From a virus (Duplodnaviria > Caudoviricetes): a DNA stretch of 64,000 bases. Made by a program: the position numbers and the translations under genes. Under the pieces are notes generated by a model. That model saw only the letters and a program-made list of their open reading frames with translations. It was not told where the DNA came from and made no database searches. Below are positions 1 through 64,000 of this stretch, one piece after another. The stretch spans positions 1 to 64,000 of IMG/VR virus record IMGVR_UViG_3300032038_000001; one strand, given 5' to 3'. Position 1 is the stretch's first letter; every line of letters starts with the position of its first letter.

Positions 1-1
1 C

Positions 2-91
2 TCTGAAACAATGGTTCATAAATCAGATGTTATTGGTGATATACCAGATATTAATGTAGATGAATATGTTGTTAAAACACAAGTTACCTAA
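2..91 (+). CDS. 3' end of an upstream gene (partial), ending in a phage-specific repeated module
   Basis: Frame 2 reads SETMVHKSDVIGDIPDINVDEYVVKTQVT* and is followed by a terminator. It resembles the module seen in ORFs 2392, 5119 and 50921. Confidence 0.7.
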   Translation, partial: SETMVHKSDVIGDIPDINVDEYVVKTQVT

Positions 92-92
92 T

Positions 93-131
93 AAAATAAG
101 AGATATGGATTAAATCCATATCTCTTATTTT
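93..131. terminator. Bidirectional intrinsic terminator
   Basis: Perfect inverted repeat aaaataagagatatggat/atccatatctcttatttt between convergent genes. Confidence 0.85.
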
Positions 132-139
132 TTTATTAT

Positions 140-2347
140 TTATTCATTATCACTAACAGGTTCTACATCAATGGTATCATCAGATAAATTATCAGTTTCA
201 ATACCTGTTGCTTTTATTAATTTTTCAATAAGTTCATTATGTCGTTTAACCTCAAGATAAAGAAGTGCAAGCATATCTCTATCTTTATAGTTTTCAACGT
301 CACCTTTACTATTCTTAATAATCATATCAGGATTAAGTTTTTCAATATCGTCGGCTAAGAAACCAAGCTGAAGATCATCAGAATCTTTAAATTCATATTC
401 AATAGGGTTTATCTTTGTAAATATATCATGATACCTATCAAAATCTAAATCATATCGAATATTCTTCTTGTATTTTCTTGCAGACGATGATGAATAAATT
501 CTATTGTTTGTTGTGTTTACAACAAGTGCACTACCTGTTCCTGCAGTTATACATAAATCAGGAATTAATACAATAGGCTGTCTGAATTCAGTTTTCCACC
601 TAAATGTGACAGTATTATCATCACCACTAGCAAATCCTCCAATGCCTAATGATCTACCACTCATATTTAGGTATCTGGGACGAAGGTCACGATTTATAGC
701 GTCGTTATCATACTCATCGACAGCTATCAATTTTGCCGATTTTTCAGATACACCTGAACCAAAGGCATCATGATAAATAAAACGAAACGTATAAGTACCG
801 CTAGGTAATTGTGATTCATTAGGATTAAGTCCGATACTTCCACCATTAGCATATGATGGCATATCTTCACGTACTTGTATAGGAATTTCTTCCCATGAAT
901 TACTATTCGGTCGTTTTAAATACAATGCTGCAACCGGATAATTATATCTGGTATTATTTATAGTTATTATTGATGCACCACTGTAATTCCAGTTATAAAC
1001 TATTCCAGTTCTTTTTACCTCTCCAGTACTTGCATCAGTAGATCTTGCAATACTTAGATTTAAAGAACCAGATATTCCCTGGTAATTGTAATAATTCATT
1101 TGTGATTCGGGTAATATATTTTTTGTAGTTGTTTGACCACGTTTATTTGCTACAGCAACGCTGACATTAGCTTTTGAAGGAATCGTGTATGAATATTTTT
1201 TCTCAACTGTTCCATTCCACGTACCAGACATTGTAGACATGGTAGTTGTTCCATGAATAAATTTAAAATATGAAATAGCCGATGCATCAGTTGTATTATA
1301 TTTTCTTGCTTCTGCTGTACAATCTATTGTCGTTTTATTAGAAATAACAATAGTCGATAAAGTTCTAGCATTATGTTTAACATATGACGGATTACCAGAT
1401 GATACAGTCCATTCACTATCAATAGGATAATATGCTGTATTTAGTACAGCTGAACCAACGCTAACGACTGGTGCATACTTATCGGGTATTGTAATATATG
1501 ATGTGAATGTTGATGAACCTATTGCATTTTTTCTTTCAGCAGCATCATTTGTATCTCTATACGAAGTTAATGTAACAGTTAACTTCATAGTTTTTTGAGT
1601 AGTAAACTCTTTAAAGAAATTGAATTTTTTCTGTCCTGATGTGTCGCCCTGAACAAACTGAGCGAAGTTGCTAATTCCTGGTTTAAATGATAATCGGCGA
1701 CTTATTCCTGTTGTACTAACAATACTAGCAAGTGTTAAATATCCATACGTATCACTAGGTGACATCTCATCAATATTATTATATTTTACTGTTGTGTTAC
1801 CCAATGTAAAATCAACATTATGTTTTACATCGTTATTTGACTGATTTATATTCCAAACCCATTGATTTTCAATCGACGTTGGACTACTAGAGCTCGGTGA
1901 AATACCTGATGAAAAAGTTGATTTTGTACATACATTTATAACCGGTAAAGTTATATTAAATGAAAATGCCGATTTTAAGTCACATGTGGGATTGCTAACT
2001 TCTAAATGGAATGACTCTAATTTTATAGTCATATCTTTTTTGCCAGTGCTTCCGTGACTTATTGTATAACTCTTTGACCAAATCGTCTTTTTCGTTCCAC
2101 CCTTAGGAATTCTCACTTCATTAGTAAATGTAATAGTTTCTTTACCGGATACATATATAACCATTTTATTATTATTACTAGTCGAATATGTGTCTATGGT
2201 AGTTGAAGTGGCCTTTTGACCTATAAGTTTTACAGTTATATTGGATGTATTGTTTGTAACACTTTGACTATTAACTGTAACTTCTAAATATAACCATAAA
2301 CTACTATTTGTAGTTGCTATTTGTGAAGATGTAAATGTTGTAGCCAT
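140..2347 (-). CDS. Tail fibre/spike protein with C-terminal intramolecular chaperone (peptidase S74-like) domain
   Basis: S/T-rich beta-type body; DUF859-like N-terminus (SQSVTNNTSNITVKL); C-terminal SSARKYKKNI...GFLADDIEKLNPDMI plus a coiled coil. Confidence 0.8.
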   Translation of the reverse strand: MATTFTSSQIATTNSSLWLYLEVTVNSQSVTNNTSNITVKLIGQKATSTTIDTYSTSNNNKMVIYVSGKETITFTNEVRIPKGGTKKTIWSKSYTISHGSTGKKDMTIKLESFHLEVSNPTCDLKSAFSFNITLPVINVCTKSTFSSGISPSSSSPTSIENQWVWNINQSNNDVKHNVDFTLGNTTVKYNNIDEMSPSDTYGYLTLASIVSTTGISRRLSFKPGISNFAQFVQGDTSGQKKFNFFKEFTTQKTMKLTVTLTSYRDTNDAAERKNAIGSSTFTSYITIPDKYAPVVSVGSAVLNTAYYPIDSEWTVSSGNPSYVKHNARTLSTIVISNKTTIDCTAEARKYNTTDASAISYFKFIHGTTTMSTMSGTWNGTVEKKYSYTIPSKANVSVAVANKRGQTTTKNILPESQMNYYNYQGISGSLNLSIARSTDASTGEVKRTGIVYNWNYSGASIITINNTRYNYPVAALYLKRPNSNSWEEIPIQVREDMPSYANGGSIGLNPNESQLPSGTYTFRFIYHDAFGSGVSEKSAKLIAVDEYDNDAINRDLRPRYLNMSGRSLGIGGFASGDDNTVTFRWKTEFRQPIVLIPDLCITAGTGSALVVNTTNNRIYSSSSARKYKKNIRYDLDFDRYHDIFTKINPIEYEFKDSDDLQLGFLADDIEKLNPDMIIKNSKGDVENYKDRDMLALLYLEVKRHNELIEKLIKATGIETDNLSDDTIDVEPVSDNE

Positions 2348-2391
2348 CTTTTAGTATCACTCCTTAAAATAACTTACTTTATAAATGGTGC

Positions 2392-4002
2392 TTATGCTTC
2401 CCAGCCAGATATAGGTCCTAAGAAAGATATACCATGTTCGTCAGTTACTATTTTATAGAACCCTACATCTTTACCTTTTTCACCCCTATTATATAATGCA
2501 CTATCTTGTTTATCCCATTCATCATCTTGGTCTTCTTTTCCCTCAGGTAAATCACCTTTACGGGTGACAATGGGTTTATCAATATATGTTCTATTTCTAT
2601 CTACAATGACTAAATCTAAATTTGTAGACTCATCATCGGGTTGTATATAATTGTCAGAAACGGCTGTTCCAACCTTTCTATGTCTCAGAATTATTTTATC
2701 GTCATTCATTATAACATTTGCATGATTAGCTAAATCATGGATATTGAGTCCAATAGGATTATCCCATGATTGATAATAGTCTACACCTACTTTAGCCCAC
2801 CGTGTAGTTATAAACGGAACATCATCAATAGTCAAATCAGTTATCTCAGACATGCGAATATGACGAGTAGGGTCAAAATCGAACGGTACGACATATGAAT
2901 CAACACTTATTTCACCACAATGAATGTTAAAACGAACTTCGTCAAATAATACAGTGTTGTTAGTAACTAAATCTTGAAGTTCAAGCGTGGTATAACGACG
3001 AATATATTGACCAGCAGTTCTTTCTAATTCGGTTAACCCTGAACCTTCTAAGAACCACTCTGGAATTTTTATAGGGTTATTAATTGTCGGATTGCCGTCA
3101 GCGTCTTCCGGTGCACCAGATTCTGTTGACGAAACTATTTGGATTGCCCTTTCATCACTGCTACTGCATGATATATAAGACGGAATTATTTTTATACAGG
3201 ATTCTGTGTTGTAACCCGATATATCAGAACCGATGTATGTATACTTCAATTCATCATTTATTATTTGCCAGCCTCGATTCATTTGACGTTTAGAGCCATC
3301 CATATCAGGTTGACCATCACCATCGCCGTCTCCATTACCATATCTTATAATATTCTTGCTAGGATAAATAAATGAAATATTTGAAAATAAACGGTTCTTC
3401 CATTTATTAATTTCGTTAGTATTATTTATAATAGTTTCGTTAATATTTGATATATTTATTTCTTCATTAGCAATAGCATTACTAACCTCAGCATCTAATT
3501 CATCCAATCTTTTTTCAAGTTCATTCTTGGATAATGTATAATCTTTTGCTTCTTGAAGTGTGTCACATAATTTTTGATAAATCTTGCTAGCACTCCATGT
3601 AAACTCTTCTGAATATGAGTCTACAACAACATAGTCACCAATACTGAAATTATCAGGATTTGAAACTGCTGCAATAACAGTTCCAATCTTTATCATGGTT
3701 TCTTCATTAAAAAGATCGTCAGCTATATCGTCAGCAACTATTTCTAATGAACCAGGATATGTCTCAACAACCTTTTTATATCCATCAAGTTCACGGTCTT
3801 CTATAACAGAGTTATAAAAAGCTAATATACCTAATTTATTTATTATATTCATCAGTCGATTACCGTACTCGGCAATCATCATGTTAATATTCCCTTCAAG
3901 AGATACATCATCTGCTGTATTCTCAGGATATATAATATTTTTTAAATTTGTACCAGACGTGGTACTTAAAGTTACATGATCATGTACTACTTTACGTGAC
4001 AT
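2392..4002 (-). CDS. Putative tail/baseplate-associated structural protein
   Basis: 536-aa ORF in the tail cluster with a coiled-coil segment and a late promoter at 4041-4052. Confidence 0.5.
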   Translation of the reverse strand: MSRKVVHDHVTLSTTSGTNLKNIIYPENTADDVSLEGNINMMIAEYGNRLMNIINKLGILAFYNSVIEDRELDGYKKVVETYPGSLEIVADDIADDLFNEETMIKIGTVIAAVSNPDNFSIGDYVVVDSYSEEFTWSASKIYQKLCDTLQEAKDYTLSKNELEKRLDELDAEVSNAIANEEINISNINETIINNTNEINKWKNRLFSNISFIYPSKNIIRYGNGDGDGDGQPDMDGSKRQMNRGWQIINDELKYTYIGSDISGYNTESCIKIIPSYISCSSSDERAIQIVSSTESGAPEDADGNPTINNPIKIPEWFLEGSGLTELERTAGQYIRRYTTLELQDLVTNNTVLFDEVRFNIHCGEISVDSYVVPFDFDPTRHIRMSEITDLTIDDVPFITTRWAKVGVDYYQSWDNPIGLNIHDLANHANVIMNDDKIILRHRKVGTAVSDNYIQPDDESTNLDLVIVDRNRTYIDKPIVTRKGDLPEGKEDQDDEWDKQDSALYNRGEKGKDVGFYKIVTDEHGISFLGPISGWEA

Positions 4003-4040
4003 ATTTTACCATCCTTTCTAAAAAAAGAATATATAAGACT

Positions 4041-4052
4041 TATTTTACTGTT
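4041..4052 (-). promoter_or_regulatory. Late promoter AACA-N6-TA
   Basis: Minus strand reads AACA GTAAAA TA upstream of the 2392-4002 gene. Confidence 0.7.
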
Positions 4053-4068
4053 TTTGCTTTGTATATTA

Positions 4069-4108
4069 ATAAGAGATATGATAAGGAAGTCCTTATCATA
4101 TCTCTTAT
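4069..4108 (-). terminator. Intrinsic terminator
   Basis: 18-bp perfect stem directly after the 4114-5073 gene. Confidence 0.8.
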
Positions 4109-4113
4109 CTTAG

Positions 4114-5073
4114 TTATCTCATATACGCATATTCATTTGCCATATCGTTAATTTTGTTTAAATCAAAACTCTCAAGTTTAAGAGCTTTAATTATACTTAA
4201 TTTTGTAAGTTCCTTAACTGATTCTACAAAAGCGAGTTCCTCAGCAGTTGCATAATGCGTATCTTCAGTGGTAGGCTCAGGAAGACCGAACTCTTCAAGA
4301 GTATTATAAATGTACTCCTGTTCAAGATTTCCAGACTCCTGAATCTTGCGATATTTTTCAAGATTACCAATCATAATACCTTGGAACAATGTAGGTTGAA
4401 AATCTCTATTTTCTGTAAACCCACGCAGTTCAGCAGCTTCTGCAACTTGTTCGGGTGTAGTTACAGTCATATCATTCTTGAGCTCCTCTTCAAGAGCTTT
4501 TCTCTTATTTTCGGCATCTTTAGCTCTTTTAATTTCTGAAATGGCAGTAGTCTTAACATTATCACGAATAGCATTCGCAACATCACCCATGTTAAGACCA
4601 TCAGCCATAACATCTATCTTCTTTTGTGTATCGTCATTAGACCTAAAGACTAATTCATCAGCGTCATAGTCTTCAAGATTCATAGCTTTTTTATTATAGT
4701 CATCAGTAACTATCTTATCGGTTTCATCCATTATTTTCTTCGCAGCTTTACTACCACGTTTTATACCTTCATGAACATAATATGTCATTCCTTTAGGGCA
4801 ACGACTATTAATAAAATCTTTCATTTCAGCATCAAGGTCTTCACCGTGGGCTACTTTATAGTCATTATTTAACGGAAGCGCATCCTTATAAATCTTAGAA
4901 AATACCATATCAAGGCATACACCTTTAGCATCATCCTGATTTCTATTTAAACATCCGAGTTTATAATCTTCAGAGTTTTTAAATGCAGCATCCTTAGCCT
5001 CTTGATCTCTGGTTTCTTTAACCTTATTCATGAAATTAATAACTCGTTGTTCTCTATCTGTAATCGATTCCAT
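4114..5073 (-). CDS. Hypothetical, probably virion structural protein
   Basis: 319-aa helical ORF with SD aaggag and a late promoter at 5105-5116. Confidence 0.5.
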   Translation of the reverse strand: MESITDREQRVINFMNKVKETRDQEAKDAAFKNSEDYKLGCLNRNQDDAKGVCLDMVFSKIYKDALPLNNDYKVAHGEDLDAEMKDFINSRCPKGMTYYVHEGIKRGSKAAKKIMDETDKIVTDDYNKKAMNLEDYDADELVFRSNDDTQKKIDVMADGLNMGDVANAIRDNVKTTAISEIKRAKDAENKRKALEEELKNDMTVTTPEQVAEAAELRGFTENRDFQPTLFQGIMIGNLEKYRKIQESGNLEQEYIYNTLEEFGLPEPTTEDTHYATAEELAFVESVKELTKLSIIKALKLESFDLNKINDMANEYAYMR

Positions 5074-5118
5074 AATATCACTCCTTTAATAAAAGTTATA
5101 GATTTATGATATTGTTTT

Positions 5119-8100
5119 TTATGATGAAAAATACTCGTTAATTATAATATCTTCAGTTTCAATAACTAAAAACTCTGGTACATATTCTCGTCTTTCAGAT
5201 ACACTGAGATCTGTTAAATCAGTAGTATATGTTTTCACTGCTTGATAGTTTGCATCATAATGATTAATATTTTTGAACCTAATGTGGTCAACATATGCAA
5301 AATTAGATTCAATCTTTCTCATTAAATTAGATATATAAAGATTATTTACACCTTGTGAATTGATAGTTTCTATTTCATTCTTTATAAATTCTTTAACACG
5401 TGGGGTCGCTGATAATAAATCAGTACCAGGAGTATACCATATATCAAATGTAAGTAACAGATTTACAGTATCAAGGCATTCACCATCTTCACCAATTGTG
5501 AAGTTTTTACTCCTACCGTATGTGTTATAGAACTTGATATCAAATGATGTTTCATTTCTAAGTTTAGTATTTATTATATCTATAAGATTTTCATATTGAG
5601 CGAGGAATGATGACATAAAGTAGTCACGTTTTTCATCATCGAGAACTTCATTCCATCTTATAAACGGAATATTATTGATATTAACGTCCATAATATCATT
5701 AATAAATTCATATGTAATATCCCCATGTTCATCGACAACTTTTTTGTTTAATGTATAATCTTTGAATATAAGGTTTGCTCTTACATTATTAAGTGGTTTT
5801 AAAAATGTTAGTGGGTCACTAGCAGTCTTATATTCATTTGTAATGAAGTACCTTTCAATATCCGTGTCAAATAAGGTTGGATCTACAATACTATTTCCAT
5901 ATAATATATCCTTTAATTTAACACTTATATCCTTATCATAATCATATAATGGGTCTACATTAATATCAACTATTTCAAGTTTCTTTGTATTCTCATTATA
6001 TTTTCTACGATATGCTGTATATATAGTGCAGACTACATCTTCCATTGGTATAAGTATTTCACTGTTAGACGAAAGATTTATTACTTGTGACCATTTACGA
6101 ATTATATTATCATTAACCATCTCTGTTATAATATCAATACTGTATTCAATTGGGTCACCAACATCATCAGTATATATAATATCATTTTCATCATAATGAT
6201 AATACTTGGTAAAATCTTTATTATCCACTTTATAGTAATCTTTTGATAAAGTGATATTTACATATACATACCCTGTTTCAGGTGTTTCTACAGTAGCACC
6301 TCTACCTTTCATATTAGGTAAATCAACAAGAACATCAGATTCATGTATCATTGTATTAGGATCGAAAGGTCTAAATTTCTCTTTATCAATCTTATCTTCA
6401 CCATAGCGTTCTATAGCTTCATCAATTGTATTTGGATAATTATTCTCAACAACTAAAAGTGCGTGTATAGCTGTATAAAAACATTGTTGATATACTAATC
6501 TTCTATAAACACTGTTATCAAGAATTCTTAATCTACCATCAGTTGTAATATGGTCATCTGTGAAGAAATCAGATTTAAATTCAAATGCCCCTTCTTCTAC
6601 AGAATCTGATGATTCGGTTGGATATAACTCAATATAGCACACATTCTTTTTACCATCGCTGATTGCAACGAATACACGTAAATCGTTATTCATTGTATTA
6701 TACGGATTATCAAATTCATATTCAACTTCATCATCACCATAAGGATTTTCTTTAACAATTGCATTTATAATAGGATAATCAGTGCTTATTGTGGTAGATG
6801 GTAAGAGTTTTGTTGATAATGTATATTTTTGATCTTTGGTAAACTCTCGTCTTAATTTCAGTTGATAAAGAATAAATTGAATATATGAGTCATCATATTT
6901 ATAAGTATAATCAACAGTTGATATTTGATTAATATAAGTCATATACATGCTAACAAGATTGGGATTTTTCTTAAACCTTATAAGGAATGGATTTACATAA
7001 AGAAATTTATTATTACTTTTAGCAGGCGTATGGTCACAATCATCACACTGGCACATACAACCATTAGTTGAATCATGAGGATTATCATATTTAGATAAAG
7101 ATAATAATTTTGTTTCAGTATCATAGTCAAATATTGTTACCTTATCCTTATAACCTTTACGTTTTTTATATTCAGCAAATGATGCTTGACGATCTCTGAG
7201 ATAATCAGGAAGATCTGATGGGTCATAATCTTCATCAATATAAGGCACATTATGATTTTTCTTTTCTACTAAATATTCCTGATACCATTGCTCATTTTGT
7301 ACTTTCAATTCATCATCTCTGAAGAAATCAGCATATCCAAACTTTTCTGAATCTACTGTAAAAAGTGTTCCTGGATGAATCATGTAAATGGTTTTCTCAG
7401 GGTTTTCCATATCACTTAAATTCAAATCCAATGATAATGTATTTGTCTTATAGATATATTCTGCATTTTTCATAATTATGAATGCGGAATATATTCTTTC
7501 ATATATATCATCACGTTTTTTAATAAACATAATTTCACTATTGCTATATAACGATTTATAATTATAAAAATACTCCTGAAGGTCAGCATCAGTAGTTAAA
7601 GCTGTTGCTGTTCTATAAGACATAACTGTCAAAGATTGAAGTTCATCAAGAGATAACTGATCTCTACCACCAGTCGATGCTGTTAATGGTTTTGCTGCTG
7701 TAAGATACGGAGTAGTATAAGTATACCTTTCATCATTGGTGATGACAGCTATTTCATTACCAGTATAAACATCAAAATTACCTTCAGCACCCAATGTTGT
7801 ATATGTGGTTATTTCGAGTGTGCTTCCATATTCCGGGGTAAAGTATTCATCTTTTGTATTGAATGTAATCCTTAATGTGTTTTCATCTTTTAACTGATAA
7901 TAACAAAAAGGCTCTTCAATCGGCTGAGAATATACAACTAAAGATTGTAATTGTTTATATCCACTATCATCTTCCGAAGATGTTTTATATCTAATATCAA
8001 ATCCTGCGAGCTTACCATCAAACGGTACGTCAATTATTGGATAATTGATACTATTTGTATTAACTATATCCTCGGTAATAATATTTCTCACACACTGATG

Positions 8101-8727
8101 GCATCTTAATTCAAGTGCTATATATCCATCAGCAGAACGTCGTATCTTTATATAAGGGTCATTATTAGCATTAGATGCAGACATAGTGCTCTTAAAGTTT
8201 TCAGGAATAACATATGATGCTGAAAAAATATAATCTTCAGTTTTATCATTAAGTATTTTTTTGACAATACGTATTTCTACATCATAGTCAATAACAAACG
8301 GAATATTTTCTACACTTATTATAGTATTTTTATCAATAAAAAATGAGTATATTCCAGTTTCTTTATCATAATTATTAATCATATTTTTTATAATTGCTTC
8401 TTCTTCTAATACCACTAGAAAATTACAAGACGCAGCAGATGAAAATGCATTTGAAAGTTGGAATATAGCAGCATGAGAATATAAACTTTCGGGTATCTGT
8501 GCTCTATTAGGGAATGTCTCTCTAAATAATACAGTTGCTGTATTGAATAAGTCTTCAGATATATTTGAAACCTGTTCTGTTGTAAATCCAACCATTCCGA
8601 CAGACCTCAAAGATACATCTATATTAGAAAAATACTTTTCAATTAAGTTTTCTTCAGTAAATTTTTTTACTGAAAAATTATCTATATAACTTCGGTCTAT
8701 GACAATACGGTTTTTATCGTTTCCCAA
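5119..8727 (-). CDS. Baseplate wedge protein (T4 gp6-like, jumbo-phage type)
   Basis: 1202 aa with motifs E.FPNRAQ, TTLGAEGNF and GGRDQLSLDEL typical of wedge proteins; TTG start with SD. Confidence 0.75.
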   Translation of the reverse strand: MGNDKNRIVIDRSYIDNFSVKKFTEENLIEKYFSNIDVSLRSVGMVGFTTEQVSNISEDLFNTATVLFRETFPNRAQIPESLYSHAAIFQLSNAFSSAASCNFLVVLEEEAIIKNMINNYDKETGIYSFFIDKNTIISVENIPFVIDYDVEIRIVKKILNDKTEDYIFSASYVIPENFKSTMSASNANNDPYIKIRRSADGYIALELRCHQCVRNIITEDIVNTNSINYPIIDVPFDGKLAGFDIRYKTSSEDDSGYKQLQSLVVYSQPIEEPFCYYQLKDENTLRITFNTKDEYFTPEYGSTLEITTYTTLGAEGNFDVYTGNEIAVITNDERYTYTTPYLTAAKPLTASTGGRDQLSLDELQSLTVMSYRTATALTTDADLQEYFYNYKSLYSNSEIMFIKKRDDIYERIYSAFIIMKNAEYIYKTNTLSLDLNLSDMENPEKTIYMIHPGTLFTVDSEKFGYADFFRDDELKVQNEQWYQEYLVEKKNHNVPYIDEDYDPSDLPDYLRDRQASFAEYKKRKGYKDKVTIFDYDTETKLLSLSKYDNPHDSTNGCMCQCDDCDHTPAKSNNKFLYVNPFLIRFKKNPNLVSMYMTYINQISTVDYTYKYDDSYIQFILYQLKLRREFTKDQKYTLSTKLLPSTTISTDYPIINAIVKENPYGDDEVEYEFDNPYNTMNNDLRVFVAISDGKKNVCYIELYPTESSDSVEEGAFEFKSDFFTDDHITTDGRLRILDNSVYRRLVYQQCFYTAIHALLVVENNYPNTIDEAIERYGEDKIDKEKFRPFDPNTMIHESDVLVDLPNMKGRGATVETPETGYVYVNITLSKDYYKVDNKDFTKYYHYDENDIIYTDDVGDPIEYSIDIITEMVNDNIIRKWSQVINLSSNSEILIPMEDVVCTIYTAYRRKYNENTKKLEIVDINVDPLYDYDKDISVKLKDILYGNSIVDPTLFDTDIERYFITNEYKTASDPLTFLKPLNNVRANLIFKDYTLNKKVVDEHGDITYEFINDIMDVNINNIPFIRWNEVLDDEKRDYFMSSFLAQYENLIDIINTKLRNETSFDIKFYNTYGRSKNFTIGEDGECLDTVNLLLTFDIWYTPGTDLLSATPRVKEFIKNEIETINSQGVNNLYISNLMRKIESNFAYVDHIRFKNINHYDANYQAVKTYTTDLTDLSVSERREYVPEFLVIETEDIIINEYFSS

Positions 8728-8752
8728 TATAAGTCTCTCCTTCCATATTTAT

Positions 8753-10033
8753 TTAGACAAAACTCGGTAATTGTTTTTTCTTAAATCTGAGTTTATATAC
8801 AACTTCGTTAGAGCCGTCGGTTGATTCTGATTCAACATATGGAACACCAACCCAACTCTGACCAACATGACCCAGTTTCTTATCAAAAACCGGTACATAA
8901 TCTAAGTCAGAAGAAATATTTGCGTTATGATTAAATTCTATAAAAATGGATGGGTCAAACGTTTTTCTAAATGAATATTTATAAGTTACACTAAATTTAG
9001 GTGCAAATATAGGTGATTCTCTTGTCCATGATAAAGAGTCTACTGATATATTAGTTGGAAATAGTCCGTAATACTTTTCCCAGTAAATTATGCTTTCGCC
9101 ATCCTCGGCAGTTAAAATGTAATATACGCCACCAGCATAGTCAAGTATTTTATCAATTATATCAGATGCCTTAGGAAGTATAGTTCCTCTATAACACCCA
9201 CTTATATATTCAATCCATAATTTATGAAGTTGATATATATGTAAAGATCTATCATCTTGAAAATCAATTGTCATTTGACTTGCCGTTTGAGACTCTATAT
9301 TATTTTTACCATATGCTATTTGATGACCTGTGTATGTTTTTCCATAAGTACCATCAGCTAAAAATTCTTCATTTACATTAAAATTTGTTACTTTATTAGA
9401 CAGTGACAACATAAATGTGTCTCTATTTAGTTGACATAACTCATTTAATAGAGATGGAGAATTACGCAAAGCATTAACAAACATTTGATTGTTTGCAAGT
9501 CCACTACTACTCGATAGCGTCGATTTAGTGTCAAGAATGTTACATTTAGGTTTAATAAATATAATGTGACCAAATCCACGAGATAACATATCATCAACAG
9601 TTTGTACTTTAAATCTATTATAAAATTCAGTACTTTTATCCCATTGCCATGTATCAGATTTATATGGGGTATCGTATATATTAAGAGTCTTATGCAACTT
9701 TCTTAAATCATATTCGGAGAATTCAATTTTTGGTGAAATTTGCATAGATTTTAAATCAGAGTTATATTCTGTTTCTCTGTGATTGTTTATCATTTCAGAA
9801 AAAAAACTGCGGTCAAATATAGAGGAACTTCTCGTTTCCTCTTTTAAAACAGTACTTACTGTTTGTGGAGTTTTTTGTTTTTGATATTTATCATTATAGA
9901 ATTCTTTTTCTGAATTTGATAATTCATAATTGAACGCATTTGAGTGATCATTATTATTTGAATCTTTCCATGAAGAGGATGATACCAATCCTGTATTTCC
10001 TGATGAGTTAATATAAGCAATTTTCTTTGCCAT
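8753..10033 (-). CDS. Baseplate/tail-tube-fold structural protein
   Basis: LHKLWIEYI...YYILTAEDGESIIYWEKYYGLFPTNI...FSVTYKY resembles the gp19/gp48/gp54 tube fold; adjacent to the wedge gene; late promoter at 10071-10082. Confidence 0.6.
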   Translation of the reverse strand: MAKKIAYINSSGNTGLVSSSSWKDSNNNDHSNAFNYELSNSEKEFYNDKYQKQKTPQTVSTVLKEETRSSSIFDRSFFSEMINNHRETEYNSDLKSMQISPKIEFSEYDLRKLHKTLNIYDTPYKSDTWQWDKSTEFYNRFKVQTVDDMLSRGFGHIIFIKPKCNILDTKSTLSSSSGLANNQMFVNALRNSPSLLNELCQLNRDTFMLSLSNKVTNFNVNEEFLADGTYGKTYTGHQIAYGKNNIESQTASQMTIDFQDDRSLHIYQLHKLWIEYISGCYRGTILPKASDIIDKILDYAGGVYYILTAEDGESIIYWEKYYGLFPTNISVDSLSWTRESPIFAPKFSVTYKYSFRKTFDPSIFIEFNHNANISSDLDYVPVFDKKLGHVGQSWVGVPYVESESTDGSNEVVYKLRFKKKQLPSFV

Positions 10034-10147
10034 ATAAAAGGCAACCTCCCCTCTTATATTTTTAATAGCTTATGTTTATGTTTTTCCAAGGTATATTTAC
10101 TAGATGTTTATACATTATTTTTTATATAATGAAAGGAGGTCATTATT

Positions 10148-10372
10148 ATGGCCAAAGAAGTATTGATTGAAACTGCGATAGCTGCTATCGCAAAGTTATG
10201 TGAATCAGAATCAGTTCAGAAAGTTATATGTGGAACTTATTCTGATGGAACTCCAAAGTCATTACCAGATGCCATATCTGGTGAAACCATCTCTCCGGGA
10301 GATAAAGCAAAAATAGAAAAGAAGAAGAAAAAGAAAAAGAAGAAAAAGAAGAGAGCAAAACTTAAACTATAA
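10148..10372 (+). CDS. Small protein with poly-lysine C-terminus
   Basis: Strong SD aaggagg; early promoter TATACATTAT at 10109-10118; terminator at 10398-10438. Confidence 0.75.
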   Translation: MAKEVLIETAIAAIAKLCESESVQKVICGTYSDGTPKSLPDAISGETISPGDKAKIEKKKKKKKKKKKRAKLKL

Positions 10373-10440
10373 ATAGTTAAACTCTCTAGTACACATGAAA
10401 GAAGATATGAATATAATTATTATATTCATATCTTCTTTTT

Positions 10441-11721
10441 TTATAACATTTTGTTTCGTATAAAACCGATAGCTAATGTATTATCCTTTTCTTCTTCGCT
10501 CATATTTGGTACTTTTTTAATTAACTCTTTATAATCATGCTCAAGAGTTTTTTGTATCACTGTTTTACCAACATATTTAGCAGAGAACTCATCAGCTTCT
10601 AGTTCGACAAGTAAATATAAGAGTAAGTCATCATCTTTTAATTTACTTTTATCTGTATCAACAAACCTCAGGTATTTCCTTACTCTTCTTCTTATTTTTT
10701 TATCAAGTTTATATTCGTCACGATAATGAACTGTTCCAAGATGACCATTTATTATGTGCCCATATTCATGATAAAGAATAGCTTCTTGGCTGGCTCTTGG
10801 CATCTTTTTAAAACTCTTATCAAAATATACTCTCGGACTTTTAAATCCCGTAGTAAATTCAGATTCAATATACCTATCAGTTTCATATAAATCAATCTTG
10901 AATCCTAGTATATCAACTGTATCCACTTTAGTTGCATGTTTTTCAATAGTCTCATATTTATATTGTCTTTTGATAACAACTGTATTTGAGGCATCTTCAA
11001 CGGATGACTTCAATACATTATGAATATTCGAAAAAAGAAATTCTACATTTAAAATTAACATATGGGTTTTTGTTTGTATATAAGTCTGTATTGATTTAAT
11101 AAATCTTTTAAATATTCCCAAATGATTCTCATTTATATTTTCAGATTTGTCCAATTTAGAAACAATATCTTTTGTAGATTTAACTATTTTATCAATTTCT
11201 TTGTCAATGTCACTAACCACAGCTTCACAATTTGATAATGCATCAGATATAGTTACGTCATGGATGTTTTTATCAGTGGAATCAATATTTTTATAGTATG
11301 AATTCATTAAATTAGTAATCCATGGTTCATCAAGTTTTTCAATTCTATACGCAATGTTATTACATATTTTAATATCAAAATCAAGATTATCTTTGTAATC
11401 TGAAAATAATCTGTATTTTATTTTTTTCTTTCCTAATTTAGGATTCTTTTTTATCAATCGTTTTATTACTTTAATATTATTATTAATATTTCTTTTATCA
11501 TTATATAAAGAAATTATCCTAACTGCATTATTAGCATAAACCGAAAGAGCATTTATAAAACGTTGAAAAAGAGATTTTATCTTAGTTCCTATGTCTCTAA
11601 CCGATTCAATATATAAATCATGCTCTTCTTCCTTTATTAGAGCAAGCTCGAGCATTTCGTTAAACTGTTCCCTATTTTTAACAAGAAGGATTTCACTTTC
11701 TTGACATATGAAACTACTCAT
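10441..11721 (-). CDS. Inner-head-family protein with C-terminal zincin metallopeptidase domain
   Basis: N-terminal LYIES plus the amphipathic helix of the paralogous family; HEYGH...ELEAD zinc-binding motif. Confidence 0.6.
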   Translation of the reverse strand: MSSFICQESEILLVKNREQFNEMLELALIKEEEHDLYIESVRDIGTKIKSLFQRFINALSVYANNAVRIISLYNDKRNINNNIKVIKRLIKKNPKLGKKKIKYRLFSDYKDNLDFDIKICNNIAYRIEKLDEPWITNLMNSYYKNIDSTDKNIHDVTISDALSNCEAVVSDIDKEIDKIVKSTKDIVSKLDKSENINENHLGIFKRFIKSIQTYIQTKTHMLILNVEFLFSNIHNVLKSSVEDASNTVVIKRQYKYETIEKHATKVDTVDILGFKIDLYETDRYIESEFTTGFKSPRVYFDKSFKKMPRASQEAILYHEYGHIINGHLGTVHYRDEYKLDKKIRRRVRKYLRFVDTDKSKLKDDDLLLYLLVELEADEFSAKYVGKTVIQKTLEHDYKELIKKVPNMSEEEKDNTLAIGFIRNKML

Positions 11722-11815
11722 TGATTTTACCTTCTTTCTAAAAAAAATAATTAATTAACTGTCGTAAAGAAAAAAAATAAGGACGCTGAACTTTTACATT
11801 CAGCGTCCTTGAAAA

Positions 11816-12373
11816 TTATTTTATAAAACACTCGTCAGTTTGAAATTGACGATGATTGATGTTTATAGTGCATCGTCTGCGGTCATCTAACACCTCATCT
11901 TTGGATAGATACTTCCAAACACCTGATATTAAGAACCATCCGTCTTTTAATACACGATCATCCTCATGTATTCGGAAGTTTATCATATCTCCAATAATAT
12001 TTCCTCCATTAGTATCGCACGAATAATTATACCGTAAGTACATATCGAATACTCCGAGCGATTTCCGGATTGCTTCAAAGTCTTTAGCTATTATATGATA
12101 GAAACCAGCATTATTGGCTTTGAATGTTACATCATTGAGCATGTCAGTAACAGTGTCCACCGGAATCCCAGTATATTTTGTGAATTCCGGTTCATCATCA
12201 GCAATGGCATCTGTTTTGTCATCGTTAGTTTCCACTAGCATCGCATCGTTCAGTTTGACATCATCAGAAGCCTCTTCTGGATGCTTTTTACGTCGCATTA
12301 ATGCAAAAATGCTTAATCCAGCGATAATACCAGTAACGCTAAATCCTAATGTTATTTTAGTTCTCTTTTTCAT
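11816..12373 (-). CDS. Early membrane-anchored protein (paralog 1)
   Basis: SD aggagg and ATG at 12373 (MKKRTKITLG...); N-terminal TM helix; shares PEFTKYTGI, AKDFEAIR.SLGVFD and DGWFL.SG.W.YLSKDEVLDD with paralog 2. Confidence 0.8.
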   Translation of the reverse strand: MKKRTKITLGFSVTGIIAGLSIFALMRRKKHPEEASDDVKLNDAMLVETNDDKTDAIADDEPEFTKYTGIPVDTVTDMLNDVTFKANNAGFYHIIAKDFEAIRKSLGVFDMYLRYNYSCDTNGGNIIGDMINFRIHEDDRVLKDGWFLISGVWKYLSKDEVLDDRRRCTININHRQFQTDECFIK

Positions 12374-12397
12374 GATATTGTACCTCCTTGTGTACAT

Positions 12398-12583
12398 ATA
12401 CTCTGTTTTATTGACTGTGGATAACAGAGGGAACGTATAAAAGTTCCGAGAAACCACTTATTGATGTTTATGTAATAATTCATATAAAACTTAACCTGAT
12501 AACTTTGCTATGAAGTTAGGGTAGGTAATTATATATTTTATTACATTAATATGATATATATATGAAAATAAAATTAAGTTTAT
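12398..12583 (-). promoter_or_regulatory. Conserved early promoter + hairpin + pseudoknot leader, copy 1
   Basis: TATATATCAT promoter, long hairpin at 12471-12545 and pseudoknot at 12401-12457. Confidence 0.75.
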
Positions 12584-12723
12584 GGTTTTATAATAAAAAA
12601 ATAGTATACCATATAAAAATCATGTTCTTCTTCATTTATTAGAGCAAGTTTGAGAATTTCGTTTAACTGTTTCCTATTTTTAACAAGAATAATCTCACTT
12701 TTTTGACATATGAAACTACTCAT
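12580..12723 (-). pseudogene. Truncated duplicate of the 5' end of the 10441-11721 gene
   Basis: MSSFICQKSEIILVKNRKQLNEILKLALINEEEHD versus MSSFICQESEILLVKNREQFNEMLELALIKEEEHD, after which it diverges and stops. Confidence 0.8.
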
Positions 12724-12788
12724 CGATTTTACTTTCTTTCTAAAAAAATAAGGACGCTGAACTTTTACATTCAGCGTCCTTGAAAAAT

Positions 12789-13322
12789 TTAAATTATAGA
12801 ACACTCGTTAGTATCATAGAGTCGTTCTCTGCACTGAGCGACACGGATATAGTCATCCAAGACTTCATCTTTGGACAGATACTGCCATTTTCCTGAAACA
12901 AGGAACCATCCGTCATTAGAGACGCAGAAATCCTTTTCTATACGGAAGGATATCATTTCTCCATATACTTTTTCTTTCCAGTACCCGTAGTTATCATGTA
13001 TATAAATATCGAATACTCCAAGTGATTCTCTGATCGCTTCAAAGTCTTTCGCTTCTATATAATAACCATTTCTGTCATTTTTCTTTGTCACCGCATTGAG
13101 CATGTTAGTAACATGCTCCACTGAAATCCCAGTGTATTTTGTGAATTCTGGAACCTGATTTTCCGATGCAGAATCTTTTACATCGTTTGTCATCTCATCT
13201 TCGCTAAACTCAGCATCGAAAGCTTGCTTAGCAAGTTTCCGCTGTTTCAGGATTGTAAAAATAGATAAACCTGAAAGTCCTGCAACGCCAACGCCTATAC
13301 CTATTTTAACTGCTTTTTTCAT
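12789..13322 (-). CDS. Early membrane-anchored protein (paralog 2)
   Basis: SD aaggagg and ATG at 13322 (MKKAVKIGIG...); TM helix; paralog of 11816-12373. Confidence 0.8.
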   Translation of the reverse strand: MKKAVKIGIGVGVAGLSGLSIFTILKQRKLAKQAFDAEFSEDEMTNDVKDSASENQVPEFTKYTGISVEHVTNMLNAVTKKNDRNGYYIEAKDFEAIRESLGVFDIYIHDNYGYWKEKVYGEMISFRIEKDFCVSNDGWFLVSGKWQYLSKDEVLDDYIRVAQCRERLYDTNECSII

Positions 13323-13346
13323 AATAAGTACCTCCTTATTGTACTT

Positions 13347-13530
13347 ATACTCTGTTTTATTGACTGTGGTAAACAGAGGGAACATAGAAGTTCTGAGAAA
13401 CCACATTATTGTTTTTATGTAACATGATATATATAACTTAACCTGATACCTTCACTATGAAGTTAGGGTAAGTTATTATATATCTTATTACACGGAGATA
13501 GTATATATATGAAATTATTAAGTTTACGGT
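13347..13530 (-). promoter_or_regulatory. Conserved early promoter + hairpin + pseudoknot leader, copy 2
   Basis: Same blocks as copies 1 and 3. Confidence 0.75.
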
Positions 13531-13616
13531 TATAAGAATAAAAAATATTATACCATTTTATATTCTGACAAACTTCTATTTAAAGATTCTAATTAGTTAA
13601 AAGGATGGTGAAAAAA

Positions 13617-13877
13617 ATGAGTACAAGTATTATTTCTACACTGGTTGAGTGTAAGAATTATAAAGATAAGATTATTCCAAAGATTACCAGTTCATTAGAA
13701 GATAAGGGATTTAATGTATCATCTTCTTCTAATAATGAGATATTTATCGAAACTGATGATCTAACTAAAATTAATTCTATTATATCTGATATGGATATTC
13801 CATCAGAAGTCAAGAATGTTATTATTGACACTTATAAGACCAAAGAAGGAGTATACATTAGACTTAAGTTTAAGTAA
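13617..13877 (+). CDS. Hypothetical protein
   Basis: ORF with SD and a downstream terminator at 13882-13912. Confidence 0.65.
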   Translation: MSTSIISTLVECKNYKDKIIPKITSSLEDKGFNVSSSSNNEIFIETDDLTKINSIISDMDIPSEVKNVIIDTYKTKEGVYIRLKFK

Positions 13878-13920
13878 AAAAAAGAGCGCTGTATTTATTC
13901 ATACAGCGCTCTTAGTATTT

Positions 13921-14322
13921 TTATTCGTATATCACCCCCTGACCATTAAAGGCTCCAAAGGTCGCGCTTAATACGCGACCTTTGAATTTTTCACCACTAA
14001 ATACTAGTCGACTAGTATTCACTGGCTTTCCCTCTTCTGATACCGATAACGTTATATGTGGAACTGGGATTTTTTCATATAACTCTCTCAGCTGTTCTTT
14101 CAGGTGTTCTTTTGTCTCCCCATAGAGCTCCACGGAGAGACCTTCGTTCTCTCCATCGTTACCATATCCGGTAACAATGAAGAAAGCCTTCTCTCCATAG
14201 AGCTCAGGGTGTGGGTTCTCCGGTCTAAAATCTGTAGTTATATGCTGGTTTTTTACCAGCTTATCCAGAGATCCCTCTAATCCGGATATAAAGAAACCTT
14301 CGTATATTACGTTATTTTTCAT
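13921..14322 (-). CDS. 2H phosphoesterase (two HxT motifs)
   Basis: QHITTDF and PHITLSV about 60 aa apart; SD aggagg and ATG at 14322. Confidence 0.75.
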   Translation of the reverse strand: MKNNVIYEGFFISGLEGSLDKLVKNQHITTDFRPENPHPELYGEKAFFIVTGYGNDGENEGLSVELYGETKEHLKEQLRELYEKIPVPHITLSVSEEGKPVNTSRLVFSGEKFKGRVLSATFGAFNGQGVIYE

Positions 14323-14341
14323 AAGATTACCTCCTGTAATC

Positions 14342-14530
14342 ATACTCTGTTTTATTGACTGTGGTAAACAGAAGGAACATACAAAGTTCCGAGAAACCAC
14401 GTAATTATTTTCATGTAATAATCTATATATATAAAACTTAACCTGATACCTTCGCTATGAAGTTAGGGTAAGATATTATATATCTTATTACACTAAGATT
14501 ATATATACATGAAAAAAATCAGTTTACGAT
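14342..14530 (-). promoter_or_regulatory. Conserved early promoter + hairpin + pseudoknot leader, copy 3
   Basis: Same blocks as copies 1 and 2, but in front of an unrelated gene. Confidence 0.75.
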
Positions 14531-14587
14531 TTTATAATAAAATAAGGGCTTACGTCAGAAAATCTGACGTAAGCCCTTAATAACTTA

Positions 14588-15217
14588 TTACGGATTAAGT
14601 AAGTCTGGATATGTTGCCCAATACTCTGGTTCATCTATTTGATATACTGGCAGTCCTAAAAATGGTTGATTATCATTTACTATTGCATTAATTGTTATTG
14701 TATCAAATGCTTCAGTACTGGTCATTTCAACATACCAGCCGTCTTTTAATTCATGATGATTTTCTATTTTATATATCATCCGAAAACCATAACCCGATCC
14801 TATCATTGGATTATTAAATCCGATTTTTTCAGGTGGATTTTCTGATGTCTTCTCCCAATAAATATAAATAGGACTACATTTTTGTATACGTGATTTAGTA
14901 CGAATCTGTTTCTGGGTATTTATATACCTTACATACTCATCCACAATTTCATCGAGTAATTCTGATGATGACTTATGGTTGTCCCTTTCACAAATATATA
15001 TATATCTTTCCAGCATTACTTTGAGCAAGCCAATATCTTCAATCTCACATTCTTTATTAGCTATTTTTTTAATTAAAAGCTGAAATATTTGATAACGTTT
15101 TTCATCATTGATGAAAATACCCGTTCGTACGAGAGTACTAAAATCAGCCTTATTTAACTCAAACTTTGCACCATCTACTGAACTTACGATTGGAGTACCA
15201 TTTTTTGTCATTTTCAT
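14588..15217 (-). CDS. Hypothetical early protein
   Basis: 209-aa ORF with SD gaaagga and early promoter at 15282-15291. Confidence 0.65.
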   Translation of the reverse strand: MKMTKNGTPIVSSVDGAKFELNKADFSTLVRTGIFINDEKRYQIFQLLIKKIANKECEIEDIGLLKVMLERYIYICERDNHKSSSELLDEIVDEYVRYINTQKQIRTKSRIQKCSPIYIYWEKTSENPPEKIGFNNPMIGSGYGFRMIYKIENHHELKDGWYVEMTSTEAFDTITINAIVNDNQPFLGLPVYQIDEPEYWATYPDLLNP

Positions 15218-15356
15218 AATTTTATCATCCTTTCAGATTTTAAAAAAGATTATATATAAACCTTAGTGTTTATACAAATAAATATTATATAATTCCAGAT
15301 GAAAATTCAGCATAGATAGTTCTCTTAATGTTATAAAATCATACGAGAGGTATCCA

Positions 15357-16034
15357 TTAAAGTTCAGTATATGATAATTCACTTAATGTTATAAAATCAT
15401 ATGTCAGATATCCATCAGTATTATATGATTTAGATTTTGGCACGAATTCTTTACAAAATGGTTTTTCACAGTCGAAATTATGATAACGTAGTTTTTCTAC
15501 AGAATTTATATATATACCACCATTTATATATTTAGGGTCTCTACTATAAAATTCAAAACCATGCAAAAAGGTATCAGCAGCATATTCTTTAATAAATCTC
15601 GTCTTTTCATTAGTATTATTGAACTCTATCTGAACCTGGGGATGTACTAGTGTCAGCTCTATCTTATCAACATATCTCATCAATTCATTATATATTGATG
15701 CTCCACCTATAACATATGTGTTTTTATTAAATAACTCGGGTAGATTATTTATTTTCTCTTTAAGCATATCCATAGACATAAATGTTATTTTAGTAGAAAA
15801 CTCATCGTCAAAATCTTTATATTTTTTATTCATTTCGATATATTGATTAGTTATTACTATATTATTTCGTGATATTAAAGGTTTACCAATACTTTCGAAT
15901 GTTTTTCGTCCCATTATGACAGTTTTATTCCATGTCAATAAACGAAACCGTTTCATATCTTCGGTAATATGATATAGCAGTTTACCTTTATATCCAATAC
16001 CCCAGTTTTTGTCAACACATACTATCATTATCAT
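15357..16034 (-). CDS. folA: Dihydrofolate reductase
   Basis: IG..GKL....EDMKRFR.LT, VIMGRKTFESIGKPL..R.NIVIT and VIGGASIY motifs. Confidence 0.93.
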   Translation of the reverse strand: MIMIVCVDKNWGIGYKGKLLYHITEDMKRFRLLTWNKTVIMGRKTFESIGKPLISRNNIVITNQYIEMNKKYKDFDDEFSTKITFMSMDMLKEKINNLPELFNKNTYVIGGASIYNELMRYVDKIELTLVHPQVQIEFNNTNEKTRFIKEYAADTFLHGFEFYSRDPKYINGGIYINSVEKLRYHNFDCEKPFCKEFVPKSKSYNTDGYLTYDFITLSELSYTEL

Positions 16035-16046
16035 GATATTTCCCCC

Positions 16047-16919
16047 TTAAATGGCTATTTCAAATTTTGGAACTGGTGTGGTGCAATATACATAATCTTC
16101 TATTTTGAATGAATCTGTTGTAAAATCTTTGAAATCCTTTATATCAGGATCTAAAATAACTTTAGGTGCATCTGGATATGCTGGTCTTCCAACAAGTTCA
16201 GTTATGATTGGAATATGCCTATCATAGATATGACAATCTGCAATAACATGAAGAAGTTCTCCGGGAATCATATCTGATACCTGTGCAATCATCATCATGA
16301 GGCCTGCATATTGAACTACGTTCCAATTATTAGCAGCAAGCATATCTTGACTTCTTTGATTAAGAACCATGTTGAGAATTGGCTTGTCATAACCTTCATC
16401 GGTAACATTAAATGTACAGCTCCAACAGCATGGTTGTAAATTCATCTCATGTAAATCATTAAAATTTAACATTGATGTCATTATTCTTCTACTATACGGA
16501 TCATGTTTTAAATCATATAAAACTGCTTCCATTTGATCCATATATATCATTGCCTTATAACCGTTAGGGGTATCTACTGCTCTAAGAATGTTTTTTAATC
16601 CTATTTGATAGCCGTATGCTTTTCCGATACTACCATCCTCATCTGCCCATTCATCCCATACATGAGGTTTTAAATCATTAATGTTATTAGATTTTCTTTG
16701 ATAAATCCATAACACCTCATCAATCGCACTTTTAATAGCAATTCGTCTTAGAGTGATAGCAGGAAATTCTTTTCTCAAGTCATAACGATTGACAATACCA
16801 AATTTTTTTATTACAGTTGCTTGAGTTCCATCTGGCCAAACTGGTCGTACTTTTACGCACTCACCGTTTTTAAGAATATCTCGAACATTGTTTTCGAAAA
16901 TTTTGTCAGCATAACTCAT
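16047..16919 (-). CDS. thyA: Thymidylate synthase
   Basis: WDEWADEDG.IGKAYGYQ, PYSRRI, LQPC, QRSQD...N and DCHIYDRH motifs. Confidence 0.95.
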   Translation of the reverse strand: MSYADKIFENNVRDILKNGECVKVRPVWPDGTQATVIKKFGIVNRYDLRKEFPAITLRRIAIKSAIDEVLWIYQRKSNNINDLKPHVWDEWADEDGSIGKAYGYQIGLKNILRAVDTPNGYKAMIYMDQMEAVLYDLKHDPYSRRIMTSMLNFNDLHEMNLQPCCWSCTFNVTDEGYDKPILNMVLNQRSQDMLAANNWNVVQYAGLMMMIAQVSDMIPGELLHVIADCHIYDRHIPIITELVGRPAYPDAPKVILDPDIKDFKDFTTDSFKIEDYVYCTTPVPKFEIAI

Positions 16920-17007
16920 ATATTTTTCTCCTTTGTTAAAAAAATATTTTTAACACTTGTTTTTAAGTGTTAAAAATTTGTAGAACTCTCTATAAAAACC
17001 TACAGAA

Positions 17008-17019
17008 AACATATAAATA
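17008..17019 (+). promoter_or_regulatory. Late promoter AACA-N6-TA
   Basis: AACA TATAAA TA upstream of the structural operon. Confidence 0.7.
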
Positions 17020-17065
17020 AATGACATAATTTTTCTATAAAAAAATATTTAAAGGAGGTTTTAAT

Positions 17066-18382
17066 ATGGGAATGATTGACGAGATTTCGGCTTTATTGCG
17101 TCAAGGTGTTAATGCTGCAAATAATGTAATGCAATATGGTCCGTCGATAACTTCTCAAATTGATGCTATTAAACCAAATACAAAATCAATAGTTAGAGGG
17201 GCTAAGGATGCGACATTCCAATTTCCCTGTTTAATATCGGATACAATTCCTATTGATTTAGCTAATACATTAGTTAGAACACTCGATAGAGTTTATGCTG
17301 ATTTAACTCAAACATGGATTTCAATGCATCCTATAATGGACATGTCTTTAGATCCTACCCCTATGTCTTACTTAAAAAGACTTCACCAGAATATCAGACT
17401 TGAATCTGTCCAGGAAGATAATGGTGAAATTTTTGAGAAGTGCGTTGAAGAAGCCTATAATGGTGAGGCACTTCTTTTTATGAATAAAAACAAAACATGT
17501 GGTATGCTCATCAGTGGTGCTGATAATGCATCTAAAGCTATGTTAGAATCACATAGAGAATATTTAAGAGAATATCTTTCTGAATATGACATAGCCCCGT
17601 TTGCAGAAGCTGATAGTGATATGACTAATGCATATGACCTTGCTAATAATATAATGGACAGTAGGCTTAATCAAGTCGAGAAAGATAAAAGAAGAGATAA
17701 TATGCTCTTTACTCAGAAGAGAGAAGCTCCGAAGCTTCTTGATAGAGATGTAAAGAAGTCTAATGATATAACACCTTATGGTATTCAAGTTAGACTTATT
17801 GCAAAAAATGAAAAAAATGAATTTTTCCAATACATCGACTTTGTTGTTGGTGTTAAAGCAGTCATGCACCCTATTAGATCTGATGAAATCATTACGAATA
17901 TTCAAAGATCTATACAGAACAAGAGTGTGGTATTTAAGTTTTTAAGATGGACAACTGGTGAAATTTCATTATTCAAAAATATAATCCTTAATATGGATGA
18001 ACTTAAGATGGATGCATCAAACAGAAATAATCGTTGGTTCCCAACTCTTCGCAGATTAAAAAAGAGAAAGTTTGGACTCCACGATATTACTGTTCCTCAT
18101 GGGGTAATACCTAATGCTACATTAGCAATTTCTTCATATGAAGCTGATTATTTAGAAAATAATCTCTCTATTAATGTTAGAGATGCTAATGTTGCTAAAA
18201 GAGTTATGAATAATTTATTCTTGGTAGCATTTGTTATTATTGATGAAGCTACTGGAACTCTTAATATACTCTACGATGGTGATAGTGCATATCAGACATA
18301 TTCACTTGAAATGCTTGAAAGAGAAAATACTATGTCTTCCAACAAGCTCGGTAGAGAAATTGGTAGAATGATTAGTCATTAA
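17066..18382 (+). CDS. Virion structural protein (jumbo-phage head family)
   Basis: 438 aa; FLRWTTGEISLFK motif; heads a late-promoter operon. Confidence 0.6.
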   Translation: MGMIDEISALLRQGVNAANNVMQYGPSITSQIDAIKPNTKSIVRGAKDATFQFPCLISDTIPIDLANTLVRTLDRVYADLTQTWISMHPIMDMSLDPTPMSYLKRLHQNIRLESVQEDNGEIFEKCVEEAYNGEALLFMNKNKTCGMLISGADNASKAMLESHREYLREYLSEYDIAPFAEADSDMTNAYDLANNIMDSRLNQVEKDKRRDNMLFTQKREAPKLLDRDVKKSNDITPYGIQVRLIAKNEKNEFFQYIDFVVGVKAVMHPIRSDEIITNIQRSIQNKSVVFKFLRWTTGEISLFKNIILNMDELKMDASNRNNRWFPTLRRLKKRKFGLHDITVPHGVIPNATLAISSYEADYLENNLSINVRDANVAKRVMNNLFLVAFVIIDEATGTLNILYDGDSAYQTYSLEMLERENTMSSNKLGREIGRMISH

Positions 18383-18398
18383 GAAGGAGGGAGAAATA

Positions 18399-19415
18399 AT
18401 GGGTTTTAATCCGCTTTTTGAATCAGTTGATATTCTCGTTAAGGAAAGAGATAAGCTTCATTATGGCTATGAGTTTGAAAGAGTTCAGTCAATACTTGAA
18501 GATGCTAATTCTCCTATAACAAAAAAATATCAAGAGAAATTATTTCAATCAGTAATAGATAAGGGTCACATTAATTTCGGTGATATACCTAAATCTGCTG
18601 GTAATATAAAAGCATATAAGGGTTATCCTAATATGATTCAGGTTCTCGATACTCTCAGTGCTCTCGCAGTTGATCAAAAGAATAATGTAGTATTAGAATA
18701 TACTAAAATAGTTCAAAAAGCTATTAGTAATATCGAGATGCTTTCAGCAACATATGCCAAGGGTTTTAGCTCTAAGGTTGACTATGTAATTCTCGAATAT
18801 AATACATATGTGTATACTTGTGTTGAGGCTACAACAACTCTTCTTTACACATTTGTAGATTATATGAAGAGACCTGATCAGGACATAATGACAATAGAAC
18901 TTAAAAATTCTACATTAAGAGCAGACTTATTCTATATTGAGCAGCTGAAAAAGTTTAATAATGTAAACGAGAAGATGGGTATTGATTATCGTAAAATGCT
19001 TGAAAGTCTTTGTTCTAAAGGAAGAAACAACTTCCTTGGTGCCGAGATGGTTGTAGGTGTTGCTGCCGTGTCGGTTGCTGCTATGGCAATTGTACCTATT
19101 ACACGTGAACTTATTTATCGTTTTTATCATATGAGAGAAAATATAGCTAGTTCATTAGAGATGCAGGCTGCATTTTTGGAGATGAATGCTGCATCTGTAA
19201 AATCTAATGATACTCTCACGGCTGATAAAAAGAAACTTGTTCTCGAGAGACAAAAAAAACTCAAAAACAAACTTATTAAACTTGCTGATAAGATTAGAAT
19301 TAAAAATGTTAAATCTAGTCAGAGTTCTTCAAAAGACTTGAAAGATAGTAATAAATTATTAACTCTTGATAGTCTTCGTGATGATGTTTCAAATTCTCCT
19401 TTTGAACTCGTTTAG
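18399..19415 (+). CDS. Virion structural protein with hydrophobic segment
   Basis: NFGDIPKSAGNI motif; MVVGVAAVSVAAMAIVPITRELIY segment. Confidence 0.55.
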   Translation: MGFNPLFESVDILVKERDKLHYGYEFERVQSILEDANSPITKKYQEKLFQSVIDKGHINFGDIPKSAGNIKAYKGYPNMIQVLDTLSALAVDQKNNVVLEYTKIVQKAISNIEMLSATYAKGFSSKVDYVILEYNTYVYTCVEATTTLLYTFVDYMKRPDQDIMTIELKNSTLRADLFYIEQLKKFNNVNEKMGIDYRKMLESLCSKGRNNFLGAEMVVGVAAVSVAAMAIVPITRELIYRFYHMRENIASSLEMQAAFLEMNAASVKSNDTLTADKKKLVLERQKKLKNKLIKLADKIRIKNVKSSQSSSKDLKDSNKLLTLDSLRDDVSNSPFELV

Positions 19416-19433
19416 AAAAGGGGGTAACAAAGT

Positions 19434-20117
19434 ATGAATTATGATTTAGATATTTTAAATAATAAATGGATTGAAAAGTGTAATGAAAGCAAAACACCTG
19501 CAGAAACTTTTGCTATAGTTACGAATTTCATGTCTGTATTTAAGAAAAATATAAGTAGTTTTTTCTTACTAATAGACAATTCCGATAGAATACGAAAAAT
19601 ATATTCGGATATAAAGGAAAATAAATTCCCTAATAAAACAGTATGCTGTGTTGATATTCGTAATGTAACTAGTATTTATACTGAATATAATACTGGTATG
19701 CTCGAATTCATCTCAGAAATTATTAAAAATGCAAATATCAATTGTGATAATATAGATAACAATGCATTTTATAATGAGTCGTTAGATAAAGCATGTGCAA
19801 AAGATAGTGAATTCATAAAGTCATTGTTTGATGATAGTAAATGTGAACAACGTAATCTGTCTGATGCAATGTACAACTTTGAGTATCTTATTGATTTTAC
19901 AGATGTTATTGATAAGCTTATCGCATCTTCACGAGCTATTGTGAATGTCATTGACACAATTGATTCTGAACTTATAAATAGAAGTATCAAACTTTTATGT
20001 TGTTCTATGATGACATTTGTTTATACTGCTATTAAAAATATGATTAATACATTTAGTAAAGTTACTGGTTCAATGAACAGCGAGGAACAACCAAAGGTAA
20101 ATTTTCAACTCTTTTAA
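19434..20117 (+). CDS. Hypothetical helical protein
   Basis: In the operon with an SD. Confidence 0.6.
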   Translation: MNYDLDILNNKWIEKCNESKTPAETFAIVTNFMSVFKKNISSFFLLIDNSDRIRKIYSDIKENKFPNKTVCCVDIRNVTSIYTEYNTGMLEFISEIIKNANINCDNIDNNAFYNESLDKACAKDSEFIKSLFDDSKCEQRNLSDAMYNFEYLIDFTDVIDKLIASSRAIVNVIDTIDSELINRSIKLLCCSMMTFVYTAIKNMINTFSKVTGSMNSEEQPKVNFQLF

Positions 20118-20129
20118 GGGGTGATAAAC

Positions 20130-20795
20130 ATGCTAAATGGTAAATTCCTTCAGGAGATCATAAGTAACTATGATGACCATATTCGTAATATAGTTTTTAA
20201 ACTTCAAAAGTATAGCGATGTACTTTTAGGTGAACTTAACCGAGTATCTACTCCTGATAATAATTTTAGATTTGATAATAAATTAATCGGATTTATGATA
20301 TGTGAGTCTGATGAAATACTTAAAAATAAAATACTTGCTACTGGTATAGAAATACGAACTATGCAGTCACAAAAATATACTAATCTTATATATAAAATAA
20401 GTGAAACTGATGGTATATTTTATGCACCAGATAATATTTATCAGCATTTCTTTGATAAGTATAAAGATATGAATTGGTATATTCATTTTTATCAAAATTA
20501 TAATGATAGTGTCAAGAATCCATTGATGTATAATTTTACTGAAATATTTAATCAACACATGAATGAATGTGAACGTTATGTAGATTCATTTCAATATATC
20601 AAATATGATAAAAATATACTACTGCTTCATATCAAAGAGTGTCATGATATATTTAATAAAACAATAAATACATTGATAAAACTTATGGAAGAATCACAAT
20701 CATCATATCGTTCAGCCCTTTTGATGGATGATATGCTTAGGTGTATGGTTATAACATATATTTGTGTATCAAAAATACAAGTTGAAGTTGAATAA
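20130..20795 (+). CDS. Hypothetical helical protein
   Basis: In the operon; SD ggggtga. Confidence 0.6.
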   Translation: MLNGKFLQEIISNYDDHIRNIVFKLQKYSDVLLGELNRVSTPDNNFRFDNKLIGFMICESDEILKNKILATGIEIRTMQSQKYTNLIYKISETDGIFYAPDNIYQHFFDKYKDMNWYIHFYQNYNDSVKNPLMYNFTEIFNQHMNECERYVDSFQYIKYDKNILLLHIKECHDIFNKTINTLIKLMEESQSSYRSALLMDDMLRCMVITYICVSKIQVEVE

Positions 20796-20898
20796 ATATA
20801 AATGATATACATGGTTAATAGCCCATGTATATCATTTATTATAGAAAACATAATTTTAATGAAATATATTAAACTTCAAGGAAAGGAAGTGAAAACTT

Positions 20899-21888
20899 TT
20901 GCTTGATTTATCAAAACAAATTGAAATTGAGTATATGGAATCTATGCTTGAGATGCATAAACTCGATGCTCAATATTTTGTGGAATCTGAATTGTTTAAA
21001 GTAAATCAAAAGTATTTACTTACAGAAGCTGAAGCTGCTAATACACAGACATCTCAAAAATCTGAAGGAATAATAGATAAGATATTTAATCTTATCTCAC
21101 AAATTCTTAATGGTATAAAAAACACATTTATGAATATATTCGGAATTACACCAACAATGGATGTAAATGAATATTGTGGACAAAACGCTAATAAAAAAAT
21201 CAACTGTGAAAAGGATCCGTCTAAGGTTGCAGATTTTTTTGATGGTATGATTTCAAAAGGTCATAATTTGGTTCATAGACTCATAAATAACGAAAAAGTT
21301 TCTGATCAAGAATTTGATGAATATACAATGAACCCATCAAGTAGTATTGAGCAAGGTCTTAAGGTAATTGGTGGTAGTGTTATTACGATGGCTGCTGGCG
21401 CAGGAGTTGCTGCGATGGTTAGTGGACGTATAGGAAAACAATCAGATGAAGTTAAACAACTTAATGAAGAAACAAAAAAATACATGAAAGACCATAAGAC
21501 AGAAATGAATCAAACTGTTGGTGATAGGGTTGAAAAAGTTCTTAAGACCATGCACAGTGCTATAAGCGAAAGTAATAAATTCTTCTCTGCCTTTGGTCAT
21601 AGAATAGCTGCTGGTGTTGGTAAACTACGTGACAAAATGAACGGAAAAATAACAGATCCTGAAGAAGTCAAAGCTAATAAACAACGTCTTGACGGTGCAT
21701 CTGGGACTGGTATTGAAGAACAGTATAAAAAGTCTGTTGATTTCTTTTTAAGAAACGAAGGCTCAAAATACAGTAAATGGGATTCAACTATCGAGACTAA
21801 TCTAATTAATGCAGTTAGATGTGGTGATAAACAAAAGAATTATGTATTAGGATATGCCAAAAAGAAATGGGAAGAACAGCATAAATAA
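20899..21888 (+). CDS. Inner-head paralog family protein
   Basis: Acidic leader ending YLLTEA, GIIDKIF helix, Ala/Gly-rich segment; late promoter at 20847-20858. Confidence 0.6.
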   Translation: MLDLSKQIEIEYMESMLEMHKLDAQYFVESELFKVNQKYLLTEAEAANTQTSQKSEGIIDKIFNLISQILNGIKNTFMNIFGITPTMDVNEYCGQNANKKINCEKDPSKVADFFDGMISKGHNLVHRLINNEKVSDQEFDEYTMNPSSSIEQGLKVIGGSVITMAAGAGVAAMVSGRIGKQSDEVKQLNEETKKYMKDHKTEMNQTVGDRVEKVLKTMHSAISESNKFFSAFGHRIAAGVGKLRDKMNGKITDPEEVKANKQRLDGASGTGIEEQYKKSVDFFLRNEGSKYSKWDSTIETNLINAVRCGDKQKNYVLGYAKKKWEEQHK

Positions 21889-21913
21889 TACCGAATGGAG
21901 GTTTAAATAAACT

Positions 21914-23158
21914 ATGACAAATGAAATATTTAATAGTCATCTTAGCGGTTATGAAAGAGAGATGGCAATTCGAGAAGCAGAATATGATACATTATTTGCT
22001 AAAGCTACAATGATGCTTGAAATGGTAGATATGCAGCTTGAACAGAATATTCGTGAGGCTGAACTCAAAGTATTTAAAGAAGGAGGTACTTATGATGATT
22101 ATGAGTACCTTGTTCAAGAAGCTGATGAGCAAGCAGGAGAACAGAAGAAGGGTGTCTTCGCTACAATAATCGAAGCTATAAGAACTCTATTCCAAAAAAT
22201 CGGCGATGCTTTATCTAGATTATTTCATATTGATAAAGATGTTAGTGATGATACAGTAGTACAGTGTGATGAACAACTTTCAGCAGCAAATTCTTTTATT
22301 AATGAAGTTTGGGGTCCTCTCAAACAATTTGCAATCGGAGGTGTATTCGGTGGTGTTGCCGAGGCTATAAAGAAAATAGTCGCCGGTGATATTATGGCAG
22401 TACTTGAAAAACCTCATAACAAACTTGTTAATTTTACAGTTGGTAAGCTCAAAATAATGAGAGAAAATCTTACAAAAATACATCAAGATGGAAATTCATT
22501 ATGTGACAAGATGAAAGAAAAACTTAATTCTGATCCAAAAGCATATGATAATAACGGAGAACAAGTAGAAGATAAGAGCGGTAAAAAGCATCCAATACTT
22601 GATATGTTTTTTGATGCTATGAAGAAGTTTCTCGGGTTTATTCTAAAAATTGTTAATAAATATATAGTTGGTCCGTTAAAGAAAATCGGTGTTAAAAACG
22701 TTGATGATAAACCCGAAAATGATGAATCTAAGGGTGAAAATAATTCAGAAAATCAGAATACTGAGAATAATGCTGACAATGCAAATAATGATAATCAACA
22801 GCAAAATACAGAAGATAATAATGATAATAGTAAAGATACTAAGTTGACGACAAAAGATCAGAAGAGTGTAAGAAATTTTATTCGTGACTATAAGAAAAAT
22901 AATAAAAATGCAAAACAACCGCCTGATGACGAAACATTAAAAACAATGACCATTGGTGGTTATGATAGTAGTAGTCCTAAATTTAATGCAGCGATGGACT
23001 ATTTCAAATCTCAATTTGCTATGACTACTGATCTCGATAATGTTGAAGAACGCGTATCACTCGACGATTTTCTTGACGATATAAACAATGATTTAATAAC
23101 TGAATCAGAATCATCGAATTTGATGGAGATTCAGAGTTTACTCGAAGAAATTTTATAA
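21914..23158 (+). CDS. Inner-head paralog family protein
   Basis: EAELKV.KE.G...D..YL.QEA shared with the 23180 gene; N/D-rich linker. Confidence 0.6.
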   Translation: MTNEIFNSHLSGYEREMAIREAEYDTLFAKATMMLEMVDMQLEQNIREAELKVFKEGGTYDDYEYLVQEADEQAGEQKKGVFATIIEAIRTLFQKIGDALSRLFHIDKDVSDDTVVQCDEQLSAANSFINEVWGPLKQFAIGGVFGGVAEAIKKIVAGDIMAVLEKPHNKLVNFTVGKLKIMRENLTKIHQDGNSLCDKMKEKLNSDPKAYDNNGEQVEDKSGKKHPILDMFFDAMKKFLGFILKIVNKYIVGPLKKIGVKNVDDKPENDESKGENNSENQNTENNADNANNDNQQQNTEDNNDNSKDTKLTTKDQKSVRNFIRDYKKNNKNAKQPPDDETLKTMTIGGYDSSSPKFNAAMDYFKSQFAMTTDLDNVEERVSLDDFLDDINNDLITESESSNLMEIQSLLEEIL

Positions 23159-23179
23159 ATAAAAAGGAGTTGTTAAATA

Positions 23180-24163
23180 ATGAAATTTTCAGAGCTTGTA
23201 AATGTTTTAGAGCATGCTGAAAAACAGTGTGATCTTGAAATTGCAAAGGCTTCACTTTTTGCTGAAGCTTCATACAAGAACTATCTTATTAATTGTGAAG
23301 AGGCTGAACTTAAGGTTGTTAAGGAATCAGGTAATACTGATGATCTTACATATTTATATGAGGAAGCTAAAGAAGGTCTTATCGATAAGGCAAAAAATGC
23401 TATAAAGAAAATATTTGATGCACTCATGAATTTTGCTAGAACTATTGTAGAAAAAATTAAGTCATTCTTTACGAGTAAATCAACTAATGATGCTATTGAT
23501 AAGATTGAGAATGAGTGTAAGAAAAATCCAAAATTAAAAAATGCGAAAATCGAATCACCTGATTATGACAAAGCTGAAAAAGAATGTGATTCTGCTATTA
23601 GTAAAATCAAAAAAGTTGTAGCTAAAGTTGGTAGTGGGCATGTTTCTGAACATGACAATGATACACTCGATGAGGTAGAGGCTACCAATGGAAAAGTTAA
23701 AAAAATTTTAGCCGCTGCTGCTGCAGTATCAGTTACTATTGCTGCCGCAATTGGTACACTGAGAGCATTATATAAAAAAGGTAATGCAGATTTTATTAAA
23801 GAAGATAAGACCGTTGCTGAGAGAATATATAAGAATATAACGACAAAAATGATTCCTATTCAAGCAAATATTAACAACAGATGTTCTTCAGTTTATGCTT
23901 CAATAAGCAAGATTAAACATAAGATTTCTTTTGATAAAGTTACACACTTTTTCTCTTCAATATTTAATTTCGTTACAAAAAAGAAAAACATTGATAATGC
24001 AGAGGTTACCGATACTAAAAAGGAGTCAGCATTTGATGCAGATTCATATCTGGATTCTATGTTCAATGAATCAGCTAATGATGTAGATAGTATCTTTGAT
24101 TCAATCCTCGAATCAGTTGATTCCTCTTCAGATGACGATATTTTTGATTCATTACTTTTTTAA
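23180..24163 (+). CDS. Inner-head paralog family protein
   Basis: YLYEEAKEGLIDKAK, CKKNPKL, AAAAAVSVTIAAAIG; acidic repeated C-tail (DS...ES). Confidence 0.6.
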   Translation: MKFSELVNVLEHAEKQCDLEIAKASLFAEASYKNYLINCEEAELKVVKESGNTDDLTYLYEEAKEGLIDKAKNAIKKIFDALMNFARTIVEKIKSFFTSKSTNDAIDKIENECKKNPKLKNAKIESPDYDKAEKECDSAISKIKKVVAKVGSGHVSEHDNDTLDEVEATNGKVKKILAAAAAVSVTIAAAIGTLRALYKKGNADFIKEDKTVAERIYKNITTKMIPIQANINNRCSSVYASISKIKHKISFDKVTHFFSSIFNFVTKKKNIDNAEVTDTKKESAFDADSYLDSMFNESANDVDSIFDSILESVDSSSDDDIFDSLLF

Positions 24164-24250
24164 TTATAAAAAAAATATTCAAACCATTATTTAAAAGGGT
24201 AGGGTAATATTACCCTACCCTTTTTTATAGTATAAAAAAGGAGTGATATT

Positions 24251-25342
24251 ATGCAAAAAGATTTATTTTATCGAAAGCAATTTTATAATGCTATGGTAGA
24301 AGTAAATGAATCTATAAACTCATATATAGATTTGACAGATTATCAGATGATATTTGAAGCCGATGACCCTAACGTAATGAATGCTGTTGTAAAAAATACA
24401 CAAACACAACAGCAAGGTGATAATGCGCTAACAAGAGCTTGTAACGCAATACTTAATATGATTAAAAATCTTATTAAATCTATAAAAGACTTTTTTGCAA
24501 GATTTACTATGTCAAAATCAGAGAAAAATGCCTTTTATGCTTTTAGAGAAGCATGTAAAAAGGATCCATCATTAGCTAACAAAAAAATTCATATTTCCGA
24601 TTATAAAAAGGCAATTGATCAAATGCAGCAGCAATATAACGCAGCAGCTGGAAAAATAGATAACGCTATGAGACAACTGGATAATGCAGATGAAGGTTCT
24701 ATAGATAAGATTCTTGCAGATGCTACTGCTGGTGCCGAAAATTTTTTGAAAACTTCAGTAAGTTCAATTACCAAGGACAGTGTTGAAATTACTGCAGGTA
24801 TTCTTGAAAAATGGGGACAAAGTAGTATTCGAAATGCAGAGCAAGTTCTCAATTTGCTTGAGAATGACCAAAAGTTCTATCAAAACCTTGTTGATTCTAT
24901 GGGTCAGAGTGGCGCAGAAAAATATAAAAAGCGCATGAAACAGTACTCATCAAAGAATATATTGATGGATAAGAAAATTAAAATCACAAGACATATATAT
25001 CAAAATATTCAGGAATGTGTAGAGGCTGAGGCTAGAGAACTTACAAGATTCGGTGGTCTTGGATTAATCACATCACATACTGGTAGAAATATCATTAAAA
25101 ATGGTATCAAAGCTGCTCGTAGTGATATGGGACAGGAAGCTATAGCTCAGAGTATGACATCTAAGAAAATTAAAAATGTTGAAGATGAATATACTAATCT
25201 TTTACATAATGAACCCAAACGTGAAGAATACCATACCGATGATAAATTTAATAGTGAGCATGCTAAATGGGAAAAGAAGAAAGAAGCTCTTGTTGCGAAA
25301 AGGGCAAAAATTGATAACAATAATAGACGTAAGTTTAAATAA
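24251..25342 (+). CDS. Inner-head paralog family protein
   Basis: MIFEAD; CKKDPSLANKKI, homologous to segments in the 23180 and 10441 genes. Confidence 0.6.
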   Translation: MQKDLFYRKQFYNAMVEVNESINSYIDLTDYQMIFEADDPNVMNAVVKNTQTQQQGDNALTRACNAILNMIKNLIKSIKDFFARFTMSKSEKNAFYAFREACKKDPSLANKKIHISDYKKAIDQMQQQYNAAAGKIDNAMRQLDNADEGSIDKILADATAGAENFLKTSVSSITKDSVEITAGILEKWGQSSIRNAEQVLNLLENDQKFYQNLVDSMGQSGAEKYKKRMKQYSSKNILMDKKIKITRHIYQNIQECVEAEARELTRFGGLGLITSHTGRNIIKNGIKAARSDMGQEAIAQSMTSKKIKNVEDEYTNLLHNEPKREEYHTDDKFNSEHAKWEKKKEALVAKRAKIDNNNRRKFK

Positions 25343-25443
25343 TAATCTAGGACATATCTTAACAATAAAAAAGATATGTCCTAGATTTTTCCTTTAAAAA
25401 CAATGTAATAAACTAATTAAATATACGAAAGGAGTTTTATCTC

Positions 25444-26769
25444 ATGAAAATTAGTGTTAATTATATAAATCAGGGTTCTGATTTATTATTTAATGATGAT
25501 GTAAATATATACGAAAGTTTCTGTGATAAATATATTGATGAAGTCGATAAAGCTATGGTTGAATATAAGATAGCTTGTTCTGATGATGGCATCTTTGATA
25601 CTCTCACATTTATGGAAGCAGATGAAACAAGTACATCCGATAAAAAGGAAAAAGCTAAAAAGTCAGTCATCGAAAAAATCGGTGCCGCACTTATAGCTAT
25701 GGGAAAGAAGTTTTCCGAACTTGTTCAGAAAGCTATTCAGAAAGTAAAGGATTTGTTTTTCAAGTTTAAAAGTAACGAAAAGAAAATGAATGAACTTGTA
25801 AAATCACATCCTGAACTTACAAAAGAGAAGATACAGTTACTCTGTTCTGAAGGTGAACTTGATTTTGACATGATAAAGTCTATGTCTCAGCTTCAAAAAG
25901 AATTTGATGCTATCATGAAGATGAATGAAGAGGCTGACTATGAGCCTGGTTCAATGAAAGCTAAGTGGGAAAAAGCTAAGAGAAAGTGGTTTGATACACA
26001 AGATGGTAAACTTATTAAAGCTGGAAAAATAGCTGCTGGTGCTGCTGCTGTAATTGGTTTAGCTGTTGCTATTAAAGAGATTAAACCTAAATTTTCTAAG
26101 GCAAATACTAATTTTGTACAAGCAGAAAAAGAGAATAGTGAAGCTATTGCTAAAGCATATGATAACCTGAAGAAAAATGGGCATCTTAATAAAAATGTGG
26201 GATTTCACCAAGAAAAGCTTATGATCAGAAAAGAGATGCAAGGTTTACATGCTAAAGCAATAGGAATGACTACCTCTTTATTAAGTAAACTGGAAATGAG
26301 CATCGCTAAAGCTCTTGACAAAATTGATGTTAATGCTGATAAGAAAAAACTCGCTGCACATATTGATATAAGAAATACTAAGAATAGAATACGAGCAGAT
26401 AAGAAAGAAGCCCTCAGAGACGAGACTATTAAAGCCTTTAAAACAGGCAAGGCACAACAAAGTGGACGTCATGCCTCTGATTTTGAGCATCGGGATCAAT
26501 TAAATCAGATGTCTGCTGATAAAATTATATCTGATGCAAACGCTAAGGTTAAAGCCGAACTTAAAGTTCTTAAATCTGAAGAAGGAAAAGAACTTTCGAA
26601 ACTTAAAATAAAAGAAGCCGTTAAAAAGGCATATAAAGAAACGATAAAAAAATACGAAGCGCAAGCCGATGCATATGAAATTGATAAAGTTAAAAATTAC
26701 TTTGATCAGAAGCTTTCCGATGAATTACTAATTAGAGAACTCTACGGAAAAGATAAATCTGAAGATTAA
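25444..26769 (+). CDS. Inner-head paralog family protein
   Basis: LTFMEADE; IAAGAAAVIGLAVAI; late promoter at 25399-25410. Confidence 0.6.
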   Translation: MKISVNYINQGSDLLFNDDVNIYESFCDKYIDEVDKAMVEYKIACSDDGIFDTLTFMEADETSTSDKKEKAKKSVIEKIGAALIAMGKKFSELVQKAIQKVKDLFFKFKSNEKKMNELVKSHPELTKEKIQLLCSEGELDFDMIKSMSQLQKEFDAIMKMNEEADYEPGSMKAKWEKAKRKWFDTQDGKLIKAGKIAAGAAAVIGLAVAIKEIKPKFSKANTNFVQAEKENSEAIAKAYDNLKKNGHLNKNVGFHQEKLMIRKEMQGLHAKAIGMTTSLLSKLEMSIAKALDKIDVNADKKKLAAHIDIRNTKNRIRADKKEALRDETIKAFKTGKAQQSGRHASDFEHRDQLNQMSADKIISDANAKVKAELKVLKSEEGKELSKLKIKEAVKKAYKETIKKYEAQADAYEIDKVKNYFDQKLSDELLIRELYGKDKSED

Positions 26770-26785
26770 AAGGCGGTGATAACAA

Positions 26786-29467
26786 ATGAGTTACATAGAT
26801 TATGTGCTTGAATCCCTTTCATTATTTAGGGAATTTGATATGAGTAATTATATATCAAATGCAAAATATTCTATAAATAATAAATATAATATAAGAAATA
26901 ATAAATTAATTTTAGGCAGTAGTATTGAATTGCTCAGCAAACTCGCATATTATATAAGTTCTAATAGAACTATAGTGCCTGATATTTTAGCATTTTATGG
27001 CTCTTGTAATAAAAATTTATTCGATTCTTTACCGAACACATTTATTCATGCTATTACTGCACCTGATGTAAGTGATATAAAACCTCAATATATAAATTCA
27101 TATATAACACATATAGGAAAAATTATTGATGATACTCTCAATGGTAAAGATACACGAAATGATGTTATAGAGTTTACTGACGCATCTTCAGTAAATAAAA
27201 TGAGAAAGCAAGTTGTTAAAACAACTCTTTCTTATGATATAGATCCAGGTATTGCCTTAAAATGTGATATCAGTGAATCTCCAACAATGCAGATGTCTTC
27301 CGTATATGTACAGAAATTTATTATTCCATTTTTGAAATCATATGAAAATAATGCTACACAGATAATGAATGATATATCCTCAGCAATTTCAATTATTGAA
27401 AAATGTGAAAGAGATGTTATGACATATAATGAGACAATTGAAAACATTAGAAAAACTACCAAATTTGATAATACAGTAATTAAGAGAATAAATTATGTAA
27501 CGTATAATTGTTACAGAGCTCTTGCTGATATTGTATATTTCATGTCTGCTATGATATATAGAAAAGTAAGTTACTATGTTCAGAATGTAACTGAGTGTAT
27601 TAAGATAAAATCTATATATGAAAATATCATGAGTAATAACCCTGTTATTGAAGCTGTTAGTGAAACTATTCTTCCAGAGGATACTAATAATCTTAAAGAG
27701 GATCTTATGGAAGGTAGAGCAGATGCATATGAAAGTATTTCTAACAATATTTATGAGTATAACTCTGGTATTCTTAAAAATAGTCCTGAATCTCCATTAA
27801 CAGCTCTTGGTAGCTCTGTTGAAGGTTCTATTGAAACATCTGTGGATAATGCAGATTATGATAAAACAGACTATGAAGAGGCTAGTAAAATATTCATCAT
27901 CATTTCTAAAGGTCTTGATATCATTTCACAATATAGTGATGATTATCTTTTAGTATTTGATGATATTATCGATAAAGCTGGTTTCCAAGTATCTTTAAAT
28001 GATAGATTTAAAACATTACTTGATGGGTTTGATGATGTTGAAGAATATACTTCAGCAGCAAATCTTCCTACAGAGAGTGTAAATGTATATTTCAAGATGT
28101 TAGCTGATGTTAAGTCATATGGAGAAAATATGACTAAAATCGCAAAAAATATTTACGATTGCCGTATGAAAATTGAGACTCTCGAAACGAGATTTAATGA
28201 TAATATCAATGGTGAATACGCTAATGCTGAAGCTATTAACGAACTCAAGATTTTTATGGAAAACTTCAAGGAAGAATTTAATACACTCGTTAATATAGTT
28301 GCTGGTAAATTTATGCTTCGTTTAAAGAACATAAATATTGCATTAGAAGTTCTTAATAATAAACGTATTGAAAATGCTGATTTAAATGATGACGTATATG
28401 AAAACACAAACTTCAATGATTTAACGACACTCGAAAGTATGATTGCAGATTATAATGTAATAACAGACGCTATATTTGAAAATCTTGCTAAAGAGTATAC
28501 AATCGCTAAAGAAATGAAAAACCGTGGTTGTAAGATTGTGTTCGAGGCTGATGCCCCGGCTGCACAACCCACAACGGGAACAACTAATACAACGCAGACT
28601 AATGGTGCACAAACAACTGCAACAACAACTACAACTCAAACGGCAGCTCAGACTGCTGTAAAACCTAACTTCCAACAGAAAATTCTTAACCAGTTAAATG
28701 AGTGGTTCACACAATTAACCAATAAACTTAACGATATCTTAAATGGTCAAATGGCTAAGAAAGATGGAGAGTATATACAGAAGTTTAAGGATGAATTACT
28801 TAGTAAAGACTATACTAATTTATCAACATCACAACCTATATTAAACTATGAAACTCTTATGCCGTATAATAATATTCTTAATGATTTGAATGGACTTAAA
28901 GGAAGAGTAAATGTGGCATCATTCCAGAAGCTGAATTCTTCTCATTCTAAAGATGATGTTATTAAACTGCTTTTCCCGTCATCACCGCCTGCTACAGTAT
29001 TTAATTCGAATAGCGTTGCTGATGCAATTACTCAATATTACAAAGTTGGTACTAATACATCAGCACAACCTATGAATTTCTCAGGTGATACACTTAAGTC
29101 AGTAATCACAAATGCAGTAACATACTGTGAAAACTGCTATAATACTATACTTCCTGCCGTAAGACAGAATATTCAATCAATTAAGACTAATCTTGAAGCA
29201 GCGATGTCTACTATAGTAAAAGAAAATGGATATGATATAACTCTCGGCCTTTTATTTACAGAAGCAGATGCCAATGCAACAACTAATTCTAATAACCAAA
29301 ACCAAAATAATGCTAAAAACGTAAATAATATGAATGATAAAATTAATTACGCTCGTAATTATATTACACAATATTGCAATGCAGTTCTTACCGCAATATT
29401 TGATAGACAGAAAGATTATATGGCATTATTAAAAACATTTGTGAATGATTCAAATAATACACAATAA
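26786..29467 (+). CDS. Large multi-module inner-head family protein
   Basis: 893 aa with internal VIEA, VFEA and FTEA sites followed by T/N-rich linkers. Confidence 0.55.
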   Translation: MSYIDYVLESLSLFREFDMSNYISNAKYSINNKYNIRNNKLILGSSIELLSKLAYYISSNRTIVPDILAFYGSCNKNLFDSLPNTFIHAITAPDVSDIKPQYINSYITHIGKIIDDTLNGKDTRNDVIEFTDASSVNKMRKQVVKTTLSYDIDPGIALKCDISESPTMQMSSVYVQKFIIPFLKSYENNATQIMNDISSAISIIEKCERDVMTYNETIENIRKTTKFDNTVIKRINYVTYNCYRALADIVYFMSAMIYRKVSYYVQNVTECIKIKSIYENIMSNNPVIEAVSETILPEDTNNLKEDLMEGRADAYESISNNIYEYNSGILKNSPESPLTALGSSVEGSIETSVDNADYDKTDYEEASKIFIIISKGLDIISQYSDDYLLVFDDIIDKAGFQVSLNDRFKTLLDGFDDVEEYTSAANLPTESVNVYFKMLADVKSYGENMTKIAKNIYDCRMKIETLETRFNDNINGEYANAEAINELKIFMENFKEEFNTLVNIVAGKFMLRLKNINIALEVLNNKRIENADLNDDVYENTNFNDLTTLESMIADYNVITDAIFENLAKEYTIAKEMKNRGCKIVFEADAPAAQPTTGTTNTTQTNGAQTTATTTTTQTAAQTAVKPNFQQKILNQLNEWFTQLTNKLNDILNGQMAKKDGEYIQKFKDELLSKDYTNLSTSQPILNYETLMPYNNILNDLNGLKGRVNVASFQKLNSSHSKDDVIKLLFPSSPPATVFNSNSVADAITQYYKVGTNTSAQPMNFSGDTLKSVITNAVTYCENCYNTILPAVRQNIQSIKTNLEAAMSTIVKENGYDITLGLLFTEADANATTNSNNQNQNNAKNVNNMNDKINYARNYITQYCNAVLTAIFDRQKDYMALLKTFVNDSNNTQ

Positions 29468-29503
29468 AAAAAAAATAAGGTGAATGGATAAAATCCATTC
29501 ACC

Positions 29504-30778
29504 TTATTTTGTACGCTTTAAATTAATCATTGTACTTATAACGAAGTTAGACCCTTCTTTAGTAAATTTATGATTTACATTAGTAAGCATATAGACTCCA
29601 TTATATTTTGATGATAGAGCGGAATCTTCAAATACCAAGTTCATTTTCTTATTAGGAGATAACATATCCACATCATAATCCATTAATAGCAATGAAACAA
29701 CCGTACCAGCACTTGCAGATTGTGCTGTATATATTTGTCCGAGCCATTGATTTTCTGTTTTATTTTCTTGAAATTTATATGAACCATCATCAATAGACTT
29801 CCTACTGATTGATAGTTCAACATCGCCTGTATAATTATCAATATATTTTACGTTTGAGTCTGATATGATATCATTAGTTATAGTATCATCATATATTGAA
29901 ATAGACCTATAATCTGCAACTATATAATTAGCCGTTAAATCGGAATCTTTAGATATAGTACAGCATTGAGTTGCATGTCCATTTGATTCAGATGGTATTA
30001 CTATCTGTGTATTTTGAATTTCATTTTGCTGGTAAGCTGTACATTTTCCGTCATATTGTAATATATATGACGTATTGAAATCAAAAAACATCATACTACC
30101 AGTTTTATATATCCCATAGTATGTGTCTAAAAATCTTAAAGCGTGTAAACAACTTAACGGGGGAATAACTATATTTTTATAAATAACATTATTATGAGCT
30201 GGACTCATTAACACATTTCTTATTTTAGCTGTTGTTAAAACATATGCAAGGGCATCTGTTATTGTGCAATCTTTAAGAATTGCATTAACTGGTGTTGTGT
30301 TCAGTCCCCTAATATTATCAGTTTTGAATAAGAAAAATTCTACTTTGTTATTAGCTTCTCTTACATCATTTAAATCGTTTTTTCTAATATATTTAAAATC
30401 ATATTTGTTAAGTTGACGTTTAGTCACATCAGTTAAATCTAATGATTCATCATCAAGAATTAAAGTAAATGTGTCATTGATAAAATCACGTTTCAATGAT
30501 GTTGATTTACTATCAATTCGTTGATAATACTTTTGTATCCTTAGATGAAATTGTATTTTATCTTTATATTTGAGAATCTTATAATATATAGATGGTTCCA
30601 AAACAAGTTCTATTTTAAATATCGGATACACATAACTTTCATAATCATTAAGAATGCTTATTGACACGAGTCTTTCTGGCGGTATGGTTATTATATTTAC
30701 CTCTGGTATTATAAGTTGTATATTTGATACATTATATCTCCAAAGGAACATCCTATCGCTTGAAGAATATATACTCAC
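29504..30778 (-). CDS. Putative baseplate hub/tail protein
   Basis: Beta-rich; SISILNDYE..V.P at the N-terminus and YNGVYMLTNVNHKF at the C-terminus, as in gp27/gpD-like hubs. Confidence 0.55.
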   Translation of the reverse strand: MSIYSSSDRMFLWRYNVSNIQLIIPEVNIITIPPERLVSISILNDYESYVYPIFKIELVLEPSIYYKILKYKDKIQFHLRIQKYYQRIDSKSTSLKRDFINDTFTLILDDESLDLTDVTKRQLNKYDFKYIRKNDLNDVREANNKVEFFLFKTDNIRGLNTTPVNAILKDCTITDALAYVLTTAKIRNVLMSPAHNNVIYKNIVIPPLSCLHALRFLDTYYGIYKTGSMMFFDFNTSYILQYDGKCTAYQQNEIQNTQIVIPSESNGHATQCCTISKDSDLTANYIVADYRSISIYDDTITNDIISDSNVKYIDNYTGDVELSISRKSIDDGSYKFQENKTENQWLGQIYTAQSASAGTVVSLLLMDYDVDMLSPNKKMNLVFEDSALSSKYNGVYMLTNVNHKFTKEGSNFVISTMINLKRTK

Positions 30779-30807
30779 ATTATCACCATCTTTCTTATTT
30801 TAATGTA

Positions 30808-31905
30808 TCAAAGAGATAATGCTTCTAAAATTAGTGGATAATTCGCGAATCGTGTTTTGTTAATTTTTATAAGAGAATTCATATCTACTCTATTTTGTCT
30901 TTGATTAAATATTGACATTTTTTCAGCAGTTGTTAATTCTTCATACATATTAGATACTGAAGAACAGTAAAAATTATTTATGAATTCTTCTTTAATATCA
31001 GAGTCATGAAAAATAGAACCAATCATCTCGGGATTTGTAGTGCTTAACTGTATTTCTTTTCGATGAATTCCTTCTTCAATATATCGCTGAAGTATTCTTG
31101 GTCCTATTCCAGATAATCCGTCTATTGAACGACTTCTGTCACCAAGCACTGAAAGTAGAGCACAGTAGATGCTGTATGAATTATATACCTTTTTCAGCGG
31201 TTCTAATTCATCATCTGGTTTTCTTGTTATCTCTTTTAAATACTCATTAAGTGAAGATGTCACTGTACATGACCCCAATCCTTTATGGATGAAATGATTG
31301 ACAAATTTGGGTATAAAACTATACTGGGTGTCATAATATTCTCCACCAATAATTAAATTTTTACGTGTTTCATCTTCTTTGGCTATAACTAATGGGACTA
31401 AAGAGCCTTCAATATTTTTTGCAGAAATATAATAAAGATTTGGTATAAATTCACAGTACGTTCTTACTTCAGGTAAGATAGAATTTTTAAGTGCGTCTGT
31501 AAGATAAACAAATCTCGGGTTATCATTATATTTGCATAAATAGTACGTTCTGTAATCTTCGTTATACTTATATTGATTGAATTCAGTACTTTCAAAATCT
31601 GTATGATACAGATATACATTTGTATCCAAGCCATTTGATACAAAAAATCTTTTGTAATGACCCGCAAGGTTTAAAATATTAGAAATCAGTATTATATCAA
31701 AATCTCTTTGTAATACTAATTTCTTTTCTAATTCATTTATCATTGTTAGGTGTTTAAACACCGTTTCTAAGTTTATAAAAACATTAATTTTGTCTTGTGG
31801 TTCAAGAAATTTTTTTGCTGTTAAACTTTCATCATAGTCTTTATATCTCATTTTTAAGATATTAAAACAAACAGCAAATGGATTAAACGATGAATAATCA
31901 GACAT
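30808..31905 (-). CDS. 5'-3' exonuclease / RNase H (FEN-like)
   Basis: PIN-like N-terminus; helix-hairpin-helix LGDRSRSIDGLSGIG. Confidence 0.7.
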   Translation of the reverse strand: MSDYSSFNPFAVCFNILKMRYKDYDESLTAKKFLEPQDKINVFINLETVFKHLTMINELEKKLVLQRDFDIILISNILNLAGHYKRFFVSNGLDTNVYLYHTDFESTEFNQYKYNEDYRTYYLCKYNDNPRFVYLTDALKNSILPEVRTYCEFIPNLYYISAKNIEGSLVPLVIAKEDETRKNLIIGGEYYDTQYSFIPKFVNHFIHKGLGSCTVTSSLNEYLKEITRKPDDELEPLKKVYNSYSIYCALLSVLGDRSRSIDGLSGIGPRILQRYIEEGIHRKEIQLSTTNPEMIGSIFHDSDIKEEFINNFYCSSVSNMYEELTTAEKMSIFNQRQNRVDMNSLIKINKTRFANYPLILEALSL

Positions 31906-32029
31906 TTAGTTCTCAAACCCCTTTCTTAAATTTATTCGTTATTTAAAAGTTTTCTGCTAGTTATTTTAATATATCGAATACAAAAAAAAGAGAGAGTATA
32001 CCCGAAGGTATACTCTCTCACATTAATTA

Positions 32030-32737
32030 TTAGTGACCGCGAATCTTTCTGTTAAGTTCTTCAGCCAAATTGAAATTTTTCTTTGACTTTTTACTCTTAT
32101 CAGTATATCTATAGACTGTGTAAATGAATTCTCCAGTCTCCTGTTTATTCAGCTTCTTAATCTCTACCATAAACTTCCGACCTGTATGCTCAATATCTAC
32201 GAGCATATCATAAAATATTCTTACTGGGTCAAGAAGCATCAGAACGACCTTTGTATCCTTGTCTACCTGATGAATCCTAGGGACAGAAAGCGTCACCAGA
32301 TTTCTTGAGCTTTCTCTTGATACCTCCTTCTGGCGGCACCAAGCGGAACTCTGGAATAATGTTCTGTCTTTTTTATCGTACTGGTATGCTTCAAGAATCT
32401 TCCAATACGGTGCTGAAATATTAGCATAGTTGCCAGTATTTCGTGTGGGGTTAAACATCGGAAGTTCATCCCGATTATTCTTTCCTTTTTCCTTTGCTCT
32501 CTTATCCTCGATTACGTCGAGGCTGAGAGTAATAGCCAGCGGAACAAATTTCCTACTAGCTTCTCCAGAGTCCACATGCACATCAATATTAGGTGCATCG
32601 ACTCCTGATGCGCGGAGTTTCGCGCTTACTGCATCAAATTTCTTCTGAAGATATCTCTCAACATGCTCAGTAGAAATTTCGATGAACAGCCTGTTCATGT
32701 CAGGTGTAAGTCCCGATCTTGTTTTAATCATAGCCAT
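32030..32737 (-). CDS. Hypothetical early protein
   Basis: 235 aa; early promoter TATACATCAT at 32800-32809. Confidence 0.65.
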   Translation of the reverse strand: MAMIKTRSGLTPDMNRLFIEISTEHVERYLQKKFDAVSAKLRASGVDAPNIDVHVDSGEASRKFVPLAITLSLDVIEDKRAKEKGKNNRDELPMFNPTRNTGNYANISAPYWKILEAYQYDKKDRTLFQSSAWCRQKEVSRESSRNLVTLSVPRIHQVDKDTKVVLMLLDPVRIFYDMLVDIEHTGRKFMVEIKKLNKQETGEFIYTVYRYTDKSKKSKKNFNLAEELNRKIRGH

Positions 32738-32923
32738 ATTAACACGGCCCCTTTCTGTAAATTCGGTAAACTAGATTAACGATTACGTTTACCATAAAAA
32801 TGATGTATAACTTCGCATCAAAAACAATTTTTGTTGCTTAAAGTTAAATTAAAGTTATATAAATATTAAAAAATAATTAAAAAAAAAATAAGTCGCAAGT
32901 GATTTCACTTGCGACTTAAAAAC

Positions 32924-33736
32924 TTAATTTATGTATATGCCATTGTCATAGACAATAACATATTTAACCGGACTTTGCCAAGCCCAGTCAAATTGAGCTT
33001 CATTAGAGCCCATGAGGATTACATCCTCGGGAAGATAATCCTCATCGACGACGAATTCTATCATTCCGCCATCGGCTCCAACATAGCCATTCCCATCGAC
33101 TGTATCGCAATAGCGTTTACAGTCAGAGAGAACACATTGTAGACGCAGTCCATTTTCCAGGACCACATCCACGAACTGGCCTTTTCTGCTCGTTATCTCC
33201 TGACCGAGGGCAATACAGTACCTACCCCCGACCAATCTGATCCCTGTTGTGGGATCAGTTGAACCGTACCAAGCCTGTAACATATATTGTTCAGACTCAG
33301 TATCAGTAATTGTCCTATAATCCATATAGGACATCCTGGTACTTTGATACCCTGACGGAGCATAATAAATTTCTCCATCGAGAGCACCAACTGAAGATTC
33401 TTCGGATTCTGATGACGATGAAGATATTTCTTCTAGTATCTTTTTCATATCCTCATCATCGTTGTTATTGAAGCTTTCACTATTAGTTTGAGGTGAACAA
33501 GCTTCAATGAATTTCACCTCAACACCACCAGACCCGTTGTTATTTTCTACCTGTGATTCATGAATCACAGGTAGTTTTTTACTCTCCGAAATTCGGAGAG
33601 CTGTTATCGTAACCGACAACGTTCCACAAAATGCTACCGTTACAATCGCAGCAACTGTAGCTAGAACTCGTACAGCACCCCATCGACCAATCATCTTTCT
33701 CCACAGTTTTTCTACCATCATCATTGTTCTTCTCAT
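32924..33736 (-). CDS. Membrane-anchored protein with putative 3D/double-psi-barrel cell-wall domain
   Basis: N-terminal TM helix, S/E-rich linker, GRYCIALG...G..VDV......C.LSD.K...IEFVVD; early promoter at 33824-33833. Confidence 0.5.
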   Translation of the reverse strand: MRRTMMMVEKLWRKMIGRWGAVRVLATVAAIVTVAFCGTLSVTITALRISESKKLPVIHESQVENNNGSGGVEVKFIEACSPQTNSESFNNNDDEDMKKILEEISSSSSESEESSVGALDGEIYYAPSGYQSTRMSYMDYRTITDTESEQYMLQAWYGSTDPTTGIRLVGGRYCIALGQEITSRKGQFVDVVLENGLRLQCVLSDCKRYCDTVDGNGYVGADGGMIEFVVDEDYLPEDVILMGSNEAQFDWAWQSPVKYVIVYDNGIYIN

Positions 33737-33920
33737 TTTTTTAACCTCCTGTTTTTTATTTTTTATAATGAGAATTACATAGCACCTTTAAGTATTTATT
33801 ATTATTTAGGTGTATGCTATTATATGATATATAATCGTGATATTTAAAAAAACGCAACCATTAAAAATGAATTAAAAATACTACAATCGTTTAAATCAAA
33901 TAAAAAGGAGTATTCTCATA

Positions 33921-35105
33921 ATGAAATATAATGGATATGTTATAAGTGATATTCATATAGGTGCTAAAGATGTTGATAAACTATATGAAGAATACACTAA
34001 AATGTTCATAGATATTATTAAAAAAGATAAAGTTGATTTTATTGTGATATGCGGTGATTATTTTGATCATAAGTTATTCTTAAACGATAAAGAGTCTGCA
34101 TATGCATATGCTATGATGGTAGATTTAATTAAAGCTACCAACGAAGATACAAAAATACGTATTGTATATGGAACTGAATCTCACGAGTGTAAACAGTATG
34201 AGATAATATCAAAACTAAATAGTATTTATAATAGAGATATTAAAGTTATAAAATACGCATCAGACGAATTCTTATTTAAAGACTTGCATATTTTGTATCT
34301 TCCGGAAGAGCATATTATAGATAAACATGAGTATTATAAAGACCTCTTTGATAACGAAACACCTTACAATTATATATTTGGACATGGGGTTATCCGAGAA
34401 GCCATGAAAGAGGCTGCTGTACAATTAGAAAATGATAAGAGGAAACGAAAAAAAGTTCCAGTGTTTTCAACAAGTGAATTTAGAAAGATATGTATAGGTG
34501 AAACATACTTCGGCCATTATCATGTCAATACTGAATTTGATGGGGTTTATTATGTTGGTTCATTTACTAGATGGCAGTTTGGAGAAGAAGCGTCTAAAGG
34601 ATTCTATAAAATATCATGTGATACTAGTAAAAATAAATATAAACATAAGTTTATAGAGAATACTATGGCTCCAATTTATAAAACGATATCATTTGGTTAT
34701 GATAATAATATATTTAATTCTATAGAAGATATGGAAGAGAAACTTAAAAAAATTGATGAAATTCTGTCAAACAAAGTTTTTGATAATGTGCGATTTATAT
34801 TCAATATTCCTACAGATTATGAAGACCCTGAATTTTTGATTTTATATCTGAAAGAAAGATATAAATTTAATGATAAAGTAAAAGTAGAAATAGTAAATGG
34901 ATATATTGACGTTAAACGTAAACAACAAAAAGAAGAAGTGCAGAAAGAGAATACGAAGTATTCATTTATATTTGACAAAAATATGAGTCTTGAAGATAAG
35001 ACTTCACATTTTATAAAAATAGAATATAATCGAGATATATCATCCGAAACTATCTCAAAATATTTATATAAACCATTAACCGAAATCTTGAAAGGAAATG
35101 ATTAA
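33921..35105 (+). CDS. sbcD: SbcD/Mre11-family metallophosphoesterase nuclease
   Basis: SDIHIG, GDYFD, GTESHE, GHG and GHYH motifs; YVGSF.RW.FGE. Confidence 0.85.
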   Translation: MKYNGYVISDIHIGAKDVDKLYEEYTKMFIDIIKKDKVDFIVICGDYFDHKLFLNDKESAYAYAMMVDLIKATNEDTKIRIVYGTESHECKQYEIISKLNSIYNRDIKVIKYASDEFLFKDLHILYLPEEHIIDKHEYYKDLFDNETPYNYIFGHGVIREAMKEAAVQLENDKRKRKKVPVFSTSEFRKICIGETYFGHYHVNTEFDGVYYVGSFTRWQFGEEASKGFYKISCDTSKNKYKHKFIENTMAPIYKTISFGYDNNIFNSIEDMEEKLKKIDEILSNKVFDNVRFIFNIPTDYEDPEFLILYLKERYKFNDKVKVEIVNGYIDVKRKQQKEEVQKENTKYSFIFDKNMSLEDKTSHFIKIEYNRDISSETISKYLYKPLTEILKGND

Positions 35106-35107
35106 AA

Positions 35108-35704
35108 ATGAGAAAGCCTAAGTTTATTATCGTTATTAACGGTAAAGGTGGTGCTGGAAAAGATACATTGGTTGAAATGGCTAGAAAACATTTTTCAGTA
35201 GAAAATATTTCATCAATAGACCCAATAAAAGATGCTGCCCTTTATCTAGGATGGACTGGAGATAAAAGTAATAAATCTAGAAAATTTCTTGCAGATTTGA
35301 AAAAGCTAGTAACAGATTTTAACGATTATCCAACAGTATCTCTTATAACAAAAACTATAACATTTTTAAAAAGTAATAGTGATGTATTATTTGTTCATAT
35401 ACGTGAAGGAGAAGAGATTACTAAATATATTAATAATGTATTAAAAGTTACTAAACAAGATCAAAATAATACAGTATCTCCATATGAATATAGAATAATT
35501 ACATTATTAATACGTAGGGAATCGAAAAATAATAAAGAATACGGTAATACATCGGATGATAATGTTGAAAATTATAAATATATGTATACTTTTCATAATG
35601 ATTTACCATTGGATGAAACAGAATATGTATACCTAATGTTCTTATTAGGTATATTTAACGAAATAAAAAACAAACAACCGACAATTCCATATATTGATGA
35701 TTAA
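35108..35704 (+). CDS. P-loop nucleotide (dNMP-like) kinase
   Basis: GKGGAGKDT Walker A; SIDPIK; FVHIRE. Confidence 0.7.
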   Translation: MRKPKFIIVINGKGGAGKDTLVEMARKHFSVENISSIDPIKDAALYLGWTGDKSNKSRKFLADLKKLVTDFNDYPTVSLITKTITFLKSNSDVLFVHIREGEEITKYINNVLKVTKQDQNNTVSPYEYRIITLLIRRESKNNKEYGNTSDDNVENYKYMYTFHNDLPLDETEYVYLMFLLGIFNEIKNKQPTIPYIDD

Positions 35705-35750
35705 AAACGTAAAAAAAGAGTGTGTATAGATATATACACACTCTTTTTTA

Positions 35751-36524
35751 TTACCATGCAAATAAAAATACTATAATTGCTAAAAATTTTGATATTGCTT
35801 CCTTAAAGAAAAGACTTATCTTTGTACATACTTTTTCAATTAAACCAACTTTTTTAGGAATAACTTCTGCACCAAGAATATCTCTTTTAATTTCTATCTT
35901 ACTTACTTCTGCTTCTATTTCTTGTATTTTATTAATACACTTATCAATAGTTGCAAAAACTGATGAATGTCCAGTAAGTTCAGATGTAAAAAATTTTATA
36001 GCACTATTTGTACTAATAGTTATTTCTTTATCAGCTATAGCATCTAATTCATTTTCATACTTTTTTCTAGTTGATTCAAATTTAATTAAATCTTTATCAA
36101 TTTCTGCAACGGACTCATATTTAGTCTTCTGCATTTTAGTGAGTTGTTTCATTAAATCAGATGCCATACGTACATATTTTTCTTTATATTTTTCAACATC
36201 TTTACTTTTTACTGTTCGTTCTCCAGCAAGTTGTTTAGCTATCAAAGTTCTTCTTATTTCTTCAAGTTTCTTCTTTGTTGTTTTTTCTCGAATTAATGTA
36301 TTCCATTTAGTCTTAATATCAATTGCAAATTCACGCAATGATATTATAAGTTTTTTAAAAAACATAGAAACTTTATGCATAAAACTTTCATGTTCTTTTT
36401 CAGTAACATAATGATTATCGTATATAAATTCTGTATATTCGAGGATAGCTTGATCGAGTTTATTTGAATTTATTGATAAAGCAGTTTCAAATGCTAAATC
36501 ATTATTATATAAAAAATCTTTCAT
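35751..36524 (-). CDS. Inner-head paralog family protein
   Basis: YVTEK plus the SFMHKVSMFFKKLI helix; late promoter at 36556-36567. Confidence 0.55.
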   Translation of the reverse strand: MKDFLYNNDLAFETALSINSNKLDQAILEYTEFIYDNHYVTEKEHESFMHKVSMFFKKLIISLREFAIDIKTKWNTLIREKTTKKKLEEIRRTLIAKQLAGERTVKSKDVEKYKEKYVRMASDLMKQLTKMQKTKYESVAEIDKDLIKFESTRKKYENELDAIADKEITISTNSAIKFFTSELTGHSSVFATIDKCINKIQEIEAEVSKIEIKRDILGAEVIPKKVGLIEKVCTKISLFFKEAISKFLAIIVFLFAW

Positions 36525-36623
36525 TTATTTTCACCTCTATAAATATTATTATAGTTAGTACAATGTTTCGGATAGAAAATAAACTAGATTGAATATATGC
36601 TATTCAATCTAGTTTATTTCTTT

Positions 36624-36824
36624 TTATTCTAGTGATTTATAATAAAGAGTGCAGTGACAATAACCTTCAAAGTTAGAATCTTTTATTTGATCTCTGAACT
36701 CTTTACACATACACTTATTATCAGGTATCTTTTCAATTCTACAAGGGCAATATCCATCATTTTCTTTCAAACTCTTACGAACTTCGTCAACAATGGATTT
36801 ATCTTGATTTAGCTTTACTGACAT
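36624..36824 (-). CDS. Ferredoxin-thioredoxin reductase catalytic-subunit-like Fe-S protein
   Basis: GYCPCR...CMC.EF...CHC.LY cysteine pattern. Confidence 0.8.
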   Translation of the reverse strand: MSVKLNQDKSIVDEVRKSLKENDGYCPCRIEKIPDNKCMCKEFRDQIKDSNFEGYCHCTLYYKSLE

Positions 36825-36845
36825 TAATTATATCACCCTTTCGGA

Positions 36846-37538
36846 TTACATTCCAGTAGAACCTATTCCACCGGTTCGTTTTTTATTTTGTACGCCATCA
36901 AGTATTTCTGTTGCAGTTATTCCATAAGACATAAATATACCCTGAGCAAATCCTGTACCAGCACTAACTTCAAATGGCTCTTGGTGTGTATTATTATTTT
37001 CTTTAGTTATTATTTTACCATCATTATCAAATGACATTTTAGCTGTATTATCAAATCCATCATATACTATTTTTATCATAATATGACCATAATTATTAGC
37101 ATTGTAATAATCACTATCAATTATGCCTACAGTATTTACAATTGATAATCTGTACTTAAATCCCTGACCACTCCTAGGGAATAATGCCAAAAAGCATCCT
37201 TTAGGCATTTTTGATCTAATTCCTGTAGGAATTGTTATATCGGTACCACAATTTAATTTTAAATCAAACGGTATAAAGAAATCATGCCCAGCACTATCAG
37301 AAGTTCCTCTTTCAGGAAGTTTAATATTATTAAAAATATTATGTACCATATCTTCTGGAGCATCACCATATAACTTACACCAGTCTTTATAATACTGCTC
37401 AAAGGGAACCTTTTCAAAATCTGGATTAGATTTTTTAATAGCTTTTTCAATCATTTCCTGTTGACCAAGTATTGTAGGGCCTCCTTGGAAAAATCCAGGA
37501 TCGATTTCAGAATTTGGGGTAATTAATTTTGGTGTCAT
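36846..37538 (-). CDS. dut: Trimeric dUTPase
   Basis: All five motifs present: SAGHD, PRSG, GIIDSDY, FAQG and RTGGIGSTG. Confidence 0.92.
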   Translation of the reverse strand: MTPKLITPNSEIDPGFFQGGPTILGQQEMIEKAIKKSNPDFEKVPFEQYYKDWCKLYGDAPEDMVHNIFNNIKLPERGTSDSAGHDFFIPFDLKLNCGTDITIPTGIRSKMPKGCFLALFPRSGQGFKYRLSIVNTVGIIDSDYYNANNYGHIMIKIVYDGFDNTAKMSFDNDGKIITKENNNTHQEPFEVSAGTGFAQGIFMSYGITATEILDGVQNKKRTGGIGSTGM

Positions 37539-37642
37539 AAAAAACATCCTTTCAAATAAAAATTTATCTAAATGTGAGAAAGAAAATAAAGATGTATGGC
37601 ATATATTTCATTACCATACATCTTTATTTATATATAGGGGAG

Positions 37643-37921
37643 TTAATTATGAATGCCTATCATTTCATCGAAACTAACATCATCTGTAGCTTCAAGTAAC
37701 ATATTAATTTCTCTCTGGTCATCACTATCATCAGATGGCATCTGATTTACTATATCTTTTGCCTCTATAAGATCAACAAGAGATTCTTTTATATACTGCG
37801 ATTCAGCTTTGTCAACTCTATCAGCAATGATATCTTCATTTGCCATTTCACGTACAAATGCTACTTCGTGTAAAAACGTAGCACGCTTACGGCGAATCTT
37901 ATCAACTGCATTTTCAATCAT
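37643..37921 (-). CDS. Small acidic late protein
   Basis: Late promoter at 37951-37962; SD gaaagga. Confidence 0.6.
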   Translation of the reverse strand: MIENAVDKIRRKRATFLHEVAFVREMANEDIIADRVDKAESQYIKESLVDLIEAKDIVNQMPSDDSDDQREINMLLEATDDVSFDEMIGIHN

Positions 37922-38016
37922 TAGGATCATTCCTTTCTATAAAAATATATTATGGTACTGTTTTAAAATAAAAAAAAGAAGAGTGAATTTGTAACATTCA
38001 CTCTTCTTAATATAAT

Positions 38017-40104
38017 TTAATGCTTATCGCTCATTAATTTAGAATACTCTTTAAGATGATCAGTTGAAATTTCTGGTTTGAAAAATGCATCTATATATGA
38101 CGCACCAGTTCTCTTATCATATACATCATCACTTAAGAATAACTTCTTGATATTTTGGAAAGATAAACTAATCAACGGGGATTCGTTCATTTCCAATGCC
38201 TTTCTTACGGTTAATATTGAATATCTAGGCATCTTCTTCTGACTAAAATCAGGTCTTGAATATATATCTTCCTCTGAACGAATTAGTCTGTTTATTATTA
38301 TCTCTGCAGCTACATTATTTGCCGAAATACCAGACTCTATTAACAACTCCAAGAATCTCTGACTCATAGAATCAATTGTCTCATTTATACCATCACATTT
38401 ATTTTTGTTGATGAGATCCATCAAATCATACAATGGCTTTGTTAACTCCTGATTCATGATAACAACCTCAAAGAGTTTAATGTTATCATCAAGATCCTTA
38501 AATTTTATAAGACCTTTGTTTTTCTTCATGAGGTCTAATGCCTCACGAGAGACAAATATTTCTTTTTCATTGAGTGTATAGATGGGAATATCTTCTTCAG
38601 AGGAATCTTCTATATTTTTAATATAGAATTTACCATTCTCTATTACGGTGTTATATAGTGAGTCATCATCCATTTCTTCAACTTTCGATAGATCGTTTGG
38701 ATCTATATAAATCGCATAATCGTTAATATCATCAACAAACGGATTGTAATTAACTATTGGATTTATTTCACCACATACTATGGTAAAGAATTTATGAAAA
38801 TCCTCATTAAACTTAACAACCTCTGAGTTTGTTGTCAGAAGATGTTTAGTCGAAAGAATTGATTGGTTGACAACCTTAGTAACTTCCTCACTTTCAAATG
38901 CCGCAAAACCATCAGAGATATCCTGATTTATTACAGCTGTAAGTCCTACACAACGAGGGCAAACCTTATTACTATCTCTACATGCACACGTAGCAGGTGA
39001 ACGTACAAGAATCTTCTTTCCAATAAGATGCTTACACTTTGACGAATCGAGAAGTGATAAATAATCAGACTCCGTTTCTTTGAAATACTTTCCATTTAGC
39101 TTATTGAGAATTTTTTCATTCTTAACATCATAAGTAACTAAATGTGAAGTACCACAATCTGATATATCTGTTGATATCGACAATGTTCTTGCAAGAAGCA
39201 AAACCATTTTTCCGAAATAACCTGCTCGTCCCATTACTTTTTTATTAGTAACTAATGACTTTCTAGCACCAGTTGCATCCGTATATAAATCAGATGGTTT
39301 TGTCAATCCTTTATAAACGGTAGAATTCTGGATAGGCATCGGTAATGTCTCACCAGTTAATGTAGGTTTGAGACCTTCTGATATAGTAAATTCTCTGAGC
39401 TGTTTCAGTTTTATACCTGTTTTTGCAGTAAGAATTACACCTATTCCATTATTAGGTGATGACTTGAAAATATCAATAGTCCTTTTTTCAAACTCATCGA
39501 GTTTAACTTCAATATCATGCGGTGCCATGCCATCAGAGAACTGATACTCCATCATTTCCCTAAATTCAGTATTTTCTTCATACATATTGATGAATGTCTG
39601 AGCGTCAAAATTCAAACCCAGTATCAAAGAAAAATCCTGAGATATTTTTCTAAGATTATAAAGCACTTCTGATATTGAGTAGTTGACAAAAGTATTTTTA
39701 ACATGATATTCTCTTAAAATAGTTATCAGACGACTGTTGATATAATCATTTATTCGAGGAATATCATTATAACAATCTAAAATAAAACTTTTATCAAGAA
39801 CTTCAAGATCATTAAGCTCTGTGAATGGATACCACAGAATCATATTAACGTAGAAGTGTCTCAGCTCAAGTTCATGTGTTTCGTTATCATTCTTATAGAA
39901 CTTAAACTTTATGGGGAATTCTCTGCATTCCCTTATAACAAAACAGCCTTTAACTATATTTCCAAGTTTTGTTATAAATATATTATAGTCATCATGGCTG
40001 TTTAAATAATCAGAAATTATATATAATGGTTTTAACCACTCTTTTAATTCCTTTCTATTATTTATTATTGGTACGTCTTTCATTAAGTTGAACGACATAT
40101 GCAA
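38017..40104 (-). CDS. Split multisubunit RNA polymerase beta' subunit (C-terminal part)
   Basis: Bridge-helix-like GARKSL...K....AGYF; zinc site DCGT...RSPATC...CPRC; trigger-loop-like QSILSTKH. Confidence 0.85.
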   Translation of the reverse strand: MHMSFNLMKDVPIINNRKELKEWLKPLYIISDYLNSHDDYNIFITKLGNIVKGCFVIRECREFPIKFKFYKNDNETHELELRHFYVNMILWYPFTELNDLEVLDKSFILDCYNDIPRINDYINSRLITILREYHVKNTFVNYSISEVLYNLRKISQDFSLILGLNFDAQTFINMYEENTEFREMMEYQFSDGMAPHDIEVKLDEFEKRTIDIFKSSPNNGIGVILTAKTGIKLKQLREFTISEGLKPTLTGETLPMPIQNSTVYKGLTKPSDLYTDATGARKSLVTNKKVMGRAGYFGKMVLLLARTLSISTDISDCGTSHLVTYDVKNEKILNKLNGKYFKETESDYLSLLDSSKCKHLIGKKILVRSPATCACRDSNKVCPRCVGLTAVINQDISDGFAAFESEEVTKVVNQSILSTKHLLTTNSEVVKFNEDFHKFFTIVCGEINPIVNYNPFVDDINDYAIYIDPNDLSKVEEMDDDSLYNTVIENGKFYIKNIEDSSEEDIPIYTLNEKEIFVSREALDLMKKNKGLIKFKDLDDNIKLFEVVIMNQELTKPLYDLMDLINKNKCDGINETIDSMSQRFLELLIESGISANNVAAEIIINRLIRSEEDIYSRPDFSQKKMPRYSILTVRKALEMNESPLISLSFQNIKKLFLSDDVYDKRTGASYIDAFFKPEISTDHLKEYSKLMSDKH

Positions 40105-40195
40105 CGCCTTCCTTTCTACTTTTTTATTAAGGTGTGAATAATAAAATAAGATTCTAGTAGTAAAAACTTACTACTAGAATCTTATTATTACTATA

Positions 40196-41068
40196 TCACT
40201 TTGTCAGAGATGAGTCCATGAATTTGTTTATAACCCCTAAGTTCTTCATGAAGATAATATATAAGTCTTCATTATTAACCGCATAAGATATACTCTCTAT
40301 ATTCTTGAGAGTACTATCAATAGTGGAATATTCTCCCCATATTTTAGCTGTTTCATAAGGGTCATCAACGAACGCCTTGTGACAGAAAGGAGCTATTATT
40401 AGATGCTTGTTGCCTATTTTTGTAGCAGCCTCAAAAGTATCACTAATAAGCCTGTTAATAACTTCAAGTCCTGTCGGACGTTCAATACCATCCTTCATAT
40501 ACTTTACAGATGGTTCTGAAATAAGAAGTAGATTAATCTTAAACGGATTTTTACGTATCTTGCCTGTATTATCATCCAAAAATACAAACAGCTGAGGTAT
40601 CATCAGCACGTTAGTAAATGATGTCTTATCATCTTCATTAATCGACTTCCAATCATTTTCAATTTTATCATATACTGCTGCCAATGTTGAAGTTCTCATT
40701 AGAGTACCAACAATTGAATCATCCAGCATATTGAAAATTTCTGTTGCTGATTTTTTATTGACGATATGAACTACCGTCTGGGTGTCAGCATCAGATAACT
40801 TCGAAAGCATTTCACCCATTTTCCACATAGTTGTAAGGTTTGACGTCACGTCAACCATAAATGATGATGAACTAAGGGCTATCTTTTCATTAGTTAAGAT
40901 ACCCTCAATTCTCGAGCATACAGCGTTGTTTAAAGATTCTGAAATAAAGGGTTCGAGAGAAACCTTTTCACCTTTAACAAATTTAACTTTTCCTGACTGC
41001 AAAATTTTTATATTCTGCTGTGCAACAGAATATTCGTCCTTCTTTTTCTTCTTCTTACTCATAAACAT
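40196..41068 (-). CDS. Hypothetical; possible degenerate macrodomain (microbial PARG/DUF2263-like)
   Basis: LMRTSTL, IPQLFVFLDD, INLLLISEP and LIIAPFCHKAFVDDP echo the order of DUF2263 elements, but the catalytic residues are not evident. Confidence 0.4.
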   Translation of the reverse strand: MFMSKKKKKKDEYSVAQQNIKILQSGKVKFVKGEKVSLEPFISESLNNAVCSRIEGILTNEKIALSSSSFMVDVTSNLTTMWKMGEMLSKLSDADTQTVVHIVNKKSATEIFNMLDDSIVGTLMRTSTLAAVYDKIENDWKSINEDDKTSFTNVLMIPQLFVFLDDNTGKIRKNPFKINLLLISEPSVKYMKDGIERPTGLEVINRLISDTFEAATKIGNKHLIIAPFCHKAFVDDPYETAKIWGEYSTIDSTLKNIESISYAVNNEDLYIIFMKNLGVINKFMDSSLTK

Positions 41069-41110
41069 TTTAAACCTCCTAGTTTATAATATTTTTTATA
41101 TATTTCATCA

Positions 41111-42424
41111 TTAAAATGAATCAATATCATTTGTTTTAAGAGAATTATCTATTTTCTCTATACACAGAGCCTGGAGATATGCTGGAGAAATCGTAAAATT
41201 ATCATCAACAGTTTCAATGTCGATAACATCTGAAATATCTAATCCATATATATTACACATTTCTTCTGCTTCCTGCTTATTAAATTCTTCCATTTCTATA
41301 TGCAAGTCAAACCTACCATATCTTTTAACAGCAGGATCTAACTTATCATAATAATTTGTAGTTGCAACTACAATGGAAATAGGATAATATACACCGTCCT
41401 TTGCTTTGTAATAATAAGTGGGAGGATTATCCAAAAATTCAAGAAGAGATGATAATACAGAATCATTTCGTATTTTATTATCATCATTCTCACGTGATGA
41501 ACAGATGCAATCTATGTCATCTATTGCAAACAGTTTAGGCTCCGCCTCTCGCCATGTTTCTATCCCGGCGTCATTATTTCTAAAGAATTGCGGTGACATA
41601 ACACAAACTTGTTTGATACCAAGGCGTTTAGCTAAAGCTTTGCAAAAAGTACTTTTACCAGTACCGGGTTTTCCGTAAATTATTATTGATAATTTACACG
41701 GTATACCTTTCTTATAATATATAGGTATTTTATCAACCCAATTATCAATATAGGAAAGTAACTCGTTTTTATCACGAATAACCATCTGATCAAATGATTT
41801 AAAGATAGTATCTTTAGGAGATTTTCTTTCATCACAGTCGTATACTATTTGTTCTGTAACTATCTCCTGTCTAATATCCTTATATTTATCAACCATCTCA
41901 AAATATTTGTTTTTATATTTTGAAAATTTTTTACCAATAAAATATAAACTCCATACTCTTATATATGGATATGGACGACCGGAGTCGTTAAGTTCGATTT
42001 TTAATAATGCATAGTTACCATTATTAAATTCAGCGACATATACACCATCATTTAATTTATATTTTTTCAGCTTATTTGCTGTTACATTATCATCAGCGTA
42101 TTTTCGATCACGAATATGATAATCGGCATTAATATCATTTTTTGATATACCACTTTTATTCTTCTTATTATGCTTACAAATAAATTTGCAGGCACATAAA
42201 AATTCTACATTGACATCAGTGCCATAAGGAGATACAGTACCACCTATTTTTATAGCAAGATGATTTTCTATCAACGCTGGAATTTTACGTATTATTTCAT
42301 TACAATCATTAAATGTATTATTGAATACGTAATCATCATACAAGTGCTGAAGTATTGAGTCACCCTTAAATGAAGAATTATCATTATCGTAAATATTTAT
42401 ATCGTTTATATTCATTCTTTTCAC
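41111..42424 (-). CDS. AAA+ ATPase (BCS1-like)
   Basis: YGKPGTGKS, AIDDID and TTNYYDKLDPAVKRYGRFD. Confidence 0.88.
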   Translation of the reverse strand: MKRMNINDINIYDNDNSSFKGDSILQHLYDDYVFNNTFNDCNEIIRKIPALIENHLAIKIGGTVSPYGTDVNVEFLCACKFICKHNKKNKSGISKNDINADYHIRDRKYADDNVTANKLKKYKLNDGVYVAEFNNGNYALLKIELNDSGRPYPYIRVWSLYFIGKKFSKYKNKYFEMVDKYKDIRQEIVTEQIVYDCDERKSPKDTIFKSFDQMVIRDKNELLSYIDNWVDKIPIYYKKGIPCKLSIIIYGKPGTGKSTFCKALAKRLGIKQVCVMSPQFFRNNDAGIETWREAEPKLFAIDDIDCICSSRENDDNKIRNDSVLSSLLEFLDNPPTYYYKAKDGVYYPISIVVATTNYYDKLDPAVKRYGRFDLHIEMEEFNKQEAEEMCNIYGLDISDVIDIETVDDNFTISPAYLQALCIEKIDNSLKTNDIDSF

Positions 42425-42520
42425 TCCTCAACATTTTTTAAAAAGAAGTCAACTAAAAAATAATAAAGCATATAAAAATGAGGCTATTACTATTAATAGT
42501 AATAGCCTCATTTACTTTTT

Positions 42521-43219
42521 TTATTTCTTGTTCTTCTTTTTATCTTTCTTCTTATTCTTTTTTTTATTCTTTTTTTCTTTTTTGATTTCGTTTAACAGCT
42601 GTGAGTTAAACTTATCAGAAAAAGTATCAATGTATTCAACCGAACCATCGCTTTCTATAGTTACTATAAATCGTAACTTTTTTTCTTCTTTTTCTTCATG
42701 ATATAACATTTCAACCTGATTTGCTATTATAGTAAAAAGCGTTGATATGTCATCGGATGAAACTCTTTTTCTTTTCTTTTTCTTACCACAAGTTGATGAT
42801 AAATCAGACGAATTAAACACTATAAGTGTTTCTTCGCTATTTTCTGATTTTTTTATTATATTAATTATTTTTGATACGCCTACTCCAACGGATAACCAAA
42901 ACTTAGTAGTCATATACGGTTTATATGCATATATTTTAGCATTATATACATCACAACCGTTTGCTGAATCATCATTTGAATCTGGTTCTACTCTTTCGCT
43001 GAATTCAAACAAAACATCACCGTCCTCATTTTCAGGACTATCTTCATCTGAGTCCATCGGATCCGTTAATGATACAGTTATCATTCGTTTACATTCATAG
43101 TGTTTTATTAATGAATGTAAATTCTCATCTTGCGTCTTGAGGTGCTCAATTAAAAGACCGTCACCTCTTTCATAAAATCCAGTTTCAAGATCATGTGCAA
43201 CTCTTACTTCTTCTGCCAT
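42521..43219 (-). CDS. Hypothetical protein with Lys-rich tail
   Basis: 232-aa ORF in an early operon. Confidence 0.6.
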   Translation of the reverse strand: MAEEVRVAHDLETGFYERGDGLLIEHLKTQDENLHSLIKHYECKRMITVSLTDPMDSDEDSPENEDGDVLFEFSERVEPDSNDDSANGCDVYNAKIYAYKPYMTTKFWLSVGVGVSKIINIIKKSENSEETLIVFNSSDLSSTCGKKKKRKRVSSDDISTLFTIIANQVEMLYHEEKEEKKLRFIVTIESDGSVEYIDTFSDKFNSQLLNEIKKEKKNKKKNKKKDKKKNKK

Positions 43220-43234
43220 TTTTAACCATTCCTT

Positions 43235-43750
43235 TCAATAATTTAAATGTAAACGATTGATTACATCATCAACCGTTTTGTAATTTTGTTTACTATTAAA
43301 TGTATAATCATACATATAATAAAATAACTTATATGATGATATATTACAATAGTTATTATGATTTGATATACCATGGTCTTTGTGTATCAAATTCGTTGTA
43401 ATTAAATCAGTATATTTTTGATTTAATTTGTTATCAATGGTTTGCTTTATATACCAAAGTTTAAAGTATATCTTTGAATATACTTCAGTCAAATCATTTT
43501 CTTCTTTATTTGTCCCAACTATTGAAAACTCATTTCCTTTTTCATCATTAAGAGAAATAGAAACTAGTTCATTAAGACAATTATTTTTCTGATACTCGTT
43601 ATACTCTTTTTTACTAATGTATGTCTTAGTAAAAAGAAATACTTTCATATCACGTTGCTGTTTGAAAAGTTTGCTAAGCACTTTACTGTTTGTAAAAGCG
43701 TAAAGTGTAGCAAGCTTTTCTTTTTTAAAGAAAAATTTATAGATTGTCAT
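43235..43750 (-). CDS. Hypothetical protein
   Basis: LYAFT motif; overlaps the upstream gene. Confidence 0.6.
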   Translation of the reverse strand: MTIYKFFFKKEKLATLYAFTNSKVLSKLFKQQRDMKVFLFTKTYISKKEYNEYQKNNCLNELVSISLNDEKGNEFSIVGTNKEENDLTEVYSKIYFKLWYIKQTIDNKLNQKYTDLITTNLIHKDHGISNHNNYCNISSYKLFYYMYDYTFNSKQNYKTVDDVINRLHLNY

Positions 43751-44027
43751 CGCTCAACAGACCATGCCGTCTTTCTTGCATTTCTTGATACCTTTCGGTA
43801 TCATACACTGCATCACCATTTCCAGCTCTCATATCCTTGATTGCCTTTCGAATTGTTTTGATGGCCTTTTTATACTCCTTTTCGTCTATACCATCACGAA
43901 TGATATATGCGTCAAAGAGTTCTAAATACTCTTCTAAAGAGTCAGCGTCTCTATTGAGCTCATTTTGATCATACCCTTGATCAAAATGTTTTTTATTCTT
44001 CTTATTCTTTTTTCCCATTTCAATCAC
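43737..44027 (-). CDS. Hypothetical early protein
   Basis: Early promoter TATATATTAT at 44066-44075. Confidence 0.6.
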   Translation of the reverse strand: MIEMGKKNKKNKKHFDQGYDQNELNRDADSLEEYLELFDAYIIRDGIDEKEYKKAIKTIRKAIKDMRAGNGDAVYDTERYQEMQERRHGLLSDDNL

Positions 44028-44136
44028 CTCATTTTTATATAATTAAAGAATAAGTATACCATAAAATAATATATAACCGTACAAGAAATCGAAAAAACAA
44101 TGGTTTAAGAAGTCTTAAATTCAAGGGAGTGAGAAC

Positions 44137-45342
44137 ATGGCTTTACTCGTTAATGAACAAAATATGATTGACCAAAACATCTTTAAATTTGAAGATAGAT
44201 TAAAATCTCCTACAGCAAGATTTTTAGACACAAGTCCAACATTTGTTACATATTATCATATAAATGTGGATGAGACAACAGTTGATGAGGGATATAAGGA
44301 TGTTGCATCAATAATTGGTTTTAGATCACCTATTAAATATAAAAAAATAGAAAATTTTCCGATGTATGGAATGGAACAAATTGTATTATCATTACAAGAA
44401 CAAGAACAAGGACTTGATACAGAATTTACTGGTGATTCTATAATTCTACCAGGAACTATAAAACCTCTGGAAAATGATTTTTTCATGATTCCTATACTTC
44501 ATGATGTATATTTATTTAGAATTACTGAAATTGCATACGATACAGTAATGCCCGATAATTTTTATAAAGTGTCATTTCAACTTGAATATATTGATCAAGA
44601 AAAAGTTGAAGCACTTGAAAAACAAGCTAACGAGCAATATACATGTATTCTTGACAATATTGGTACAGAAAATAAATGTATAATTGAAACTGGGGTAATG
44701 CAAAAGATAAAAGATATTGAAGCAATGTATAATGATATGGCTTCAACATATCTTGCATTATTTTATGATGATAGGCATAATTGTTTACTCGGGGATTTAG
44801 GATTGGGTAAAAAAATCTATGATCCCTATCAAACTGATTTTATAAACAGACATTCGTTATTTAATCAAAAGAATAATCTCAAGACAATAATACTCACAGA
44901 TCAAGTAAATGATAAGATGTTTAAGTTGAAATATGAAAAAACAGTATACAGATTTCTTGAAAGAAGAGATTATACAAGAGTAAACAATTTTAAGTATACA
45001 TATTTCCAGGGTTCATCTTATCACGAAACTACATTTTATAGATGGGCCGATGGCAATGTACAGATATTAGATATACCATCAATCATTAGTGAAAAAGATT
45101 ATGATATATTTTCAGATGAATTTGTAATGTCTATAAAGACAAATGGATTTACACAATCTAAACATGCCGAACTTATACAGGGATTTATGAGAGATAAAGC
45201 TTTATCTATTAATTCTATTCCATTAGATTTAAATGAAGAATTATATAATCTCAATAATAGTTTGGAAGTATTCTTTATAACACCGATTATAATGTATATA
45301 ATTCAAACCGTTGTTAATGATACTATACGAAATAAAATATAA
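44137..45342 (+). CDS. Putative neck/head-closure structural protein
   Basis: PTFVTYY, SPIKY..I.NFP.YG and ILPGTIKP..NDFF as in jumbo-phage neck proteins; late promoter at 44096-44107. Confidence 0.55.
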   Translation: MALLVNEQNMIDQNIFKFEDRLKSPTARFLDTSPTFVTYYHINVDETTVDEGYKDVASIIGFRSPIKYKKIENFPMYGMEQIVLSLQEQEQGLDTEFTGDSIILPGTIKPLENDFFMIPILHDVYLFRITEIAYDTVMPDNFYKVSFQLEYIDQEKVEALEKQANEQYTCILDNIGTENKCIIETGVMQKIKDIEAMYNDMASTYLALFYDDRHNCLLGDLGLGKKIYDPYQTDFINRHSLFNQKNNLKTIILTDQVNDKMFKLKYEKTVYRFLERRDYTRVNNFKYTYFQGSSYHETTFYRWADGNVQILDIPSIISEKDYDIFSDEFVMSIKTNGFTQSKHAELIQGFMRDKALSINSIPLDLNEELYNLNNSLEVFFITPIIMYIIQTVVNDTIRNKI

Positions 45343-45385
45343 AAAAAAGACAGATTGAAGTGTTTTCTTCAATCTGTCTTTTTTA

Positions 45386-45691
45386 TTATCTAACAAGCTT
45401 GATTAATTTAAATCTGAGACTATTCATTCTATCATAGAACTCTGTCTCAGTGTTTTCATCATCAAATCCTGCATCATAAATATATTGATAACCAAGATCC
45501 ATATTTTTTGAAATCATATTAAATAAAAACTGAATATCAAGTCTTGATTTTGGTACTTTCTTCATCTTAAAATATACTGGAAATACCGCATAGAATTCCT
45601 TGTCATAATCTAGACCATATTGTTGATATAGATGTTTAAGGTCCTCATTTATTTCCATCATTTTTGATATAGTTTTTTCAATTGGTGCCAT
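45386..45691 (-). CDS. Small hypothetical protein (paralog of 45758-46075)
   Basis: NEDL..LYQQYGL...NMDLGYQY versus NDDI..VYEKYNL...NMNLGFSY. Confidence 0.6.
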   Translation of the reverse strand: MAPIEKTISKMMEINEDLKHLYQQYGLDYDKEFYAVFPVYFKMKKVPKSRLDIQFLFNMISKNMDLGYQYIYDAGFDDENTETEFYDRMNSLRFKLIKLVR

Positions 45692-45757
45692 ATATAGTCA
45701 CCATTCCTTTCATTTTTATTTTTCAAAATGATAATATATAAGTATTAATAAAAATAT

Positions 45758-46075
45758 TTATGTAACTTCTACAATAACAGAAAATGGATATTGGATTTTA
45801 TTTTTTATTTCATCAAGTTCTTTATGCACATTGTTATTATCAGAATATGAAAATCCTAAATTCATATTATATAAAACAACGTTATATGCGCTGTATATAT
45901 CAAATGTATTTAATGAAATTTCATTTCTAAAAAGAAAATCTGGAAACTTTTGAACAGGAACATCAAACGATAAATTATATTTTTCATACACTTTTAATAT
46001 ATCATCGTTCATTCGTTGAAATCCTTTAAGCATCGTATGAGCGCCTATTAAATCATTGATAACTCTTAGTGCCAT
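45758..46075 (-). CDS. Small hypothetical protein (paralog of 45386-45691)
   Basis: SD aaggag; paralogy as above. Confidence 0.6.
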   Translation of the reverse strand: MALRVINDLIGAHTMLKGFQRMNDDILKVYEKYNLSFDVPVQKFPDFLFRNEISLNTFDIYSAYNVVLYNMNLGFSYSDNNNVHKELDEIKNKIQYPFSVIVEVT

Positions 46076-46142
46076 ATATCAATAACTCCTTTCAGTATAC
46101 AATAAAGAAGAGATAGAATACTCTATCTCTTCTTTATTTTTT

Positions 46143-46991
46143 TTATCCCTTATGAAGTACCTTACCAATTGCGGCAAGAGGACCAGATGACGATGTTGTC
46201 AGCTTCTTATAATATACCTTCATTCTCTTAGTAGCCTCAGACTTATACTTTTTAACAAGCTTAGCTCTAAGAATCTTTCTCATTCTATTTACTTTCTTAA
46301 GTTTCCTATAATCAGGATCATTATGAGCAGATGCAGAAACATTAACAGCAAGTGCAAAAAGTTGCTTCTGCTTTGCCTCCTTATCAAGACGAACAATCAT
46401 CTTCTTATTATAGTTCTTCTTTTCAGTAAACAGACCAAGGTCTGATGCCATTTCATTTATATCTGATTCAAGAAGCAGACCTTCATTTATAGCAGCCTGT
46501 ACATCCTCGGCAGATTCTATAAACTTCTTCTGTTCTTCCTTATTCATTTCATCCTTAATCAGGACAGTAGTTGCAGCAACACCCATCATGTCATCTGCTT
46601 CCTGCTCTTCCTCAGGTGAGAGTTCTACCTCGTCATCTTCATCATCAACAAGAGCATCTGCCTCATCATCAGAAAGTTCTGCGTCAAGTTCAGCTAACTC
46701 TTCGTCGCTCATTTCATCAGGATCGAAATTATCGTCATCATCATCTTCTTCTTCAGAATCTTCTGCATCAGAAACAACTCCGATGGTATCATCATCACAG
46801 TCATCTCCATATTCATTTCCACATCCATCTCCGCATTCGTTGCCGCACAGATTACCACACTCTTCAGTGTCAGGTTCTGACTGGGCATCAATATCTTCAT
46901 CTCTCATTGTATCGTCATCTTCTGATTCTGTAAAGATATTTCCCCTCTTAGAAGGAAGGGGGCTGTTAAGTAAATCTTTAAAATTACTCAT
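46143..46991 (-). CDS. Highly acidic head/scaffold-like protein with basic C-terminal domain
   Basis: D/E-rich N-half, LFTE site, basic C-terminus; late promoter at 47026-47037. Confidence 0.55.
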   Translation of the reverse strand: MSNFKDLLNSPLPSKRGNIFTESEDDDTMRDEDIDAQSEPDTEECGNLCGNECGDGCGNEYGDDCDDDTIGVVSDAEDSEEEDDDDDNFDPDEMSDEELAELDAELSDDEADALVDDEDDEVELSPEEEQEADDMMGVAATTVLIKDEMNKEEQKKFIESAEDVQAAINEGLLLESDINEMASDLGLFTEKKNYNKKMIVRLDKEAKQKQLFALAVNVSASAHNDPDYRKLKKVNRMRKILRAKLVKKYKSEATKRMKVYYKKLTTSSSGPLAAIGKVLHKG

Positions 46992-47150
46992 TTTTATATC
47001 ATTCCTTTCGTAAATAAAAAATATTTATAGTGTTGTTTCTCGATTTAATACATACGAAGTATTAATATAATGTCTGATTTTAAAATATTAAAAATGATTG
47101 GTTTGATGACATTTGATTAACTTTCATTTTCATTAATAAATATTGAAAGG

Positions 47151-49439
47151 ATGAATTATATGAATGCAATAAATATAAAAGAGAAAAGTGATTTCATTGA
47201 TAAATATGTAAAAAAGATGACAAAAATAATGCATAAATGTAATCCTGATTGGGATAAAGATAAAATAAAAAAAGTAATATATAAAATGATAGAAGAACAG
47301 GGGATGAGCCCTGATATAAATTTGGATAATAATTATACCGGAAATAACAAAGATACTACATTGATAAGCGTATTTGATTGGATTCTTAAGACTAACCCAC
47401 TTATAGCTGGAAATGGTACATTTTATAGAAATCAAAATGAAGCATTGAATCCAATAGCTGTCATGCTTGATGAATGGGCTGCAAACAGAAAATCATACAA
47501 GAGTCAGATGTTCTCTGTTGGTGAACTTGAAGGATTTGATAGTTATCACTATTCAGAACTTGATAGATTACAACTTAATGAAAAAATAAACATGAATTCA
47601 TGGTATGGTGGTTCAGGTGCACCATCTGCGGCATTTTATTCTAAATGGAGTGGTCCTGCAACTACATTAACTGCTCAATCGGTTATTTCTACAGCGGAAA
47701 CTACATTTGAAGCATTTCTTGCTGATAACTATGTGTTTTTAAATCTCACTGAATTAATGGAATGGATACAAATAGTACTTTCCGAAGAATGCGAGATAGA
47801 TAAATGGGTCGAACACAAATCCATTGATGATGTAATGGGAAGACTTAGTAAATCTATTTTACAGCCTGAATATAATGATGAAGATATTTTATATTCATTC
47901 TTAAGTTCTTTAAGTGATGAAGACTTAACAAGATTATATTATAAAAATAATATGATAGAATTTATTAATAATCATGAATTTATTCAAGATATTATAAAAA
48001 CAATTTTTTCATCTGTTGAAAATCTTGAACATGTTGACGAAAAAGATAGTGAGTGGTTAAATAAAATACCAGATCATTATTATAATGATTTTATTAATAA
48101 AAGTGCTCATGACTGGAATAAGTTTGTCAATAAACAATATTTCATGGATCCTAATAGCCCCCCTAAAAGTATTAAAGATATACTATCAGTTTTATCTGAC
48201 TATTTAATGAAATATTGTTATGTCAGATACTTATCTGTAGATAGAATTTATAGACTAAGAAATTTTCAAAGAAGAGTTGTAACAGTTATTGATACAGATT
48301 CAAACTTTTTATCTCTCGATACTTTAATTAATTTTATCTTTGATAAAATAGTTAAAGATGAGACATATGGAAGAGATACTGAATATAACCAGTTTATTAT
48401 TGTCAATACAATAACTTTTACTATTACTAACGTAATAAAAGATATGTTTGAATATTATGGTAAATGCGCAAATATTCCCGAAGAGTATAGACCAAGATTT
48501 GACATGAAAAATGAATTTTTCAATACACTTCTTGTAATCGGTAAAGCTAAAAAAAGATATATATCCAAACAGAGACTTCGTGAGGGAAATCTTTTAGTTC
48601 CATCAAAATCAGATATTAAAGGTTTTGATTTGAAAAAAGCATCAACATCTGAATATGCAGAAAAAATATTTATGAAATTAATTAATGATCATATTCTAAA
48701 TTCTGATACTATAGAATTAAGAGAAATGATTAAAGGTATAAAACAATTTAAGGAAGATATAAAAGATTCTATTCTTAGAGGTGAGAGAACTTTCTTACCC
48801 AATGGTAGTGCTAAAGAACTTGGTGCATATAAAGACCCAGGAACAAGTCAAAGCGTACGTGGTGCTTTAACATGGAATCTTCTTTATCCTGATAATACCA
48901 TTGATTTCCCGTCTAAAGTTAGTCTTGTTAAAATGAATATATTTAAGGAAGAAGATATAGAAGATTTAAGAGATAAAGAACCTGATATATATAATAAGAT
49001 TATCAATGGAGTATTTAATGATACAACAGGAATATTTGTTACTAAATCATGGGATAATGGCATAGACTATGTTAATCCAAAGAAAAAGAAATGGTATGAT
49101 GATATTCCAAATAAATATAAGACAAAATATAAAAAACTTGGACCACAGGCATGGAATGAATTTGTAGATAAATTCTTGGAAGAAAATAATAGTCCTGAAA
49201 AAATAAAAGGAAACTGGATATATAAGAAAAAAGGATTACAGGTTTTGGCAATACCTAGTAACGCAACAATACCCGAATGGGCATTACCATATATAGATTA
49301 CAGTACAATGATAAATAATATTATTGCACCATTTGAACCAGTCCTTGAAATCTTTGGAGCACAGTTTACGGAAGAAGGAAAGACTAAAAACGGTGTTAAT
49401 AGAAAAACTAATACAATAACAAATATTATAAAATTTTAA
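47151..49439 (+). CDS. polB: Family B DNA polymerase, split type (motif B/C-containing subunit)
   Basis: KINMNSWYG (motif B), VIDTDS (motif C), KKRY and DIKG; no exonuclease or motif A visible. Confidence 0.85.
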   Translation: MNYMNAINIKEKSDFIDKYVKKMTKIMHKCNPDWDKDKIKKVIYKMIEEQGMSPDINLDNNYTGNNKDTTLISVFDWILKTNPLIAGNGTFYRNQNEALNPIAVMLDEWAANRKSYKSQMFSVGELEGFDSYHYSELDRLQLNEKINMNSWYGGSGAPSAAFYSKWSGPATTLTAQSVISTAETTFEAFLADNYVFLNLTELMEWIQIVLSEECEIDKWVEHKSIDDVMGRLSKSILQPEYNDEDILYSFLSSLSDEDLTRLYYKNNMIEFINNHEFIQDIIKTIFSSVENLEHVDEKDSEWLNKIPDHYYNDFINKSAHDWNKFVNKQYFMDPNSPPKSIKDILSVLSDYLMKYCYVRYLSVDRIYRLRNFQRRVVTVIDTDSNFLSLDTLINFIFDKIVKDETYGRDTEYNQFIIVNTITFTITNVIKDMFEYYGKCANIPEEYRPRFDMKNEFFNTLLVIGKAKKRYISKQRLREGNLLVPSKSDIKGFDLKKASTSEYAEKIFMKLINDHILNSDTIELREMIKGIKQFKEDIKDSILRGERTFLPNGSAKELGAYKDPGTSQSVRGALTWNLLYPDNTIDFPSKVSLVKMNIFKEEDIEDLRDKEPDIYNKIINGVFNDTTGIFVTKSWDNGIDYVNPKKKKWYDDIPNKYKTKYKKLGPQAWNEFVDKFLEENNSPEKIKGNWIYKKKGLQVLAIPSNATIPEWALPYIDYSTMINNIIAPFEPVLEIFGAQFTEEGKTKNGVNRKTNTITNIIKF

Positions 49440-49532
49440 AAAAAATAGGGCATGATACTTCTATATCATGCCCTATTAGATTTTATAATAAAAAATCATT
49501 TATATATAAACAAAATTATAGCAATGAATTAC

Positions 49533-49605
49533 GCGTCATTAGCTCATCTGGCAGAGCACAAAACTTTTAATTTTGGGGTACGGGGTTCGAGTCCCCGATG
49601 ACGCA
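49533..49605 (+). tRNA. trnK: tRNA-Lys(UUU)
   Basis: GCGTCAT/ATGACGC acceptor stem; anticodon arm CAAAA-CTTTTAA-TTTTG; GTTCGA T-loop; no encoded CCA. Confidence 0.93.
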
Positions 49606-49609
49606 TTAA

Positions 49610-49695
49610 GGAGAAGTACCCAAGTGGTTGAAGGGTCTGGTCTTGAAAACCAGTAGGCTGTAACAGGTGCAAGGGTTCGAATCCCTTCTTCTCCG
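49610..49695 (+). tRNA. trnS: tRNA-Ser(UGA)
   Basis: GGAGAAG/CTTCTCC acceptor stem; CTGGT-CTTGAAA-ACCAG anticodon arm; long variable arm. Confidence 0.93.
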
Positions 49696-49747
49696 TTATT
49701 AATAATATATAAGCCGCTGTGGTGGAATAGGCAGACACAAGGGACTT

Positions 49748-50390
49748 TAAAACTAATTTATATTGGATATTTATATTTTTTTTTGAAAAGGAATGAAATA
49801 TATGAAGATAGATAATATGTATATCTATGTGAATCAGAAAGATCATAGGGTAAGAGCCTATTATAAAGATTCAAATGGTAAATTACATACTAAATCATAT
49901 CCAAGAATTTTAATGGAAAAGAAATTGGGCAGACCATTAAAGCCATATGAAGATGTTCATCATATAGATGGTAATCCTGAAAATAATTCTTTAGAAAATC
50001 TAGAGATAAAGATTCATGGCAAACATCAAAAAGAACATAATCACAAGAAATATAAACCTAAGAAACATAAATGCGATCTATGTGGTAAAAAATTCACATG
50101 GTCTGTTAATGCTCAAAGGTTTCATGCTAGGTGGTTAAGAAAAGGTATTAAAAACCTATTCTTTGTTCCAAGCATTGTATTGGTACATATGGTAAACAAG
50201 AGCAGATTAGAAGGAATTCTAATGCTGAATGACAGCTAAACGGTGAAGCCTTTCCCAATGGTAACGCCGTGCCAAATACTTTTTAAAGTATGTGCGTAGA
50301 GACTTTACGCTGTCTATCCAGAACGGATAAAGACAAAGTCCAGACCACAAACATAAGTTTTTTTATGGCAGTGAAAACTGTAGTGGTAAG
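49748..50390 (+). mobile_element. Group I intron with homing endonuclease in the tRNA-Leu anticodon
   Basis: Follows U and ends in G. Core: P3 GACAGC/GCTGTC, P4 ACGGTG/CGCCGT, P7 GAGACT/AGTCC, P8 TATCC/GGATA. Confidence 0.9.
49793..50239 (+). CDS. Intron-encoded HNH homing endonuclease (C-terminal zinc finger apparently frameshifted)
   Basis: R..ME..LGRPL..YEDVHHIDGNPENNSLENLE; CDLC is in frame but CSKHC lies in the -1 frame. Confidence 0.85.
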   Translation: MKYMKIDNMYIYVNQKDHRVRAYYKDSNGKLHTKSYPRILMEKKLGRPLKPYEDVHHIDGNPENNSLENLEIKIHGKHQKEHNHKKYKPKKHKCDLCGKKFTWSVNAQRFHARWLRKGIKNLFFVPSIVLVHMVNKSRLEGILMLNDS

Positions 50391-50487
50391 AAAATCCCTC
50401 GGTAGCAATATCGTACGAGTTCAAGTCTCGTCAGCGGCATTATCAAAATAAAAAAATATTTTTTTTATTTTGTATAAACATTATATT

Positions 50488-50805
50488 AATGGGAATAAAA
50501 AAATCCCATGAAGATAACACTGTGGGTGAGAGAGCTAATAAAGCACAATGCAGCTTATCAGAATTTAGAATTGCAGCAACGGGTGCGTGAAGCTCAACAA
50601 CAAAAATCCATCTGCAGTAGAGCCGCATACCATGCGGTAATTTATCAAATAGGCGGCAGCCGACCTTGTAGATAAGGTATACGCACTGAGTATAAAATCG
50701 ATGTACAGAGAAGTTGAAAAGGTCATATAAACAGATAACGTACGAATCGGTTGGACTCTGAGTAAATGTATGCGTTGATCTCGTGCGATAAATAACGCCG
50801 CCTTT
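50488..50805 (+). ncRNA. Unassigned structured ncRNA A
   Basis: Own late promoter (50477-50488) and terminator (50830-50858); GC-elevated; multiple stems; closing AGGCGGC/GCCGCCT; no credible ORF. Confidence 0.6.
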
Positions 50806-50920
50806 AAAAAATAATTTATTTTATATAAATGAGTGAGTGGTTATTAACCACTCACTCAATTTCCCATTTCATAAAACAAATATATAAAAAATTTTTTATT
50901 AGAAAGGATTGATTTTTATT

Positions 50921-51277
50921 ATGAATAAGAACTATCAGGGTTCAGTAAGATTTATTGATGATGAATCGTTACTTACTGAGTCATTTGGTATGACCGGAGA
51001 TATTGTATTTGTAATAGTTCCTGGCAAAACTACGACAACCGAAAAATATGTCAAGGCATCATCTACAACATCAGGTGCTCTTAAAGTTGTAGCTAATGAT
51101 GCTGATCCTTTTGATTCTACAACACAGATCAAGATTGGTGATGTTTCATCGGATGTCGAGGGTGTTGAAGTTGGTGACTATGTAGTAAAGAAAGAAATTT
51201 CTACTACAACTCCTGCAACATCTTCAGCAGCATATGTAAAACTTGATAAGGAATGGATTGCATTCCCAACTGCTTAA
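50921..51277 (+). CDS. Small late protein consisting largely of the phage repeated module
   Basis: SD gaaagga; late promoter at 50875-50886; GALKVVANDADPFDSTTQIKIGDV...VGDYVV. Confidence 0.75.
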   Translation: MNKNYQGSVRFIDDESLLTESFGMTGDIVFVIVPGKTTTTEKYVKASSTTSGALKVVANDADPFDSTTQIKIGDVSSDVEGVEVGDYVVKKEISTTTPATSSAAYVKLDKEWIAFPTA

Positions 51278-51451
51278 AAAATATACTAATAAATAAAAAA
51301 GATGAACTAGGAGAAATTTATTCTCCTAGTTCATCTTTTAAAGTAGACAGGGTTGCATACACATTTATGGGCTTTTGAGCATATTCAACATTAATTTTAT
51401 GTTCATATAAAAAAAGTGAATTATTTTTTTATTTTACTACAACATATAATT

Positions 51452-51798
51452 AATAGAATTTCCATGTTAGAGTGTTAATAGTTAACTCTATTCACCGTTG
51501 GAGATCTAGTAAGTGCCGCATGAACCTATACAACGGTTGAGCGTGACGAACAAGTTCGGTGTACAAACCGTATCAGTTGACGCAACCTGAGCGGCGATTC
51601 CTAGACAGCGCAGCTATAGTGAATAATTCAAGTCTCAGAACATGTTGGAGATAGCATTGAGTATCAGTATACAAGTCTATGATCATATGATAGCTAGTCG
51701 TGGTATTTTCATACCTTTCGAAGGCGTCAGTGGAGGACTATGTTACTTGAGAAAGACGAAGGAGATGTGTTAAAGAGATTTTAAATGCGCTGTCTTTT
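51452..51798 (+). ncRNA. Unassigned structured ncRNA B
   Basis: Own late promoter (51441-51452) and terminator (51821-51865); stems ACCGTTG/CAACGGT and AGACAGCGCA/TGCGCTGTCT; no ORF. Confidence 0.6.
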
Positions 51799-51895
51799 GA
51801 AAATTATTTATCTTTATTATAAAAATATGTGAGAGTGAGGATTTCCTCACTCTCACATATTTTTTTATTATCTATACTATTACATGTTTTGATAT

Positions 51896-53086
51896 TTACT
51901 TCTTCCTCTTTTTAAGTTCAGATATCTGAACTTTGGCTTTTTCTATTTGCTGCATACGGCTATTATTAGCATTTTGTATATTTCTTATAGTATTTCTATT
52001 TTTAAATTTATTTTTAGATAATTCTTCTACTCGTTTATTGGCACGTTCAATTTGTCGTTCTAATAACTCTATGTATGATTCTTGATCCATGATTTTACTG
52101 TCAATTCCACCATACCCATCCTTATTATATAAGTCTGGATGTTTGTCAATTGCATATAATTCTGCTCTATTACTCATATCTATTGCTTTCTTATCTTCAT
52201 CGTCTCGTCTTTTTTCATAGTTCTCATAGCTTTTATCAGCTGCATAATTAACTGCAGCCCCCGTGGCTATACCAGCGGCTATACCAGCAGCAGCTATGCC
52301 AACACCAGTTTTTATCTTTTTATTTCTGAATTTTTTATAGTCTTCATATTTCTTTTTTTCGGCTTCAGTAAGTTTTTCCTTCTTCTTTATCTTTTCTTTT
52401 ATTCTTTTTATTTCTTCTTTATATGCATTACTTGCTTCTAACAGTAATATCATCTTATCTTCAGATAACTTACCTTCATTATATTTTTCAAATATCAAAT
52501 TTGTTATTAACACACTCTCATTAACTTCATTAAATAATGATTTATTTTTATCGATAGCTTCAAGTATATTATAATATTTCTTTTGTGTTGATTTTGGAAG
52601 GATTTTTGGATTTATCTTCTTGAGTTGCATTTTTATATTATTGATTATACTCAATATATTTGCATCCACATATTTTCGTCCATTAGTTGCAGAATGAATT
52701 ATGAGACCAATAGCAGCAAAAATTAATGTAAAAAATCCAGCAGCAATTCCTAAAACTGTTAAATCTAAAAGTATGGCTCTTATTAAAACAATAGAAGATA
52801 ATATTGAACATATAATTGCTCCAATAGCCTTTGATTCTTGTAATCCTAATTCATAAGGTTCTTTTTCAAGAATCATACATATTTTGATAATATCGTCACC
52901 ATATTTATCAATAAATTTCTTACCTTGTGATGCATTGATAAGTTCAGAAGGTAAGGCATCCCGAATTTCACATATTTTATCTACAAGCCCGTCAAATGGA
53001 AAATTAAATAATTTTTCAGTATAAATATCATAATCAAAACTATCATTATTACATTCATAAATTGAATCGTCTAAAAAATTATACAT
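51896..53086 (-). CDS. Two-module inner-head family protein with hydrophobic segments
   Basis: IYTEK and internal LLLEA; late promoter at 53119-53130. Confidence 0.55.
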   Translation of the reverse strand: MYNFLDDSIYECNNDSFDYDIYTEKLFNFPFDGLVDKICEIRDALPSELINASQGKKFIDKYGDDIIKICMILEKEPYELGLQESKAIGAIICSILSSIVLIRAILLDLTVLGIAAGFFTLIFAAIGLIIHSATNGRKYVDANILSIINNIKMQLKKINPKILPKSTQKKYYNILEAIDKNKSLFNEVNESVLITNLIFEKYNEGKLSEDKMILLLEASNAYKEEIKRIKEKIKKKEKLTEAEKKKYEDYKKFRNKKIKTGVGIAAAGIAAGIATGAAVNYAADKSYENYEKRRDDEDKKAIDMSNRAELYAIDKHPDLYNKDGYGGIDSKIMDQESYIELLERQIERANKRVEELSKNKFKNRNTIRNIQNANNSRMQQIEKAKVQISELKKRKK

Positions 53087-53226
53087 ATTATCACACCATC
53101 TTTTCATTAAAAATATTTTATTGATTTGTTTTTTTTGATCAGTCTATCTACACTTTCCCAGTACCAAATTCTTCATGATTTATAATCTCCTTATTTTTTT
53201 CAATCCTTTCAATATATACAAAAAAT

Positions 53227-54564
53227 TTATCTAAAACCTATTTTATTTTTTTTCATACGTTGACGTTCTTGCTGTTCTCTCTCAAGTCTATGACCATCCT
53301 CTAGACCTTGTTTATAATAGTCTCTATTCAACTCTCTAGTCATACGTTTATATTTTTCAGCCATTTTATCATCATGATTTTGAAGTGCTATAGATCCTCC
53401 AATTACTGCAGCTCCTGCTAATGCTGCAGCACCAACGCCTTTTGTAATTTTCTCATTTTTATTACGTTTTGCTTTTAATAATACTCTCTTCTCAGCAGGA
53501 AAAAGTTCTTCTCCTCTTTTATATTTATTATAAACTCGATTTATTTCAGCAGCAGTTATCTCACCATATAAGTATTGGTCTTCAAGTTGTTTATTATATT
53601 TTTTATCTGCTGCAGTTTTTAATTTTTTAACTTTACAATTTTTAATAGCATTAGAATAATTCGCTTCTAGTAATAAATCATTTCTATCAATATGAGCTTC
53701 AAACGCACAAATGGTATCAATTAAATTCATAGTAGATTCATAAGTAATAATATCTCTATCATATCTTTCTACAACTGATTCAATCATATATAGATATTTA
53801 TATGAATCACTGATAATATCATCAACAGAACCTTTTATATAAATTTTTTTATCTTTTCCAATATGAAGTTTTTTACCATATTTTGATGCTCTCCATTCTC
53901 TGTTCTTTTTTAATAAATTTTTATTATATGCAGCAACTTCATCATTTATCTCTTTAGCTTCACGGTCAAATTGACGTCCTATTTGTTTAACATATTTTTT
54001 TGATATTTTTTGTTTATTATCAGTCCCTTGTCCATAATATCGTCTTACCGCTTCTTTATCACGTTCATTGTCTAGTAAGTCTACTCCGTTGTCAAGATTA
54101 ATTCCTGATTTTCTATAACTAGCAACATATTCATGTTTCCATGCAGGTAAAGATACTTTTCCGCCACCTTTTACTTTATATCTTTTAGCATTATTAGCCC
54201 TCTTTTCAACGTTGCTAACCTTAGCTTCTACTGCATTAACTTCAGAAACTGTCTTGGCATTTGATAAATCACTTTTAGCTTCTTTTAAAGAGGCGTTAAA
54301 TTTTTCTCGTAAATTTAATAAATTTTTCTCACCATCGGTATCGCCACTTTTTTTACAAAGAACAATAACTGCTGAAATACCTGCTACAACTAAGAGTGTT
54401 GCTGCAATCTTTTTAGCAACAGCTTTCTTCTTCTTAGCAAGTTCTTTTTTCTCATTATTATCATTATTATCATTCTTATCTGCTTCTAATAATAATATCA
54501 TCGTATCTTCACTAAATTTACCCTCAGCATATTTCTCAAATATTAAATCTGTTAAATCATACAT
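53227..54564 (-). CDS. Two-module inner-head family protein with hydrophobic segments
   Basis: LIFEKY.EGK.SED.MILLLEA shared with the 51896 gene; late promoter at 54634-54645. Confidence 0.55.
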   Translation of the reverse strand: MYDLTDLIFEKYAEGKFSEDTMILLLEADKNDNNDNNEKKELAKKKKAVAKKIAATLLVVAGISAVIVLCKKSGDTDGEKNLLNLREKFNASLKEAKSDLSNAKTVSEVNAVEAKVSNVEKRANNAKRYKVKGGGKVSLPAWKHEYVASYRKSGINLDNGVDLLDNERDKEAVRRYYGQGTDNKQKISKKYVKQIGRQFDREAKEINDEVAAYNKNLLKKNREWRASKYGKKLHIGKDKKIYIKGSVDDIISDSYKYLYMIESVVERYDRDIITYESTMNLIDTICAFEAHIDRNDLLLEANYSNAIKNCKVKKLKTAADKKYNKQLEDQYLYGEITAAEINRVYNKYKRGEELFPAEKRVLLKAKRNKNEKITKGVGAAALAGAAVIGGSIALQNHDDKMAEKYKRMTRELNRDYYKQGLEDGHRLEREQQERQRMKKNKIGFR

Positions 54565-54713
54565 TTCAATTCACTCCTTTACAAATATAAAAAAAACTGG
54601 TATGATGAATATTCATCATACCAGTTTCATCATTATTAAATTGTTTTTTTTTTGTATAAATATGAAAATTATCTAATACACTTCTTTAAAATTTTTTAAA
54701 TAGGTGAATAACA

Positions 54714-55763
54714 ATGACAAATAAAGAAACTAAACTTGATTTAATTCACGCCCTTGCTAATAGGGATGTATATTTTAAACAAGTAAATGATGTTGAATAT
54801 AGAACTAGATGCCCTTTTTGTGGTGATTCTGATAAAAAATGGACTGGACATCTGTATATAAGAATTAATCCAGATGATAATTTTAATCCAGTTTTTCATT
54901 GTTTTAAATGTGAAGAATCTGGTATTATTAATGCTGATAATTTATCTACATTTGATATAGATGATGTTAATCTTAAAGCAAATCTTTCAACTCTTAACAA
55001 AACATCAAAAAAAGTTGATAATAAAAATATATCAAGTGGTACTAGAAACAAATATTTTGATTATCAACTTCCAGAAATAAAAAGAGGAAAGAAAACTGAG
55101 TATATAGAAAAAAGACTTGGGCTTAAATTCAATGAAGAACAATTCAAAAAAATGAAGTTGGTAACTTCATTAAGGGATTTCTTAATTTTAAACGGAATTA
55201 AAAAACTTACATGTAAAAATCAAATAGCGTATATGTTGGAAGACCATTATGTAGGATTTTTATCTTTTGGTAATTCTCATATACTATTTAGAGATATAAC
55301 CGATAAGGAACACATAAAATGGATAAAATATCCTATAACTGAAGAAAGTAAAGACAACAGATTATTCTATTCGATGGAAGCCTCTATTGATGTTATGAGT
55401 ACCGAACAGTTAACAATAAATCTAGCTGAAGGAGTGTTGGATACACTATCTGCTTGCTATAATTTAGGATTTAATGATTCTAACACTATGAATATTTCAG
55501 TGTCTGGAAAGTATTATGATAGATTATTACTATATTTAATAGATATGGGTTTAGTTGGTAGTAATATCATAATAAATATATTTTCAGATAATGATGCTAT
55601 GTATAATAAAAAAAATAATAATCCAACAACTATAGAATACTATAGGAATCTGCTTAAGAATTATAAGCACTTGTATGGGCAAGTGAACGTGTATTATAAT
55701 TTAGCTGGAAAAGATATAGGAGTTCCAAGACAAGAAATAAGTCTAAAAAAAATAATATTATAA
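54714..55763 (+). CDS. DNA primase (zinc ribbon + TOPRIM)
   Basis: RCPFCGDS...FHCFKC; AEGVLD; FSDND. Confidence 0.88.
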   Translation: MTNKETKLDLIHALANRDVYFKQVNDVEYRTRCPFCGDSDKKWTGHLYIRINPDDNFNPVFHCFKCEESGIINADNLSTFDIDDVNLKANLSTLNKTSKKVDNKNISSGTRNKYFDYQLPEIKRGKKTEYIEKRLGLKFNEEQFKKMKLVTSLRDFLILNGIKKLTCKNQIAYMLEDHYVGFLSFGNSHILFRDITDKEHIKWIKYPITEESKDNRLFYSMEASIDVMSTEQLTINLAEGVLDTLSACYNLGFNDSNTMNISVSGKYYDRLLLYLIDMGLVGSNIIINIFSDNDAMYNKKNNNPTTIEYYRNLLKNYKHLYGQVNVYYNLAGKDIGVPRQEISLKKIIL

Positions 55764-55835
55764 AAAAATAATGGTGGTGTGTAAGATTAAATCTTACACA
55801 CCACCATTTATTCAATTCAGATTTTTACATTCTTC

Positions 55836-57965
55836 TTATTGTATAAAAGTCTTCTTTATATATTCTTTATAGTCATTAACTCCAACTATTGGAATATTAT
55901 ATTTCTTAGCTTTTTCAACTTTAGAAGACTCTACACCAATGACCGGAACTACTAGAACTGATGTGTCTTTAGTAAGGCTATCTTTAACCTCCCCACCATT
56001 TTCAACAGTCCACTGCTCAAGTTCTTTATCTCTTACCTTAGTGAAAACTACTGAAAATCTTGAACCAGACTTTTTGTCTTCTAGTAATATCAGTTCATTT
56101 TCAAGAAATTCTATCAGTTTCTCATTATCTCTAACACCATCAATTATTTTTCGAGCTGTTTTATCTTTTATACCTGGTATAACAGTAAGAACCGCTACAG
56201 CTTTTTCTGGTTTATCATCAAGAGATAACTCTAACAGGTCATCAAATGAAATCATACTAAATACTTTCTCAAATGTTTTAGTAGATACTCCTTCAATACC
56301 AAGAGAACCTAACATCTGAGAATTTGGTACTTCTTTATGTGCATTGATTTCATTGATAAACAAATCAACACTCCTACTACCAAACCCATCAAGTTTTTCA
56401 ATTTTCTTTCTATGCTTTTCAAGCTTATAGATATCCTCAATTTTTTCAAGATACCCTTGTTCATAAAGGGCATCTACTGTCGCATATGATATACCATCTA
56501 TATGCATTTTATTAAAATAATTGAGAATTCTACCTTTTATTTTACAGGGGCATTTTGGATTATTGCAAAACATAATGTCTCCACTTTCAGATGTTTCAAG
56601 TGGTTCCATACACTCTGGGCAACACCACGGTAACTCTATTGGTTCATTTCCTGATTTTTTACACTTAGGGTCATTCGGGTCAAATACAATATATGGAATT
56701 ATATCATATAATACTTTTACCTTATCACCCTTAGCAAGACTAAGATCTTTAAATCTTCCCATAGAACCAAGAGATACGTTTTCTATTGTGTTACCTTTAA
56801 GCTTAATAGGTTTAATTTCAGCAACAGGATTTATTCTACCAAATAGCCCAGCTGTAAATTTTATATTCTTTATCTTTGAATATCCAACTTCTTCAGTAAA
56901 CTTATAAGCAACTTCAAATTTTTGTTTATTATCAGACCTACCAAGTATCTTCTGAATTTCAGGATTAATGATATATATTACCATACCATCACATCTTAGA
57001 CCATTGGTATATTTGTGATCAAATGCAAACTTTCGCATAGCTTCTCTATCAGAAAGTCTGCATCTTAAATATGGAGTATTAAATGCTCCAGGAGCTAACT
57101 CTTGTAACGATTCAACTTTACCATATTTTTCATCAGGTACAAGCTTGGAATATCTGAGTTGCATTATCTGTAAATAATTAACTCGATCATCAACTTCATC
57201 AGAATTTAGTATACTCGATACTATCGACCGTGACTGTTTATAGTCAGTATGATATTCTTTATTATATCTTTCAAAGTCTTCATCTGACATCATTATCTCT
57301 GTTTTAATGCCATATTCAGTATCCATTTCAGGACCTTTGTCAACCCAATTAAATATATGCGTTATATCTTGAGCTTCATTTGTCTCAGTGAATCCTCTTG
57401 TTAATACTCTCTGGAGATAACCGTCCTTTGAATATTCAAATATAGCAGACACACCATCAAACTTAGGAAAACAGTAAATTTCTTCATCTGAAAGATTTAC
57501 CTGTTCACCAGTTTTCGAGAATATCTTTGCTTCAGATGATTTAATCCAGTCATCAAGAGTTCTTCTACTTTTATTCTCAAGATTATCTTCATCAGTCAAC
57601 GCATATACCTTATCAAGTGTACCTCTAAGAGATGGATACTTATGATATCCAACTTTTCCATTTGTAACAATGGGAACAGTTATACCAAGAGTATCATCAA
57701 CCTGTGATAACATTTCATAAATCTTGTCATACTCCGAATCTGTCATACCTGTTTCTTCGCCTGAATAATTGTAAATCGTCTGAGCGCAGTCAACCAGTAC
57801 CTTCACATTGCTTACGTCTTCATGAGGTATTTCATCAAATTCAAGTGTTTTTTCAATCTCTTCACGTACCTCAGTTGATTTCATTAAATCAATAAGGTCA
57901 CTTAATTTTTCTGGATGACTCGAAACCTCACTTTCAAGTTTCTGCAGTTTGTCAAAAATATACAT
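55836..57965 (-). CDS. ligA: NAD-dependent DNA ligase
   Basis: MTDSEYD, KFDG, TRG, DGMVI, AYKF, zinc finger and BRCT; ATG at 57965 with SD. Confidence 0.93.
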   Translation of the reverse strand: MYIFDKLQKLESEVSSHPEKLSDLIDLMKSTEVREEIEKTLEFDEIPHEDVSNVKVLVDCAQTIYNYSGEETGMTDSEYDKIYEMLSQVDDTLGITVPIVTNGKVGYHKYPSLRGTLDKVYALTDEDNLENKSRRTLDDWIKSSEAKIFSKTGEQVNLSDEEIYCFPKFDGVSAIFEYSKDGYLQRVLTRGFTETNEAQDITHIFNWVDKGPEMDTEYGIKTEIMMSDEDFERYNKEYHTDYKQSRSIVSSILNSDEVDDRVNYLQIMQLRYSKLVPDEKYGKVESLQELAPGAFNTPYLRCRLSDREAMRKFAFDHKYTNGLRCDGMVIYIINPEIQKILGRSDNKQKFEVAYKFTEEVGYSKIKNIKFTAGLFGRINPVAEIKPIKLKGNTIENVSLGSMGRFKDLSLAKGDKVKVLYDIIPYIVFDPNDPKCKKSGNEPIELPWCCPECMEPLETSESGDIMFCNNPKCPCKIKGRILNYFNKMHIDGISYATVDALYEQGYLEKIEDIYKLEKHRKKIEKLDGFGSRSVDLFINEINAHKEVPNSQMLGSLGIEGVSTKTFEKVFSMISFDDLLELSLDDKPEKAVAVLTVIPGIKDKTARKIIDGVRDNEKLIEFLENELILLEDKKSGSRFSVVFTKVRDKELEQWTVENGGEVKDSLTKDTSVLVVPVIGVESSKVEKAKKYNIPIVGVNDYKEYIKKTFIQ

Positions 57966-58078
57966 ACTAATACTCCTTTCAAAAAATTTTTTTATAAGTA
58001 TGATTATATGAAAAATAATATATAATAGTAAAAAAGAAGCTGGCACTGTTATATCTCAACAGTGCCAGCTTAAAAGAA

Positions 58079-60412
58079 TTACATAAATTTGCCAGTAAAC
58101 TCATCCAGCATAAATGGTGTTAATATCTTTTTATCAGTAGGATATTTATCCGGCTGATCGGTACAGATGAGATCAGCTTCTTCAGCTGTATCTACAATAA
58201 TTCCACGTGCGGGAGTATTGTACCTAATGATATCTGCCATGCTAGTACGATTTCTCATCAGCACTGATCTTACAGCATTTCGGATAGTACTGTGAGTTGA
58301 ATTTATATTTCTGGTTGCGCCCTGAACATCTGCAGTCATATCAACCCAGTATACTTCTCTATCAACCAGGTCTATGACAACTGGTATAACCGAAGTCGAT
58401 TCTGAGTTTATGTCCATGTTCATTTCAACCTTCTCAGGAATGAAAATAGATTTCTGATCAACTATATCGTTGTCAGTCATTTCCATATACCCTGCTCTTG
58501 AGTTGAATTTCTCAAATGGCATTGACGTAAATGAGTGTACTGTTATAATACAGTATCGGTAACCTGCTGTTACAGCCTTGTTGATATTAACATCAACAAA
58601 CTCCGTTGAACCAAGACCGTCCTCTGGTCCACCATTCACAATGTCACCACTGTGGATACATATATAATTATTGTCACTATCTCTTAGCCTCATATTAGTA
58701 TAGTTTACATACTCAATCACTTTTGGCTTGTCGAGACTATCAATGAAGATTGCAGATAAATCTTCATCAACTCTTATCTCACAGCCAGTATCATCATTAT
58801 AGTTCGTCCACCAACAGAACGACCTTAAAATGTTTGTGTCTGGTTTGAGTTTCCATTTGCTTCCTCTAGTACAAGGTCGCATGCTATCGCTAGCAGATCT
58901 CTGGCTGAAGGGTACAATATACCCTTCGAAACTGGGATCTATATAGATACCACCTATATAAGGTTTTCCCATATTTCTCATTTTAAGAACCAATGAATTA
59001 ATTCTAATTATGTCCTTACATATACTAGAATCAATTGGTGTCATTGTATTCTCTATTGAAAATACCTTTGAGATATCTCCTTTTATGATAAAATCTCGCA
59101 TGGGTTTATTTTCCATACGATCTTTAAAATGATCTGTTATCTGGTATAGCATCAGGCTAGGTAAGTCTTCAATTATATCTCGATAAATTGATAACACTTC
59201 TCTTTTTTCTTCGATAGAAGAATTCGAGAGCTTTGAAAGAAGTCTGTCTAAAGACCTTCCAAGCATGCCAGGTCTGGTCTTGAGTTCATTAGCAGCAGCA
59301 ATAATCTGACCATTATTGATGAGTTTTTCAACTTGAGAATTGAAGCTTTCAGGTCTCTTACCATTTCTAATTGATGAGAAAGCCCTTACCGCACCCGTGT
59401 AGATATTGATATATTTACCTGGGTGAATTTTTTCACCAACACGTTTCCAGATTTCTGGGTAACGCCACATATCATCTATGACGTTATAGATATTCTTTTG
59501 GCACAGATTATTCAACGCGTTCATTAAAAATCGATATTCTCGATTTTTGAGGTTTACAAACCTCGTCTTCTTACTAAGACTTACATCTCCTCCAGAAAGT
59601 GCAACGTAAAAACGAAGAATATCTGTTGCAGTTTTGAGATTTTTCTCAACCTCAACAAAATTAATTTTATTATTTTTGCTGAGTTGACCAAGAACGAACA
59701 TTGCATTTTCTTTAAAAGGCATCTCTGGTAACACCATTGGAACATACAAATGTTCAATATAAAAGGCGATGAACCTCTTATCGTCATCAGACAATGAAAC
59801 TGGCGACGTTGATATGTTTATAAACATATCGTCGATCTCTGTCAGAGATTTTACCAATGAAATTCTCTTAAGAGAATTGAGTGAATTTTTAATAATGGTT
59901 TCAAAATCTGATGAGCGTTTTTCTTTTTCAGCTACAAGATAGCTGAGTCTTTCAGCATCTCTAGGCTGAAAGATTCCATCTGTCATATAATGAATTACGG
60001 CATTAAACAGTAATTCATCGTCAGACATTTCCATGACTTCGTACGGAAATCCTGGATACATCGGGATGTAAACTTTATCATCCCCGGTTATTTTTCGAAC
60101 CGTTTCTACAATGGATTTTAAAGCTCTACCTATGTCAGCAAGTGTCTTTTCACTTGCTCCATTATATTCATTGATGATAAAGTTATTATCATCAGGAGTT
60201 ATAATGTACCCCATTCGCATTAATTCAGCATTAGCGGTTGCCAGAACTGCTTCAATAGTAGAATTTCTGGCTTCTATGTTTTCCGACTTCTCGGGAATGA
60301 TAGGCCAGAAAACCGAACATCTTCTTTTCATAAGATGTTCATTTAATCTGTCCATAATAAATGGACTGTTAAAGTTAACATTAGTTCTTGTGTTTGTACT
60401 TGTTTTCATCAT
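58079..60412 (-). CDS. Large alpha-helical protein with C-terminal TerD-like domain
   Basis: TATDILR, WKRVGEKIHPG and RPGMLGRSLDRLL; C-terminal VDEDLSA...HSGDIVNG...TEFVD, a TerD-type pattern. Confidence 0.7.
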   Translation of the reverse strand: MMKTSTNTRTNVNFNSPFIMDRLNEHLMKRRCSVFWPIIPEKSENIEARNSTIEAVLATANAELMRMGYIITPDDNNFIINEYNGASEKTLADIGRALKSIVETVRKITGDDKVYIPMYPGFPYEVMEMSDDELLFNAVIHYMTDGIFQPRDAERLSYLVAEKEKRSSDFETIIKNSLNSLKRISLVKSLTEIDDMFINISTSPVSLSDDDKRFIAFYIEHLYVPMVLPEMPFKENAMFVLGQLSKNNKINFVEVEKNLKTATDILRFYVALSGGDVSLSKKTRFVNLKNREYRFLMNALNNLCQKNIYNVIDDMWRYPEIWKRVGEKIHPGKYINIYTGAVRAFSSIRNGKRPESFNSQVEKLINNGQIIAAANELKTRPGMLGRSLDRLLSKLSNSSIEEKREVLSIYRDIIEDLPSLMLYQITDHFKDRMENKPMRDFIIKGDISKVFSIENTMTPIDSSICKDIIRINSLVLKMRNMGKPYIGGIYIDPSFEGYIVPFSQRSASDSMRPCTRGSKWKLKPDTNILRSFCWWTNYNDDTGCEIRVDEDLSAIFIDSLDKPKVIEYVNYTNMRLRDSDNNYICIHSGDIVNGGPEDGLGSTEFVDVNINKAVTAGYRYCIITVHSFTSMPFEKFNSRAGYMEMTDNDIVDQKSIFIPEKVEMNMDINSESTSVIPVVIDLVDREVYWVDMTADVQGATRNINSTHSTIRNAVRSVLMRNRTSMADIIRYNTPARGIIVDTAEEADLICTDQPDKYPTDKKILTPFMLDEFTGKFM

Positions 60413-60489
60413 TTTTTCATCCTTTCAAATTAGCTTACTGACTGTACACAATTTTTTAAGTCAGTAAATAGTTTGGCGTTTAAATAAAA

Positions 60490-60529
60490 AATAAACTGGA
60501 GAACCTGTGCACGGATTCTCCAGTTTATT
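60490..60529 (-). terminator. Intrinsic terminator/attenuator upstream of the TerD-domain gene
   Basis: aataaactggagaa/ttctccagtttatt stem followed by a U-run on the minus strand. Confidence 0.75.
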
Positions 60530-60533
60530 GATA

Positions 60534-60729
60534 GTTTAAACTCATGTTTCATATTTTGTATCTTAAGCATTGAAACTAGTATATTCTTTTCATTTTTTTT
60601 TTAATTAGAAGGAAGTTTCAATATATTGATATTATGAATCATGAGTTAAACTTTTTGTAACCCACTTAAGCAAAAACAGTAGAATACAAATATAATTCTT
60701 TTTAGAAGGAACTGTTTTCATAGTGTGGG
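60534..60729 (-). ncRNA. Tandem pair of homologous structured RNA motifs
   Basis: Two units (60534-60652, 60661-60729) share CTTAAGC, ATTCTTT and TTAGAAGGAA with different but paired stems; early promoter at 60771-60780. Confidence 0.65.
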
Positions 60730-60843
60730 AGGATTTATGAAAGAATATTTTCTTTCACTATTACCATAATATATTATATAATTAAAAGTAAAAAAGTGTT
60801 TTTCACTTTTTTGATTAATTTAATGTATATTTGTAAATAAAAA

Positions 60844-62076
60844 TTAATAATTAAATTCTTCTTCAGGAACTTCCATTTCTTCAGGTCTTATAGCTGAGAG
60901 TCTAGATTCAAGAACTGGTATAATATTAGAATAAAGAATATTATACAATTCTCTATTATCTTTAAAATCTTGATGCATCCCCTTAAGAGTGAATTTATTA
61001 TCTTTATTATCAGCAAAATAATAACCGTTTCTATTACCACCAAGAATACCTATTTCTTTTGCATAATTTACCGATGACCTCAATGAATCTATTCCTCGTA
61101 CTTTATCATATATAAGAGGTACAGTTTGTCCGGCTTGGTTAGTTCTAGATTTTATTATTTCGAGCCTTACACCAAAACCATCAAATCCATCATCTTCAAG
61201 TGTATATTTTTCACTACCTACTGCTACAAACTTAATTAAGATATGAGCCAAAAACTGCGGTGTTTTTCCTCCTGGTAAAGCCTCGTCTTGTTTTAAATAA
61301 AGCATTTCAGACGGTGTTTTAGTAATACCCATTCCAGGATTTGTTTTTATCTGATTAATGGCTATGAGTGTAATATTTGCAGTTCTTATATATGGAAGAA
61401 TTTCATTAAAAAATCTTCCTATCTCACCAGTAAGTCTCATTCTATCAGTCTGAGTTCCTATTTCTTCAAGTTTGGCTAATTCTTTTTTATCATTTTCATT
61501 GAGACTCATAGTAATGGTCGCTATGGAATCAAGTATAATAACGGTTGGTTCATATAGTGTTATCTCTTCACCAAACTCATTAAGTTTACCTGTTTTATAC
61601 TTATATTTATCAGGATTACTTGTTTTCTCCATATATACATCCATTATTGTTTTTTTCATATCTTCAAGTGTTGTTTTTTCCTGCCTAAGAATATATTTAC
61701 CCTGAGCCATCTCAGACATGTTAAATCTTGTAAGAGCTTGAATACGTGTATAATTTAATGCCTGTTCAAGGTCAAAATGAATAACTATACCATTATCAAA
61801 ACCTCTTACTATATTAGCTGCTATCTGAATAGCAGTTGTTGTCTTAGAAGTTGACGGCTTACCGATAAATTCGATATAAGATCCTGCTGTAATACCTATT
61901 GATGGATATGTGTCAATCAACGAATTATCATCATTAAAAACATTCACTTTATATCCAAGGTAATAATCAAGGACTGGAAATCCTGTCTTATACGAAATTA
62001 CAGACGCGTTACAGTCAAAATAATTTGTTTTCTTCCCAGTACTTCTAAGTGCTTCAACTAAAAAATTTTTTCCCAT
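60844..62076 (-). CDS. recA: RecA/UvsX-like recombinase
   Basis: TGFPVLD, GKPSTSKTT, DLEQA, IILDSI, INQI, PGGK and IIKSR. Confidence 0.85.
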   Translation of the reverse strand: MGKNFLVEALRSTGKKTNYFDCNASVISYKTGFPVLDYYLGYKVNVFNDDNSLIDTYPSIGITAGSYIEFIGKPSTSKTTTAIQIAANIVRGFDNGIVIHFDLEQALNYTRIQALTRFNMSEMAQGKYILRQEKTTLEDMKKTIMDVYMEKTSNPDKYKYKTGKLNEFGEEITLYEPTVIILDSIATITMSLNENDKKELAKLEEIGTQTDRMRLTGEIGRFFNEILPYIRTANITLIAINQIKTNPGMGITKTPSEMLYLKQDEALPGGKTPQFLAHILIKFVAVGSEKYTLEDDGFDGFGVRLEIIKSRTNQAGQTVPLIYDKVRGIDSLRSSVNYAKEIGILGGNRNGYYFADNKDNKFTLKGMHQDFKDNRELYNILYSNIIPVLESRLSAIRPEEMEVPEEEFNY

Positions 62077-62093
62077 TTTTAATTACTCCTTTT

Positions 62094-62429
62094 TTATATT
62101 ATATAAAATAAAATTATGCACAGTGCTATCGTTACTATATTTAGAAAGAATGATAAAAACTGAAAGTATTTGATTTTAGTAATAGTATCAACAAGCTCGT
62201 CCAAATCATGTGATAAACACTCAATCATTTCACCCTGTTCTTTACATAATAACGCAGTTTCATGTATGAAAGAAAAATTTTGATCTATTGATTTTTTTAA
62301 TTCATCATGAACACCTTTATGTATATCCATATTTTCATCAATACGTTTACTAATTTTATCAAGTGAACACAGCATCTCTGCTTCAGTCGTACGAATACTT
62401 GTATGTTCATTTTTTATATTTCTACCCAT
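62094..62429 (-). CDS. Coiled-coil protein with C-terminal TM helix
   Basis: SD aaggaga; hydrophobic C-terminus. Confidence 0.6.
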   Translation of the reverse strand: MGRNIKNEHTSIRTTEAEMLCSLDKISKRIDENMDIHKGVHDELKKSIDQNFSFIHETALLCKEQGEMIECLSHDLDELVDTITKIKYFQFLSFFLNIVTIALCIILFYII

Positions 62430-62540
62430 TCTTATCTCTCCTTTATATTTTAAAGTTATGTGAAAGTTCTATTCAATATATTAAAGTAAATTTAAAGTAT
62501 TATTATCGACAGAAAACAATGAACTAACGAGGTGATTATT

Positions 62541-62936
62541 ATGATTACTAGGTTAAGTACTGATGTTAATATTGATTCTAATATGATAGGTATTGTCATG
62601 AGTGATATTCCAGTATCAAATATAAATCAAGGTATACCATTATATATACCTCTTTTTATGTGTAATATAGAAAATAGCAACCCATCTATATCTATTGCAA
62701 AAACATACGGGAATAGTATTTTTAAAAATGCACAATCATGTAAACCTCATATTTCTACAATATTGAAACAACAGAATTATTTGACTGCCAAACTTAATTT
62801 AAATAGTGATATTAACCATATTATTTCAATTGATGAAAAGGGTAATCGATATATTAAAAAAGGTACTAAAGTACAGTCTGAATTTATTCATTCTAAAATA
62901 TCCGATTTAAGATTTAATACAAATATAAATTTTTGA
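62541..62936 (+). CDS. Hypothetical late (probable baseplate-associated) protein
   Basis: Late promoter at 62515-62526; precedes the gp53-like gene. Confidence 0.55.
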   Translation: MITRLSTDVNIDSNMIGIVMSDIPVSNINQGIPLYIPLFMCNIENSNPSISIAKTYGNSIFKNAQSCKPHISTILKQQNYLTAKLNLNSDINHIISIDEKGNRYIKKGTKVQSEFIHSKISDLRFNTNINF

Positions 62937-62957
62937 AATAAGGAGGATTAATCATCT

Positions 62958-63353
62958 ATGTCTATACCTGTTACTATAACCGAGCAGATTAATAATGCTG
63001 AAAAATGGGAGATATCTTACAGAACACTACACCCCTCTGCAATACTAAAAGATGAATTTAGCTCTAGGAACATAGAAATTCCGTTTTCATCATTAACTAA
63101 TAAATACAGACATTTTTTAAGCAAAATCGTCAGAACTACAACATTGGATGATAAATTACAGGCTAGATATAAACAGAGACCAAAATTAGTTTCATACGAT
63201 TTATATGGAACTACAGAATTATGGAATGATATACTTATATTAAATAATTGCTTTTCTACTATTGAATTTAATCCAGTTGTTATAAAAGCATATAACCCTG
63301 ATAAATTGAAAGAATATATCAACGAGATTTTGATTCTGGAAAAATTGATATAA
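62958..63353 (+). CDS. Baseplate wedge subunit, T4 gp53/LysM-like
   Basis: RPKLVSYDLYGTTELW..IL.LNN motif. Confidence 0.75.
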   Translation: MSIPVTITEQINNAEKWEISYRTLHPSAILKDEFSSRNIEIPFSSLTNKYRHFLSKIVRTTTLDDKLQARYKQRPKLVSYDLYGTTELWNDILILNNCFSTIEFNPVVIKAYNPDKLKEYINEILILEKLI

Positions 63354-63384
63354 ATTAAATTTTATTTTTCTATAACATTCTATT

Positions 63385-63578
63385 AAGGGGGAACCCCTAC
63401 CGGCTGGGGGAGCGAAAAGCGAGCCCACAAATGGGGGATAAAAAAATAAAAAAAAGAGAAGAAAAATAAAAAAAGAGAAAGATAAAAGAAAATAAATAGA
63501 ATAAGAAAGAGAAGGAAAACCCTGAATAACTTAAAAAATATGAAGATAGAAGGAGATTCGTACTCCTTCTATCTTTTT
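63385..63578 (+). other. Promoter-driven G-rich/purine-rich non-coding element
   Basis: AACA TTCTAT TA at 63374-63385, GC island at 63386-63437, about 90 nt of purine-rich tract, terminator at 63543-63578. Confidence 0.45.
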
Positions 63579-63680
63579 TATCCAGTTTTTCTTAATAATA
63601 AATATATATATACGTTTTGGTTTTTATGTTTATTTTGACAATATGATATACAAAATAATTTATTTATGAGGTGATATTCA

Positions 63681-64000
63681 ATGGGTATTGATTTAAATAA
63701 TCAACAAATTGATTGTACTTATAAAATGGAACAATGGTGGAAGAATGGCACTAAACAGAGATTTGAAATAACCTCAAAAGCTGGTTGTGGTAAAACAACA
63801 GTAGCTAAGTATTTAATAGATAGAATAGGGTTAAAACAAGATGAAGTATTAGCTATGGCATTTATGGGTAAAGCTGCTTTACAATTATCAAAACAAGGAT
63901 TAAAAGCTAGAACTATTCATTCTGCTATTTATGACTATGAAAAAGTTTTAGCCAGAGATGAAAATAAAAAAATTATATTTAATTCAAATGGTAAACCAAA
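63681..64000 (+). CDS. Dda/RecD-like SF1B helicase (runs off the window end)
   Basis: SD gaggtga; KAGCGKTT, AFMGKAA and ARTIHS. Confidence 0.85.
   Translation, partial: MGIDLNNQQIDCTYKMEQWWKNGTKQRFEITSKAGCGKTTVAKYLIDRIGLKQDEVLAMAFMGKAALQLSKQGLKARTIHSAIYDYEKVLARDENKKIIFNSNGKP

Follow-up and report, generated by a model that had tools for sequence, protein, structure and literature searches.

Why do three neighbouring small genes of a phage, two of them paralogous and one unrelated, share almost the same upstream sequence, and what does this sequence do? The genes lie in the window (the whole stretch of 64,000 nucleotides analysed here), which is the first 64 kb of the 250-kb genome of an uncultured jumbo phage of the rumen (cattle gut). 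Among the genes of this phage are those for a multisubunit RNA polymerase. A preliminary description had reported three direct repeats with a long hairpin and an H-type pseudoknot in front of the ribosome-binding site. The repeats were found at the places given there, with a pairwise identity of 80-83%. On the minus strand, the similar region opens with an upstream promoter box and ends at the start codon (about 12371-12600, 13320-13545 and 14320-14542). Every gene has one copy, and the spacing of the copies is about 950-1000 bp. Each copy contains, at exact coordinates, a promoter box, a hairpin of 73-77 nt and a Shine-Dalgarno sequence (SD) downstream of the knot. In every copy, too, the stems GUGG/CCAC and CUCUGUU/AACAGAG cross each other, loop 1 is rich in pyrimidines and loop 3 in A, and a GGAAC/GUUCC hairpin is inserted. 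One detail of the inserted hairpin had to be corrected: in copy 2 its first pair is an A-C mismatch and not a U-G pair. As had been noted, the leader is better conserved than the paralogous genes behind copies 1 and 2 (67% at the nucleotide and 50% at the amino acid level of the coding sequence), and the gene of copy 3 is unrelated to both (14-20% amino acid identity). Each cassette consists of promoter, leader, one small orphan ORF and intrinsic terminator, as follows.

12551..12585, minus strand: copy 1 promoter, with its upstream box at 12578-12585 (variant CCATAAAC)
12551-12558, minus strand: 8-nt box TATATCAT of the copy 1 promoter; +1 G predicted at 12544 by analogy with AR9 (PMC5312081)
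12472..12544, minus strand: copy 1 long hairpin (P1), beginning at the predicted +1
12401..12458, minus strand: copy 1 pseudoknot, with stem covariation and triple covariation
12454-12458, 12448-12453, 12430-12447 and 12422-12429, minus strand: 5' parts of the copy 1 knot, namely stem 1 (S1) 5' strand, loop 1, inserted hairpin (P2) and stem 2 (S2) 5' strand
12416-12420, 12409-12415 and 12401-12408, minus strand: 3' parts of the copy 1 knot, namely S1 3' strand, loop 3 and S2 3' strand
12371..12396, minus strand: copy 1 SD-in-loop hairpin region (hairpin 12379-12396, SD 12383-12388, ATG 12371-12373)
11816..12373, minus strand: copy 1 cargo, a 185-aa orphan with an N-terminal membrane segment, paralogue of the copy 2 cargo
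11779..11810, minus strand: intrinsic terminator of cassette 1, identical to that of cassette 2
13498..13529, minus strand: copy 2 promoter, with box CCGTAAAC at 13522-13529 and box TATACTAT at 13498-13505; predicted +1 G at 13491
13419..13491, minus strand: copy 2 P1 hairpin (MFE -25 kcal/mol alone)
13350..13405, minus strand: copy 2 pseudoknot, with stem covariation and triple covariation
13401-13405, 13395-13400, 13379-13394 and 13371-13378, minus strand: S1 5' strand, loop 1, P2 and S2 5' strand of the copy 2 knot
13365-13369, 13358-13364 and 13350-13357, minus strand: S1 3' strand, loop 3 and S2 3' strand of the copy 2 knot
13320..13347, minus strand: copy 2 SD-in-loop hairpin region (hairpin 13325-13347, SD 13331-13336, ATG 13320-13322)
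12789..13322, minus strand: copy 2 cargo, a 177-aa membrane-anchored orphan whose homologues in relatives retain the leader
12750..12781, minus strand: intrinsic terminator of cassette 2
14543-14579: terminator of the gene upstream of copy 3, preceding the copy 3 promoter
14498..14529, minus strand: copy 3 promoter, with box TCGTAAAC at 14522-14529 and box TATATAAT at 14498-14505; predicted +1 G at 14491
14415..14491, minus strand: copy 3 P1 hairpin
14345..14401, minus strand: copy 3 pseudoknot, with stem covariation and triple covariation
14397-14401, 14391-14396, 14374-14390 and 14366-14373, minus strand: S1 5' strand, loop 1, P2 and S2 5' strand of the copy 3 knot
14360-14364, 14353-14359 and 14345-14352, minus strand: S1 3' strand, loop 3 and S2 3' strand of the copy 3 knot
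14320..14341, minus strand: copy 3 SD-in-loop hairpin region (hairpin 14325-14341, SD 14330-14335, ATG 14320-14322)
13921..14322, minus strand: copy 3 cargo, a 133-aa orphan unrelated to cargos 1 and 2
13882..13913, minus strand: intrinsic terminator of cassette 3, a bidirectional hairpin

The genome and related phages were searched with a covariance model, a step that the preliminary description had proposed. Nine full leader copies scored 115-173 bits in the whole 250-kb genome and a tenth was picked up with a pseudoknot-only model, so that the repeat family is far beyond chance. On the antisense strand the model scored only 23-44 bits. All ten leaders stand before unrelated small orphan genes, and further copies are present in related phages of rumen and cecum metagenomes. 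The Rfam comparison that had also been proposed showed the leader to be uncatalogued: Rfam 15 returned only two tRNAs over the whole window, with no family reaching its gathering cut-off at the leaders, and permissive runs on 12300-14700 and 13300-13520 gave only sub-threshold, chance-level matches. The supposed new cis-regulatory RNA can be described as an uncatalogued structured RNA that appears to act in cis as a 5' leader. The Rfam family cow-rumen-4 (RF02948) comes from the same habitat, its 3' hairpin likewise bears AUAAGGAGG in the loop and the closing stem aligns, but its 5' part is a plain hairpin without a pseudoknot. Membership was rejected at 17.8-20.6 bits against a cut-off of 48.5 (64-position model); the best score of this family anywhere in the genome, 31.2 bits, lies away from the window copies.

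Simpler sequence searches recovered little. No match was obtained by blastn of one copy against 50,697 phage records, and an exact 20-mer from the leader was absent from the viral contigs searched. A 16-mer gave 22 matches, one of which was genuine (on contig L022). A degenerate pattern had 16 matches in GTDB genomes; none was confirmed by the covariance model, and they therefore offer no clue to the host. Two models (R1 and R2) found no match in the jumbo phages AR9, Listeria phage LPJP1 and Staphylococcus phage Machias, and a 21-kb relative located via its DNA polymerase is without any leader copy. Four features go beyond the preliminary description: the size of the family (ten copies), the triples of loop 1 with stem 2, the covarying hairpin that has the SD in its loop, and the exact phasing of the long hairpin with the predicted +1.

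Covariation of the pseudoknot, P2 and the SD hairpin was tested on 36 distinct homologues. The H-type pseudoknot that had been proposed is backed by compensatory changes, and where a loss of pairing was looked for, both crossing stems were found to stay paired across the 36 homologues. S1 shows compensatory changes at four of its five pairs (e.g. GC 18 / AU 14 / GU 4 at one and UA 19 / GC 17 at another). The core of S2 is 100% paired; one of its pairs is CG in 20 and UA in 16 sequences, a second one GC in 34 and AU in 2. The pseudoknot had a covariation score of 0.351 compared with 0.167 for shuffles, none of 500 shuffles reached 0.351, and a control with slid partners gave at most 0.153. Both P2 and the SD hairpin fold in 36 of 36 homologues, with more than ten different stem sequences, and both keep their pairing through compensatory changes. 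Helices 1-4 of P1 are 93-99% paired, and in its central helix both sides have changed at nine of ten pairs. The G-U pairs are present on the sense (minus) strand of the leader. We regard this RNA architecture and its conservation as practically certain. A coding or uORF reading, to which in-frame upstream extensions of all three genes might lead, was discarded since copies 1 and 2 run through the knot in different frames; it is also ruled out by indels of 1-2 nt in the P2 loop and by pairing-preserving substitutions.

Loop 1 of the knot covaries as well. A C in loop 1 accompanies a G-C pair of S2 (19 of 20 sequences), whereas a U accompanies an A-U pair (14 of 14). In two more leaders the loop 1 C is shifted by one position jointly with the S2 G, which keeps the parallel register, and across leaders a longer S2 goes with a longer loop 1. 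This pattern indicates a putative major-groove triple helix of loop 1 on stem 2 in parallel register. Antiparallel Watson-Crick pairing was rejected, as loop 1 and the purines of stem 2 could form it in some variants only, whereas the parallel triples fit four of four. The triplex pseudoknot has a size of about 60 nt, and the extra hairpin P2 separates loop 1 from stem 2, at whose far end it is inserted. Although the stems drift, unpaired positions are conserved like paired ones, namely the GUCAA of loop 3, loop 1 and, in P1, the apex and the five nucleotides on the 3' side of the internal loop. Several sublineages have a second GUCAA in the P2 loop. In the main group the P1 apex could form a kissing contact of 3-5 bp with the P2 loop, but the complementarity is not conserved in divergent members. 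P2 with the adjoining U-rich tract was flagged as terminator-like, but its stems are weak (-1.6 to -8.6 kcal/mol) and a terminator is unlikely.

The SD hairpin begins 2 nt after the knot; its loop displays AAGGAG, and its stem takes in the final G of the SD. The SD (AAGGAGG) is located outside the knot, 12-15 nt past stem 2, and the start codon follows 5-12 nt after the hairpin. An anti-SD pairing formed by the pyrimidines of stem 2 was also considered, but amounts to 4-6 bp at best and is inconsistent across variants. Between P1 and the knot lies an A/U-rich linker of 10-16 nt, and no U tract follows P1.

At the other end of the leader, the two-part promoter has the form CCGTAAA-N17-TAYAnWAT. 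This class is almost exclusive to the cassettes, and a consensus scan found no sigma-70-type site at the leader promoters. The 8-nt box is followed by N6 and G in 33 of 34 leaders, and in 31 of 34 this G, the predicted +1, is the first paired base of P1 (0 unpaired 5' nt). The mapped early promoter of AR9, used by its virion RNA polymerase, consists of an AT-rich box ending in TAT or AAT, 6 nt and G(+1) (PMC5312081). The start is predicted by analogy to this promoter; the RNA polymerase subunit of AR9 shares only ~27% identity with that of the rumen phage. The two systems are alike in the AT-rich box, the N6 spacing, the G(+1) and the multisubunit phage RNA polymerase, whereas the CCGTAAA-type upstream box is absent from AR9. 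Also in contrast to the rumen phage leaders, AR9 early leaders are short and mostly unstructured, and when folded here only 5 of 24 had two or fewer unpaired 5' nucleotides; a structured leader is therefore no general trait of this promoter type. In the rumen phage genome itself, about 15 other early-type promoters drive short unstructured leaders.

What, then, might the leader do? The reading that we prefer, with a probability of roughly 45%, is that of a cis-acting leader which would shield its message from 5'-end-dependent decay and present the ribosome-binding site. It would work in cis and post-transcriptionally. The transcript would begin at a G that already forms the first base pair of P1, which would leave a pyrophosphohydrolase or 5'-exonuclease no single-stranded 5' end. 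The triplex knot, if mechanically stable, would be a second barrier directly upstream of the ribosome-binding site and would also sequester a pyrimidine tract otherwise able to mask the SD, while the final hairpin would hold the consensus SD exposed. The joint outcome would be long-lived messages with strong and uniform translation. There are precedents in Bacillus subtilis: according to papers listed in PMC3997798, the aprE leader mRNA is stabilised by a 5' stem-loop together with ribosome binding, a polypurine SD from phage SP82 is a 5' stabiliser, and RNase J1 is blocked by initiating ribosomes. If the predicted +1 is right, the phage leader resembles these stabilisers in its extreme-5' stem-loop and consensus-strength SD. 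They differ from it in being simple hairpins or SDs with no pseudoknot and no multi-copy family, and the 5' end of the phage leader is a predicted one. Since both the other early-type leaders of this genome and those of AR9 are unstructured, protection is not a general need of early messages. Family members without P1 exist, as do others without the knot (L043:8193-8286), so that neither module is indispensable.

A plain stabiliser would not require conserved single-stranded motifs, and the motifs of the leader therefore point to a specific partner. The leader could be the operator of a trans-acting phage or host factor (a repressor, activator, endoribonuclease or ribosomal protein) that would read the unpaired motifs and switch about ten genes together during infection. 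The conservation of loop 3, loop 1 and the P1 internal-loop and apex motifs while the stems drift would fit such a factor, as would the repetition of GUCAA in the P2 loop, the presence of one element before ten unrelated genes, as in a regulon, and a promoter class nearly confined to the cassettes. We consider an operator possible but doubtful: no candidate binding protein was identified, the modules are found separately in relatives, and conserved loops are also expected from the tertiary contacts of a triplex knot (A-minor contacts of loop 3 with S1). It is a rather unlikely proposal that the triplex knot is the prokaryotic-virus counterpart of xrRNA or ENE elements and mechanically blocks 5'-3' exonucleases of the RNase J type or a host defence that targets RNA. 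The block would then stand just upstream of the ribosome-binding site, and the takeover messages would be selectively immune to host mRNA decay. The putative U.A-U and C+.G-C major-groove triples of the phage leader would form a compact, nuclease-resistant type of structure like that of the KSHV PAN ENE and MALAT1. However, the latter protect the 3' end of their RNA by clamping an A-rich tail, whereas the phage element folds as a pseudoknot within one molecule, in the 5' leader of a message, and its protective role is putative. Processing is very unlikely to be the function, be it by a self-cleaving ribozyme or by cleavage of P1 by RNase III or RNase Y to give a knot-adjacent 5' end. In its length, imperfect pairing and internal loops, P1 resembles the RNase III sites of phages T7 and SP82, and the A/U-rich linker follows it. 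No known ribozyme family matches the leader, though, and some members of the family have no P1 that could be cut.

The SAM-II, SAM-V and preQ1-II riboswitches fold as H-type knots in which loop 1 forms a major-groove triplex with stem 2, and the phage knot could be an aptamer of the SAM-II or preQ1-II type which tunes access to the SD hairpin in response to a small molecule or ion. With these riboswitches and with the telomerase RNA pseudoknot it shares the crossing stems, the A-rich loop 3 across stem 1 and the pyrimidine loop 1 along the purine strand of stem 2 (U.A-U, C.G-C), and its conserved loop bases and position directly upstream of the SD also suit an aptamer. Yet in the riboswitches, where the knot is likewise next to the SD, the SD belongs to the 3' strand of stem 2, whereas the phage leader carries it beyond the knot, in a separate hairpin that covaries. 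None of these RNAs, telomerase RNA included, matches the leader by sequence or model or has the inserted hairpin P2, and none recurs like the phage element, which precedes unrelated genes in ten copies per genome. No riboswitch family scored even at E up to 10, no conserved alternative pairing (anti-SD or terminator) was found in the leaders, and the ten unrelated orphan cargos do not make up a metabolic pathway. We thus hold a riboswitch to be quite improbable. Hardly tenable is the idea that the element matters as DNA, i.e. as a portable promoter and a homology block for recombination and shuffling, with an incidental RNA fold. It is true that cassette number and cargo vary at one locus among relatives and that a whole cassette was recently duplicated in the window. 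However, compensatory and G-U-tolerant changes in five helices together with the triple covariation represent selection on the RNA fold, and as a sole explanation the DNA block is largely refuted by the covariation data. Shuffling is compatible with an RNA function and therefore explains the spread of the element, not its retention.

Two known systems with regulatory pseudoknots do not fit the leader. The type III antitoxin-like decoy of the preliminary description had to be dropped: ToxI-like tandem repeats and a ToxN-like gene are lacking, there is one copy per gene at intervals of ~950-1000 bp, and the downstream proteins belong to no Pfam or PHROG family. The autoregulatory pseudoknot of the T4 gene 32 type is single and precedes the gene of its binder, whereas ten copies stand before unrelated orphans here. 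The suspected mobile cassette, in contrast, is well reflected in the relatives, in which number and cargo of the promoter-leader-gene-terminator unit vary in a manner resembling PeSL-type shuffling. At the syntenic locus one relative has two cassettes where the window has three; another has a 248-aa gene with the promoter boxes kept but a different leader. The tandem duplication in the window comprises about 1 kb. In the T4-type phages, PeSL elements consist of a sigma-70-like promoter and a terminator stem-loop (PMC2839356). Like the leader cassettes, they are repeated promoter modules flanking orphan genes, with gene content varying between close relatives. The promoter type differs, the conserved part of the rumen phage cassettes is a transcribed leader of 170 nt, and the stem-loop of PeSL is the terminator, whereas the terminators of the leader cassettes are separate and not conserved in sequence. 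As judged from these comparisons of sequence, the leader cassette behaves as a swappable module.

To our knowledge, structured RNA families supported by covariation are rare in phage leaders, and none has been described for jumbo phages that encode their own RNA polymerase. The leader offers a compact triple-helix pseudoknot of ~60 nt with natural three-way covariation, and the family merits an entry in RNA family libraries whichever function holds. Should it bind a ligand or a protein, it would define a new regulon switch. With ten copies per genome, it probably marks a co-regulated takeover gene set in this clade of uncultured rumen phages. If message protection or ribosome recruitment proves true, the leader would show how such phages win the early contest for the translation and decay machinery of the host, and it could serve as a portable expression or stability module for Firmicutes.

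In the window, the three repeats noted in the preliminary description were borne out; each runs from promoter to start codon on the minus strand.

Leaders and neighbouring genes in the window
~12371-12600, minus strand: leader copy 1
13320-13545, minus strand: leader copy 2
14320-14542, minus strand: leader copy 3
12580-12804, minus strand: 74-aa ORF that repeats, in truncated form, the 5' end of the 426-aa gene at 10441-11721
8753-10033 and 10441-11721, minus strand: paralogous pair of 426-aa genes immediately downstream of the cassettes; the pair is conserved among relatives

Pairwise identity of the leaders is 80-83%, versus 67% (nucleotide) and 50% (amino acid) for the genes behind copies 1 and 2, so that the leader is indeed better conserved than the paralogous genes it precedes; the copy 3 cargo is, as had been stated, unrelated to these two. 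Behind each leader lies one small orphan ORF closed by an intrinsic terminator, and promoter, leader, gene and terminator together are here called a cassette. About 1 kb of the window was duplicated in tandem, comprising a whole cassette and the initial 140 nt of the gene after it. When the duplicated segments (11604-11815 and 12606-12788) were compared, the start of the next gene was 77-89% identical and the terminator of cassettes 1 and 2 was 100% identical between the duplicates; relatives have a single copy at this site. One of the 426-aa genes has a weak precomputed tail-tube-like Pfam match in the relatives' tables.

The record, whose first 64 kb form the window, has 250,395 bp and about 30% G+C, and its gene content includes a split multisubunit RNA polymerase subunit, a DNA polymerase, an NAD ligase and tail proteins. 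Among named phages, AR9 and PBS1, jumbo phages of Bacillus, are the closest relatives, with only about 27% identity in the beta' piece; homologous contigs derive from rumen and cecum metagenomes. Two neighbouring tRNA genes lie at 49533-49695 (+) of the window (64.9 and 61 bits with the Rfam tRNA model). L043, a more distant relative carrying leaders, encodes a tubulin-family protein (19205-20353), gyrase A/B and, with an HNH insert, a split gyrase B (L049); together these hint at a PhuZ-type lifestyle in the clade.

Within this 250-kb genome, blastn yielded nine copies of the leader. The covariance-model search proposed in the preliminary description was carried out with a full-leader model (R1), which was built from these nine copies and recovered exactly those nine. 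A pseudoknot-only model (R2) added a tenth at 67348-67435 (+) of the record, outside the window, whose 5' hairpin is shorter and different. This copy, a divergent pseudoknot and Shine-Dalgarno (SD) hairpin after an AR9-like promoter and the shorter hairpin, precedes an ORF of about 300 aa. The search of relatives, also proposed earlier, gave further leaders on related contigs traced via homologues of the copy 2 protein, and extra contigs from viral and metagenome collections were traced with degenerate DNA patterns; the resulting alignment contains 36 distinct pseudoknot-domain sequences. The leader had no family match in an Rfam scan, and no leader match was found by blastn against 50,697 phage records or in GTDB genomes. 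Neither R1 nor R2 matches AR9, Listeria LPJP1 or Staphylococcus Machias.

The H-type pseudoknot claimed from the three copies is supported by the 36-row alignment, across which the pairing of its crossing stems is kept. Stem S1 has both-side changes at 4 of 5 pairs (GUGG/CCAC, AUGG/CCAU, GGAG/CUCC, AGAG/CUCU and AGGG/CCCU). The core of stem S2 is paired in all 36 sequences, with one pair switching from C-G to U-A in 16 and another from G-C to A-U in 2. The knot has a covariation score of 0.351, a value reached by none of 500 shuffles (mean 0.167), and slid controls gave at most 0.153. Both P2, the hairpin inserted in the knot, and the hairpin with the SD in its loop fold in 36/36 sequences, each with more than 10 different stem sequences. 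Pairing in the long 5' hairpin P1 (helices 1-4 scored) amounts to 93-99%, and most pairs of the middle helices show compensatory changes. G-U pairs on the leader strand and low scores of the antisense model indicate selection on RNA. These sequences show a conserved four-part RNA architecture adjoining the ribosome-binding site.

Loop 1 of the knot consists of six pyrimidines parallel to the S2 purine strand. Its fourth base is C facing a G-C pair in 19 of 20 cases and U facing an A-U pair in 14 of 14. Two leaders, the tenth genome copy and L098:5633-5718 of a relative, have the lone purine-strand G one position earlier, and the lone C of loop 1 likewise; where S2 is longer by two to three pairs, loop 1 is longer by two bases. 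Antiparallel Watson-Crick pairing of loop 1 fails to fit all variants. Because of this covariation, the shifted C and G, the length correlation and the antiparallel misfit, we read loop 1 as completing a major-groove triplex (U.A-U / C+.G-C) with S2, in which it would be the third strand, like that of telomerase-type and SAM-II-type pseudoknots.

An 8-nt box, TAYAnWAT, is common to all leaders, with a CCGTAAA-like box 17 nt upstream of it, and this two-part promoter is almost confined to leader cassettes in this genome. The only other CGTAAA-N17-box-N6-G sites are at 164276 (+), 170844 (+) and 171049 (+) of the record; the first opens with GUAAUAAG like P1 and has no knot. The layout box-N6-G is that of the mapped AR9 early promoter, AAATATATATTAT-N6-G(+1) (PMC5312081). 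P1 begins its pairing at the predicted +1 G in 31 of 34 leaders and would thus leave no unpaired 5' nucleotide. About 15 AR9-like sites in the genome have short plain leaders. Intergenic AR9-like TATATATTAT-N6-G sites (40263, 44075, 45740 and 60780 (-) in the window and about ten elsewhere in the genome), whose leaders are short and unstructured and whose SD is weaker and of the GAAAGGA type, form a second promoter/leader class of the same phage. Copies 1 and 2 also have extended -10-like sequences (TGGTATACT and TGGTATAAT, at 12603-12611 (-) and 13547-13555 (-) of the window) some 20 nt ahead of their CCGTAAA box, as do some relatives. Either a second promoter, of host type, or the promoter region of a divergent 90-aa ORF (13605-13877 (+)) could lie here.

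The modules of the leader are separable: relatives contain a P1-only leader with the SD directly after it (L043:8193-8286), a knot-only leader without the 5' hairpin (L098:5633-5718) and, in L084, a leader whose P1 is short. Two cassettes occupy the syntenic locus in one relative, versus three in the window, and in another a cassette is replaced by a 248-aa gene with the promoter boxes kept and a different leader. The earlier comparison with mobile PeSL cassettes holds in part. These differences between relatives and the tandem duplication in the window resemble the PeSL-mediated shuffling of T4-type phages (PMC2839356), but the sigma-70 promoter and terminator stem-loop that define PeSLs are not the conserved parts of this leader family.

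With a probability of roughly 0.45, we favour a leader that acts in cis as a protector of the message and presenter of the ribosome-binding site. P1, flush with the 5' end, would offer no entry for the 5'-end-dependent decay enzymes of Firmicutes, the triplex knot would be another barrier, 30 nt ahead of the start codon, and the SD hairpin would keep a consensus SD open in its loop. Such a role would extend a principle known from B. subtilis, the combination of a 5' stem-loop with a strong RBS (papers listed in PMC3997798). The main rival is a target for a trans-acting regulator; it is rather unlikely overall, and ranks first among the alternatives because the motifs conserved in unpaired positions point to a specific partner. 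In several sublineages the GUCAA of the A-rich loop 3 recurs in the P2 loop and hence occurs twice per knot (L064:1473-1558, L106:1569-1656, L108:1477-1563, L098:5633-5718 and the copy at 67348-67435 of the record), and a partner may recognise this doubled motif. A riboswitch would be compatible with the fold class, yet no feature supports it, and we consider it improbable. Less likely readings are a processing element, to which we give very little weight, and a purely DNA-level role, to which we give even less; the type III antitoxin-like role suggested earlier was rejected.

Since the AR9-like sites have plain leaders and the early leaders of AR9 itself are short and unstructured, the structured leader marks a special gene subset and not early messages generally. 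The leader is a real, uncatalogued RNA family of the triplex-pseudoknot kind, and its setting, the multi-copy leaders of a jumbo phage, is new.
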